Positions 1 to 64,000 of a stretch of DNA of 64,000 nucleotides are shown in pieces. The translations under genes were made by a program, and so were the position numbers. Source of the stretch: the human T2T-CHM13v2.0 reference genome, Homo sapiens; the NCBI RefSeq assembly GCF_009914755.1, contig NC_060934.1; one strand, given 5' to 3'. The first letter of the stretch is position 1; each line of letters begins with the position of its first letter. The notes beneath the pieces are model-generated. The model was not told where the DNA came from. It worked only from the letters and a program-made list of their open reading frames with translations, and did not search any database.

Positions 1-899
1 CTTTTTGTCTATCTGTAAATTGACATTTGTTATGTTAATTTGTTTTTGCTTATTACAAGGATTATCTTTTATTTACAACAAAGCATTCACAGATTGCCGT
101 GACAGATTTGTCTTCAATCAAATCTCATAAACATTAATTGAATTATTGAAAGGAATTTGTAAATTATTGTGTTTTTTCTAAAATAGTAACATCAGCGTGT
201 ATATTACGTTAATTTTGTTTACAGTTTTTTGCTTCACATTAACTATATTTAACTGATTTTAACAGCCTTAGATAACTCCAAAACATCAATTACTTTACTT
301 GGATTTATTAATTCATTCAAAAAATATATATATAATGAGAATCTATTATTTGCCAGGCACTGGGCTAGGCAAAGGTAAGAGTGAATGGCAAAATCATGTT
401 CTCCCTGTTTTCCTGTAATATATTGTCTGGCTAAAGGCTGTGAAGGAAGAGTAATGTGAAGGAAGAGTATTCGAAGGATATAAGAAAAGGGATCACACAA
501 TTAACTGTATGTAGGCTGTTCTTAGGGAAGATTTCTTCTAGAGGTGGTACTTGGCCTTCAGTCAGAAGCATGATTTGATATTTGATGTTAACCAGGTAAT
601 TGAGGGGATAAGGTGCTTTCTCAGCAGAAAAGACATAGTAGGCAAAGTCTTTAAGTTAAAAGCATAGTGAAAGCTCAAAACTAAAAGGAGGCTTGGGTGT
701 CTGGACTCCAGAGACAGGAAGAGAGTTTATAGAGTCTAGCAGAGATAGCAGAGAAGACTTTATCTTTTTTTTTTCTTTTTTTTTTTTTCTGTAGCAAACA
801 TCTTTCCTGTGAAAAATTCCCTCTCCTAGTACTTTAGTTCTGTGGATCCAAAATTTATAGCATTCTTCTACCACCACAGGGGTGAGTATATAATAAAAA

Positions 900-1545
900 A
901 TGTCAGTTATTCGAGTATGTAAGAAACTTGAAAGTCATCACTCCCATCCTTACAACAAGAAAAATGCTGTACAGACTATCAACAACTCATTTTAGATCCA
1001 TTAGAGGACTGAGGTCACAGAAAAACTGCTGCCCCCACCCTAAATCCCCACTAAATTAGAGAGATGGGAAAATGCAAAGAATTATAGCCTAGTGGAGCAA
1101 AGGCCCAGGAGCCCCCACAGGAGTTAGTAATGGAGTAGAAAACTTTAATATGTAGTTGATTAATTTCTGGAAGCGCATTGTGGACAAGCTTGAGAGTTAA
1201 CTTTGAAAAATATATAACATGATAATACTAATTAAAAGAAAGCTGGATTAATATATTAATTTCCAACAAAAAGACTTCAGAGAAAGAACAATTATAGGGG
1301 GATACAAAGGGGTATTACATAGTAACAAAGGATTTAATTTTCCAAGAAAACGTAACAATCCTTAATGTGTTTGCATGTAACAGGCTGTCAAAACACATGA
1401 GGTGAAAACAGATAGAACTGCAGGAACAGACAGATAAATCCACTATGATACTTGGAGGTGTTAACACCTCTCTATCAATAATGAATAGAACCAGCAGGTG
1501 GAAAATCAGTAAGGGCATAGTTCAACTGAATAGCACCAAAATCAG
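900..1545 (+). mobile_element. Old L1 (L1M) fragments, including ORF2 endonuclease-region remnant
   Basis: Degenerate L1-like sequence (aaagctggattaatatattaatttc..., tcaataatgaatagaaccagcagg...aaaatcagtaagg). Confidence 0.65.
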
Positions 1546-3149
1546 TGAGTCCCAGTCTCTCTTCCTGGAAGTTGATTCTTTAGCAGGGACGTCAGGAGTA
1601 GAGTGATGTCCAGGCCATATTTAATAACAAATAAATCAGAGTCTGGACATGATATGTAGGCATTCGTTTCTTTAAAAAAAAATTGTCCCAGGTGATTCCA
1701 TTGTGAATCTAATGTTGAGAAGAAATATGCGCAGTGGTTTTCTTTGAATTCATTCTGCCTGAGATATCTAGAGTTGTTTTGGTTGTTGACATTGTTTTGT
1801 TTAGCAATTCATTCATTCAATTTTGTGAATTAACTTTCAAGAAATGCCTTTTCCTTGTTATAAAATTATTTTGTTTTATGTTATTATAATTTTTAAATTG
1901 TGATAAAAGTTGCTATCTCAATGTTGGTCAAAGGAAACAAAATTTCAGTTGACAGGAGAAATAAGTTTCAGAGATCTATTGTACATTATATAATAGCTCT
2001 ATAGTGATTGTAGTTATAGTGACTATGGAAATAGTGACTATAGTTAATAACAATAGTATATAATTTAAAATAACTTAAAAATTATTGAGAGTAGATTTTA
2101 ACTATTCTACATATTATTTTCTTTGTGATATGTGCATCTTCTGTCATCTTCCATGGGAAATTTGACATTGCAACCTCACCTGAGGCCATCACTTTTTCCT
2201 TGATGCTATGAACCATCCTGTCATGTGTTTGTACCATATCAGTAGTGAAACTGACAGTGCTCTGATAGGGGTATACTCTTTTATCCCAATCTATACCCCA
2301 ATACCCAATAGCCCAGTATTCTTAGAATCCAATTGTATTCATACTCTCCTGGATCATTTCTGTTCCTTTGTAATACAGTCCCTTTCTTCCCTTATAGGCT
2401 CATATGACATTAACAGACAAGACACTTTTCAGAAAGACAGGTAAGTCATTTGTTAAAATCTCACTACTCTTGTTTAACAGAAACATATATATGCATGTAT
2501 ATGTGTGTACTGTATGGAAAAAGTGGAATTAGAGTTTATCTAGAAAAGAAAAAATTACCTCATCTAAGTGCAGAAATGAATAATACGTAAACCATACCAT
2601 ACAATTGTCTCTATCATATTTCCACAGATAAGTCAAAAATTTTTAAAATCTTATTGTTCATGCATAAATGCAGAAAACAATACCTCTAGTATATGTTTGT
2701 GTTCTATTGTACTTTCACAGAACTGTTTGATACTTAATACTATGTTTATTAAGAAAAATCTTTGCAATGGTTATGGAATTAAAATTTCATGTAAAAATGA
2801 TTATGTAGATCAAGAAAAGTTGCAATTTTCTGGATTCCTGATATTTTAAATAAAAGTAGTTTCCAAAGGTGATTTTTTTATTATTTTAATTTTTAATGGA
2901 AATTTTCACAATATAACCATCCTATATAATTTTATTTTTCAGCTATTATTTTTGTCAACTCATTATTTATTAAGAAACAATGACTTTTAGATACTAATTT
3001 ATAATTCTTGTTATAATTAAAAATCAGAGTTCATTGAATAAAATATCTGATTTATGACTCCCTAAGTCAACATTAAATTATTTTATTGCTATATCATGTT
3101 TTTTGATGGTCATAACTCTAGGTTTATATAGTAATTTCACTCCTCTTTC

Positions 3150-3452
<303 letters not shown>

Positions 3453-6358
3453 TCACTCCACTTTCATTGGGGGGAGATTTGCAGTTAATTCCAATTTGAA
3501 TAATATCTTTGTAACTAAATTTATCACGAAGCTCAACATGACAATTTAGTATAGTTAATCTCCATTTCGTTTTACTTTTGCACAACTTTTCCAGTGAAGT
3601 GATCCTCTGAGATTAGGACTAGTTGAAATCGTAGGGCAAATATATAAATTGTTTAGAAGGAAGCCTTAAGATGCTTTAACTCATGCAATGAATTTGAACA
3701 TAGAAATGAGAGGAAAGCTTGGATAATTTTATAATGAAAGGCTAAGCATGTTTTCCCCTCAAGAGGAAAAATTTAAATTTCAAACTGAGTATTACTCAAA
3801 CATTAATCATTTAACTGTATAGCATGGGACATTTTGGGCATGGCAAATTCTAATGGAGGAGACTGCTAGAAATTCTCAGCCACACAGAAATCTGACTGCT
3901 TAATTTTGAAAGCTGCAGAGCTGTTAGAGCTGCAGAGCTGCTTCAATCTTTAAGGGAACTGTGGAAGTAAACCAGGGGTGACATGGATTATCAAATATTG
4001 TGGATCAGGTGAGCTCTAGGCTTCTCAATGCAAGGTAATTACCCTGCACTTTCATCTATTTTATAATATTGCCTTTATTTTTTTCCATGAAAGAGTTAGG
4101 TTTGGAAAAACAAGAAAAACACGGTTAAAATTATTTCTCTAGTGAATTGGTTGTGTTTATAAATCTTTAGCTTAGCTTGAGTCCCCCTTTGTGAAATGTA
4201 TAAATCCTTTTGATACATTAACAAACACTTGGAAAATGACTTAACTTATTAAGTTGAATTCTCTAATATAAGGGTTATAAGTGAAGGCTTAATTATTCAG
4301 CATTACTGAATTCAATATATCTGCCCTTTCAGTTTGCCTAGGGTGACAAATACATTTCCCATTACAGCTTGCCAATGTAACACAGCCTTATTTCATTTTT
4401 GTTGTAAATAGAATCACATTCTAATATGTTTTAGCTGAAAACAGCAAAGTATATATTCAACTACTTCCCAATAGGGAAAATTTTTAAAAAAAGTTATTTC
4501 TTTAGCCCAGAGCTTTATTTTCCTTTTACATAACAGAAAAATACTTGGTGTGAAATAAAACCTTCTTACACGTAATGAGACCCCATAGAATTTTAATGAA
4601 AGACAATTGAAGACCCATTTTTAAATAAGCCATTGGGAAGAATTAATATAATTAAGAATAGAAAAAAACTAGATAAAGTTACAAGAACAACCTAGGAACA
4701 TTTCTATATTTCTTCCTCATTTTCTGGAGTTTTAAAAGATGTTGAAACATTTTGACAGCTATAGAAAATGACCTAGGGACAAATATACTCTCTATTCCTG
4801 ACATAAAATGATATGCTTATTTTGTTTCTCATAAAACTCAGCATAAAACTATATACCTAATAGTTATTTAAAAGGAGTTCCTAAAAATAAATATATTCAT
4901 TATTAATATGTGACATGACTGAGTTACTTTTGAAAAACTACAAATTATTCAACATACTTTAACGTAGGATTTAGTATCAATATGGTATCCATTTCTTGAT
5001 TCTGTTTTTCATAGTGCACTTAAATATATATGTTAATACTTTTGAATAAGTGCATTATGCTATGAAATGTTTTAATGAGAAAAATGAATCTATACAAAGC
5101 AACTTCATTTATATTTTGTTCCTGTCATGTTACATTGCTGATATTTTGTATTATACTAGACGACTCATTTTTAAATACATAATTGTATATGAAGTTCTCA
5201 ATGTTAATGTCTGGAGGATACAGAATCAAAACAGAAGTTAAAAAATTAAAAGTAAACTATATTTTGCATATGAATAAGAATATTACAAATACCATATTTA
5301 TATACTATGTTTATATATCTTTACACTATGCCAAAAGGTATATATGGCAGATAGAGAAATAATATCTCTGCATAAACATAAAATCAAGATACGTAATATT
5401 TTAAAATGTTTTTCATTGAAGTGTAATTGACATAAACTGAACATATCCAGTGTATTTTTAAAGTTTTGGCATATTGGTACACGAGAAAACACCATGGCAA
5501 TCAAGATCATGAACATATTCACTTCCCTAAAGTTATTTTGTGTCTTTAGTAATCGCTTCTTCCCCTCTTCCCTACTCAATCTCCATGCAACTACTAATCT
5601 ATTTCTGATACTACAGAATGGTTTACACTTGGTAGAATTTTATGTAAATGGAGTCACACAAAATCTATTCTTTTTTGTCTGTCTTTTGCACTCAACATAA
5701 CTACTCTGACTTTCGCCTATGTTGATACTGGTAACAATAGTTCATTCTTTTTTTAATAGATTTTATTTTTAGAACAATTTTAGGTTTATAGTAGAAACTA
5801 ACAAAGCAGAGAGAATTTCCATACACTTTCTCCTACTCTCCATGTTCTTTATGATTAATATCTTGAATTAGTGTGGTACATTCGTTATAATTGATGCATC
5901 AGTATTGACATTATAAATGAAAGTCCATAAATTAGTTTTATATTAGCGTTCACTCTTGACATTATACATTTCATGCGTTTGGACAAATGCATATGTCATG
6001 TAACCACTACTACAATATTATAAGAATAGTTTTACTTTCTTAAAAATTTCTGTGCTTGATTTATTCATCCCTTCCCTTGGAGACTACTGGAAATTCTGAT
6101 CTTTTTACAGTTTTTCCCTTTTTAAGAATGTTGTATCATTGGAATTATACAGTATACAGCCTTTTCAGATTAGCTTCTTTCACTAAGTTGTAGGCATTTT
6201 AGGTTCTTGCATGTTTTGTATGGTTTGATAGCTTATTTTTTAATCACTGAATATCCCATTTTATAGATATGCTAGTTTATTGAACCATTACTCACCTGTT
6301 GGCGGCATCTGGTAGCTACCAAGTTTTGTTATGAGAAAAGCTATTTTAAGGAGTCATG

Positions 6359-6442
6359 TGACTCATTTGGATAGGAATGAAGTTTTTTTGACTCATTTGG
6401 ATAGGAGTGAAATATTTTTGACTCATTTGGATAGGAGTGAAG
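6359..6442 (+). repeat. 30-bp tandem repeat, ~2.8 copies, each with TGACTCA
   Basis: tgactcatttggatagga(a/g)tgaa starting at 6359, 6389 and 6419. Confidence 0.95.
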
Positions 6443-7061
6443 TTACTGGTCCATGTGGTAAGACTACATTTAACTTTGTAAGAAACTGCAAAGCTATCTT
6501 CTAACGTGGCTGTGCCATTTTGCATTCCCACAAGCAACAAATGAGAGTTTCCCTTGCTCTTTATCTTCAACACAATTTAGTGTTTTCAGTGTTCTGGATT
6601 TTAGCCATTTTAGTAGGCATGCGGTGGTATCTCGTTCGAATGAGCGATTCTCTAATAATACATGATGTTGAGCATATTTCATTCGCTTATTTGCCATCAA
6701 TATATTTTCCTCAGTGAAATGTCTGTTCAGATCTGCCCATTTTTTAACTGGATTATTTATCTTTTTTTTTCTTTTTGAGTTTCAAGAGTTCTGTGGCGTG
6801 CTCATACCAGTTCTTTATTGGATACATGTTTTGTAAATATTGTCTCCCAGTCTTGGCTTGTTTTTTAAATATTAACTATGACTTTCTTAGAGCAGAAGTT
6901 TTAATTTTTATTAAATTCAACTTATAACATTCTTCTATAGTCTCACATTTTTATATTTAAATCTATTATCCATTCTTGTACATTGTGTATACACAGTGTC
7001 TACATTCTTTTTTTTGGATGTGGATGTCCAACTGTTCCAGTACCGTTTGTTGAAAATATGG

Positions 7062-7064
<3 letters not shown>

Positions 7065-7104
<40 letters not shown>
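7065..7104 (+). repeat. (TG)n microsatellite
   Basis: Pure TG run of ~19 units. Confidence 0.95.
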
Positions 7105-7105
<1 letters not shown>

Positions 7106-8406
7106 TTATATCTCACGTTATGAGTATACAGTGTTTGGTTTATTTATTCACCCATTGATAAACTTTGGGTTGTTTACAGTTTAGTGTTAGTATAAATAAG
7201 TTTGTCATGGCCACTTGCAAACACATTCTTGTATGTATATACGCTATACTGTTTTCTGCTTAAAGAGCAACAGTAGAATAAGTAGGTAAAATGATGGGGG
7301 TCTATTTAACTTTGTAAGAAACAGTCCATTTTTTTTTCCCAGAGTGGCTGTATCATTTTACTTTCCTACCATCAGTATTTGAGAATTACAGTTGTTCTAA
7401 ATCATCACCAACACACAAGATGATGAGTATTTTTAATTGTATTTATTCTAGTAGGTGTGGAATGGCATCTCATTTAATTTGTATTTCTCTAATGGCTAAA
7501 GATATTGAACATCTTTTGATGTGATTATTTGCTGTCTCTGAATTTCCTCTGGCAAAGTATGTGTTCAAGTATATTCTTTTCCTTATTGTTTATTATTGGT
7601 CTGTAATTTTCCTTATAATTGAGTTTACATATTTTGGATACACATTCTTTATCAGATATAATTTGGAAATGTCTATTCCTAGTTTGAGGCATATAGGGTA
7701 GAAATACAGAATTTTTTGTTTTTATGAAGTCATATCTATTGTTGTTGTAACTGGTTTTTTTGTTTGTTCTCTAGGTTGTTCTTTTGGGCCACATCTAAGA
7801 AATCTTTGTCTAGCCAAAAGCCACAAATAATTTCTCATTTTTTGGCTTCTGGAAGATGTACAGTTAAATGTTATATTTGGGACTGTTATCTAATTTGGTT
7901 AAATTGCACTCTACAATATGGTATTTGAATTGATGAAAAATTAGTAAATGTTAATATTTTTTAAAGTAGCCAAATCTTGCAATTTATATATAATAGAGAA
8001 GACTAGAAAATCCCCCATATTTATTTCCTCTTACTTCGTACTACTAAAATTTGTATTTAGGCATTTGGTTTCTCAGATAAACATTACATTCCCCAGTATA
8101 TGGTTCTATCTGGCTTGGTGACGACATGTTGAACATTAAGATGTGAGCAGAAGTAATACATACACACTCTTTTTCATGTCTTTAATTGAATGGGATATTG
8201 GCCCATTTTTTCTTCCAGTTTATTACACTGAATATTGACATGTTATTTTCCAATATTGAGACAATCAATGACAAGACTTTAAGAGTAACAATGTAAAAAT
8301 ACAGAAGTTGTCTGAGTTTATCAACAATCCCCTGGATTAGAACCCCCTACCAGTTCTAGGTCATCTAATATATAGACATTGTGTTCAGTAGAAATAAATA
8401 TATATA

Positions 8407-8630
8407 TTTTTTATTATGCTTTAAGTTCTAGGATACATGTGCACAACATGCAGTTTTGTTACATTGGTATACACGTGCCATGTTGGTTTGCTGCACCCAT
8501 TAACTCATCATTTACATTAGGTATTTCTCCTAATGCTATCCCTCCCCCTGCCCCCACCCCCGACAGGCCCTGGGGTGTGATTTTCCCCACCCTGTGTCCA
8601 AGTGTTCTCATTGCTCAATTCCCACCTATG
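8407..8630 (-). mobile_element. L1PA 3'-end fragment
   Basis: ttattatgctttaagttctaggatacatgtgcacaacatgcag...cattgctcaattcccacctatg matches the antisense primate L1 3'UTR. Confidence 0.9.
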
Positions 8631-10521
8631 GGAATACATTTTTAAATCATTTTTAAAGGTGTTATTACATTCTGATTGAACATTTTCAGAAAGAATAAAT
8701 AATTTAATACAAGAAGTGGGCCACTTCATGTAACAAAACAAACCACCACTACAGCAACAACAACAAAAAACACTAATGAATGTGACTTTAGCTTTGCAAC
8801 ATCGTGACAGACTAGCAAGTTAATGACATTTGTTATGCCATAGAAAATATTTGTTGAATTGCCACTCTAATGACTTTATATCAGCCAACTCATTATCAAC
8901 ACTAGAAAAGATGATTAAAAAATACTTCAGTACGTTCACGTGTTGGCTTGTTAACATTTTTAAGAGTCTATAAGAGAAAAATGCATCCAATCTTGACAAA
9001 AATATTTTTCAAGTATCTTGTAGGTACGTACAACTAACTACCTTGTGAACAAAAGTCACTATATAATTATATAATTTCTGACACTTAAAAAAGTTTATTG
9101 TGCTAAAGAAGATATATGTTCTAATACCAAATCCACATATAAAATAATTGACTTAAATAATTTAAGATGCTCTTTTATATATTTATATTAAAAACTTTAC
9201 AGAGAATAAAAAAAGCATTATACAGGCTACTTATGGTTTTTGATGTTTGGATCTACAATACATGTATCAAAGATTGTGGAAATAAATCAAACAATATATT
9301 CAATTGGACTTAATTGCATTATTACATGCCAAGTGTCGTATACCATCTATTTGCACATAACACTTTTTAATTTAGGTAAAATTATTATCATAAAGCTACA
9401 TGAATTTATTTTATTCCATGTTATTATTTATGTATTGTTAGGAACATTTGCTTAAAAATCATATTTGGACATAGTTAGTATCAGATACTTTACATCCTTT
9501 GAATCAGTTATTTTATAACAGTATATACTAAACATCATTACTCCTTTTCAAACATAAATAACGCAATACAAATTGGACAAAAAATTCAGGAAAGATCTGG
9601 GATCAAAAAGGAGGTATTGAAACATCACATGTACTCCATAATTATATACAAATATTTTGTACCCATAATATTTAAAATACAGAAAATTAAAAGGTGCATT
9701 TTCCTCAAAGTGCATGCTTCTTTTGCTATGCAAAACTGCAAGATATGGAAAGAAGTGTATTAAAACACTAAATCACTTTATGTGGAAGATAAAAGGGATG
9801 GTACCCAATGTAAGACTTCATGTAGTGCACTGATACATTCAATACAAATGATGTATTAACTTCAAGATAACATGAGAAAGTTAAATTATCTAACTTATTT
9901 CAAACTAGGGGATAGTATGTTCTCATTATTAGAAGCCAGAATTCTGCTTATCCATTTCTATTATTAGAAAAAAACATAATTTTTATTCTTGTCTTAAAAA
10001 TAGACACCATGATATCATTCTCTGTAAATGCAGCATGATAGTCTGTTTACAGAGTTTATATCATTCCAAGACTGCACTTCTAAAGTGAGAAAATATTAAA
10101 GGATATAAACTCACTCCTCTCTACAAAATTCCTTATTTTTTATGCAATGGCTTTAAAATGTATGGAAGGGGAGTTATGGAAACAATCCATACCTGGAAAG
10201 CATTCTATCCATGCCTTTGAAATGGTTATCTAGTACTAGATTCTTATCAGTGCCTAGCTATGTAATGTGTGTAGCTTAAGATTTTTAAGAAAGAAGGATA
10301 AAATGCTCAATATAAATTTAAAAAGCACTTTTATTGGAATATTGAATCATATATTTGCTTTCTGTAAGTCCTTTTATCTATAAAATAATAGTTGAGAAAG
10401 GCAAATAGAATATGTGGAGGAATTAAAAATTCAGTTGTAGGGTGGTAAATGAAAACCAAATTTTTCATTCACCACATTAAATGTAAATGGGTATTATACT
10501 CAATTTAAGCAGCAAAGTTGC

Positions 10522-10657
10522 TTTTTTTTTTTTTTTTTTTTTTGAGACAGAGACTCACACTGTCGCCCGGGCTGGAGTACAATGTTGCCATCTCGCTTCA
10601 CTGCAACCCCTGCCTGCTGGGTTCAAGCCATTCTCCTGCCGCAGCCTCCCGTGTAGC
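10522..10657 (-). mobile_element. Truncated Alu (3' part)
   Basis: Poly-T, then gagacagagactcacactgtcgcccgggctggag..., stopping at gtagct. Confidence 0.9.
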
Positions 10658-10739
10658 TTCTTAAGATGTGAAGATTTTTAAATTAAGATGACTCTTGGGA
10701 TGAACCATCTTGTGTTGGTTAAAGACTTTTACTGACATA

Positions 10740-11135
10740 TTTTTAATAATTTTTTTAACTTTTATTTTCAGGTCAATGGCACATGCGTAGGTTTGTTATG
10801 TAGGTAAACTAGTGTCACAGGGATTTGTTGTGCAGATTATTTCACCACCCAGCTATTAAGCCTAGTACCCATTAATTGTTTTTCCTGATCTTCTGCTTCC
10901 TCCCACCATCCACCCTCCCAGAGGCCCCAGTGTCTGTTGTTTCCCTCTATGTGTTCATGTGTTCTCATAATTTAGCTCCCATTTGTAAATGAGAACATGC
11001 AGTATTTGGTTTTCTGTTCCTGCATTAGTTTGTTAAGGATAAAGACCTCCATCCAGCTCCATCCATGTTCCTGCAAAGGACTTGATCTCACTCTCTTTTA
11101 TGGCTGCCTAACATTCCATGGTGTATATGAACCAC
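10740..11135 (-). mobile_element. L1PA/PB 3'-end fragment
   Basis: gtacccattaattgtttttcctgatc...gagaacatgcagtatttggttttctgttcctgcattagtttg. Confidence 0.85.
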
Positions 11136-11224
11136 AAAATAAAGATGGTTCTTAACTTTTAAATTAAGATTTTTAAATTAAGATGAATCTTGATTTTTAA
11201 ATTAGTATGGTTTTAAGATAGTTT

Positions 11225-11725
11225 TACAGATAGATTAGATAATCTATCTAGAGATAGACAGGGAGAGATATCTATCAATACATATCTCTATCTAGATATA
11301 GATAGATGGTTTTCTATATAGACCTATCTATCTATATATGTATACATCTATATATGTCTACACATATCTCTATACACATATATATATTTATATCTACATC
11401 TATATTTCTACATGTATATAGGTATGTATATATCTACATGTATATATGTATATAGATAGATATATACATAGGTATCTGTATATATGCATATACATGCCTA
11501 TCTTTATCTACATGTATATAGATATCATATACACACATAGATATATATATATATCGGCATGTAGATATTTATGTAGATATACATATATAGATATCTGCAT
11601 ATATACATTTGTATATATAGACATAGATATAAATATTAATATATCTATATATGTATATAAATACATATACATATCTGTATCTGTAGAAGATATCTACTAT
11701 CTTCTATCTATATATCTATCTATAG
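11225..11725. repeat. Degenerate (TA/TAGA/TACA)n low-complexity tract
   Basis: About 500 bp of alternating tatata/tagata/tacata. Confidence 0.9.
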
Positions 11726-11759
11726 AACCATCTTAATTTAAAAACCTTTCATATATGCA

Positions 11760-12232
11760 TATAAAAGGTAATCAAACACAAGCCAAATGAAAATTTGTTT
11801 AGCTATGTTAATATCAGACAAAAGAGATTTTAAGGCAGAAATTATTACTTGAAAGGAAGATGTATCCATCATCCATATAAAAGAATCAACTATTGAGGAA
11901 GTTGTCAAACTTGTGTATGTATATTCACTCACACACAGTTAACACACATTTACAATTTTTATAGAACTAAAAGGAGCAATAGCCGCGTCTTCAATCATAA
12001 AGACTTTAATATACCTTTTTCAATAACTGATAGCAAAAAGGATACAAAATATCAATAATAATAGAAAAATTTAAAGCAGTAGGATTAAATACTTTGATAT
12101 AAAAACTGCACCCAAAAATAGCAAAACACACAATTTATTATAATGTATTTGGAACGTGTTTCAAAATTTACCATAGCTATCTATAGATATCTCTGTCTAT
12201 CTAGGTAGATAGATAATAGATAGGTAGGTAGG

Positions 12233-12275
<43 letters not shown>

Positions 12276-13985
12276 GTTAGATAGACAGATATAGGCTGAG
12301 GTTAGGCCCAAAACAAGAATCAATAAATACCAAAAATTTGAAATCCTTGACAGTGTTTTTTGTACAACAATGTTATTAAGCTGCAAATCTATAGCAAGAC
12401 TTTGAAAGTGACCAAATGTTTAGAAATTAAGCATCACATTTCTAAGTTATTCATGGATCGAAAAAGTAATTACAGTGAATATTAAAATATATTTTGAATT
12501 TAATAAAAACGAAAGTAAAAATACTGCTTGTTAAAAGATGGGAGGCTTAGGCAAACCTCAGCTTGGAGATAAATGCATATGCTTACATAAATATGTTTAA
12601 AAAATTAAAGCTTGAAAATTAATAATCTAATTGTCAATTTCAAAAATTTAAAATGTGATGTCAAATTAAATCCAAAGAATTAGAAAAGAGAAGATACATA
12701 AGAAGCATGAGAAAAGGAAACAATCATAAAATAAATGAAATTAGCAAAAGCCAAAGTTACTTTGAAAAGACTGATAAAAATATACCATGATTATGCATGA
12801 AATTTAAAAAAAAGAGTATCCACAAATTCTAAATATCATGAATAATAACAAGGAAATCATTATAGATTCTATAGTCATGGGAGAGAAAAAGAGAATGTAA
12901 TAAGTAACTTTAAGTCAAAAATTTTGAAATAATTTGATGAAATAGATACATTTCTAGAAAATCATTAATAGTGACACAAGAATAAATAGCAAATCCTAAT
13001 AGCTCTATATCTATTAAAAATAAAATTACAATTAAAGCTTTCCAAATGTAGTGAGTCTAAATCAAATAAAATATTAAAAATCTGAAATGTTTCCAGGAAG
13101 AAACATTGAATTCCTAATATAAAATGTAACATATCATATGCAATCCCTTTACTGAAAATTGTGAAATTTTACTGAGAGAAATTAAAGATATTCAACAGAA
13201 ATAAAGGTGTACTGTGTTCCTATGTCATTCCTGGTATTAGAAGAAAGATTCAGTATTTTAAATAAATCTATATTTGTAATACACTGAAAATCACAATACT
13301 GTGATTAGTAATAGCATAATTTGTCTGCATTATATTTGGTGGCAACTGAAAAACTGACTATAAAATGCAAATAAAAATGCAGTGTATAGATAACTTTGAA
13401 GAAAAAATATAATGTGAAGACTTACACTATTAGATATAAAGTTTTTATAAATGTATATTAATTATGACATTATGGAAAAGGTGCAAGTATAGATATTTCA
13501 ATGAAACAGAATAGAGAGCTCGTAAAGAGAACCACACAATATATTTAGCTGATTTGTGAAAAAAATAGTGCTTCAGTACAATGAGGAAAAGATTCATTTT
13601 CAATAAATTGTGCTGTCTTTCATACATCGGTACAGATAAAAATGAATATTAACATCCAACCTCACAACATACACAAAAATTATTTCATATAGAAGCCAAT
13701 GTGTAACATAAAACAGTACAGTTTTTAAAAAGTAATACAGAGGACACTTCTATGACCTTAAGATTTTAAAAAAGACTCAAAAAGTAACGATTGAAGGCTA
13801 ATAAATAAGATAAATAAGTTAATAAATAGTAATAAAATAACATAAAAAATAAGGATTTGTAATCATAAAATAACTCACTGAGAGTGAAAAGGCAAGCAAC
13901 AGAATGGGAAATGAAATTTGCAAACATAAATACAATAAGAACTCTTGATCAAAAGATACTTTTTAAACTCTACAAATGAATTTTT
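11760..13985 (+). mobile_element. Highly degenerate L1M ORF2 remnant
   Basis: A-rich sequence with L1 ORF2 landmarks (atttgatgaaatagatacatttctagaaa, caatgaaacagaatagagag, gagagtgaaaaggcaagc). Confidence 0.75.
12200..12292 (+). repeat. (GATA)n/(GGTA)n tetranucleotide STR
   Basis: taggtaggtaggtagatagatagata... run. Confidence 0.92.
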
Positions 13986-14000
13986 TGAAAAAAAAAATAT

Positions 14001-14274
14001 GGCCAGGTACAGTGGCTCACGCCATTAATCCCAGCACTTTGGGAGGAACACTTGAGCCCGAGAATTTGAGACTTGTCTGGGCAACACAATGAGAGACCTC
14101 TGCCTCTACAAAAAATTTAAAAGATTAGCCAGGCATGGTGGCCGTGGCCTGTAGTCCTAGCTACTCCTAAGTAGCTAGGCTCTTTTGAGTCTGGGAGGTC
14201 AAGGATGCAGTGAGCTCTGAGCAACTGCTGCACTCCAGCCTGGGTGACAGAGTCAGAACCATCTCCAAAAAAAA
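14001..14274 (+). mobile_element. AluJ with internal deletion
   Basis: ggccaggtacagtggctcacgcc...cttgagcccgagaatttgagac...ggtcaaggatgcagtgagc. Its tail abuts the BEND3 pseudogene. Confidence 0.88.
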
Positions 14275-14276
14275 TT

Positions 14277-16738
14277 GATGTAGAAGAACTTCTAAGAAGT
14301 GAGAGTGGAGACAGAGGCCAAAGATGCTGCTCTAGGCTGCTCCGTGAATTCCAGGACTTCTGAGAAGCACCTTCTGGACAGCGTCTTTACTGCCCTCCAG
14401 GACTCAGCTGGTCAGCAATGGCCAGCCAGACTCCATCCCCAGCGTGGAGAGGAGGTAGCTGATCCCAGAGGCGCTCCTAGCAGGCATGTGGAACCCGAGA
14501 ACAGCTCGCCCTGCCAAGGCAATGGAGAGCAGGCCGGCAAGGCAGGAGCTCGGGCTCTGTGTGGCCAGGCAAGGAGGAGCCCCGCAACCATGCCACCACC
14601 CCTTACTACAAGAAGCCTCTGTATGGCATCTCCCACAAGGTCATGGAGAAGAAGAACCCTCCCTCGGGGGACCTGCTAAACACGTATGAGCTCTTCCAGA
14701 AGGCAAATTCCAGCAACAGCCCCTCGCTGCTTAGGCTCCTGAATGAGCCATAGAAGTGGGACTGTGGCAGCACTGGGGCAGCCACCAACAGTGACCCTAA
14801 CATCTACTTCCTGATCCAGGAGATGTTCTACATGCTCAACACCCTCACGTCCAACAGGTCCCAGCTACACAGCAAAGTGGACCTGCTCTCCCTGAAGGTG
14901 AACCCCACTGAGATGGTGGCCAAATTCCAGCCGACCCCCACCACCCCGTAGCAGCTCACGGGCATGGAGCTTAAGCAGATCTTGGACCAGAGCCTGTCAG
15001 GCGGGGTCCTGGCCTGCTGCCCGCTGGTGCAGCTCTTCCCCAAGCTCTTCAGCCACAGTCAACTTCTCCCGAGGCTGCAGTGCCTGCAGCTTTGAGGCCA
15101 AGCTTAAGCTGGAGTCACTGCACCTGCAGCTCATCCACAACTACATGGAGGTCTACTACCCCTCGGTGAAGGAGAGGGCTGTGTGACAGGCCGAGTGCTT
15201 GCCCCAGCTGAATAAGTTCTTCAGCCACTTCTGGGCCCAGCGGGAGATGGAGAACAGCCAGCCCGGTGGCCAGGCTGCCAGCTTGAGGCTGAGCAGTGGA
15301 CCCCGGCCACTTCCTGGACCACAAAGACGAGGAGGAGGGCCTGTCTCTGGACTGGAGCAGCACCATCGCCTCAGACCACGTGGTGGACATGTAGGCCCTC
15401 ACTTAGTTCCTGCATGAAGCCTCTTCACAGGCGAGTTTGCCGTCTTCCTCCTCCACTGGCTCTTCCCTGAGCTCTTCCACTACCGCAAGCTGGGCGAGCA
15501 GGACAGCTGCTACGGGGACGGCGGCAAGCAGGAGCTGGACCCGCAGAGGCTGCAGATCATCTGCAACTTCACGGAGGTCTACTTCCCCCACATGCAGGAG
15601 GAGGAGGCCTGGCGGCAAGCAGGACCTGGACCCGCAGAGGCTGCAGATCATCTGCAACTTCACGGAGGTCTACTTCCCCCACATGCAGGAGGAGGAGGCC
15701 TGGCTGCAGCGGTGCGCCCAGTGCATCAACGACAAGCTTCAGGGCCTGGGGCTGGACGCAGGCAGCGAAGGCGAGCCCCCCACGCGACAACTGCTACAAC
15801 TCCTCCAGCCTGCCCGATGACATCTCAGTAATCAGGGTGGAGGATAGCTTCAAGGGCGAGCGGTGCCGCTCCAAGAAGATCTGACTGGTACCTATCGACT
15901 TGGTCAAATTGGAGATCCCCAGCCCAACTTGGAGGTGCCCGGCGCCGACGGCCTGCTCAGCAACGAGCATCTTCACAGTATCTACGAGAGCAGCCTGTCC
16001 ATCGGCAACTTCACCTCGCGCCTGCTGGTGCCCCTATTCCCCAAGCTCTTCACCCATGACAACCTGCACAAGCAGCACAGCTGCAGCGACTCCCTGGGCA
16101 AGAAGCAGCTGGACCCGTCCTGCATCAAGCTCATTCGCCACTAAGTGCACCTGCTCTACCTCTGCACCAAAAACAATCGCGTCTGGACCCTTGAGTTCAT
16201 GGGCAACCTGCACTGGAACAGGAACAGAGGCGCTCCTACCAGCAGCAGTGCAAGGTCCACGTGCTGGCCCCGAGTGTAAAGACATGAGGAGCTATGCAAT
16301 CAATCCTGAGAGGTTCAGAGAGGAGTCTGAGGGTCCCCCGCTGCCCCCGAGAGGAGCAGCAAGGACTTCTGCAAGATCCCCTTGGATGAGGTGGTGGTCC
16401 CTCACTGAGCTTCCCGGTGCGCTCTCCCTACCTGCTGTCCGACAAGGAGGTGTGCAAGATCGTGCAGCAGAGCCTCTCCGTGGGCAACTTTGCCGCGGGG
16501 CTCCTCCACCGCCGAGAACCTCCAGCTGCAGTACAACAATTTTCGGGCTTGCAACAAGAAGCAGCTGGACCCTACGCAGCTGCGGCTCATCTGCCACTAG
16601 GTGGAAGCCGTCTACCCCGTGGAGAAGGTGGAGGAGGTGTGGCACTGCGAATGTATCCCCAGCAACGACGAGCAGTGCCACTGCCCTAACAGGAAAAAAT
16701 GCAACATCCTCAAGAAAGCCAAGAAAGTGGAGAAGTGA
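14277..16738 (+). pseudogene. BEND3P3: BEND3 processed pseudogene, CDS-derived part
   Basis: Colinear, intronless fragments matching BEND3 from DVEE..VETEAKDAAL..NSRTSEKH through YKKPLYGISHKVMEKKNPPSGDLL, LDPQRLQII and SSLSIGNFTSRLLV to KKCNILKKAKKVEK* (TGA 16736-16738). Disabled by stops (TAG 14751, TGA 15184, TAA 16142, TAG 16598), frameshifts and a 91-bp duplication. The P3 suffix is inferred from adjacency to NUTM2B. Confidence 0.93.
15520..15704 (+). repeat. 91-bp tandem duplication inside BEND3 pseudogene
   Basis: 15520-15610 repeated at 15611-15701 with one mismatch and GGC junction microhomology. Confidence 0.95.
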
Positions 16739-20201
<3,463 letters not shown>

Positions 20202-20239
20202 GAGGAAATTATCCTATACTCTCCTGGTAGAAGCACAGA

Positions 20240-22000
20240 CCACACACTCACAGCTCTAGAGTGGACGCACAGCCACCACATTTCCTGAATAAATTCACAC
20301 TCTTCAGATTACACAAACTCAAACATGCAGATGCTTGAATAACACACCCACGATATACTCACAGATCCAAATACACACATGGCCGTATACTCCCAAATAC
20401 AAACATACACAAGCCTCCATCTTGAAAACTATAAATATTCTGTCCATATCCTCAGGTTACATACATGTAGTGGTAACACCCAAATACACCCAGCCATCTC
20501 TCTGCCTCCAAATTCTTCACACCAAAAATGTACATCTAAATTCTCATCTAGACACCGTAAGCATAAAGTCCTCTACTCTGAATACACACAAATCCAAAAC
20601 ACAAAGCATTAAAACATAGAACATTACCTGCCTTTTCAAATGTATGCACACATATTCACAATATCTCACAGTACCGTCAAAATACACAAAACCACCCCCA
20701 GCATGCAAATACACACACACCATTCAAATAGGAACACATAACTATCCAGTACCCTCAGAATAAACCCAAAACCCACTATGCTTCTGTAATATACTAAAAA
20801 CTCACCCATATTCCCCTAAAAACACATTTCTGACACCACTGAATACTTAACCTACCTACATAAATATATATCTTAAATATATAACACATATACATGACAC
20901 AGAATACAAATACCCAAAACAGATACAAATCCCCAAAATGTGTTAGTATAAAAATATCCCACACCTGCCAATGCCTCGTCACACACCAGCCTTCACACAC
21001 CTAAACACACTCCCTCATCAACTCCCCATACTCCTTAGTGAAATATAAACACAGCAATGGAACATGTTCTGAATGTATACACAATGGGGCAGATGTATCA
21101 CTATGAAGAGTATTCATGGTCCTTCTCTGTGGTATCTCTGTCTGAGAGATTATACATCCCTAGTCTGTTTAACTCGAGTATGGCCACATGACTTGTTATG
21201 GCAAATGAAATGTGAGCAGAAATGCCATATATGACTCTGAGCAGAAGAAGTCCTTCTAGTCCTGTCCCAAATGAGGCTGCTCCATCCATCTGGATCCAAG
21301 ACACAGGACCAGTAACTGATCAAAGCCAACCAATGGAGGACACATAACATACATGAGAAACCTACCTTGTTGGAAGTCACTGAGATGCAGAATTATTTTC
21401 TTACATCAGATAATCTGAGATATTTTGATGGATGCATACCCCACCCTCAAAAACAGAGAAATACCACACTGCACACACACACACATACACGTCCTCTCAA
21501 AACTCCCCAAATATGCATCCTCAATCATCTACAGTTAGAAATACACATCTACAACCTTCCATGATCCAAATAAATGCACAGACACACCAACTCCCAATCT
21601 CCAAATGCATATATTAGACACTCCAACCTTCTCAGGCCAGCTGCATAAAACCTGCAGAAGCTATGAATTCACACATGCCTCATCCCACCAGAATTCAACA
21701 CATACTTCACATAACCTTACCCTCCTTCAAATACATATACATGCTCCCTACACATACTCTGAATATCCACATAAACTACCCACAGTCCAGAACACATATA
21801 ATCCAAAAGAATCCTCACATTATACACAAAACTCCAACTCTACCACAAACATATGTGGTGGCTTTCCTCCCTAATACATATACAGCCCCTCAAACTCCCT
21901 AAATTCATACATACAAACTCCAACTTTGTATGCACAAAGACACACTACCCTAAACATACAGACCTCCACCTCCTACAATCCTGAACACACAGACACATGC
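20240..22000 (+). repeat. Degenerate A/C-rich low-complexity array, block 1 (interrupted by a MaLR-like piece at ~21100-21420)
   Basis: Recurrent ccaaatacaca/cacacat motifs with very few G on the + strand. Confidence 0.75.
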
Positions 22001-22400
22001 ATTTGTCTTACACCCTCAGACTACAAATGAAGAAATGGATTCAAGCTGAACAGAGGCAGACTGTGGTTGATGCAGGCATCAGCCACCTAGATCCCTCCTT
22101 GATGAATGACTTGTTTCACCATTTGCTGGGAATACTGTTGGAAGATAGACTTGGCTCTCAGGCCCTCCCAGGGTTGCTTCAGCTATGGAGAGCACCCTTG
22201 CTGAGTTCTCTCCACTTTCTGGGGAAGCTTCATATCCAGTGGCTAATCCAAGCAGGTGTAAAGCGGCTGACTAAGGACAGTTCTATTGAGACATTTTAGT
22301 CCAACAGCAGCATATGGGGTCAGGTGAGACTGTTTGGGGGCCTGAGTCATAGTTTAACTTCTCCTTCAATGAAACTATGCTCCCTTTTTTCACTTTTTAA

Positions 22401-22805
<405 letters not shown>

Positions 22806-23559
22806 ATTCAATGATTATTTATTAAGCATCAACAAATACAATGATGACTACTCTCTTATGGAGACTATATCCCATGGAAGTAAACAGATAATAAATAAAT
22901 ATACTATGAATACAAACACGTACACACAGTTTCCTGGAGATGTTCAGTCAGCAATTAGATTAAGCAACTGAGGCTCTGTAGAGACAAGTGAGGGGCTAAA
23001 AATATAGATTTGAGGGAAAATGCAAAGGAGAGAGTACATTCCCTCATATAAAATTGTTTCTCCTGGTGAGGTTTCCTGCAATTTTGGCACAAGGCATGCA
23101 TTCGTTTTCAGGTCTATCGGTTATTTACTGTGGTAATACTGTAGATCGGCAGATTACTGCAGAATCCAATGGACTGAAGCCATAAGCATTCACATCAGGC
23201 CTCTGAGGGTCAGTGATTTGGCTTGGCTCTGCTGGGTGGTCCTTCTGCTCCAGTCTGTTCCGCCGTTCTTTGTTGCCTCCTTGGTACAGACACTGTAATG
23301 GGTGCCCCAGAGGATTCTAAGGTGAATAGGTCAGCTCCCTGTGTCTGAGGTTTAAATCCTGTAGGAGCAGAGGTTTCCAGCATTAATTTTGCTACGAGAC
23401 AGAGGTTGAAGTTGGGGATTTAGGGGCAAGAGCAGGGAGCCCATGCTCCCCTGGGGCCATCAGAAGAGGGGGCTCTGAGTGTGGATGGGAGGGGGCCTAT
23501 ACTAGGGAAATGGGCAGTTATGTTCCGTATGGACTAGTAATCACATTAGCTAACAGTTA

Positions 23560-23790
23560 TGCCATATGCACCTACAGTACAGCCTTCACTGCTCCAAGCA
23601 CTTTACACATATGAATGCCAATCTTTATAACCCTGTGGAGTTAGCACTATTATCCTCATTTTACAGATAAGTAAGCTGAGGCTCAGAGAGGTTAAAATAC
23701 TTGCCCAAGGTCACAAAGGTCAGGTATACACTGGGGCTTCTGGGATTTGAGCCAGCAGTCTGGCTCCAGAGCCTGTACCCTTGACCTGAC
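23560..23790. mobile_element. MIR element
   Basis: MIR core attatcctcattttacagataag..ctgaggctcagagaggttaa..acttgcccaaggtcaca. Confidence 0.85.
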
Positions 23791-25417
23791 CATGGCTGCC
23801 CCTTGAGAAACTTCCCTGCCACTGGGGGAGTGCTGAGTGCAGAGAAGACATTTCATACAGGAAGTGACATTTCAGTTACATCTTCTGGCAATGAAGCTCC
23901 CCCTAAAATAAGGGGTCCTCATGGGGGAGGATCACCCAACCACAGCCCTTTCCAGTGCCCACTGTCAGCACAGCAGCTGTGTCCTTGCTGGTAGAACACC
24001 CCATCTCTCACCACCTGCTTCCCATGCTGGGCCTGGGCTTGTCCCTCCTGGGATACCTCCAGCTACATTTGCCTCCACCTCTCATTAGGAACCTGGGGTG
24101 ACTCCCAAGAGAAGGCCCTGGTCTCCTTAAATATCCCAATTCTAACCTGCAGACACCATGGACATACTTATTACTCAAAGGATGGTTGAATAAAGTCTTG
24201 ATCTGCAAGAAGGACATAGACCACTGAGCCCCAAGCTGACATTCCCCCAGTGTTCCCTACTTACAGCCCCAGGAAATGGGTCTGGGCAAGGAAGGAGAGG
24301 CTGGGGACTCTTGTGTGTAGAGGGGCTTCATATGCGCTGACATGCCCCCTCCACCTCTTTGTGCAGTCAAAGCCTGCCTCCCACTCCATTCCCGACCCCC
24401 AGCTCTCCCTGCTCTGTTCCTAGTGTCTGCCTGGCTGGCCCATTCTGCCTTCCCTGGTCAGCCCATTCTGCCTTTCCTGGTCTTGCCCGCTGAGTCTCCT
24501 TCCTTTGACCCCAGGCTCCTGCAGTGGGCATCAGAACAGCCTCCTTTGAAGGGGCAGTTCCTCAGTGGCCTCACTGTTTCCTTCTGAGTGTTCTCAGACC
24601 CACTGCTGTGTCACTATAGGGCACCAGGGCCCAGTGAGGACTGAGATGGGGACATATCCTTTTTCCTATCAGCTCCTGGGAAACAGAACAGTCAGAGGCT
24701 TCTAAGGGGCTGGACAGAGGGGCCACTCAGCACACAGCTGAGGATATCTTCTGTTCATAGAGAGAAGTGGGTGGTGCAGGATACATTTCATGACATACAC
24801 TCCTCAAAAATATTGAGCCCAGAACAAATGGCTCAGGCCGACCTCAGCGATTCTAGCAATTGCCATTCATGCAACCTGCATGGGAAATTTTCTGTGCTGA
24901 TTCAAGACCAAGAGACACATATACTTCTCCCCTAAAACTCAGGATCCATGACTACCCATTTCAAAACAAAGAAATCCAAGAAGATCTACCTGGTATACAT
25001 TACAGTGCATTTTTTTAAGACATATATTATAAAAGCAGACAGAGCTCCATTCCGCCAACAAAACACAATACAACTAGTGCAACATACCCTCATTATGTTA
25101 GGGCAGGACATGAGGGGGCAGCAAGAACTACCAGGAATCCATTTGTACCACAGGGAAGTGGCTATCAGAACATTAAAGGAAGTGATGTTGGCACATTTTA
25201 TTGGCAAGAGGATTCACCACGAGGAAGAAAAGGCCAGAAGGCGACTCCCGGTAAGGAGCAAGGCCCACAAATCCTCGGGTGAGTCTGAGGGAGGAGGTGG
25301 TGGCTGTGGGGTCAGCAGGTGGACACCTCCATCACGTGGCTCCCTCTGCTGGGCTTGTGGCCCCATGTGCAATAGAGAAACTAATGGAAGGTTGAGTCAC
25401 CCAATCAGAAACAAGCT

Positions 25418-25735
25418 GGCCAGACGTAATGGCTCACACCTGTAATCCCAGCACTTTGGGAGGCCGAGGCAGGTGGATCACCTGAGGTTAGGAGTTCGAG
25501 ACCAGCCTGGCCAACATGGCAAAACCCCATCTTTACTAAAAATACAAAATTAGCTGGGCTTGGTGGTGCATGCCTGTAATCCCAGCTACTCTGGAGGCTG
25601 ACGCAGGAGAATGGCTTAGAACCCGGGAGGCGGAGTTTGCAGTGAGCCGAGATCGTGCCACTGCACTCCAGCCTGGGCAACAGAGGGAGACTCTGTCTCA
25701 AAAAAAAAAAGAAAGAAAGAAAAGGAAAAAAAAGA
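25418..25735 (+). mobile_element. AluSx-like, full length
   Basis: ggccagacgtaatggctcacacctgtaatcccagc...gagactctgtctc followed by an A-rich tail. Confidence 0.93.
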
Positions 25736-27293
25736 AACATGAAGCTGAAGCTGAGATGCGCTTGCCACTCCAGGGGCATCCTGAGCCTTTGGAAAGAACC
25801 CATCGACAGGGTTCTCAGAAACATCAGAGCCACATTTTCTCAGGGGGGCCTCCCTGTCTCTCCAGAACCCAGCTCCCAGCACCCCTAAGGACAGAGCCTG
25901 CCCAGCTCTGCCCGTGTCACTTCACTGACCCCCACCCCTGCCAGGCTTCACCCACACCTGCAGGGCCAGCACCCAACATGCTGAGAGAATGGGGACCCAG
26001 AACCAGATGAATACATCAGGGGAAACCGAATCCATTCTCTCTTGGGGTCCTGAGCCTCCCAGTGACAGAAGATCCAGGAGATGCGAGTGGGAGGTCGCCC
26101 TAACAGGATCTAACATCATGCTCCAGATTGCTGAAGGAACACAGATCGGTGCCTCCTCTCCTTGACTCTACCCTCCTCACTCCTTAGCACCAGGCCTGGC
26201 TGTACATCCCTGCCAAGGTGCAACTAAGACCTTCACCTGCAGCTCAGGGGTGCCCCAGACAGGAGCACAAGAGGAGGCTCATCCCCACCCACAACCCAGG
26301 CCGGAGCGAATCTGGCTGCCCAGGCTCTGTGTCTGGCTTCTGCCCCAGGACCTGAGCCCGTGTAAACTCAGGCTTCCTTGGCCTGCCCTCCCCAGGCCCA
26401 GGTTCTAAAGGTGTGCTCCCCACCACTTCCTTGTTGCTCCTCCACTTTGTCCCTAGAATTACAGCCCAGCTCTAGGTGGGACTGTGAAGCTCTGCCCAAT
26501 GCTTTCCACAAGAAGTCAGATTCAGGCCCTTGTGCCTGAAGACTCCTTGTGAAGACTAGATGACACCTTCTCCAAGAGCAGCTAAGGAATCACCTTGGTT
26601 CCTCAGGCTGAGTATACATTTTCTGTACGGAACTTCAGAAAGAAATGGTCAACATTCATTCCTCACTTCACCAGAGAAAGAAGAAAATGTCACGTGCCTT
26701 TGATTCCCTCTTTTTACCAAGACTCCACTGAGATAAAACTCCTAACACAGAAACCAACACATATTCTCAACACTGGGTACCTGCTGGAGGTCCTGCCTTA
26801 GCCCCGAAGCCTCAGGTTCCCATGGGGACAGGTTGGTTGAGAACTGGTGGCCTAGCTCTCAGCCTGACACCCAACAGTATCCCCACCCAGGAGGCAGATG
26901 GTAGTGCAGGCACAGGTTCTGCAGGCTTTCATCTCGTGGAACGTATGTTAGAGGGTGTCCTCGTCACTCGCCATGCCCCAGAGGAATCAGCAGGGACATC
27001 AGGACTGAGAGAAGACATGGCACATGTGACCTCCTGTCCTGGAAACCCCACATCTTTCTGACTGTGCTGATCACACGGACAATATCTAGAAAAGTTCTGC
27101 TCTGCACAGTGTTCTGTCTACCAGGCCCACCCATCTGAGGACCCAGATGCTAGGAACACACAGATACTGAAGGAGCAACCACCTGCCTAAGGTGCAGGTA
27201 CCCCTGCATCCATCTGTAGGAGGAAAAGCAAGAAACTACCATTTATATGGATTCTTTGGCCCTAAGAATGAACCACCTATTTAGGAGTAACAC

Positions 27294-27356
27294 AGTGATG
27301 CAGAATGACCAGGGAGGGTCTTTCTCAACCATGCTCCCTGGTCATTCTGCATCACT
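27294..27356. repeat. Perfect 23-bp inverted repeat with 17-nt spacer (hairpin)
   Basis: agtgatgcagaatgaccagggag (27294-27316) / ctccctggtcattctgcatcact (27334-27356). Confidence 0.95.
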
Positions 27357-27810
27357 ACAATACACATAGAATCCCCAGAATACACACCTATTAAAGCCTC
27401 AATATTCTTGCTTCATACAAACATTTGCTTACAGATCCTGAACACACACACCGCCCCCCACCCCAGTGGTGTGTTGCTAACTGCTTAATAAAATGCTCTC
27501 CAGGGGGAAATAGGAAAGCCTAGAATTGTGATGCTTAAGTGGTGTAAGTATCTCAGCATGACTAATTTTAAACTACCAACCTAACGCCACTGAACACAGA
27601 GATGAGAAGAGATGTGCTGTGCCCAATGGCTACCCCAAGCCAGTACAAGCCAGCTCCAGCACAGCCACATCCTTTCATAGGAATATGTGTACACAATCTA
27701 CCTGCACCCTGAGTAGGACCCACAACTCTCACCCCAAATATAAAAACAAAACCAAACGATGTACCTCCAGAACACAACCTCCTCATATATCCTGAACAGA
27801 CACACACAAC

Positions 27811-28360
27811 TGAGATAGGATAGGGTGGCCATAGCCTCCATTAAAGGAGAACAACCTTGCTAAACAGATGAAGAGAACAAACCATCCGACAGTGCACAAG
27901 GAGGTCCTGCAGTAAGGAGGTGGAAAAGAAGAAGGGGAAATCCCCAAATTCGCACAAGTGCGAAAACCCATGATTAGTGTCCCTGGGTTGACCAGTGCTC
28001 ACTATAACAGTGAAAAACACACCCTTGGGTAGAGATTTAAGATGTTAATGATTCACCTGATATAGGCACTAGCATGTGCAGCAATAGCGCATGCACGTCC
28101 AGAGAACAGTCCAGAGAGTGCTTAACAGTGACACCCCTTCCCACCCCTTCATGAATAGTCATGTAAGGCTCCCATAAAGGAGGTTTCCCCAGTGTCAGTC
28201 AATGCTGTCTCACCTTTGAGCAGCCCACTCTGATCGGCTGTCAGAGTGTACATTCACTTTGCAGTAACCTCTCTTGCTTACTTTTACGTTGGACTCACTC
28301 TCAAAGTAAGACTTCTTTTGTGCAGCAAAGTCAAGAACCTGAACCAGCCCACCAGCAACA
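27811..28360 (+). mobile_element. Solo ERV1-class (MER4-group-like) LTR
   Basis: TG...CA termini, 4-bp TSD CAAC (27807-27810, 28361-28364), TATA-like cccataaagg, and a typical 3' end gtcaagaacctgaacc...caaca. Confidence 0.85.
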
Positions 28361-28549
28361 CAACTGCTACCTGTACCCTAAATACACAGATGGCCTGCAC
28401 CAATTATTACTTAAATTTGCAGACAAAACTCTACCTGCCCCAAATGCTCACCTCACTGCTAAAACCATATATGTACATATATACGTGCCCAAATACAAAC
28501 ACGTACAATGAACACAGTACCCATATATACCCATATATAGTGTGAACCC

Positions 28550-29006
28550 TGAAAGGGCTGATCATGAGTGGCTAACTGGGCCTAAACTCAAAATGGAGCC
28601 AAGCAGCCATTTGCTGACTGCAAGTCTCACACATTTACCCTGTTTCCTGCAAAAACCACGTACTTGTGTTACTTTGGGACTTTCACAGCTGTCTGTTCCT
28701 GTTTATGTCACCTGAATCAAGGGTTACCATTTCATCATATGGACTTAAGAAATAGACTGTGACTTGCATCAGCCAATCAGAAATAAACAAGCTTGTATCC
28801 CTCATTTGCAGAGTGAACCAGATCGGGAATCTGAGAACGAATTTCTCTGTAAAAGATAATACCTCTCTTTGTTCTTTCAGAGTGTATCTTTGTTTTGCAC
28901 TGAAGGCTGGGACTCCTTGATTTGCAAACAGCTCAGTGGAATCAAATTTCTATTTTTTTCTTTTGTTATTTTTTTAAGAAAATCCTTTTCAGTAGATTTG
29001 TTAACA
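28550..29006 (+). mobile_element. Solo ERV LTR (family not determined)
   Basis: tgaaagggctgatc...gttaaca, with CCAAT box (agccaatcag) and atttgca motif, interrupting the A/C-rich array. Confidence 0.65.
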
Positions 29007-29049
29007 GTACATAATGAAAATCCTATAGGCATAGGCTCAAAAAAAAAAA

Positions 29050-31365
<2,316 letters not shown>

Positions 31366-31759
31366 GTAAGCGATTGTCATGGAAGCTTTTCTTGACTTTG
31401 GCCACACTCTTGCATCCACAACCAACTTGTGCTACCAAGCGAACAAACTATGACTAAAGGACTGTTCTTCCACTTTGCAGCTGCTCCTATCAGTGACAAA
31501 TCAGCGTATTAGAACATGCATGCTGGCTGATCATTCTGATCAAGTCAACAAGCTTCACAACTTACTCAATGAGGTCGTCCGTGAGAACTTCACTGTTTTA
31601 CGGGGACAGGAGCTACTTCTTTGCTGAACTGCATCACGGTTTCAACTGCTGAGGTTTTCTTCAAGCTTTTGCATTGTTTGGAATGTGAAAGGCACGGCCG
31701 AGACACACTTTGAGGTTCCCACTGCATTGTTACACCTCCCCCCTCACTTCAGGGCCAGG

Positions 31760-32290
31760 TGAGCAAGGGAAAGGAGCGCGGCCTGGGCGTCCCGCAGGGC
31801 CCCCACTAGGAAAGCTATGAACGCTCCCGCCTTGAGCACAGCCACAGGCCTGCTCTGGTCACAATGTGGGGTCGCCCCGTGGACACTGGTGACCAGTGGG
31901 AGCATGACCAGGAGGTGAGATTACCTTCTGATCACCCTTGGCTTTATTTTTAGGTAACACCAAGAAGGACGCCATGAGAGCGAAGGCCGGTGGGTCACCG
32001 CCCTTTGCTCTCGTGCTGCGCGTCTCCCTGCCATCAACCGCCGCAACCGGCGCTGGGAGCGGTTGAGGGCGGCCGGCCTCGCGCTGGAACCTCGCCCGCC
32101 TCAAGGCTCCTGCGGCGGCACACGGGGCAGGCCAGGAGCCCGCCCTAGGAGGGCCCCGCTGGAGATGTGGAAATGGAGGGACGCGGCACCTGGGTGCTTC
32201 CTGGGGCCAGACAACGCCCCCTCATTGGAACCTCCATGACCGTGCCTCTGAGAAACCAGCGCGTCCGCAACGATCACTCCTAATTTTCGG
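31760..32290. promoter_or_regulatory. CpG island, candidate promoter
   Basis: Local cluster of CpGs and GC boxes (GGGCGG/CCCGCC) in otherwise CpG-poor DNA, ~2.7 kb upstream of the NUTM2 ATG. Confidence 0.7.
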
Positions 32291-34911
32291 TAATACAAAC
32301 CTGCAGTCCATGCACTTAGGTAACACCCTTGCTGAAAGGTTTACCTTTGGAGGGTTTATCCTAAAGCAAAGTATCCTCAAATTGCATGTCTTGCATTCCC
32401 TTTGGATGGCATTGATTTCATTCCTGCTCATGCCTTTCAAAAAATAGTATGCCCTGTTTTCCTACTCAGTCTGGAGGTTCCATTAAAGAGTATTTCTGGC
32501 AAAGATTTTTAGATCTGAAAACACACTCCAAAATATACTTTCTTCTGACTCCATTCCCAGAGTTTTTCCTACCGCATTCAAATGATTTCTAGAAATGTTT
32601 TTGTTGTAGCCTTGATCAATTTCAGTCGATAAAGCAGCAGATAGTAAGGGAACAATTCCACACTCCCCATCCCTGACTCTGCAACACAGTGCAGAATTCC
32701 AGTTGGCAATAAAAAACTAGTAGAGAAGCAACTCACTGACTTCAGTTTGTAATACCTTCAGAAGAAACTTTAATCGTCACATCCTTTCTGCTCATTTGCA
32801 GGATTCCTATCATCTGTCTCCACGTGATAACACTGAAGAGCCTTCACGTTGATGCAGTCCCAGGGCCTCAAGTGCAGAGACTGAGAGCTCTGCAGGACAC
32901 AGCATGGAGCCGCCATTCCTCTACTGGGTGGAGGAGCATGTGTCCTCTGAACAGGGGATCCAAGCCCTGAGATGTTCTTTCTCAGCTGTCAGTGCGGCCC
33001 AGGACTTTCTGTGGGGATGCTCAGACAGCAGGGGCCGGAGGACTTTTAGCCACCACCTCCCATGGCCAGTCTTCACAAATTACCTTTGGCTAATTTGACT
33101 GTCTCTCCTCCTGGGGTCTAGGACTTCAAACATGTACAGAAGCGATTGCAGAATTAAGACAAGACACTTCCACAATATATTTTTTGTATCACTGGCTCAG
33201 AAAAAGACTCATTCAAATCCTGTATCAAAGCCACGTGTGAGAATCTTGAGAAAGCATCAGCTGACTGACTTGACAAGGGAGGAAGCAACCAAAAATTCTG
33301 CGCTTCTTCAGTATCTGAGTATGATATTTTGCTTCAACATCCCTCTTAGATGAAGTTATTGATTGAAAATCATTTAAGTTTGCCCCATGGTAAAAGATCA
33401 AGTCCTCAGAAAGATCTCCAAAGTGTTTACGGTTTGTTTTGTTTTGGTAAGTTTACCATGATTTTGCTTGAATTGCTCTCCGTTGATCTTCTCAGCTAAG
33501 ATGGAGGTAGAGTTGCACAGTGGAAGAGGGCTGCATGTAAGAAGGCAGTTCTGTCTCAGAGGACAAAAGGCCTGGGAGCACCCAGACAGTCACTGCATGG
33601 AGGTCACTCCCCTCCCAGTGGCCACTGTGGAGACATTTCACAGAAATGCTTGCTGGACCATTCAGGTTCAGAGTTGGGACAAAACCGAGAACTCATGGGG
33701 ATATTGGACAGGAGTTAGGAAATGACCTTCTCACACAACTGGGGCAGTGGGGGAGAACCCTGGGCTTGAGACTTGCAATCCACCACTTGCCCCTGCCCCT
33801 GCCCCTGCAGTGTGGCCGCTGTTACATTTTCCTGCAACTCTGCCTTCTTGAGTCCAAATGTCTTCAAAAGGGGCAAATGCTTCGTAAGTGCCGACAGGGT
33901 GTGTTTCAGTGAATGTTTGCAGTGTGCACCGGTCTGGCTGAAGGCCTCTTCCCTTCCCCAACACCCTCCCATCGTGCAAAATTACCCTGCCCAGCAGGGA
34001 GTGACTTGTGTGTCTCAGAAGATTTTGTTGCTGTGCTCTGAGTTCTCACTCCTCATCTCCTTTGACCAGTTTCTTCTAATACTCCCCTTGTTCACAACAC
34101 AGAACATGAGTGCTCTTTCCTATCATTTTGACACTAATAAACGGACAGTGATTCTCAGTGTGGAAATGAGAATGAAGCTTTTTTTAAAGACAGGCTACAA
34201 TAATTCCCATGCAGAGAACCACATGCGATGACACTGGATTCCAAACAGCAAGAACGTATGGTGAAGATGAGGCCAACAGTGAGCTGAGAGAGGCCAGCCA
34301 GGGTGTGTTTCAGTGAAGATGAGAAACAATCAGATAACACCTGTTTCCTCCAGGAAAGAAAATGTGGCCAGGGAAAAGAGATGGGAGGAAGGCTGGTCAT
34401 TGCCTATTCCACTGTGCACAGTTTGAATTTGGAGCCATGAAAAGTATTGCTTGGTTAAATTAAAATCATTCAAAAGATAAAACATAAACATTTAACACCA
34501 GCACAATATGCTGGGAAACAAAATGAAAGGATTTCTGGTCTCGGTGCTGTAGGTCACATAGCCACTCTTTCCTGGATTGAGGCTTTCCAGCAAAGGGGCT
34601 GGGACGTAAGGCTGGCCTGCTGGTGTGGACAGAGATTCCAGCAACATGCATGACCTGGGGGTACAAGGATTGCTTCCTAAACAATGATAAGCACACAGCC
34701 ACCTAATAGTCTGGATCGGCTGAGACCATCCTGATTTCAAACACCCAGTCCCCTTGCCTTCCTAAGAACCCCTGTGTTTCTCAGACTGAAAATGTGTTTT
34801 GAACTTTGTTCACGAAGTGAGGCCGCTGTTGAAATTCGTCAAGACTGGGAAAGAGCCAAAGTGGGAAGGAGCATGGGTTGATTGGCACAAAAGTAGGTCT
34901 GCTGATAAAGA

Positions 34912-35293
34912 ATGGAAGTAAAGGGGCCATCAGGTAGAAGCTTTTGCTGTGAGTCAGAAGGACAATTTAAAAGTTGCCTAAAGAGGCACACGCCATCTCT
35001 GCTGCTGCCTTCCAGTTGGAAGGGAAACTCAGGTTCTTGCCTAATGGCCGAAGCCCTTCACAGAACGTCCCCCACCCCTAACAGCTGCCCACTGCCCCTC
35101 CCCCTCTGCAGAATGTCTGGGGTCCTATGTTCCAGGAACCTGTTTACTTTCAAATTTTCCCTGTTTCAGTTGGACTCAGGAGCATCTGGTGAGCCAGGTC
35201 ACTCTCTGGGTCTTACCCTTGGCTTTTCTTATTGCGGAAACTGCCAGACGGCGGTGGTCAGTGCCCAGCCTGAGGGGATGGCTTCGAATGGAG
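34912..35293 (+). CDS. NUTM2B: NUTM2 coding exon 1
   Basis: ATG at 34912 (A at -3, G at +4). Donor GGAG|gtaagc with GT at 35294, phase 1. Confidence 0.85.
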
Positions 35294-38200
35294 GTAAGCC
35301 TGTAGGGATGAGGGCATTATCTGAGTCTGCCATGCCTCAACTCCTTAGGAATTCAAATTTGACACTGCCCCGGGGACAGTTGATAGGGCTGATGTTGAGG
35401 AGGGAGGGAAGACTGGATGTCCCCAAGGACATCACACCTGGGGATGGCCATGGCACCCTGAGTCTGTGTTTAGGGAGGACGGCCTCTTAGAGGTGGAACA
35501 AGATGGCTGGGGGAATACACCGTGTAGGAGAAAGGACAGAGTGGATGGATTGATCCTTTCTAGAAGGAGACAGGTCACGTCATTGTGTGTTTGTAGGGAG
35601 TGGTGGGATCATGTTGTGCTGGTGGCCCCGGGAGGATGATAGGCAAGCCTGAACCCTGTGTCATATCTTCAGGCACCTGGAAGGTGCCCTTCCATAGTGT
35701 TCAGAGAGATTTGGACTGGAGTTTTCTAGATCTTAGGGAGGAGTGGGGAGAAGTGGTCTCAGCCAGAAAACTGTTGGGTGGGTTGGCTGTGACAGAGCAT
35801 GTAGTGACAGCCCCTGGGTGGGCGAGGCTGGGGGCTGCTGTAACTGCCACAGCCCAGAGCCCCTCAGCTCTCTCCCTAGAGATGGCTTCTCTGTCAGTTC
35901 AGGTAGCTGTTGGCTTTGATTTAACAGGGGTGGGGGCAGATGAGGAAGTTCAGGCAACACAGGGCCTGGGTTTCCTGAGTTGTTCTGAATTGTTTGCCCT
36001 TTTGTGGAAGCTCAGGTCTTCAGACCCACTTCCTCTTGTCTGCTAGCTCATGGCCTGTCCTCTGCACTTTGTGTTACTGTGGAGATGAAGAATTTGCTCC
36101 TATTCCATTTATACTACCTCATGAACGGGGGGCAGGTGTGGATTCTTGCTGGTTCTCAGTGGAAGGGTCTGGAAAGGCTGGTTTCCTTTTCAGTAGAGGA
36201 AGGAGAGTAGCGCACGAATAGGAAGATGGTTCTCTTATTATTATTATTCAAGTTAGGATATGTGTCCTGAATGATGAGGTGCATGTGCTGTATCCCTTAT
36301 TCCCCTTGACTAGAGACTGCATGAGGTCCTATTGAACAGGGATGAGTTCCAGACAACTTTGCCTCACCCGGCCCATGGCCCAAGAACCCCTGGTTTTTGG
36401 TTGGTCACTATGTTCAGTTATTAGGAGCTCAAAGGAGAAGGGCCAGGGATGGGCTCCTTGTCCCACTACCTATTGTATCATGACCAGCAGCTGTGAAAAT
36501 CCCTAGACACCTCCCCTGTTAGCTCTGCTGCTCGCCATTTGCTGGCTGTGTTCTAATCGTGTGTGGCTTTTGCTGGCTATGCAGTGACACTGTCTCAGGG
36601 GACTCCACCACTGCCTCTCAGACCTGCTCCCTGGGAACAGAGCTTCCTGAGTGGCAGCCGGGACCATCGAGTACTGCGGAAAGGGTGGCCCGAATCTGAC
36701 CCCTATTTAGCACTTGCTGTGGGTGGTGCCAGGACAATCACTTGCATGCTGGGCATGACGAGTTATGGATTATCTTCAGGGTTCCTAGGGCGCTGGCTTG
36801 GGAAAGATTTCCATCCAGTGGTTTTGTTTTGGTATGTCTGAGCTGGGAAAGAAAGGGGTTTACAAGAGCGTCAGGAAAAGGAAGATTGAAGAGGAGATGG
36901 GGCCATAATATTCGGAAGCTTCTGGCTTCCTGTCGGCCTTCTGAGTGCGGAGCACTGCCCTGGGGTAGGCCCCTCACCTGTTGCTGAGCACGCTGAGGAC
37001 CACCAGGCCGCTGAGAGACTCATCCCTGACCCATGGCTTGGGAGATGCCTGTGAGGCTGACAGGGTCTGCCAGGGACACCCGAGGGAGACGCTCGGGCAG
37101 CAAAGGCTTGGCTGTTACTTCTTGGGAGACAGGGGTCAGGGAGTCTTGGTGACCGGGGCCAGGCTCTCTAGTGGAGCGACTCTCCGTGGAGGAACAGAGC
37201 ATCCGATGCACACTCAGGGACATTTGCAAGCTGCAGTTTCCCTGTCATACGCCCTTAGCTGTTGGGACTCCCCTCTGATTCCCCAGTGACTAGTGTGGAC
37301 CTGGAGACCCCAGCTCATTCACCTCTTTCCTTTGTCTCCACAGCATACCCAGTGCTGGGACCGGGCGTGACCGCGAACCCTGGCACCTCCCTGTCTGTGT
37401 TCACGGCTCTGCCCTTCACCACACCCGCTCCCGGCCCAGCACACGGGCCGCTCCTTGTGACTGCAGGGGCTCCTCCAGGCGGCCCTCTGGTGCTGTCTAC
37501 CTTCCCCAGCACACCTCTGGTGACAGAACAGGATGGCTGCGGCCCGAGTGGGGCCGGGGCTTCCAACGTCTTTGTCCAGATGAGGACAGAGGTGGGGCCT
37601 GTGAAGGCCGCTCAGGCGCAGACCTTGGTCCTAACTCAGGCCCCCCTCGTCTGGCAGGCTCCAGGCGCCCTCTGCGGAGGTGTTGTGTGTCCACCTCCCC
37701 TACTCCTGGCAGCTGCTCCTGTGGTGCCTGTTATGGCTGCCCAGGTGGTTGGGGGCACCCAGGCCTGTGAGGGAGGCTGGTCCCAGGGCCTTCCTCTTCC
37801 ACCACCACCACCACCGGCTGCCCAGCTGCCCCCCATTGTGTCCCAAGGGAATGCTGGGCCATGGCCACAAGGGGCTCATGGAGAGAGCAGCCTGGCTTCC
37901 TCCCAGGCCAAGGCCCCGCCAGATGACTCCTGTAACCCCAGGAGTGTCTATGAGAACTTCCGACTCTGGCAGCACTACAAGCCCCTGGCCCGGAGGCACC
38001 TTCCCCAGAGTCCTGACACCGAAGCGCTTTCGTGCTTCCTCATGTGAGTGTCCTCGGGGCATTGGAGCTGGTCCTGCAGCTCACACGTAAAGAGGCTGCT
38101 GGATGGACGGGAGGTCACGCTGTTCAGGGGAGCTTGCAGGGCGGTTGTGAGGGTGATGGGCTGCACTATGGGAAGGTACATTTTCAACCATATTAATCTG

Positions 38201-41200
38201 GCTGCGGCTCAGGACAGACTGTCAGGGGCCTCATCTCAACTGCCCGTCACTGTCCCGTGAGTCCGGCCAATCCTTACTTTCAATAATTTTCACAACAATG
38301 TTTACAGAAGACCCAGGTCAGAGAGGGTTCCTGGTGTGACGTGAGCTACGGTTTGGGTTTAGGTCTTTGAGTACACACCCCAGTGCCTCCCCTTTAACCC
38401 AGTATTGATGGCCAGGAGCACCTCACATGGGGCCGGGGGGAGGAGCTGCAGGGCCCAGCAGGAACCTGGCACATGCCTGCAGTTCCGCTGAGGTCCAGTT
38501 AGCACAGCGGTGGTGGAGCCTGCATAGGGGGATGGTCTCGGGCCCTGCACTGGGGCCGATGCCGGGCAGGTATTTGCATCTTCACCCTCAATCCCTCCTA
38601 GAAAAAGGGACAATGATGCTTCATTCAGAGGATGGTGAAGAGATAACTTGAGCTCACATATGACATGCATAGCACAGTGCCTGGCACATGCTATGACACA
38701 TTACATGACAGCAGTTACGATTACTGTCCCCATTACTATCATTATCAAGACTAGGCCATCTAGGAGAGCACTCCCCAAAGCCACGGGCTCCAGTGATAGC
38801 TCTGAGTGCACCATGAGTCCAGCAGCCCAGGGCCATGGACTGTGGTGACTGTGAGGCAGCAACGTCAGCATCTGGGAGAGTTTGTGGTTTCATTCCCAGT
38901 CCCTGCCTCTCTCCACCCTGCGGTGCCTCTGTGACCCTGTGTTTCCCGCTGATGAGCAAACGGGAGCTTGAGCACATCCACCGTGCAACACACTGGCCGT
39001 TCCCCTAGGGAAGTCCCCTGCCTGGGGTGTAGGTGAAAGGTGGCCCCATTTTCATCCCCCAAAATCTCGCTGTTCCCGCACCCTGGAACTGGTTGCATTC
39101 CTCCTTGGAGCGGAGTCCCGGTGCACTGGGGACCCTGATTCTTGGGGTGGAGCTGCCCCAGGCTCACAGGCCTTTGCCATGGCTCCTGTGGGAATGTGGG
39201 ATCTGGACCTGCTGCTTGCAGTGGCGTGGACACCGCTCTGCTTTGGTTCTGGACGTGTGCTCCTGCTCCTCATGCTCCAGGGCCCTGAGGCTACGTCCCC
39301 AGGGGCTGCCTTGCTCCAGAGTCCCCAGGAAGCCGGTTAAATGCTCAGTCTTGGGGCCCTGGAACCTGCACTTTAACCCTCACCCCCAGGTCATTCTGTG
39401 TGCACGCTGTCTCAGTCAGCTCAGGCTCTGCCGTAACGAATGCCGTAGACTGGGTGCTTTATCAAGACACATTCATGTCTCCCAGTTCCAGAGGCCAGAA
39501 GTCCCAGATCAAGGTGACAGCAGATTGGGTGTCTGGTCAGGGCCCTCCTCCTGGCTGGAGAGAGCTGTCTCTGGCTATGTCTCCTCGTGGCTGAGAGCAA
39601 GAGCCCTGGCGTCTCCTTCTGCCCTTATCAGGGCTTGGATTCCATGACTGGGACCCACGCTCATGACCTGCTTTAACCCTGATTGCCTCCAAATACTGAC
39701 ACACTGGTGCTGAGGGCTTCAGCACAGGAATGTTGGAGACACACATGTTCCACCCATAGTACTGAGTCCACTTCTCAACACTGAGGACTCGAGGGGCAGT
39801 CGGAGAGGCCACTTGGTAGCTTGTGTTGATGTTTGATCTTGGGGTTGTGTTCTGGGGCCTGAGGAGCCCACATGGGGGAGAACAGGACAGGGACAGATGG
39901 CGGGACAGGTGTGGGGAGGACAGGGGCCAGGTGTTGGGACCAGGTGGGCTTGGGATGAAGGGTGGGCTTATAGACTGAGACTGACTGCACTGGTTTACAG
40001 CCCAGTTCTCCGATCGCTGGCCCGGCGGAAGCCCACCATGACCCTGGAGGAGGGACTGTGGCGGGCCATGCGGGAATGGCAGCACACGAGCAACTTTGAC
40101 CGGATGATCTTCTACGAGATGGCGGAAAAGTGAGTCTGGGGTCCTGGGAGCAGGGCCCGCGTGGCAGGGTGAGAGTGAATGACAGAGGCCCGGTGGCCGT
40201 GGTGGCTTCTCAACGTGGAGTATGAGGAGGGTGTGGAGAAACCCAGGATACTCTGGGCCCCTGGCTCCCTCAGGAAGCTGCTCCTGCCACCTAGAGTGTT
40301 CTGGGGTCTCTGTCCTGGCCTATTGGGAAGCACCCCCTGCCTGGCCTGGGGCCATCCCTGCCTTGACACTGGAGGTCATGGCAGGAGCAGCCAGCATCAC
40401 AGCCCAAAGTGGGTCACCTCTAGCTGTGGGGATGGGGAGAAGGGGCGCTAGTGACTATGGACAAGAGTAGGGTGCAGGCTCCTCACAGCAGTGGCCAGAA
40501 GTCGGTTTTCTCCCATCCCAGCCTGGCCAGGGAGTTGGGTTGGGGAGATCTGCACCTGGGACACCATGGGACCCATCTCTGGCCTGACTGCCTTTGCTCC
40601 TGGGCAGTCCCCTCCATGAAGGCAGACAGATAGACAGCAGCCTCAGGGGAAAGGGGCCCTGTCCTCTGAGCTCAGCTTTTGCTTCCTCCTGACCAGGAGT
40701 CTCCCAGGCCTCGTGCCCCTGGGTTATCTTTCAGGGGCCCACAGTCCTAGCCTCAGGACTCCTGCATCTGGGCATCATCCCTGATGCCTTCTGCCATAAA
40801 TCCCACCCCTGGCCAGCTGAAACCTGGAGGAGGGGTCCCCCGAGACCCTCCTGGACCTCGTGGCCCTGAGTTGAGTCAGGAAGCCCCGTTGATGCCATGG
40901 GCTCTGCAGGGGCCGGGTGAGGGAGGGTGAGCCCGGAACTCTGGGAGCAGTTTTCTCCTGGGACTGGGGGATGGGACACAGTGAGGGCCTGGACAGCCCA
41001 CCCGAGGCACTCCCTCCTATCCCTGCCCTCGGCCGCTGCCTGGTCCTGCGGGGAGGGGGCCTGGACCCTCTCAGCACAGCCTGGGCCTCCTTCACCGCCA
41101 GGTTCCTGGAGTTTGAGGCTGAGGAGGAGATGCAGATTCAGAAATCGCAATGGATGAAGGGGCCCCAGTGCCTGCCTCCTCCAGCCACACCGAGGCTTGA

Positions 41201-43787
41201 ACCTCGAGGACCCCCGGCCCCTGAGGTGGTCAAGCAGCCAGGTATGGCTTCCCACATTCCCACAGGAGCCATGGCAAAGGCCAAAAGGGCCAAGGGAGGC
41301 CACTGTCCCCACACCCCATGCTTCCCTTCGAGAGGGGGATTTGCTCCCTCCAACAGGACAGTTTCCAGGAGCATATGTTCGGTATTGACCTGGTCAAGTT
41401 TCCTAGCTACTCTCTCCCCTCGCCTGTCCAAAACTCCACATATGCTCTGCCCAGGAAGCAGGGATGAGCGGGGAGAGTACACGGCATATTGGTGGCTCCA
41501 AACTTCCTCCCAAGCGATGCTGTCTCAGATGTGCCCCTCCTGCCTCCTCCGGGGGCGCTGCGGTTCAGGTGGTCCTGACCCAGCTGGGACCCACTTCACA
41601 TCCCCAAGCCCTGCCCTCCCCTGTGTGGTGCGAGCAGGAGGAGCGGCCCTCACCACGCCCGTCCTCCTCCCTCTCTGCCTCAGTGTACCTTCCCAGCAAG
41701 GCCGGCCCCAAGGCCCCGACTGCCTGCCTGCCACCACCCAGGCCCCAGAGGCCAGTGACCAAGGCCCGCCGGCCACCACCCCGGCCCCACCGGCGAGCAG
41801 AGACCAAGGCCCGCCTGCCACCACCCAGGCCCCAGAGACCAGCAGAGACCAAGGTCCCTGAGGAGATCCCCCCAGAAGTGGTGCAGGAGTATGTGGACAT
41901 CATGGAGGAGCTGCTGGGGCCTTCCCTCGGGGCCACGGGGGAGCCCGAGAAACAACGGGAAGAGGGCAAAGTGAAGCAGCCACAGGAAGAGGACTGGACG
42001 CCCCCAGACCCGGGCCTCCTGAGCTACATTGACAAGCTGTGTTCCCAGAAAGACTTCGTCACCAAGGTGGGCTGGCCTGGAGTGCTGGGGTCTGCTGGAT
42101 TCCAGGGGCTGGCACTCCCAGGTCCTTGGAATTAAGCTCTGTTCCTTAGCTACTCAGCAGTGTGTGTATTTCCATGGATTTGAGTGTCTGTGTATGTGAT
42201 TGTGTGTGTCTGTGTGTTGCTGTGTGTTTGTGTCTGTGGTTTGTTACTGTGTGTCTTTGTGTGTCTGTGTAGGTGTGAGTGTGGAGTGTGTACGTTACCT
42301 GTGTCTGTGTCTTTTCCTGTGTCATATGTGGGTCTGTTTGTGTGTCTGTGTGTGGTTTGTGTGTCTCTGTCTGTGTGTGTGTAGCTACCAGGTCTGTGGT
42401 CTGTGTCTGTAGCTGGTGGTCACCATGATATGAGACAGCCCCAGGAGGGTGGGGACGGGGCGCTCGCTGCTTTCTGCATCTCCTCCAGGTGTCCTTGGCT
42501 CCAGGTTACTCCCTGCCCAGGAAGCTCACGCCTTCTTCCTTCTGTTTCCAGGTGGAGGCCGTCATTCATCCCCAATTCCTGGAAGAATTGCTTTCCCCAG
42601 ATCCACAGATGGATTTCTTGGCCCTAAGCCAGGACCTGGAGCAGGAGGAAGGACTCACCCTTGCCCAGGTACCCCAGGGGCAGGAGGGACCTGGCACACA
42701 AGGCCCACCTGATTGTCTAATCCCCCCCGCTGGGGATGCTCGGCTTCTTGGGGAGCCACTCTGGAGTGGGAAGATGCAGGTTCAGAGGGAGTAGGATGGA
42801 CAGGAGCCAGGGAGGGGAGTCAGCATGCAAGCTGTGGTGAGGCCCAACGGGAGGCCCGGCAGAGCCACACCCTCTCTCTTTGACATAAAGCCCAGCTGCC
42901 TCAGGCTTCCCTACCTGCCGCCTAAGTGCCCTGGTCTCCACCACCCTGGGCCCTGCTCACACCTGGGGCAGTGCCAGTAAGTGCCCCCTTTCCTCCCGCA
43001 GCTAGTGGAGAAGCGCCTCCCACCCTTGAAGGAGAAACAGCATGCGAGGGCAGCCCCTAGTCGTGGCACAGCCCGGTTGGACTCAAGTTCTTCTAAGTTT
43101 GCAGCTGGCCAAGGAGCAGAGAGAGACGTCCCTGACCCCCAACAAGGGGTTGGCATGGAAACCTGCCCACCCCAGATGACTGCCCGGGACTCTCAGGGAC
43201 GAGGCAGAGCACACACTGGCATGGCCAGGTCCGAAGACTCTGTTGTGCTTTTGGGATGTCAGGATTCCCCTGGGCTGAGGGCTGCCTGGCCAACCTCTCC
43301 TCCCCAGGACCACAGACCCACCTGCCCTGGCGTGGGTACCAAGGATGCCTTGGATCTCCCTGGAGGGTCTCCTGTCAGGGAGTCACATGGGCTGGCTCAG
43401 GGGTCAAGTGAGGAGGAGGAACTCCCCAGCCTGGCCTTCCTCTTGGGTTCCCAGCACAAGCTTCTGCCCTGGTGGCTACCCCAGAGCCCTGTCCCTGCCT
43501 CGGGCCTTCTCAGCCCAGAAAAGTGGGGACCCCAGGGAACTCATCAGTCCCCATCTGCTGAGAGAAGAGGCCTCAACCTAGCACCTTCTCCTGCCAACAA
43601 GGCCAAGAAGCGACCTCTCTTTGGAAGCCTGTCCCCTGCTGAAAAGACACCCTACCCAGGGCCTGGGCTCAGGGTCTCTGGGGAGCAATCCCTGACTTGG
43701 GGGCTGGGTGGCCCCTCACAGTCTCAAAAGAGAAAGGGTGACCCCTTGGTCTCCAGGAAGGAGAAGAAGCAGCATTGTAGCCAGTAG
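34912..43787 (+). CDS. NUTM2B: NUT family member 2 (FAM22 family), 7 coding exons, 878 aa
   Basis: Exon lengths 382+700+129+140+383+117+786=2637 nt give one open frame [11 protein letters not shown]...[13 protein letters not shown]...[88 protein letters not shown]...EKKQHCSQ*. This contains the NUT-domain signature. Paralog assignment rests on recalled residues ([18 protein letters not shown]) and on the upstream BEND3 pseudogene. Confidence 0.9.
37344..38043 (+). CDS. NUTM2B: NUTM2 coding exon 2
   Basis: Acceptor tttgtctccacag|CA, donor CTCAT|gtgagt. Encodes (A)YPVLGPG...EALSCFL(I). Confidence 0.95.
39408..39761 (-). mobile_element. MLT1A-like MaLR LTR in NUTM2 intron 2
   Basis: tgtctcagtcagctcaggct...cagttccagaggccagaagtcccagatcaagg...gggcttcagcacaggaa. 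Confidence 0.8.
40001..40129 (+). CDS. NUTM2B: NUTM2 coding exon 3
   Basis: Acceptor ggtttacag|C, donor GAAAA|gtgagt. Encodes [20 protein letters not shown]...YEMAE(K). Confidence 0.95.
41102..41241 (+). CDS. NUTM2B: NUTM2 coding exon 4
   Basis: Acceptor ccttcaccgccag|G, donor CCAG|gtatgg. Encodes [11 protein letters not shown]...VVKQP. Confidence 0.95.
41684..42066 (+). CDS. NUTM2B: NUTM2 coding exon 5
   Basis: Acceptor ctctctgcctcag|TG, donor AAG|gtgggc. Encodes (V)YLPSKAGP...[19 protein letters not shown]...DFVTK. Confidence 0.95.
41725..41856 (+). repeat. Coding tandem repeat (3 x 42-45 bp) in exon 5
   Basis: ccaccaccc(a/c)ggcccca...accaagg encoding [14 protein letters not shown] / [15 protein letters not shown] / [13 protein letters not shown]. 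Confidence 0.9.
42160..42410 (+). repeat. Degenerate (TG)n tract in intron 5
   Basis: About 250 bp of tgtgtgtc-type repeats. Confidence 0.9.
42552..42668 (+). CDS. NUTM2B: NUTM2 coding exon 6
   Basis: Acceptor ttctgtttccag|GTG, donor CAG|gtaccc. Encodes [39 protein letters not shown]. Confidence 0.95.
43002..43787 (+). CDS. NUTM2B: NUTM2 coding exon 7 (terminal)
   Basis: Acceptor ctttcctcccgcag|CTA, stop TAG at 43785-43787. Basic NLS-like patches (KAKKRP, KRKGD, RKEKK). Confidence 0.95.
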
Positions 43788-44033
43788 GGGCTTCTGAGCA
43801 GGCTCTCTGGGGCCAATCCCCAAGGATGGGGCTCTGGCATCCGATGCCCCAAAGCGGTCAAAAGCTTCTTCTCCCCCAGTGCTGATCTTGCTGGGCCTTA
43901 GCTTTGGAGGGTAGGGGAGGGAGGGGAGGGAGAGGGTGGCTGAATGGGGAGGGCAGGAAGGGAGGGTCTGGGGGGAAGGGGCTGGGGAGTGGGGGTGGGA
44001 AGCAGTGCGTTGGGGGCCTCGTGTGTAAGTGTG

Positions 44034-44039
44034 AATAAA
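44034..44039 (+). terminator. Polyadenylation signal of NUTM2 gene
   Basis: AATAAA ~250 nt after the stop codon, followed by G/T-rich sequence. Confidence 0.75.
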
Positions 44040-45982
44040 TGTAGTTGTCTTGGAAAATGCTCTTGGGGCTGCTGCCTCTGTCCTCGGTGCTGTGCTGCTC
44101 CGTGGAGGGTGTCTGTGAGGGAGGGCAGAGGAACTGGCAGATGCCAGGCTCTGGGAACCCACAGGGGCCGGCCCCACTCTTTCCTCCTGATGTAGGGAGC
44201 CCCTTCAGATGCTCCAGGGACTGACAGATGCTGAGGAAGCCCTGATCCCTCCCACTACCGACTCACAAGGCCCTGCCTGCTTTAGGGAGGCTTCTTGGGG
44301 CCCCCCATCGTCATCAGCATCCCTGGAAAATCCTGGGATTGGAGAGAGCTGGCTGGCTCTTGTTCTGCTCGGTGGGAGCTGAGGAGAAGGCAGCCACCTG
44401 CAACATGGACATGGGGAGAGGAGGCTGCTCCTGCTTAACCCTCATCAGGAAGAGCGCGGGCACTGGGCTGAGGGGAGACGTTGAGGTGACCATCCACACA
44501 GGTGTGTTTGGGATACGATGATGGGTGGGGAGCAGGGGAAGTCCTTCTGCCTGTTTCTGGGCAGGAGAGAGTCTTGTCCAACTAGCTAAAGCAGATGCTC
44601 CTTGCTGTGGCCACAGGGACTGGCCTCGGGGCCCTCAAGGTCCTGCATGGAGCCCCCCACAGCTATGATTCCCTTCCCATATGATGACTGAACTCATGTG
44701 GAATTGATGTAGACACAGATTTACATTGGTTTCTAAAACAGTTCCCTCCCAACACACCATCACCAATGGGAACAAACATGTCCAGTCCATCAGGCGCAGG
44801 GTGGGTGTTTCTGCTGGTTCCAGGGCCCGGAGGAGCTGGGGCCCAGGCCAAGAGGGGCCGAGGGTCAGCCGCCCTTCTGCCAGGCACAGACCCCAAGGGC
44901 AGAGCAGGGGCTGCCTGGGATGTGGCATTGGCTGTCTGGGAAGTGACCTGGGAGTTGGGGGCTAGGTGTTCGCCAAAGGGAGACTTCCAGAGTCTACGAG
45001 TGAGATGAGGACTGCATCAGGAGAGGGACCGAGGCTGGGGAGGATGCTCTGCTCTTTCCCAGGTTGTCCTGTCCTCCCAATCTCTGCTGAACTGCCCTCA
45101 CCCCATGGGCCAACTTCTGCCCCCCTTACCCCTAACCCACCTCTTAGAATCTCAGATCCCAGCATGGACAGGACCCGGCACCCACCCTGGTTCCCTCCTG
45201 GCCAACACCTTCTTCTCCACGGTCTGAGTTCTGATTCCTCCCCCAGGGCGCTTATTGGCTCAGGACCCCTGTGACTGCCAGGGCACTGGTCCCAGCACTG
45301 CCTGCGTGCAGAGCTGTGGTCACGGCGCTGGGGGCTGGCCCAGCAGCAGAGGCTGGTGGGGCAAAGCTGTCTGGTACACGGTGGCCTGGCCCCTCGGCCA
45401 AGTGACAAAGGGAGCCATGTTTGGGTCCTCTCTGGCCCCATCTGCCCACAGAACACAGCAGTCAGCCTGACAGATGCCCCTCTGCCCCGTCCCTTCTGCT
45501 CGATGTGGGCAGTGTCGGAGGCCTGCTGTCTTCTGTGGCCTTTGGGAAGGAGAGTTTATCTTGGCAGGGCTTCCCCAGCTCAGTGCACATCAGGCCCTCG
45601 GGGAAAATGTGGGGAGCGAAGAGTCACTGGTGGGTGATGTGGGCAGCTCCCGTGACTCCTCTACATTCAGGGCCATCCTCAAGAGATAAGGTAGCACTGC
45701 CCCTTTGCAGGGTTTAGGAATGTTAAGTGAGCCGTGTTTGAAGGGAACATGGTCCATACTCTGGCGTGTGTGGGTGCCCAGCCAACTTCCTCACCTAAGG
45801 GTGAAAGTGACACCTTGGGGCTCCTGCTGGTTACCCCACTGGCTGTTGTCTATCCCACTGTCCCTGTCCTTGTCTTGGCTGAGCCATTCCTAGGAAGCAG
45901 AACTTGTGCTTCCTCCACCTCTGTGTCCCACCTGAGCCCTACAATCTGCCCCTAAATGGGCACAGTGGGGCTGACTGGGGGG

Positions 45983-46360
45983 CTCTGGTAGACTGAACAT
46001 ACGTCCCCCGCCCAGTTCCTGTGCTGAAGCCCTAACCCCCAACGTGATGGTATTTGGAAATGGGGCCTTTGGGAGTTATTCAGGGTTAGAAGAGACCATG
46101 AGGGTGGGGTCCTAATGATGGGATTAGGGCCCTGGTAAGAAGCAGAGACCCCAGAGCTCTCTCTCTCCCTGACACGAGGACACAGTGAGAAGGCGGCCAT
46201 CTGCAAGCCAGAGAGAGCCCTCACCAGAACCTTGCCCACTGGTATGCTAACCTCGGACTTCCAGCCTCCAGACTGTGACAAATACATTTCTTTTTTTAAT
46301 ATGTGCCACCACCCCCAAGTCTATGGCACTTTGTCCTAGCAGCCCTATGTGACTAGGACA
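45983..46360 (+). mobile_element. MLT1A-like MaLR LTR
   Basis: gaagccctaacccccaacgtgatggtatttgga...ggacttccagcctccagactgtgacaaatacatttc...gactaggaca. Confidence 0.85.
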
Positions 46361-46735
46361 AAGTCCATAATCTCAAGAACTTCCTTCATGACTGGTATCT
46401 GGAAACCGTGCATCAGAGCCACGGGAAAGAAAGGCTCGGCCCTTTACAACTGTCAGCACACCTCCACCCCAAGTGCAGTGTATCACACATGAACCAGGGG
46501 AGCCTGGGATGCAGTGAGTTGTGCTTCAGTTAATGTAGAGATCTTCACTGAACCACACATAACCATTGAAGTAACCTGCTGTTTACAGTCTCCATCATGC
46601 TCTGCCAAGAGAGGTATTTTACAGTGACAAAACTTCTCTTCTGGTGCCCTGACACATCCTAGGACTTTGATGCTGGTAATTCTTTCCCCCCAGCAAATGT
46701 TGGTTCTAAATCCACAGAACTACTTGAGAAACTAG

Positions 46736-47079
<344 letters not shown>

Positions 47080-47567
47080 TATCAATATTCTTTATATGTT
47101 TTGCTATTCCCATTTAAAAGAGGGAAACTGTAGCTATACACTTTCTAGTCATGTTCTTTGGTGATTTTCCTGCACAAACCAACATTGTTGTTCAGAAATA
47201 TAATTTCCCCTAGAATTACCCTCCATCCAAAACATATTGTTATTCTATCACAGAGATAAATAATGGCTTTCCAAATCCTGGTTAAAAAAACCAAACACTC
47301 TCTTCTTCTCTGTATTTTTCCGGAACAGGCATAGATGATGGCAATTGTGTTTTACCATCTTTTTTTTTTTTTTCTGAGATGTTAGTTTTCTAGGATATGG
47401 AAATCTTAGGATTCATAAAAAATGAAACAACTTTTTGAAATGTTAGTTTTCCAAAATTGGACAATCTTTTTGAGCCATTCTATTTTTAGGACTATTGGTT
47501 AGCTGACTTTAGAGCCTTTAATGTTTCGTTATTATTTCAAACAATAGAGAACTTTCCTCCCCCCCAC

Positions 47568-47731
47568 GTTTTGAGACAGGGTCTGGCTCTGTCATGCAGG
47601 AGACTGTCTGTAGTGCAGCGACACAGTCTCAGCTCACTGCAACCTCCGCCTCTTGGGCTCAAGTGATCCTTCCACCTCAGCCTCCTGAGTAGCTGGGACT
47701 GTAGGTGCAGGCCACCACATCTGGCTAATTT
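47568..47731 (-). mobile_element. Alu right monomer / FRAM-like fragment
   Basis: ttttgagacagggtctggctctgtc...gggctcaagtgatccttccacctcagcc. Confidence 0.85.
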
Positions 47732-50202
47732 TAAACAATAGCGAACTTCCAAAACAAAAGTTCTTTATTAATTCTTCAAGAAATCTGTTTTTTACTTAGT
47801 CGATTAATGTCCATTTCATGTTGCCTCAATAGCCCATGTATGAATCACTCTTCTTGCAGATTTTGTTCAGTTTTGTTGTATGTAGACCCATCTTTCTTTG
47901 ATTGAGTTGGTTTCTTTGATTGAGTTGATTTGTCTGTATTATATACCAGTCAGTATTAAAACCCAAACAATACCTAAGCCAAAAAAGCAATGTAGGCACC
48001 TGTAAACTAACACACTTGGTTGCAATTGCTTCAGTAAAAAGGACAGTTTACACTCAAATTGAAGCAACCATTATGTTTCCACAAACAACATTCCTTATTA
48101 TCCCACCTCACCTTTTCATTCTTCCTATGCTGTCTAATCTGATTCTGTACAAGAGATAAGGCAGGTACTGCTAAATGATAACTTAGATGCAGGGGCCATC
48201 ATGAAAATATTCATCCCATATCTTACATTAAGCAAACTACTAGCAACTGTTTGTTAAAAAGTATAAATGAATAAATGAAAATAGGACAGATAGGCAGTGT
48301 GGGAAGCTAAAATATGGAAGTGTTATTGCTTTGCTTTATGTGGTATAATGATCTGATTTTATCTTCCCAGCTCTCCCAGGAAGTATGCAGAATAATATTT
48401 ATCTCATATTGTGGGTGTGGCAATCAAGACAGAGAGGCTAGATGCTTTACCTAAAGTCATCCAACAAATATTTGGTAGAACCAGTGCTAGAATGCAATAA
48501 ATGGAAACAGAGTTTATTTCGGTGTTTCTTTTCCTGATACTTGCCCTATTCCTGACAAATGAATAATGGCTTCAGAAGGTGTCACTTGTTGCTAGGGCTA
48601 AAAGGATAAATTTTACCTGTAATACCGTAGCACTTACTATTAGTTAACGACCCAGTATTTATTCTCTTTTTTTCTTTGGAATCTTTGGAATGTGTAAATA
48701 TTTGCCTCCCAGGAAGCTCACTTTATCCTCTCCTCAGGAAAAAATCCTGATTTGGTCTGAACCAATCTTGGTAACTATCTTTCTTGCCAGTTTTGTTTTA
48801 GGAATGGGCACGCAACTCAGTTCTAGCCAATGAGACATGAGGAGCAGTCTACTGGGGAGTTTCTGGGAAAGTTTGTTTTTCTTGTTCTAATAAACAAACA
48901 AATAATGGGGTCACTGGATTGGAGATCCTATTGAGTCAAAGGAATATTGAATTTGACACAGTAGAATAGTCTGGAAGGAAAGGAAATGATATTCAGTAAA
49001 TGAAATGCTGAAAATTGATATTATGAAGGTGGCGCAGTAGTTGTTATTGATTAAATGAAACAGTTGAGATTAAGAAAGTTTAGCCAGGACAAGTTATATA
49101 GCACAAATCATTTCAGGTAAGGAAGTTAAAAAAAAACCCTGAGAGGCTAGGAAGTCCTGGCTCCAAACTCCTGCTCCTGCTGGACTTGAGCCCCACTAGC
49201 TTCTCATCTTCCACTAATCTATGCACCCCTCCTTTCCCACTCCTCAAAAGCCGAGCTCACTCAACAACTTTAATTTTATTCAAATAAATTATTTACACAG
49301 ACATTTTGTTTTTAGTAGATGTTATTAGTGATTAGGAAAAATGAAAGAGATTGACATCTTTCAATTGACAGAGATGCCAATAATTTTAAGTATAATTTTT
49401 TAAACACTTTGTTCTTAAAATGAGAAAGAAATGCAAGGAAGGGATCACTACCCTGGGCGTTAGCATGTCCGAATATGATAACTAAACCTGCTGCAATTAT
49501 CTTGCAACCAGGGAGGAGCTAGCTTGAAAATAAAGCCAACACAGATGACAAGCAGAAAGTGGAAAGAACCTAAGTCATTGATGATGCTATTGAGCTGATG
49601 AATTAAACCTGGAGTGTATGTTCCATGGGCTTCTGTAAGGAATTAAAATATTTTTACTGTTTAAACCAGTATTTCATTGTTTTCTGCAGAAATCCTAATT
49701 GGCATAAAGAAACTATTGACCGACTAACCCCACTGCAACCTCACCTGACCCCTTAGGATGTCCTTTCATGATTTTCTTGATTTTGTTGAAGTTATGTATT
49801 GACAATAATGGAAAATCACAGAAGGTGATTTTCTGATCCCAACTCCTTAGCTATGACCTTGTGTCTCTAGCTCATGATCATGGTTTATGAAGCACGGGAA
49901 GGACTGGGAAAAGTAGAAAGTAGGTAGGTAAGATGAGATGTCTGATGATGGAGGTTATTGGGGTCAGGACAGGTGGATAGGCAAGGTGAAGTGTGTAAGC
50001 TAAGCAGGAAATGCAAATGAAAATCAGAGAGAAGGTACCCCTTCAGAACAGATTCTTAGAAAGCCATTATTAGGAACATATGGGCCACATCTTTGAGAAG
50101 AGTTGTGGAATTCACATTAGAGTAATGGCATCACTTAGATTCATGCTCTTCTCTCAGGGAGAGAAATCAATATTTATAGGATATCAAAGGGTCTTCATCA
50201 TG

Positions 50203-50618
50203 TGTCTCAGTCTGTTTTTATTGCTATAAACAAATACCTGAGGCTGGGTAATATATAAGGAAAAGAGGTTTATTTGGCTCACACAATTCTGCAGGCTGTA
50301 CGAGAAGCATGGCGCCAGCATCTGCTTCTGTTGAGGGCCTCAGGAAGCCTCCATCGTGGTGGAAGGCAAAGGGGAACCCGTGTGTCACATGATCAGGGAG
50401 GAAGAGAGCAAGAGAGGGGAGGAAGGTATCAGATTCTTTTTAACAATAAGATCTCACAGGAAGTAGGAGTGAGAACTTAATCCCATGAAGACAGCACCAA
50501 GCCATTCATGAGGGATCTGCCCCCGTAACGAAAACACCTCCCAGTGCGCCCCACCTCCAACATTGGGGATCAAATGTCAGCATGAGATTTGGAGGAGACA
50601 AACATTCAAACTTTATCA
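50203..50618 (-). mobile_element. MST (MaLR) solo LTR
   Basis: tgtctcagtctgtttttattgctataa...catgagatttggaggagacaaacattcaaactttatca. The 5-bp flanks tcatg/ttgtg fit a CpG-decayed TSD. Confidence 0.88.
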
Positions 50619-53541
50619 TTGTGCTTGTTTTCTTCAGAAATAGACCGAATTGATATGTTTCATGATGACATTATGATCTAAAAATGAGAGTTTATTTCAG
50701 TTTGTCCTGTATACACCCAAGAGGTCCAGGATATTATTCTGTCTGTCTACCACAAGTCCTGCAAACTAGAAGATGGCCTTAACAGTCAATCTAGGGTGGT
50801 TCTGCCCAATGACCTTTTGTCTTTCCTTCAGTGTCTTCCAAAGCACATAGTAATATTCTATCATGAATTATATGAAAGCTGTTTACATGGATTAAACAGT
50901 AAATCTGACAAACAGGCTGCTTTTTGATGACTCTAGACATATTTCTTGTTACATTTTAGACATTTGAGAAAAAAGTCAAATTTCTTAATACTTTATGTTC
51001 AATTGAGTTTGAAGCCATAAAGAGGAAGGAAATAATAAGGATTAGAGCAAAAATAAATGAAATAGAGAATAGAAAAACAATAGAATCAATGAAACAAAAA
51101 ATTAGTTCTTTGAAGAGATCAACAAAGTTGACAAAGCTTTAACTAGATTAAGGAAAAAGAATACTCAACTACTAAAATCAGAAATGAAAGACACTACTAC
51201 TGATTTATAGGAATAAAAAGGATTGTAAGAGAATTAGTATAAGAGCTATATGTCAAAAAATTGGATAACCTAGATGAAACAGACAAATTCCTAGAAACAT
51301 ACAAACCAACAAAGTTGACTCAAGAACAAAGAATAAATCTGAATAGATCTATAAAAAGTAATGATATTCAATTTTGATTGAATCAGCAACCAAAACTCTC
51401 CTAACAAAGAAAAGCCCAGGAACTGATGACTTCGCTGGTGAATTCTACCAAACGTTTAGAAACGAATTAACACTAATCCTTCTCGAACTCCTCCAAAAAG
51501 TTGAGAAACAGAACCCTTTCTGAGTCATTCTATGAAGCCAACATTACCCTGATACCAAAGCTAGACAGACAATACAAGAAAACTATAGCCAAATGTCCCC
51601 TATGAATGCATTATAGATACAAAAATCCCCAACAAAATACTAGGAAATTAAATTCAGCAGCCCTTAAAAGAATTTTACACTATGACCAACTGAGATTTAT
51701 CCCAGAAATTTAAGAGTGGTTTAACGTATGAAAATCAGTCGATGTAATACACCAAGTAATAGAAGGAAGGAGTGAAAAACTCATGATCATCTCAATTGAT
51801 ATAGAAGAACATTTGAGAAAATCCATTCCTCCTTTATGATAGAACTGTCCAACAAACCAGGAATAGAAAGGAACTGTCTCAACATGATAAAGACCATGTA
51901 TTAAGAACTCACGACTAACATCATTCTCAATGGGGAAAAATTTCAAGCTTTTCCACTAAAATCAGAAGCCATGGATGCCTGTGTTTGCCACTTCTATTCA
52001 ACACAGTATTGGCAGTTCTAGCCAGACCCATCAGGCAAGAAAAAGAAATAAAATAAATCCAAATTAGAAAGGAAGAAGTAAAACTATCTCTATTTGCAAG
52101 TGATATAAGTGTAGAAAGCCCTAAAGAATACCAAAAATAGCCTCTTAAAGCTAATAAACAAATTTAGCAAGGCTTCAGAATACAAAATCAACACACAAAA
52201 ATCAGTCGTGTTTCTACACACTAGCAGTAAAAAATCTGAAAAGGAAATTAAGAATTTTTTATTTACAGTAGTACCCAAAAGAATAAAATATTTAGAAATC
52301 AATTTAACCAGGAAGGCAGAAGACTTGTACACTGAAAACTACAAAGCATTCTGGAAAGAAATTAAAGCAGACTTAAATAAATGGAAAGAGATCCTGTGTT
52401 CATAAGTTGGAAGACTTAATATTGTTAAAACGACAACGCTACTCAAAATGATATGTAGAGTCAATGTAATCACGCTAATAAGATCCCAACAGCGCTTTTG
52501 GCAGAAACGGAAAAACCTATTCTAAAATTCATATAAAATTTCAAGGAACCCAAAATAGCCAAAATAATCTGAAGAGGAACAAAGTTGTAGGACTCACATT
52601 TTCTGATATTAAAATGTACTACATAGCTATAATAATTGAAATAGCATGGACTTGGCACAGAGATAGACAATATAGACCAATGGAATAGAATCGAGAGGCC
52701 AGAACTAACACTCACATCTATGGGTAATTAATTTTCAGCAAGGGTTCCAGGATCACTCAATGGGGAAAAGGACAATCTCTTCAACAAATGGTGTTGGGGA
52801 AACTAGATATCCACAAGCAAAAGAATGAAGTTGGACCTATACTTTTACACAATGTACAAACATTAACTCAAAATGGATCAAAGACCAAAATTTAATGCTA
52901 TAAAACACTTAAATATTAAATGCTATAAAACTCTTAGAGGAAAACATACTGAAAAATCTTCATGACCTTGGGTTTGACAATGGTTTCTTAAATATAACAT
53001 CAAAAGTACAAGTGATGAAACAACTGATAAATTGGACTTCATCAAAATTGTGTATCAAGTGACACTATAAAGAGAGTGAAAAGATAACACAAAAAATTGG
53101 AGAAAATGTTTGCAAATCATACATCTGACAAAAAACTAATATACTCAGGCATTTCTTTATGGCAATGCAAGAATGGCCTAATACAATACCCAAAAGAATT
53201 GAATGCATAAAGAATCCTACAACTCAACAAATAAAAGATAAATAACTCAAATTTTTAATGGACAAAAGACTTAGACACTTCTCTAAAAAAAAGACATGTA
53301 AATGGTCAATAAGCAACTCAAAAGATGCTAAAACCACAATGAGATACCACTTTGTACCTACTAGAATGGCTATAATTAGAAGAAAAAATAACTAGTGTTG
53401 TTGAACATGTGGAGAAATTGGAAACCTAGTATACCTCTGGTGGGAATGTAAATGGTTTAACTGCTGAGGAAGATAGTTTGGCAATTCCTCAAAACGTAAA
53501 ACAGAATTATCACCCAGTAATTCTACTCTTAAGTATATACC

Positions 53542-53953
53542 GGATATAGTTTGACTGTTTGTTCCTATGCAAATCTCATGTTGAAATGTAATTAATCTCC
53601 GGTGTTAGAGTTGGGGCCTGGTGGGAGGTGATTGGATCATGGGAGTGGTTTCTCATGAGTGGCTTCACCATCTCTAGCTGTCATCAAGATTGTGAGTTCT
53701 CACAAGATTTGATTGTTTAAAAGTGTGCAGCACCTCCCCACTTCCTCTCTTGCTCTGGCTTTTGCCATGTGACATGCCTGCACCCACTTTGCCTTCCATC
53801 ATGATTGGAAGCTTCCTGAAGCCTCCCTGGAAGCAGATGCTGCTATGCTTCCTGTACAGACTGCAGAAATGTGAGCCAACTAAACCCTTTTTTCTTTGGC
53901 ACTTACCCAGTCTCAGGTATTTCTTTATATCAATGCAAGAATGGCCTAATACA
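53542..53953 (+). mobile_element. MSTA-like solo LTR inserted in L1
   Basis: gatatagtttg...aaatctcatgttgaaatgtaa...gcaagaatggcctaataca. TSD ATACC at 53537-53541 and 53954-53958. Confidence 0.9.
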
Positions 53954-53983
53954 ATACCCCAAAGAATTGAAAACAACAACTTA

Positions 53984-54295
<312 letters not shown>

Positions 54296-54612
54296 CTATA
54301 AGATGGATGAACCTTGAAAACATTATGCTAAGTGAAATAAGCTAGACACAAAAGGATAGTGTATGATACCATTATGTGAAATATTTACAATAGGCAAATT
54401 CATAGAGACAGGAAGTAGATTAGAGGTTACCAGAGGTTACCAGGGGCTGGAAGGAGAGGAAAATGGGAGTTTTTGCTGAATAAGCACAGTTTCTATTTGG
54501 GGTGATGAAAGGGCTTTGGTAATAGATGGTGGTAACGGTTGCACAACATTGTAAATATAATTAATACCACCAAATTGTACAGTTAAAAATGATTAAAATG
54601 GCAAATTGCATA

Positions 54613-55365
54613 TGTCTTTCTCCGTTTGTGTTGCTATAAAGGAATACCCAAGGCTGGGTAATTTATAAAGAAAAGAGGTGTATTTAGCTTATGATTCTGC
54701 AGATTGTACAAGAAGCATGGCACTGGCATCCACATCTGGTGAGGGCCTCAGGCTGCTTCCGCTCATGTCAGAAAGGGAAGGCAAGCCAATGTGTGTGGAG
54801 ATCACATGGTGAGAGAGGAAACAAGAAAGAGGTGGGTACTGCTAGGCTCTTTTAACAACTAGCTCTTGGCCAGGTGAGGTGGCTCATGCTTGTAATCTCA
54901 ACACCTTGGGAGGCTGAGGTGGGAGAATCTCTTCAGCCCAAGAGTTCAAGACCAGCCTAAAAAAAAAAAAAAAATCCTATAAAACCTAGCTCTCACAGGA
55001 ACTAAGAGACCAAAAACTCACTCACCTGCAACCCAGGGAGAACATTAATCTATTCATGAGGGATCTGCCCCATGACCCAAATACCTTCCATTAGGCCCCA
55101 CCTCCAACACTGGGTATCCAATTTCAACATCAGATTTGGAGGGTCAAATACCTGGGCTACATACCCTTGTCTCTAGAAAAAATATATAAAATTTAGATGG
55201 GTGTGGTGACACATACCTCTAGTCTCAGCTACTTTGGAGGCTGAGGCAGGAGGATCATTTCAGCCCAGAATTTCGAGGCTACAGTGAGCTATAATCAGGC
55301 CACTGTACAACAGCCTGCAAGACAGAATGAGACCCTGTCTTTAAAAAAATAAAAATAAAAATAAA
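54613..55365. mobile_element. MST LTR (-) interleaved with a split AluJ (+)
   Basis: MST 54613-54867 and 54985-55150; Alu 5' piece 54868-54974; Alu remainder 55151-55365. Confidence 0.85.
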
Positions 55366-55724
55366 TTAATTACTTTTAAAAAGACCTTGTATTGCAAGTT
55401 GGTAAACATAAGTACATTTGTTGGGACTATGAAATAATTCACCCACAGGATCAATGTTACAAATTGTTATTTGCATCTCAATTTAGTTCGTTCAACCCAG
55501 AATTCACATTTGCCATAAAACTGTAGTCAATGATTCAATTAAACTACTGATAACCAAAGGGGAAAGCAACATATTGAATCAGAAATAGTTTTATCAATTG
55601 GTGTCACCAAAGAAAAGCAGGTTTCACTAGTGTTGAGAAAATAGAAAGTTTTCTATTGATTATGGAGAAATTTCAGTTCAGTTTCTAGAAGGTTAAATGC
55701 CCCAATTTCTTTTTTTTTAATGAC

Positions 55725-56480
55725 TGTGTTAAACTAAATAATGGCCTCCATTATTTCCATATGCAAATCCTCAGAACCTACCACTGTTACGTTATATGGC
55801 AAAAGGGAATTTGCAAATGTGATTAAGGATCTTGAAATTGGGAGATTATCCTGGGTTATCTGATGTCCCCAATGTAATCACAAGGATCTTTATAAAAAAA
55901 GGAAATGTGAGACAAAGGGAGAGAAGGTGATGTGATGAAGTAGAGGTCAGAGTGATGTGGGGGCTAGATCCAAGGAATGTGGGCAGCCTCTAGAAGCTGA
56001 GACAGACAGGGAAATGGATTCTCCTCCTAGAGCCTCCAGAAGGAAAGGAGCCTTGCCAACCCATTTGAAACTTCTGATCTCCAGATCTATACAATAATAC
56101 ATCTGTGTTGTTTTTTTTATTTTTATTTTGTTAGGTACAGGTCTTGCTCTGTTGCTCAGGCTAGAGTGCAGTGGCATGGTCTGGGCTCACTACAGCCTCA
56201 ACCTCCCAGGCTCAAATGATCCTCCTGCCTCAACCTCCTGAGTAGGTGGAGCTACAGACATGTGCCACCACACCTGGCTAATTTTTTTATTTTTTGTAGA
56301 GATGGGGTCTCACTACATTGCCCACCCTGGTCTCCAACTCCTGGGCTCAAGCAATCCTCCTGCCTCAGCCTCCCAAAGTGCTGGGCTTAGAAGTGTGAGA
56401 GTCACAGTTCCTGGCCAATCTGTGTTATTTTAATGTTTAAGTTTGTCATAATCTGTTACAGCAGCAATAAAAAACTAACA
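55725..56480 (+). mobile_element. MLT1 LTR containing an antisense AluJ (~56110-56415)
   Basis: ggcaaaagggaatttgcaaatgtgattaagg...gattctcctcctagagcctccagaagga...gttacagcagcaataaaaaactaaca. Confidence 0.85.
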
Positions 56481-57074
56481 AAATGACTAATTTTACTTCC
56501 AAATCCATTGTCTCCCTCCCTTAAAATAATTTTATCACAATAACTATTTTTATATTACAGTCACACACCATATAATGACCTTTTGGTCAATGACAAACTT
56601 CATATACAGTGGTAGTTCCTTAAGATTGCAGTGGAGCTGAAAAATTTTTATTGCCCAGATATGTCAGAGCTGATCATGGTACAACACATTACTTACATAT
56701 TTGTGATGATGCTGGTGTAAACGAACCTACTGTGCTGCCAGTCCTATAAAAGTATAGTACATACAATATGTACAGTACATGGTACTTGATAATGATAACA
56801 GACGACTGCGTTATTGGTTTATGTACTTGCTATATTATACTTGTCTTATTATTTTAGAGTGTCTTTTTTATACTTAAAAAAAAGTTAACTGCAAAACAGT
56901 CCTTCAGGAGGTATTCCAGATAAGGCATAGTTACCATAGGAGATGGCAGCTCCATGCATGTTACTGCTCCTGAAGACCTTCCAATGGGAGAAGATAAGGA
57001 GGTGAAAGACAGTGATATTGAAGACCCTGGCCCTGTGTAGGCCTAGTCTCATGTGTAATGTGTGTTTATGTCTT

Positions 57075-57253
57075 TTTGTTTTTTGTTTTTTTTTGAGACT
57101 AGGCCTCACTATGTTGGCCCACGCTGGAGTGCAGTGGCTGTTCACAGGTGCAATCATATTGCACTGCAGCCTCGAACTCCTGGCCTTGGACAATCCTCCC
57201 ACCTCAGCCTTCTGAGTAGCTGGGATTATAGGCTTGCACCATAGCACCTGGCT
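57075..57253 (-). mobile_element. FAM (fossil Alu monomer)
   Basis: 7SL-like segment gagtgcagtggctgttcacaggtgcaatc, absent from dimeric Alus. Confidence 0.75.
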
Positions 57254-57330
57254 ATGTCTTCATTTTTAAACAAAAAAGTTTGAAAGTAAAAAATAAATAA
57301 ATAAAAATTTTTAAATAGAAGAAAGCTTAT

Positions 57331-57917
<587 letters not shown>

Positions 57918-58833
57918 TAGTTTACTTTTACTGTACCTTTTCTACATTTAGGTACACAAATATTGACCATTATGTTACAACTGCTTACAGTATTCAGTAC
58001 AATAATAGGCTGCCAGGTTTGCAGCCTAGGAACAATAGACAATGCCATATATAGCCTAGATGTGTTGTAGACTATACCATCTATGTTTGTGTAAGTGCAC
58101 TGTATGATGTTTGCACAACGATGGAATCACCTCATGATGAATTTTTCAGACTATATCCTTGTTAAGTAATGCATGACCTTAATCAGGAATGAGTCAGAGC
58201 AGTATTGTAATCTTGATGAAGATGTTGATGTAGATAATACTCCCATTTACAATGCACTTGCCAAATACAAGGCATTGCACTGAAAGCTTTACATACTTTA
58301 TTTAAAAACATTTTACAACCTTTTAGGTAAGTACCATTAACCACTTTTACAGATCAGAAAACAGGGTCTATGAGGTGAAATAATTTGTCATACAGTGGTG
58401 ATGTAAATATGCATATAATGAAAGAGAATAGGCAAGTCAGAAGTGATTTTTGTATTTCTTTTAATAGATTAAGGGTACTTACTATCAGCAAAAGAGTGAA
58501 AGTCTGACAGAAAAGAAAAAGATGGAAAGAAATGTGGGGATGTGCAATTCCTTATGTTGGTTGGTTCAGCAGAGCTTTGCCGTTGTTCAGATGGAGTTTA
58601 GGCAAGCAAAAGATGACCAGCCATTGCTGGGTATTTGAACATCAGATGTTCATAAGGCTTAGGTATTCTTAAAAGAAAAATTTATTCTCTTAAAAATTCT
58701 GAAAAAAAGTTCTCTGTATTAAAACTTCATAATGAACATTGCCACATTGTATATTAGGCACAGATATTATTTGTTGGAGTTTTTGGTAATTGTTATTTTT
58801 GTAACTGGAATATTTAATATATGTTTTATACAT

Positions 58834-59130
<297 letters not shown>

Positions 59131-59964
59131 TATATATTTTGCAAACAATAGCAAATCTAGAGGAAATTCTTTGAAGTAAGAAGCAGTGGTACTTAAAACT
59201 GGCTACTTGTATTTATCATCTCTGTTTCAGTTTTTTAAGAAATTCAAAATTTTTACAGAGAGTTGATAAAAACATTTGATGATTTGGGGTGCAGAGGAAG
59301 GATGGCTGGTATTTGAAAAATAAATAAATAAAGGCCTTCCTTGATTCTTAATGTTTAGACTGAAGGCTTCAGTGGAGCTTCTTCCTCAGCCTGAATTCCA
59401 GTGATAATGTGTCTGTTCTTGACATGAGCAATAACTGGAGTACTTAGGATTAAACAAAATATTAGATGTGCCGGGCCAGAGGAGGTGAGGAAAGTCTAAA
59501 GTGATAAGGTGCTAGTCAGCTCAGAGTGGCTGTTTTAGATAGTGTAATACAGCAGACTAGAAACTTGTCGGAAAGGAAAGGTACCAGGCAGGAGATAAAT
59601 GTACACCCACCTTAGCTAATGTAAGGAGCTGAAAACTCTATTTTGAATTTTTATCCTAAACATGGAAATAACATCCTTATGAGAAATTGAACACTAAATA
59701 GACATATTAAACCAATTTTGCTTATTGAGACATCTGTTCATTCATTTATTCAACAGCTATTTACTGAGTGGATACTTGGTAGTTTTTAGGCCTTAGAATT
59801 AACCCAAGACAAACTTGTGAGGTAGGAAGTTGCATTTCAGTCATCTCACTACTTTGCTCTTTCTTGAGACTTCAGCCTTCCCTTTCCTCCCTCAGGTTTT
59901 GGAGCTTAGAAATTAATAATATTAAAGCTTCAATGACAAGACTGTTTAAAATAAAAAATGGTTG

Positions 59965-60337
<373 letters not shown>

Positions 60338-60941
60338 TTAAGTTCTACTACTTGTAGGTAGGTGGAATTATTGTGTCCTTTGTATTGTTTTTGCTTTCCT
60401 GTCATAAGATATTCCTTGGTTTAATACCATAATAAATACATAAAAATACACATAAGAAACTAAACAATAAAAAGAATGTGTTAAATAATTTTTTTTTACC
60501 ATTTCAGGTTTTTTTTCTTTCTAATTCAGTTAATCAGTCCTGCTTTGCTTATTTGTCAAGGTTCTTCAACTTGCTTAAAAACTTTTTCAAATTGGTCAAA
60601 AATTAATCTTTCAAATTACTACAGGCTTACAAAACTTTTATGCACCATGCAAACATCATGAGATGTAGTATGGGAGGTAAGGAATATTTAACCTGCTTCA
60701 AACTTTAAGTATTGGACATTTGGATTGTTTTCCACTTTACCCCATTACCGACAAAGTGGAGCAGATATAACTGATTAATATTTTTAACCAACTATTTTGA
60801 CTTAAGTATCGAATTCCTTTGGGGTCTTGAAGGATATAATACACTATGAAAGAAAAGTAGAAGGTGCTGATGATACAACGAATTAGGAGGACCTATTTTG
60901 TCGTGGGAACTTTAGAGAAGACTTTTTGAAGAAGAGTCACA

Positions 60942-61580
60942 TGTCCTACCTCAATCAGTCTACAAGCGCAAGGAAACAACTTAGAGTTCGACAAAGTCAT
61001 ATTTATAGATTCATTGCAGTGAGGGAGATCACACACAGAACTGTGAGGCATCTCACTCACCAAACAAGGACAAGATAATCATTATAGGATTTGGGGGAAG
61101 AGTAGAGTTTGGGTGAGATTTAAATGAAACCATTTAAGTGGCTTTTAATGAACTCAAAGCAAATCAGGAGTCAACATCAGGTCTGGGCAGGATCCAGGGT
61201 TCTGCTTCCTTCAAAACTAGAAAGTTAAGACAGATATGGATTATTGTGTCCAGAAGCCCTTTTCTTAAGCTCTGTGGCTGGAATGGAAATGGAGGCTGAT
61301 TCTCTGTGTCAAAGTGTTTTAGAGTCTCCAAGACGCTATGATGTTTTATGTTATAATAATATAATTTCAAACGACAACGTTTCTTTTCTAATAGCATATA
61401 ATTTTAAAGAACAAAGTTTCTTAGCAAGTAAGAAAACAGTAATCACTCAAAGAATGGGGTTGTTATGAAGCTTTATCGCATGTCTTTGGGATAACTAGTT
61501 TCCCGTAAACTTTGCAGCTAGTTTTATCAATGTTTATTAATCCAGCTTGATGAGTGATGGAACAGATTTTTACTTTCTAA
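60942..61580 (-). mobile_element. Probable old ERV solo LTR
   Basis: ~640-bp unit with LTR-like composition interrupting L2-like sequence. Family not identified. Confidence 0.45.
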
Positions 61581-61759
61581 GTCCCAGCAAAAGCTTCCCC
61601 TAAAAAGAGAGAACCAACCAAGAGACAGGGGAAAATAACTTTCTGGAAAGAACAAAAAAACAAGCATGAAGGTTGTGAGCTGGTTCTGGACACATTTAAG
61701 ACCCTAAAAACCAATAGGACAATAACACAGGCAACAAATGATTTGAAATGATGGAGAGA

Positions 61760-62430
61760 TAGGGGCAGATCTTTCAGGAAGCTGCTAGCCTTAGTTAGGA
61801 TTTTGCATTTGATCAAAGAGTAGAGGGAAGTCACTAAAGGATTCTAATCAGGGGAATTACCGAATCTTCATCTTCTAAGATAGAGAATGCATTGTCATAG
61901 GCAATAGTGGAAGGTAGATGACCATTTGGAAAGTTGTTGCAAGAGAGGATGATAGTTTATACTAGGGTGGCAGCAGTAAAGAAGGCAGAAATGGAGAGAT
62001 TCAAGACAAAATTTTAGGTAGAATCAAATGGTCTTAGTGAGAGTTTGAATGTGTAACAGGAGGGAGATGGAGTCAGGGATAATATCCAGGTTCTGGCTTG
62101 AATATCCGAGTAGAAGGTGGCATCATTAGGATGTGGAAGACTGGAGGTGAGGCAGGATTGATGGAAAAGAACAAGTACAGCTGTAGACATCTTACATTTG
62201 TGCGGCATTTAAGTAAGAATGCCTTGAAAGCATTTGGGTATTTGGATCTGAGGTTGAGAAGAGAGGATTGAGTTGGTGCTAAATATGGAGTCATAAGTAT
62301 ATATTCAAAGCCATGGAAAAAAAAGTAGCACGAGAAGAGAAAAAGGATCAGGACCAAGTCTAAAGGAACTACCAAATCCAGAGGTGAACAGGAGGACAGG
62401 AGCCAGCAAGGAAGCCCAGGCACCATGAAG
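61760..62430. mobile_element. L2 fragment
   Basis: Purine-rich L2 motifs (ttttaggtagaatcaa..gg.cttagtga, ggagtcagggataa..ccaggtt, ggagtcat.ag.atata). Confidence 0.7.
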
Positions 62431-62667
62431 ATGGCTGAATTCACTTATGAAAAGTTTGGTTTGATGCTTTGATGTTAACTCAGTTGTACGTGTCATCAAT
62501 TTCTTAGAGAATCGAGAGCTGAAACATATTCTGAACTGCCTTCTATTTTTATTCACTGCTTTGTATTATCTGTAGTCATCTAGTTAGACAATTCCTTTCC
62601 TGAAATGCCTGTGATGGAAGCCAGGAAGCATTTATTTCTTTGTGAAGCATTTGGAAAATATAAACAT

Positions 62668-63335
<668 letters not shown>

Positions 63336-64000
63336 ATTTTTAATTTTATTTTAAGCCTATGTTCTAACCACATCATTTACCTGCAGGTCCTTGGATACAA
63401 TATGTACTTTTGAGTCTGAGTCTGTGCTCACGTTGTTCCTTCTGCTTAGAATGTTCTCTCTTTCCCCTTCTCTACCTAATCAAGTCCTACTTAACTTTTA
63501 AAACCCAGCTCTAGTGGCATGCTCCTCTCTGAGCCTTTTGTTGTTCTAATAAGGCGTAACTAATCACTCCTCCTAAATACACTCACAGTATCCAGCTCAT
63601 TCCATTAGTACAGATCTTTTCATGTTTTACTTCGCTAAGGTATAGACAAATATATCTGTCTCTACCATTGGACTATAAGGTTCTTAAGTGACCATGAGTT
63701 ATTCAACTTTACGTCCCTCATACAGAGAACAAATCTTGTTGAATTTACTTGCATGTAATTGGAGATGACATGGCAAAGAATAATGTGGATATACCCTGCT
63801 CAGCTTCAGATAAATGCTATGACATATGTAAACAAAATATTCAGCTGACTTTTAAACTTTACATCCAATTTTGACTTATATGGGATGTAAACTACATACA
63901 TGTACATATGCTTCAGACCTTTGAACATGCTGCTTTCTGTCTGGCATATGCCCCTATCTTCTCTCTCCCACAAGTCCACCCATCTCTCAATTTTAGTTTA

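What the first reader, a model, noticed from the sequence alone, without database searches (positions are those of the whole stretch)
39169..41282. Perfect 33-bp intronic inverted repeat bracketing NUTM2 exons 3-4: candidate long-range RNA splicing switch
Seen: 39169-39201 (intron 2) is the exact reverse complement of 41250-41282, which starts at position +9 of intron 4, right behind the exon-4 donor. Neither arm looks like a known transposon. A weaker, correctly nested outer helix is also visible (tcccc, agggaag, tggggtgt and gtggcc at 39001-39045 versus ggccac, acacccca, cttccct and gggga at 41298-41339). Established: complementary intronic sequences can loop out exons, mask splice sites or drive back-splicing. 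Inference: the duplex would loop out exons 3+4 (269 nt, core NUT domain). Joining exon 2 to exon 5 shifts frame into [10 protein letters not shown]... with a stop at 41859-41861, ~200 nt before the next junction, which makes it an NMD target. A 269-nt circRNA is the alternative outcome. These introns are retained in YWHAE-NUTM2 fusion alleles, so such a switch could tune oncoprotein output. I know of no description of this element.
Basis: partly seen in the sequence, partly recalled or inferred. Interest (0 to 1): 0.8.

Follow-up and report, generated by a model that had tools for sequence, protein, structure and literature searches.

The report
Inverted copy of NUTM2 splice donor
An intron of the human NUTM2 genes holds a backwards copy of a downstream exon-intron junction, so the RNA could fold over and hide that splice site, but nothing so far shows that this leftover of an old copying error is used.

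Summary
The 33-nt perfect inverted repeat is real (39169-39201 vs 41250-41282). It is the intact core of a longer repeat. Complementarity continues across the exon-4 5' splice site to exon position -11 (left 39169-39218, right 41231-41282). In the two chr9 NUTM2 copies it is a 52-nt duplex with one mismatch and one G.U.

All 7 human NUTM2 copies carry both arms, and nothing else in the genome matched. The right arm is ancestral because it aligns with NUTM1 intron 4. The left arm is therefore an inverted copy of the donor junction placed in intron 2 before the chr9/chr10 split.

Folding predicts a very stable helix that pairs the 5'ss GU. That points to donor masking rather than clean loop-out or circRNA formation.

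The arms are not clearly better conserved than the flanking intron, and covariation is not significant. Power is low, with only two deep lineages. Six literature searches found no prior description.

Verdict: an inherited inverted-duplication scar with real structural potential and no demonstrated function.

The parts
39169..39201 (+). Left arm, perfect 33-nt core, in intron 2. This is the derived, inverted copy.
   Evidence: Identical in all 5 chr10 copies; one A>T change in both chr9 copies.
39202..39218 (+). Left arm, splice-site-proximal extension. It is degraded in the chr10 copies and intact in the chr9 copies, where the whole arm is 52 nt.
   Evidence: In the window copy 39207-39217 pair with 41232-41243 in the MFE.
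41231..41249 (+). Right arm, proximal part: the last 11 nt of exon 4, the GT donor and intron positions +1 to +8.
   Evidence: G+1 and U+2 have P(unpaired) of 0.000 and 0.025.
41250..41282 (+). Right arm, perfect 33-nt core (intron 4, +9 to +41). This is the ancestral sequence.
   Evidence: It aligns with the start of NUTM1 intron 4; over the 52-nt arm 42 of 54 alignment columns are identical (hand count).
38995..39047 (+). Outer, weaker complementary layer, left side.
   Evidence: The inner outer-helix pairs have probability about 1.0.
41295..41345 (+). Outer, weaker complementary layer, right side (intron 4, about +54 to +104).
   Evidence: It lies 108 nt off the core diagonal, so it is not an ungapped extension of the core.
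40001..40129 (+). Exon 3 (129 nt), enclosed by the duplex. It matches NUT family profile positions 233-274.
   Evidence: Hub gene table.
41102..41241 (+). Exon 4 (140 nt). Its donor CAG|GTATGG lies inside the predicted helix. It matches NUT family profile positions 276-321.
   Evidence: Hub gene table.
41859..41861 (+). Premature TGA reached if exon 4 alone or exons 3+4 are skipped.
   Evidence: both skips give the same frame, and the stop lies 205 nt before the end of exon 5.

Best explanation
The 33-nt repeat is the intact core of an inverted duplication that was originally at least 52 nt long. A reverse-complement copy of the exon-4 donor junction (exon -11 to intron +41) was placed about 2 kb upstream in intron 2 of an ancestral NUTM2 gene. 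This happened before the chr9 and chr10 NUTM2 lineages split, most likely as one DNA-level event such as a replication or repair template switch or an inverted templated insertion. Segmental duplication then carried it into all seven human copies. It sits next to an older or independent weaker layer of inverted similarity.

Shown here:
- the anatomy of the repeat;
- the direction of copying (right arm ancestral, left arm derived);
- its presence in every paralog and its absence from NUTM1;
- a very stable predicted helix that includes the exon-4 5' splice site.

Inferred:
- If the helix forms in nascent RNA, that is if intron 2 is still present when the donor emerges, it would hinder U1 access to the exon-4 donor. 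That would divert some transcripts to exon 4 skipping, exon 3+4 skipping or intron 4 retention. The two skip products reach the same premature stop and should be NMD targets.
- I read this as an unselected by-product of a mutational scar and not an evolved switch. The left arm evolves like its flanks, and its splice-site-proximal part has decayed in the chr10 lineage.
For: Anatomy:
- 33-nt perfect repeat.
- Gapped extension to 39218 / 41231.
- In both chr9 copies the repeat is 52 nt with 2 differences, one U.U and one G.U.
- Both ends are sharp. Ungapped identity beyond the distal end is 31%, against 27.4 +/- 5.0% on control diagonals, and 250 of 930 controls are as high.

Distribution:
- A 201-nt query gave 14 matches in the 3.1-Gb genome. 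All 14 are the left and right arms of 7 NUTM2 copies.

Direction of copying:
- The right arm includes coding exon sequence and aligns with the NUTM1 exon-4 homolog and its intron start.
- NUTM1 has no inverted copy at the intron-2 site. The best inverted matches lie elsewhere and are weak.

No sign of selection on the structure:
- Introns 3-5 differ by 6.8% between chr9 and chr10. Of 3728 intronic 33-nt windows, 7.6% have no difference and 27% have one or none. The right arm has 0 differences. The left arm has 1 substitution plus an indel at its boundary.
- In the core, 31 of 33 pairs never vary, 1 becomes G.U and 1 becomes U.U.
- The single double change lies in the ambiguously aligned proximal segment, and 339 of 500 shuffles reach the same count.
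Only chr9-lineage changes are therefore independent: 1 in 66 nt against about 2.2 expected, Poisson P(1 or fewer) about 0.35 (hand calculation).

Structure:
- Duplex energy is -98.7 kcal/mol in the window copy and -118.6 in the chr9 copies. The best alternative partner gives -65.5.
- The MFE contains 33 of 33 core pairs plus pairing of exon -1 to -10 and G+1, U+2.
- Ensemble mean core pair probability is 0.999.

Mechanism precedent: template switching creates perfect reverse-complement repeats and stems in a single event (PMC8794818 abstract; PMC5453318 passages).
Against: - Taken together the two arms show 1 difference in 66 nt between chr9 and chr10, where about 4.5 are expected at 6.8% (Poisson about 0.06, hand calculation). 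Without the ascertainment correction this is a borderline hint of constraint.
- In the chr9 copies 51 of 52 positions still pair, even across the splice site.
- Five of the 6 transitions seen in the core and outer helices keep pairing as G.U, or turn G.U into A-U. By my own estimate about half would do so by chance, giving a binomial probability of about 0.11.
- At the chr9/chr10 split the 52-mer was apparently perfect. That means either a recent origin at that time or maintenance by selection.
- Only two deep lineages are available, so conservation and covariation tests have little power.
- The 2-kb distance is longer than the short-range template switches catalogued in the papers I read.
- No expression, junction or structure-probing data could be examined, so a real regulatory effect is not excluded.
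Confidence: 0.6

Rival explanations
1. Selected splicing switch. The duplex is maintained because it gates productive splicing of NUTM2 pre-mRNA. When it forms, the exon-4 donor is masked or exons 3-4 are looped out, the frame shifts, and NMD lowers NUTM2 output (and YWHAE-NUTM2 output in fusion alleles). Intron-2 removal timing, elongation rate, helicases or ADAR would set the balance.
For: - The helix is extremely stable and is predicted to pair the 5'ss.
- It is kept in all 7 paralogs.
- The core has 1 difference in 66 nt between lineages that differ by about 6.8% in introns 3-5.
- Both skip products reach an NMD-type stop.
- Long-range intronic structures are reported to suppress enclosed exons and obstruct splice sites (PMC8052449 passages).
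- A validated inhibitory long-distance stem next to a 5'ss exists in SMN2 (PMC3783185 passages).
Against: - There is no significant covariation.
- The left arm evolves like its flanks once ascertainment is allowed for.
- The splice-site-proximal part of the left arm is scrambled in the chr10 lineage. This looks like decay or relief from masking, not maintenance.
- NUTM1 lacks the repeat.
- The reference transcript includes exons 3 and 4 (hub table).
- No skip isoform was found in the literature searches.
Confidence: 0.15
2. circRNA driver. The arms act as intronic complementary sequences that bring the exon-4 donor and the exon-3 acceptor together and promote back-splicing into a 269-nt exon 3-4 circle.
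For: - The arms lie in the introns flanking exons 3-4.
- At 33 nt perfect, they are within the roughly 30-40 nt reported as sufficient for circularization in expression plasmids (PMC4201285 abstract).
- No competing perfect inverted repeat of 16 nt or more exists inside the gene.
Against: - The predicted helix includes the donor GU that back-splicing would need.
- The left arm lies 800 nt from the exon-3 acceptor.
- No NUTM2 sense-strand circRNA turned up. The papers I opened concern the NUTM2A-AS1 or NUTM2B-AS1 lncRNAs. Most of the papers listed were not opened.
Confidence: 0.1
3. Transposon terminal inverted repeats, or a chance match.
For: None beyond the bare fact that it is an inverted repeat.
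Against: - 0 of 100 shuffles reproduce the match.
- All 14 genome matches lie in NUTM2 copies.
- The right arm contains coding exon sequence and a splice donor shared with NUTM1.
- There is no Rfam match.
Confidence: 0.02

Closest known systems
Intronic complementary sequences that promote exon circularization (Liang and Wilusz 2014, PMC4201285; abstract read)
   Same: Reverse-complementary stretches lie in the two introns flanking the enclosed exons. The length is within the reported sufficient range of about 30-40 nt.
   Different: The sequence is unique, not Alu-derived. One arm abuts and, in its extension, covers the donor that back-splicing needs. No back-splice product is known.
SMN2 intron 7 ISTL1, an inhibitory stem formed through a long-distance interaction that starts near intron position +10 (Singh et al. 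2013, PMC3783185; passages read)
   Same: One strand lies at about +8 to +10 of the intron just after a regulated exon. It pairs with a distant intronic sequence, and the effect there is inhibitory for that exon.
   Different: ISTL1 is short, lies within one intron and was validated by compensatory mutations. The NUTM2 helix is 33-52 bp, spans two exons and about 2 kb, reaches into the exon, and is untested.
[quoted passage not shown] 2021, PMC8052449; abstract and passages read)
   Same: Long-range intronic base pairing within 10 kb. These structures are reported to lower inclusion of looped-out exons and to obstruct splice sites.
   Different: PCCRs were called only inside elements conserved across vertebrates. 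NUTM2 is not mentioned in the main text (0 occurrences) or in the 3 readable supplements. Three large catalogue files could not be read.
Template-switch mutations that create perfect reverse-complement repeats (Loytynoja and Goldman 2017, PMC5453318, passages read; Monttinen and Loytynoja 2022, PMC8794818, abstract read)
   Same: A short reverse-complement copy of nearby sequence with sharp ends, apparently perfect when formed, and able to make a stem in RNA.
   Different: Source and copy are about 2 kb apart, whereas catalogued events are short-range. No ancestral sequence lacking the copy could be aligned well enough to reconstruct the switch points.
hnRNP A1 exon 7B donor sequestered by a downstream intronic element (recalled from memory; paper not read)
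   Same: An intronic element is complementary to a 5' splice site region and forms a duplex that lowers use of that donor.
   Different: That element is downstream and close, and it is conserved. Here the masking strand is upstream, in another intron, and is a literal inverted copy of the donor junction.

Membership tests
Intronic complementary sequence pair that drives circRNA formation | Reverse-complementary sequences in the introns flanking the circularized exon or exons | tested here: met
   The left arm is in intron 2 and the right arm in intron 4, enclosing exons 3-4 (hub gene table).
Intronic complementary sequence pair that drives circRNA formation | Pairing of at least about 30-40 nt | tested here: met
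   33 nt perfect. The threshold is taken from the PMC4201285 abstract.
Intronic complementary sequence pair that drives circRNA formation | A back-splice junction is observed and depends on the repeats | not testable with these tools
   No RNA-seq data were available. The searches found no NUTM2 sense-strand circRNA among the papers I opened.
Intronic complementary sequence pair that drives circRNA formation | Donor and acceptor remain available to the spliceosome | tested here: not met
   In the predicted ensemble A-2, G-1, G+1 and U+2 of the exon-4 donor have P(unpaired) of 0.025 or less. This is a prediction only.
Long-range RNA structure that masks a 5' splice site | The helix includes 5'ss nucleotides | tested here: met
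   Duplex prediction, MFE and partition function. In the chr9 copies the 52-nt arm spans -11 to +41.
Long-range RNA structure that masks a 5' splice site | Disrupting and restoring the helix changes splicing | not testable with these tools
   This needs a minigene or ASO experiment.
Long-range RNA structure that masks a 5' splice site | Evolutionary support for pairing (covariation) | tested here: inconclusive
   There are 92 pairs and 5 distinct rows. One pair changes on both sides, and 339 of 500 shuffles reach that count. Only two deep lineages are available.
Template-switch or inverted templated duplication scar | A reverse-complement copy of a nearby sequence with sharp boundaries | tested here: met
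Template-switch or inverted templated duplication scar | The source is identifiable as the older sequence | tested here: met
   The right arm aligns with the NUTM1 exon-4 and intron-4 junction.
Template-switch or inverted templated duplication scar | An ancestral or outgroup sequence lacks the copy at the target site | tested here: inconclusive
   NUTM1 has no inverted copy, but its intron 2 aligns too poorly at this site to define an empty site. No other species were available.
Transposon terminal inverted repeats | The arms recur as a dispersed family | tested here: not met
   All 14 genome matches lie in the 7 NUTM2 copies. The tool warns that its counts are lower bounds.

The most novel reading that the evidence does not exclude
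NUTM2 genes carry, in an upstream intron, an antisense copy of their own exon-4 donor junction. It would work as a built-in kinetic gate. If intron 2 is still unspliced when the donor is transcribed, a helix of about 50 bp hides the donor and sends the transcript to exon skipping or intron retention and decay. If intron 2 has already been removed, splicing proceeds normally. Output would then depend on elongation rate, splicing order and dsRNA helicases or ADAR. The chr9 copies (full 52-bp mask, weaker GTACAG donor) would be more repressed than the chr10 copies (mask partly eroded, donor GTATGG). The same gate would operate in YWHAE-NUTM2 fusion alleles and could be opened with an ASO against the left arm.
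Probability: 0.12. Interest if true: 0.6.

Novelty: new member of a known kind. Interest (0 to 1): 0.3.

Why it matters
If the helix forms in cells, it would be a clear natural case of a gene masking one of its own splice donors with a literal inverted copy of that donor. It comes with a built-in comparison between paralogs: a full mask on chr9 and an eroded mask on chr10. It also offers a simple ASO handle on NUTM2 and YWHAE-NUTM2 expression.

If it does not form, it is still a well-documented example of how one inverted duplication creates a long perfect stem in a pre-mRNA, and of how that stem decays after segmental duplication. On present evidence it is an ordinary mutational relic with untested consequences.

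Tried and rejected
1. Transposon or dispersed-repeat origin: rejected. All 14 genome matches lie in NUTM2 copies.
2. Known RNA family: none. There were 0 Rfam matches in the window at gathering score.
3. Ungapped extension of the core beyond 39169 / 41282: rejected. Identity is 31% against 27.4% on control diagonals, and 250 of 930 controls are as high. A 7-mer on the same diagonal is a coincidence.
4. A second candidate block, 39070-39135 versus 41320-41385: weak (8 of 761 control windows are as good) and not collinear with the outer helix. Not used.
5. The same repeat in NUTM1: not found. The three-way alignment at the left-arm site was too poor to define an empty site.
6. Default blastn found no intron similarity between NUTM2B and NUTM1. 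A more permissive scoring did.
7. Mononucleotide-shuffle controls for the flanks were marginal (3 of 200 and 4 of 200). I replaced them with dinucleotide shuffles and real-sequence controls.
9. Literature: six searches for a NUTM2 sense-strand circRNA, skip isoform, inverted repeat or catalogued long-range structure found nothing about this element. Passages read in five of the listed papers concern the antisense lncRNAs or NUTM2F as a duplicon. Three large supplementary tables of the PCCR catalogue could not be read, so the element might be listed there.
10. No comparison with other primates or mammals was possible. The tools hold no other eukaryotic genome.
Full report
**Observation.** The reported repeat is exactly as described. 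Positions 39169-39201 are the perfect reverse complement of 41250-41282: 33 nt, with 2048 nt between the arms. Allowing up to 3 mismatches, the 33-mer occurs only at these two places in the 64-kb window, and none of 100 dinucleotide-preserving shuffles gave two matches. Exon 4 ends at 41241 with donor CAG|GTATGG, so the right arm starts at intron position +9. Within the NUTM2B gene this is the only perfect inverted repeat of 16 nt or more. Across the window it is the second longest of 70 such pairs lying within 10 kb of each other. Most of the other long pairs look like Alu-Alu pairs, which I recognised from recall.

**The repeat is longer than reported and covers the splice site.**
- A gapped local alignment extends the match inward to 39218 on the left and 41231 on the right. 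That reaches across the GT donor into the last 11 nt of exon 4.
- A 201-nt query around the left arm gave 14 matches in the window's own 3.1-Gb genome. All 14 are the left and right arms of seven NUTM2 copies: five on contig C10 (51.53, 80.58 = this window, 80.72, 88.11 and 88.25 Mb) and two on C9 (106.49 and 109.11 Mb). By the hub's coordinates the 80.72-Mb copy is NUTM2E. Names for the other copies would be from recall.
- In both C9 copies the repeat is 52 nt long, from exon -11 to intron +41, with two differences between the arms. One is a U.U mismatch in the core. The other is a G.U opposite the U of the donor GU.
- In the five C10 copies the 33-nt core is intact, but the 19 nt nearest the splice site have diverged in both arms. 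The left arm has small deletions and substitutions. The right arm reads GTATGG where C9 reads GTACAG.
- The distal end of the repeat is sharp. Ungapped identity beyond it is 31%, against 27.4 +/- 5.0% on control diagonals, and 250 of 930 controls are as high.

**Which arm is the original.** The 46 residues encoded by exon 4 find the seven NUTM2 copies and, at 58% identity (E = 7.8e-6), one place on C15 that I take to be NUTM1. The other four listed matches have E above 1. The NUTM1 exon end and the start of its following intron align with the NUTM2B right arm and beyond. Over the 52-nt arm, 42 of 54 alignment columns are identical (my hand count). So the right arm is ancestral donor-junction sequence and the left arm is the inverted copy. 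NUTM1 shows no inverted copy of its own donor region at the corresponding intron-2 site. The best inverted matches in about 15.7 kb were weak and lay elsewhere. The three-way alignment at the site is too poor to show a clean empty site. At positions where the C9 and C10 left arms differ, one of them agrees with the right arm. The 52-mer was therefore apparently perfect at the C9/C10 split (inference).

**The outer helix.**
- The duplex 38995-39050 with 41290-41345 has -59.4 kcal/mol, against -40.8 +/- 4.4 for 300 dinucleotide shuffles, none as low. The C9 copies give 13 of 300 and 1 of 300 shuffles as low.
- None of 772 real 56-nt intronic windows from the gene did as well, in either direction. 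An alignment score of 17 exceeded the control maximum of 14.5 (0 of 769 in the rerun).
- The pair was chosen after looking, so some correction for search space is due.
- It lies 108 nt off the core diagonal and is only about three-quarters identical, with indels. It is therefore a separate, older or independent layer and not part of the same event as the 52-mer. A neutral stretch of that age would not stay perfect over 52 nt (inference).

**Conservation and covariation.**
- The C10 copies differ from the window copy by 0 of 5401 (80.72 Mb), 46 of 5401, 42 of 5399 and 97 of 5398 positions. The C9 copies differ from it by 626 of 4971 and 629 of 4972 aligned positions. In effect there are only two deep lineages.
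- Against C9_109.11, introns 3, 4 and 5 each differ by 6.8%. Intron 2 differs by 11.4%, which includes a badly aligned 5' end. Of 3728 intronic 33-nt windows, 7.6% have no difference and 27% have one or none. The right arm has 0 differences. The left arm has 1 substitution, plus the indel flagged at its boundary.
- Together that is 1 difference in 66 nt against about 4.5 expected (Poisson about 0.06, hand calculation).
- The repeat was picked because it is perfect in C10, so only C9-lineage changes are independent: 1 against about 2.2 expected (P about 0.35, hand calculation).
- The right arm has its own reason to be conserved, because it is conserved even against NUTM1.
- A formal pair count over core, proximal and outer helices covered 92 pairs and 5 distinct rows. 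In the core, 31 of 33 pairs never vary, one becomes G.U (C10_51.53) and one becomes U.U (both C9 copies).
- The single pair changed on both sides (C-G in C10, U-A in C9, at intron position +5) lies in the ambiguously aligned proximal segment. It can be explained by CpG transitions. 339 of 500 shuffles reach the same count, and 51 of 500 reach the observed covariation score.
- On this evidence the arms are not demonstrably more conserved than their surroundings, and covariation is not significant. Power is low.

**Predicted structure.**
- Duplex prediction gives -98.7 kcal/mol for the window copy and -118.6 for the C9 copies, with the helix running through the donor.
- The best alternative partner for either arm elsewhere in the pre-mRNA gives -65.5.
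- In the minimum-free-energy fold of the 3640 nt from intron 2 to intron 4, all 33 core pairs are present. In addition, 39207-39217 pair with exon positions -10 to -1 (except -4, which is bulged) and with G+1 and U+2.
- In the partition function of a 2551-nt construct the core pairs have mean probability 0.999 (minimum 0.979). A-2, G-1, G+1 and U+2 have P(unpaired) of 0.007, 0.000, 0.000 and 0.025.
- These are equilibrium predictions. They ignore proteins, helicases and co-transcriptional splicing.

**Consequences for the message.**
- Exons 3 and 4 fall within the NUT family profile PF12881, at positions 233-274 and 276-321 of 731.
- Skipping exon 4 alone (140 nt) gives the same frame and the same stop.
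- Intron 4 contains no in-frame stop.
- The predicted helix occupies the donor itself. The most direct expectation is therefore reduced use of the exon-4 donor, not a clean loop-out or a circle that needs that donor. This is inference.
- The left arm lies in intron 2, so the helix can form only if intron 2 has not yet been removed when the donor is transcribed about 2 kb later. Any effect should therefore depend on splicing order and elongation rate (inference).

**Literature.**
- Searches for NUTM2 with circRNA, alternative splicing, inverted repeat or back-splicing returned only papers on the antisense lncRNAs, on fusions, or on NUTM2F as a core duplicon. Most papers's listing were not opened.
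- The long-range pairing catalogue paper does not mention NUTM2 in its text or in three readable supplements. Three large tables could not be read.
- A passage in PMC8557563 confirms that YWHAE exon 5 is joined to NUTM2A exon 2, so the repeat stays in fusion alleles.
- Context for mechanisms comes from four sources:
  - the Liang and Wilusz abstract, which reports repeats of about 30-40 nt as sufficient for circularization;
  - passages of the SMN2 ISTL1 paper;
  - passages of the PCCR paper;
  - the template-switch papers.

**Verdict.** The best-supported reading is an inherited inverted duplication of the exon-4 donor junction, made before the C9/C10 split and now partly eroded in the C10 copies. 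Its predicted RNA helix would mask the donor. A selected splicing switch is possible but not supported by the comparative evidence available here. A circRNA role is less likely because the donor is inside the helix. It is a new instance of known kinds (a long-range intronic pairing and a template-switch-type scar) and is of modest interest until junction data or a minigene test exists.

Noticed in passing
window 27294-27356 (+): A perfect 23-bp hairpin with a 17-nt loop. Folded as 27280-27370 it gives -47.6 kcal/mol, z = -8.1, and 0 of 200 shuffles fold as well. It is present in only three of the chr10 duplicated segments, at 80.565, 88.10 and 51.52 Mb, and has no Rfam match. It may be another template-switch-type palindrome or a young hairpin locus.
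   Followed up: partly
window 37300-42700 versus G000:C10:80713467-80718867: The NUTM2B stretch and the copy inside NUTM2E are identical at 5401 of 5401 positions. This points to a very recent duplication or gene conversion. Short reads cannot tell the two genes apart in this region.
   Followed up: no
window 41242-41400 (start of intron 4): The donor-proximal part of intron 4 is about as similar to NUTM1 as the neighbouring exon. Over the 52-nt arm 42 of 54 columns are identical (hand count), and one blastn block runs from exon 4 through intron 4 into exon 5 at 61%. This suggests constraint on the region that is independent of the inverted repeat.
   Followed up: partly
window 41102-42066: The exon-4 reading frame stays open through all 442 nt of intron 4. 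The open frame is 322 aa in the chr10 copies, 182 and 167 aa in the chr9 copies, and 84 aa in NUTM1. Intron-4 retention would therefore not meet a stop inside the intron.
   Followed up: no
exon-4 donors of the paralogs (window 41239-41247; loci L031 and L032): The donor hexamers differ: GTATGG in the chr10 copies, GTACAG in the chr9 copies and GTGAGG in NUTM1. The chr9 copies combine the weakest-looking donor (no G at +5) with the most complete masking helix.
   Followed up: partly
G000:C10:51527735-51533135 (L030): The 51.53-Mb copy is the most diverged chr10 copy (97 of 5398 positions). It carries several changes in exon 3 and a C>T in the right arm that turns one core pair into G.U. It may be a decaying copy.
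   Followed up: no
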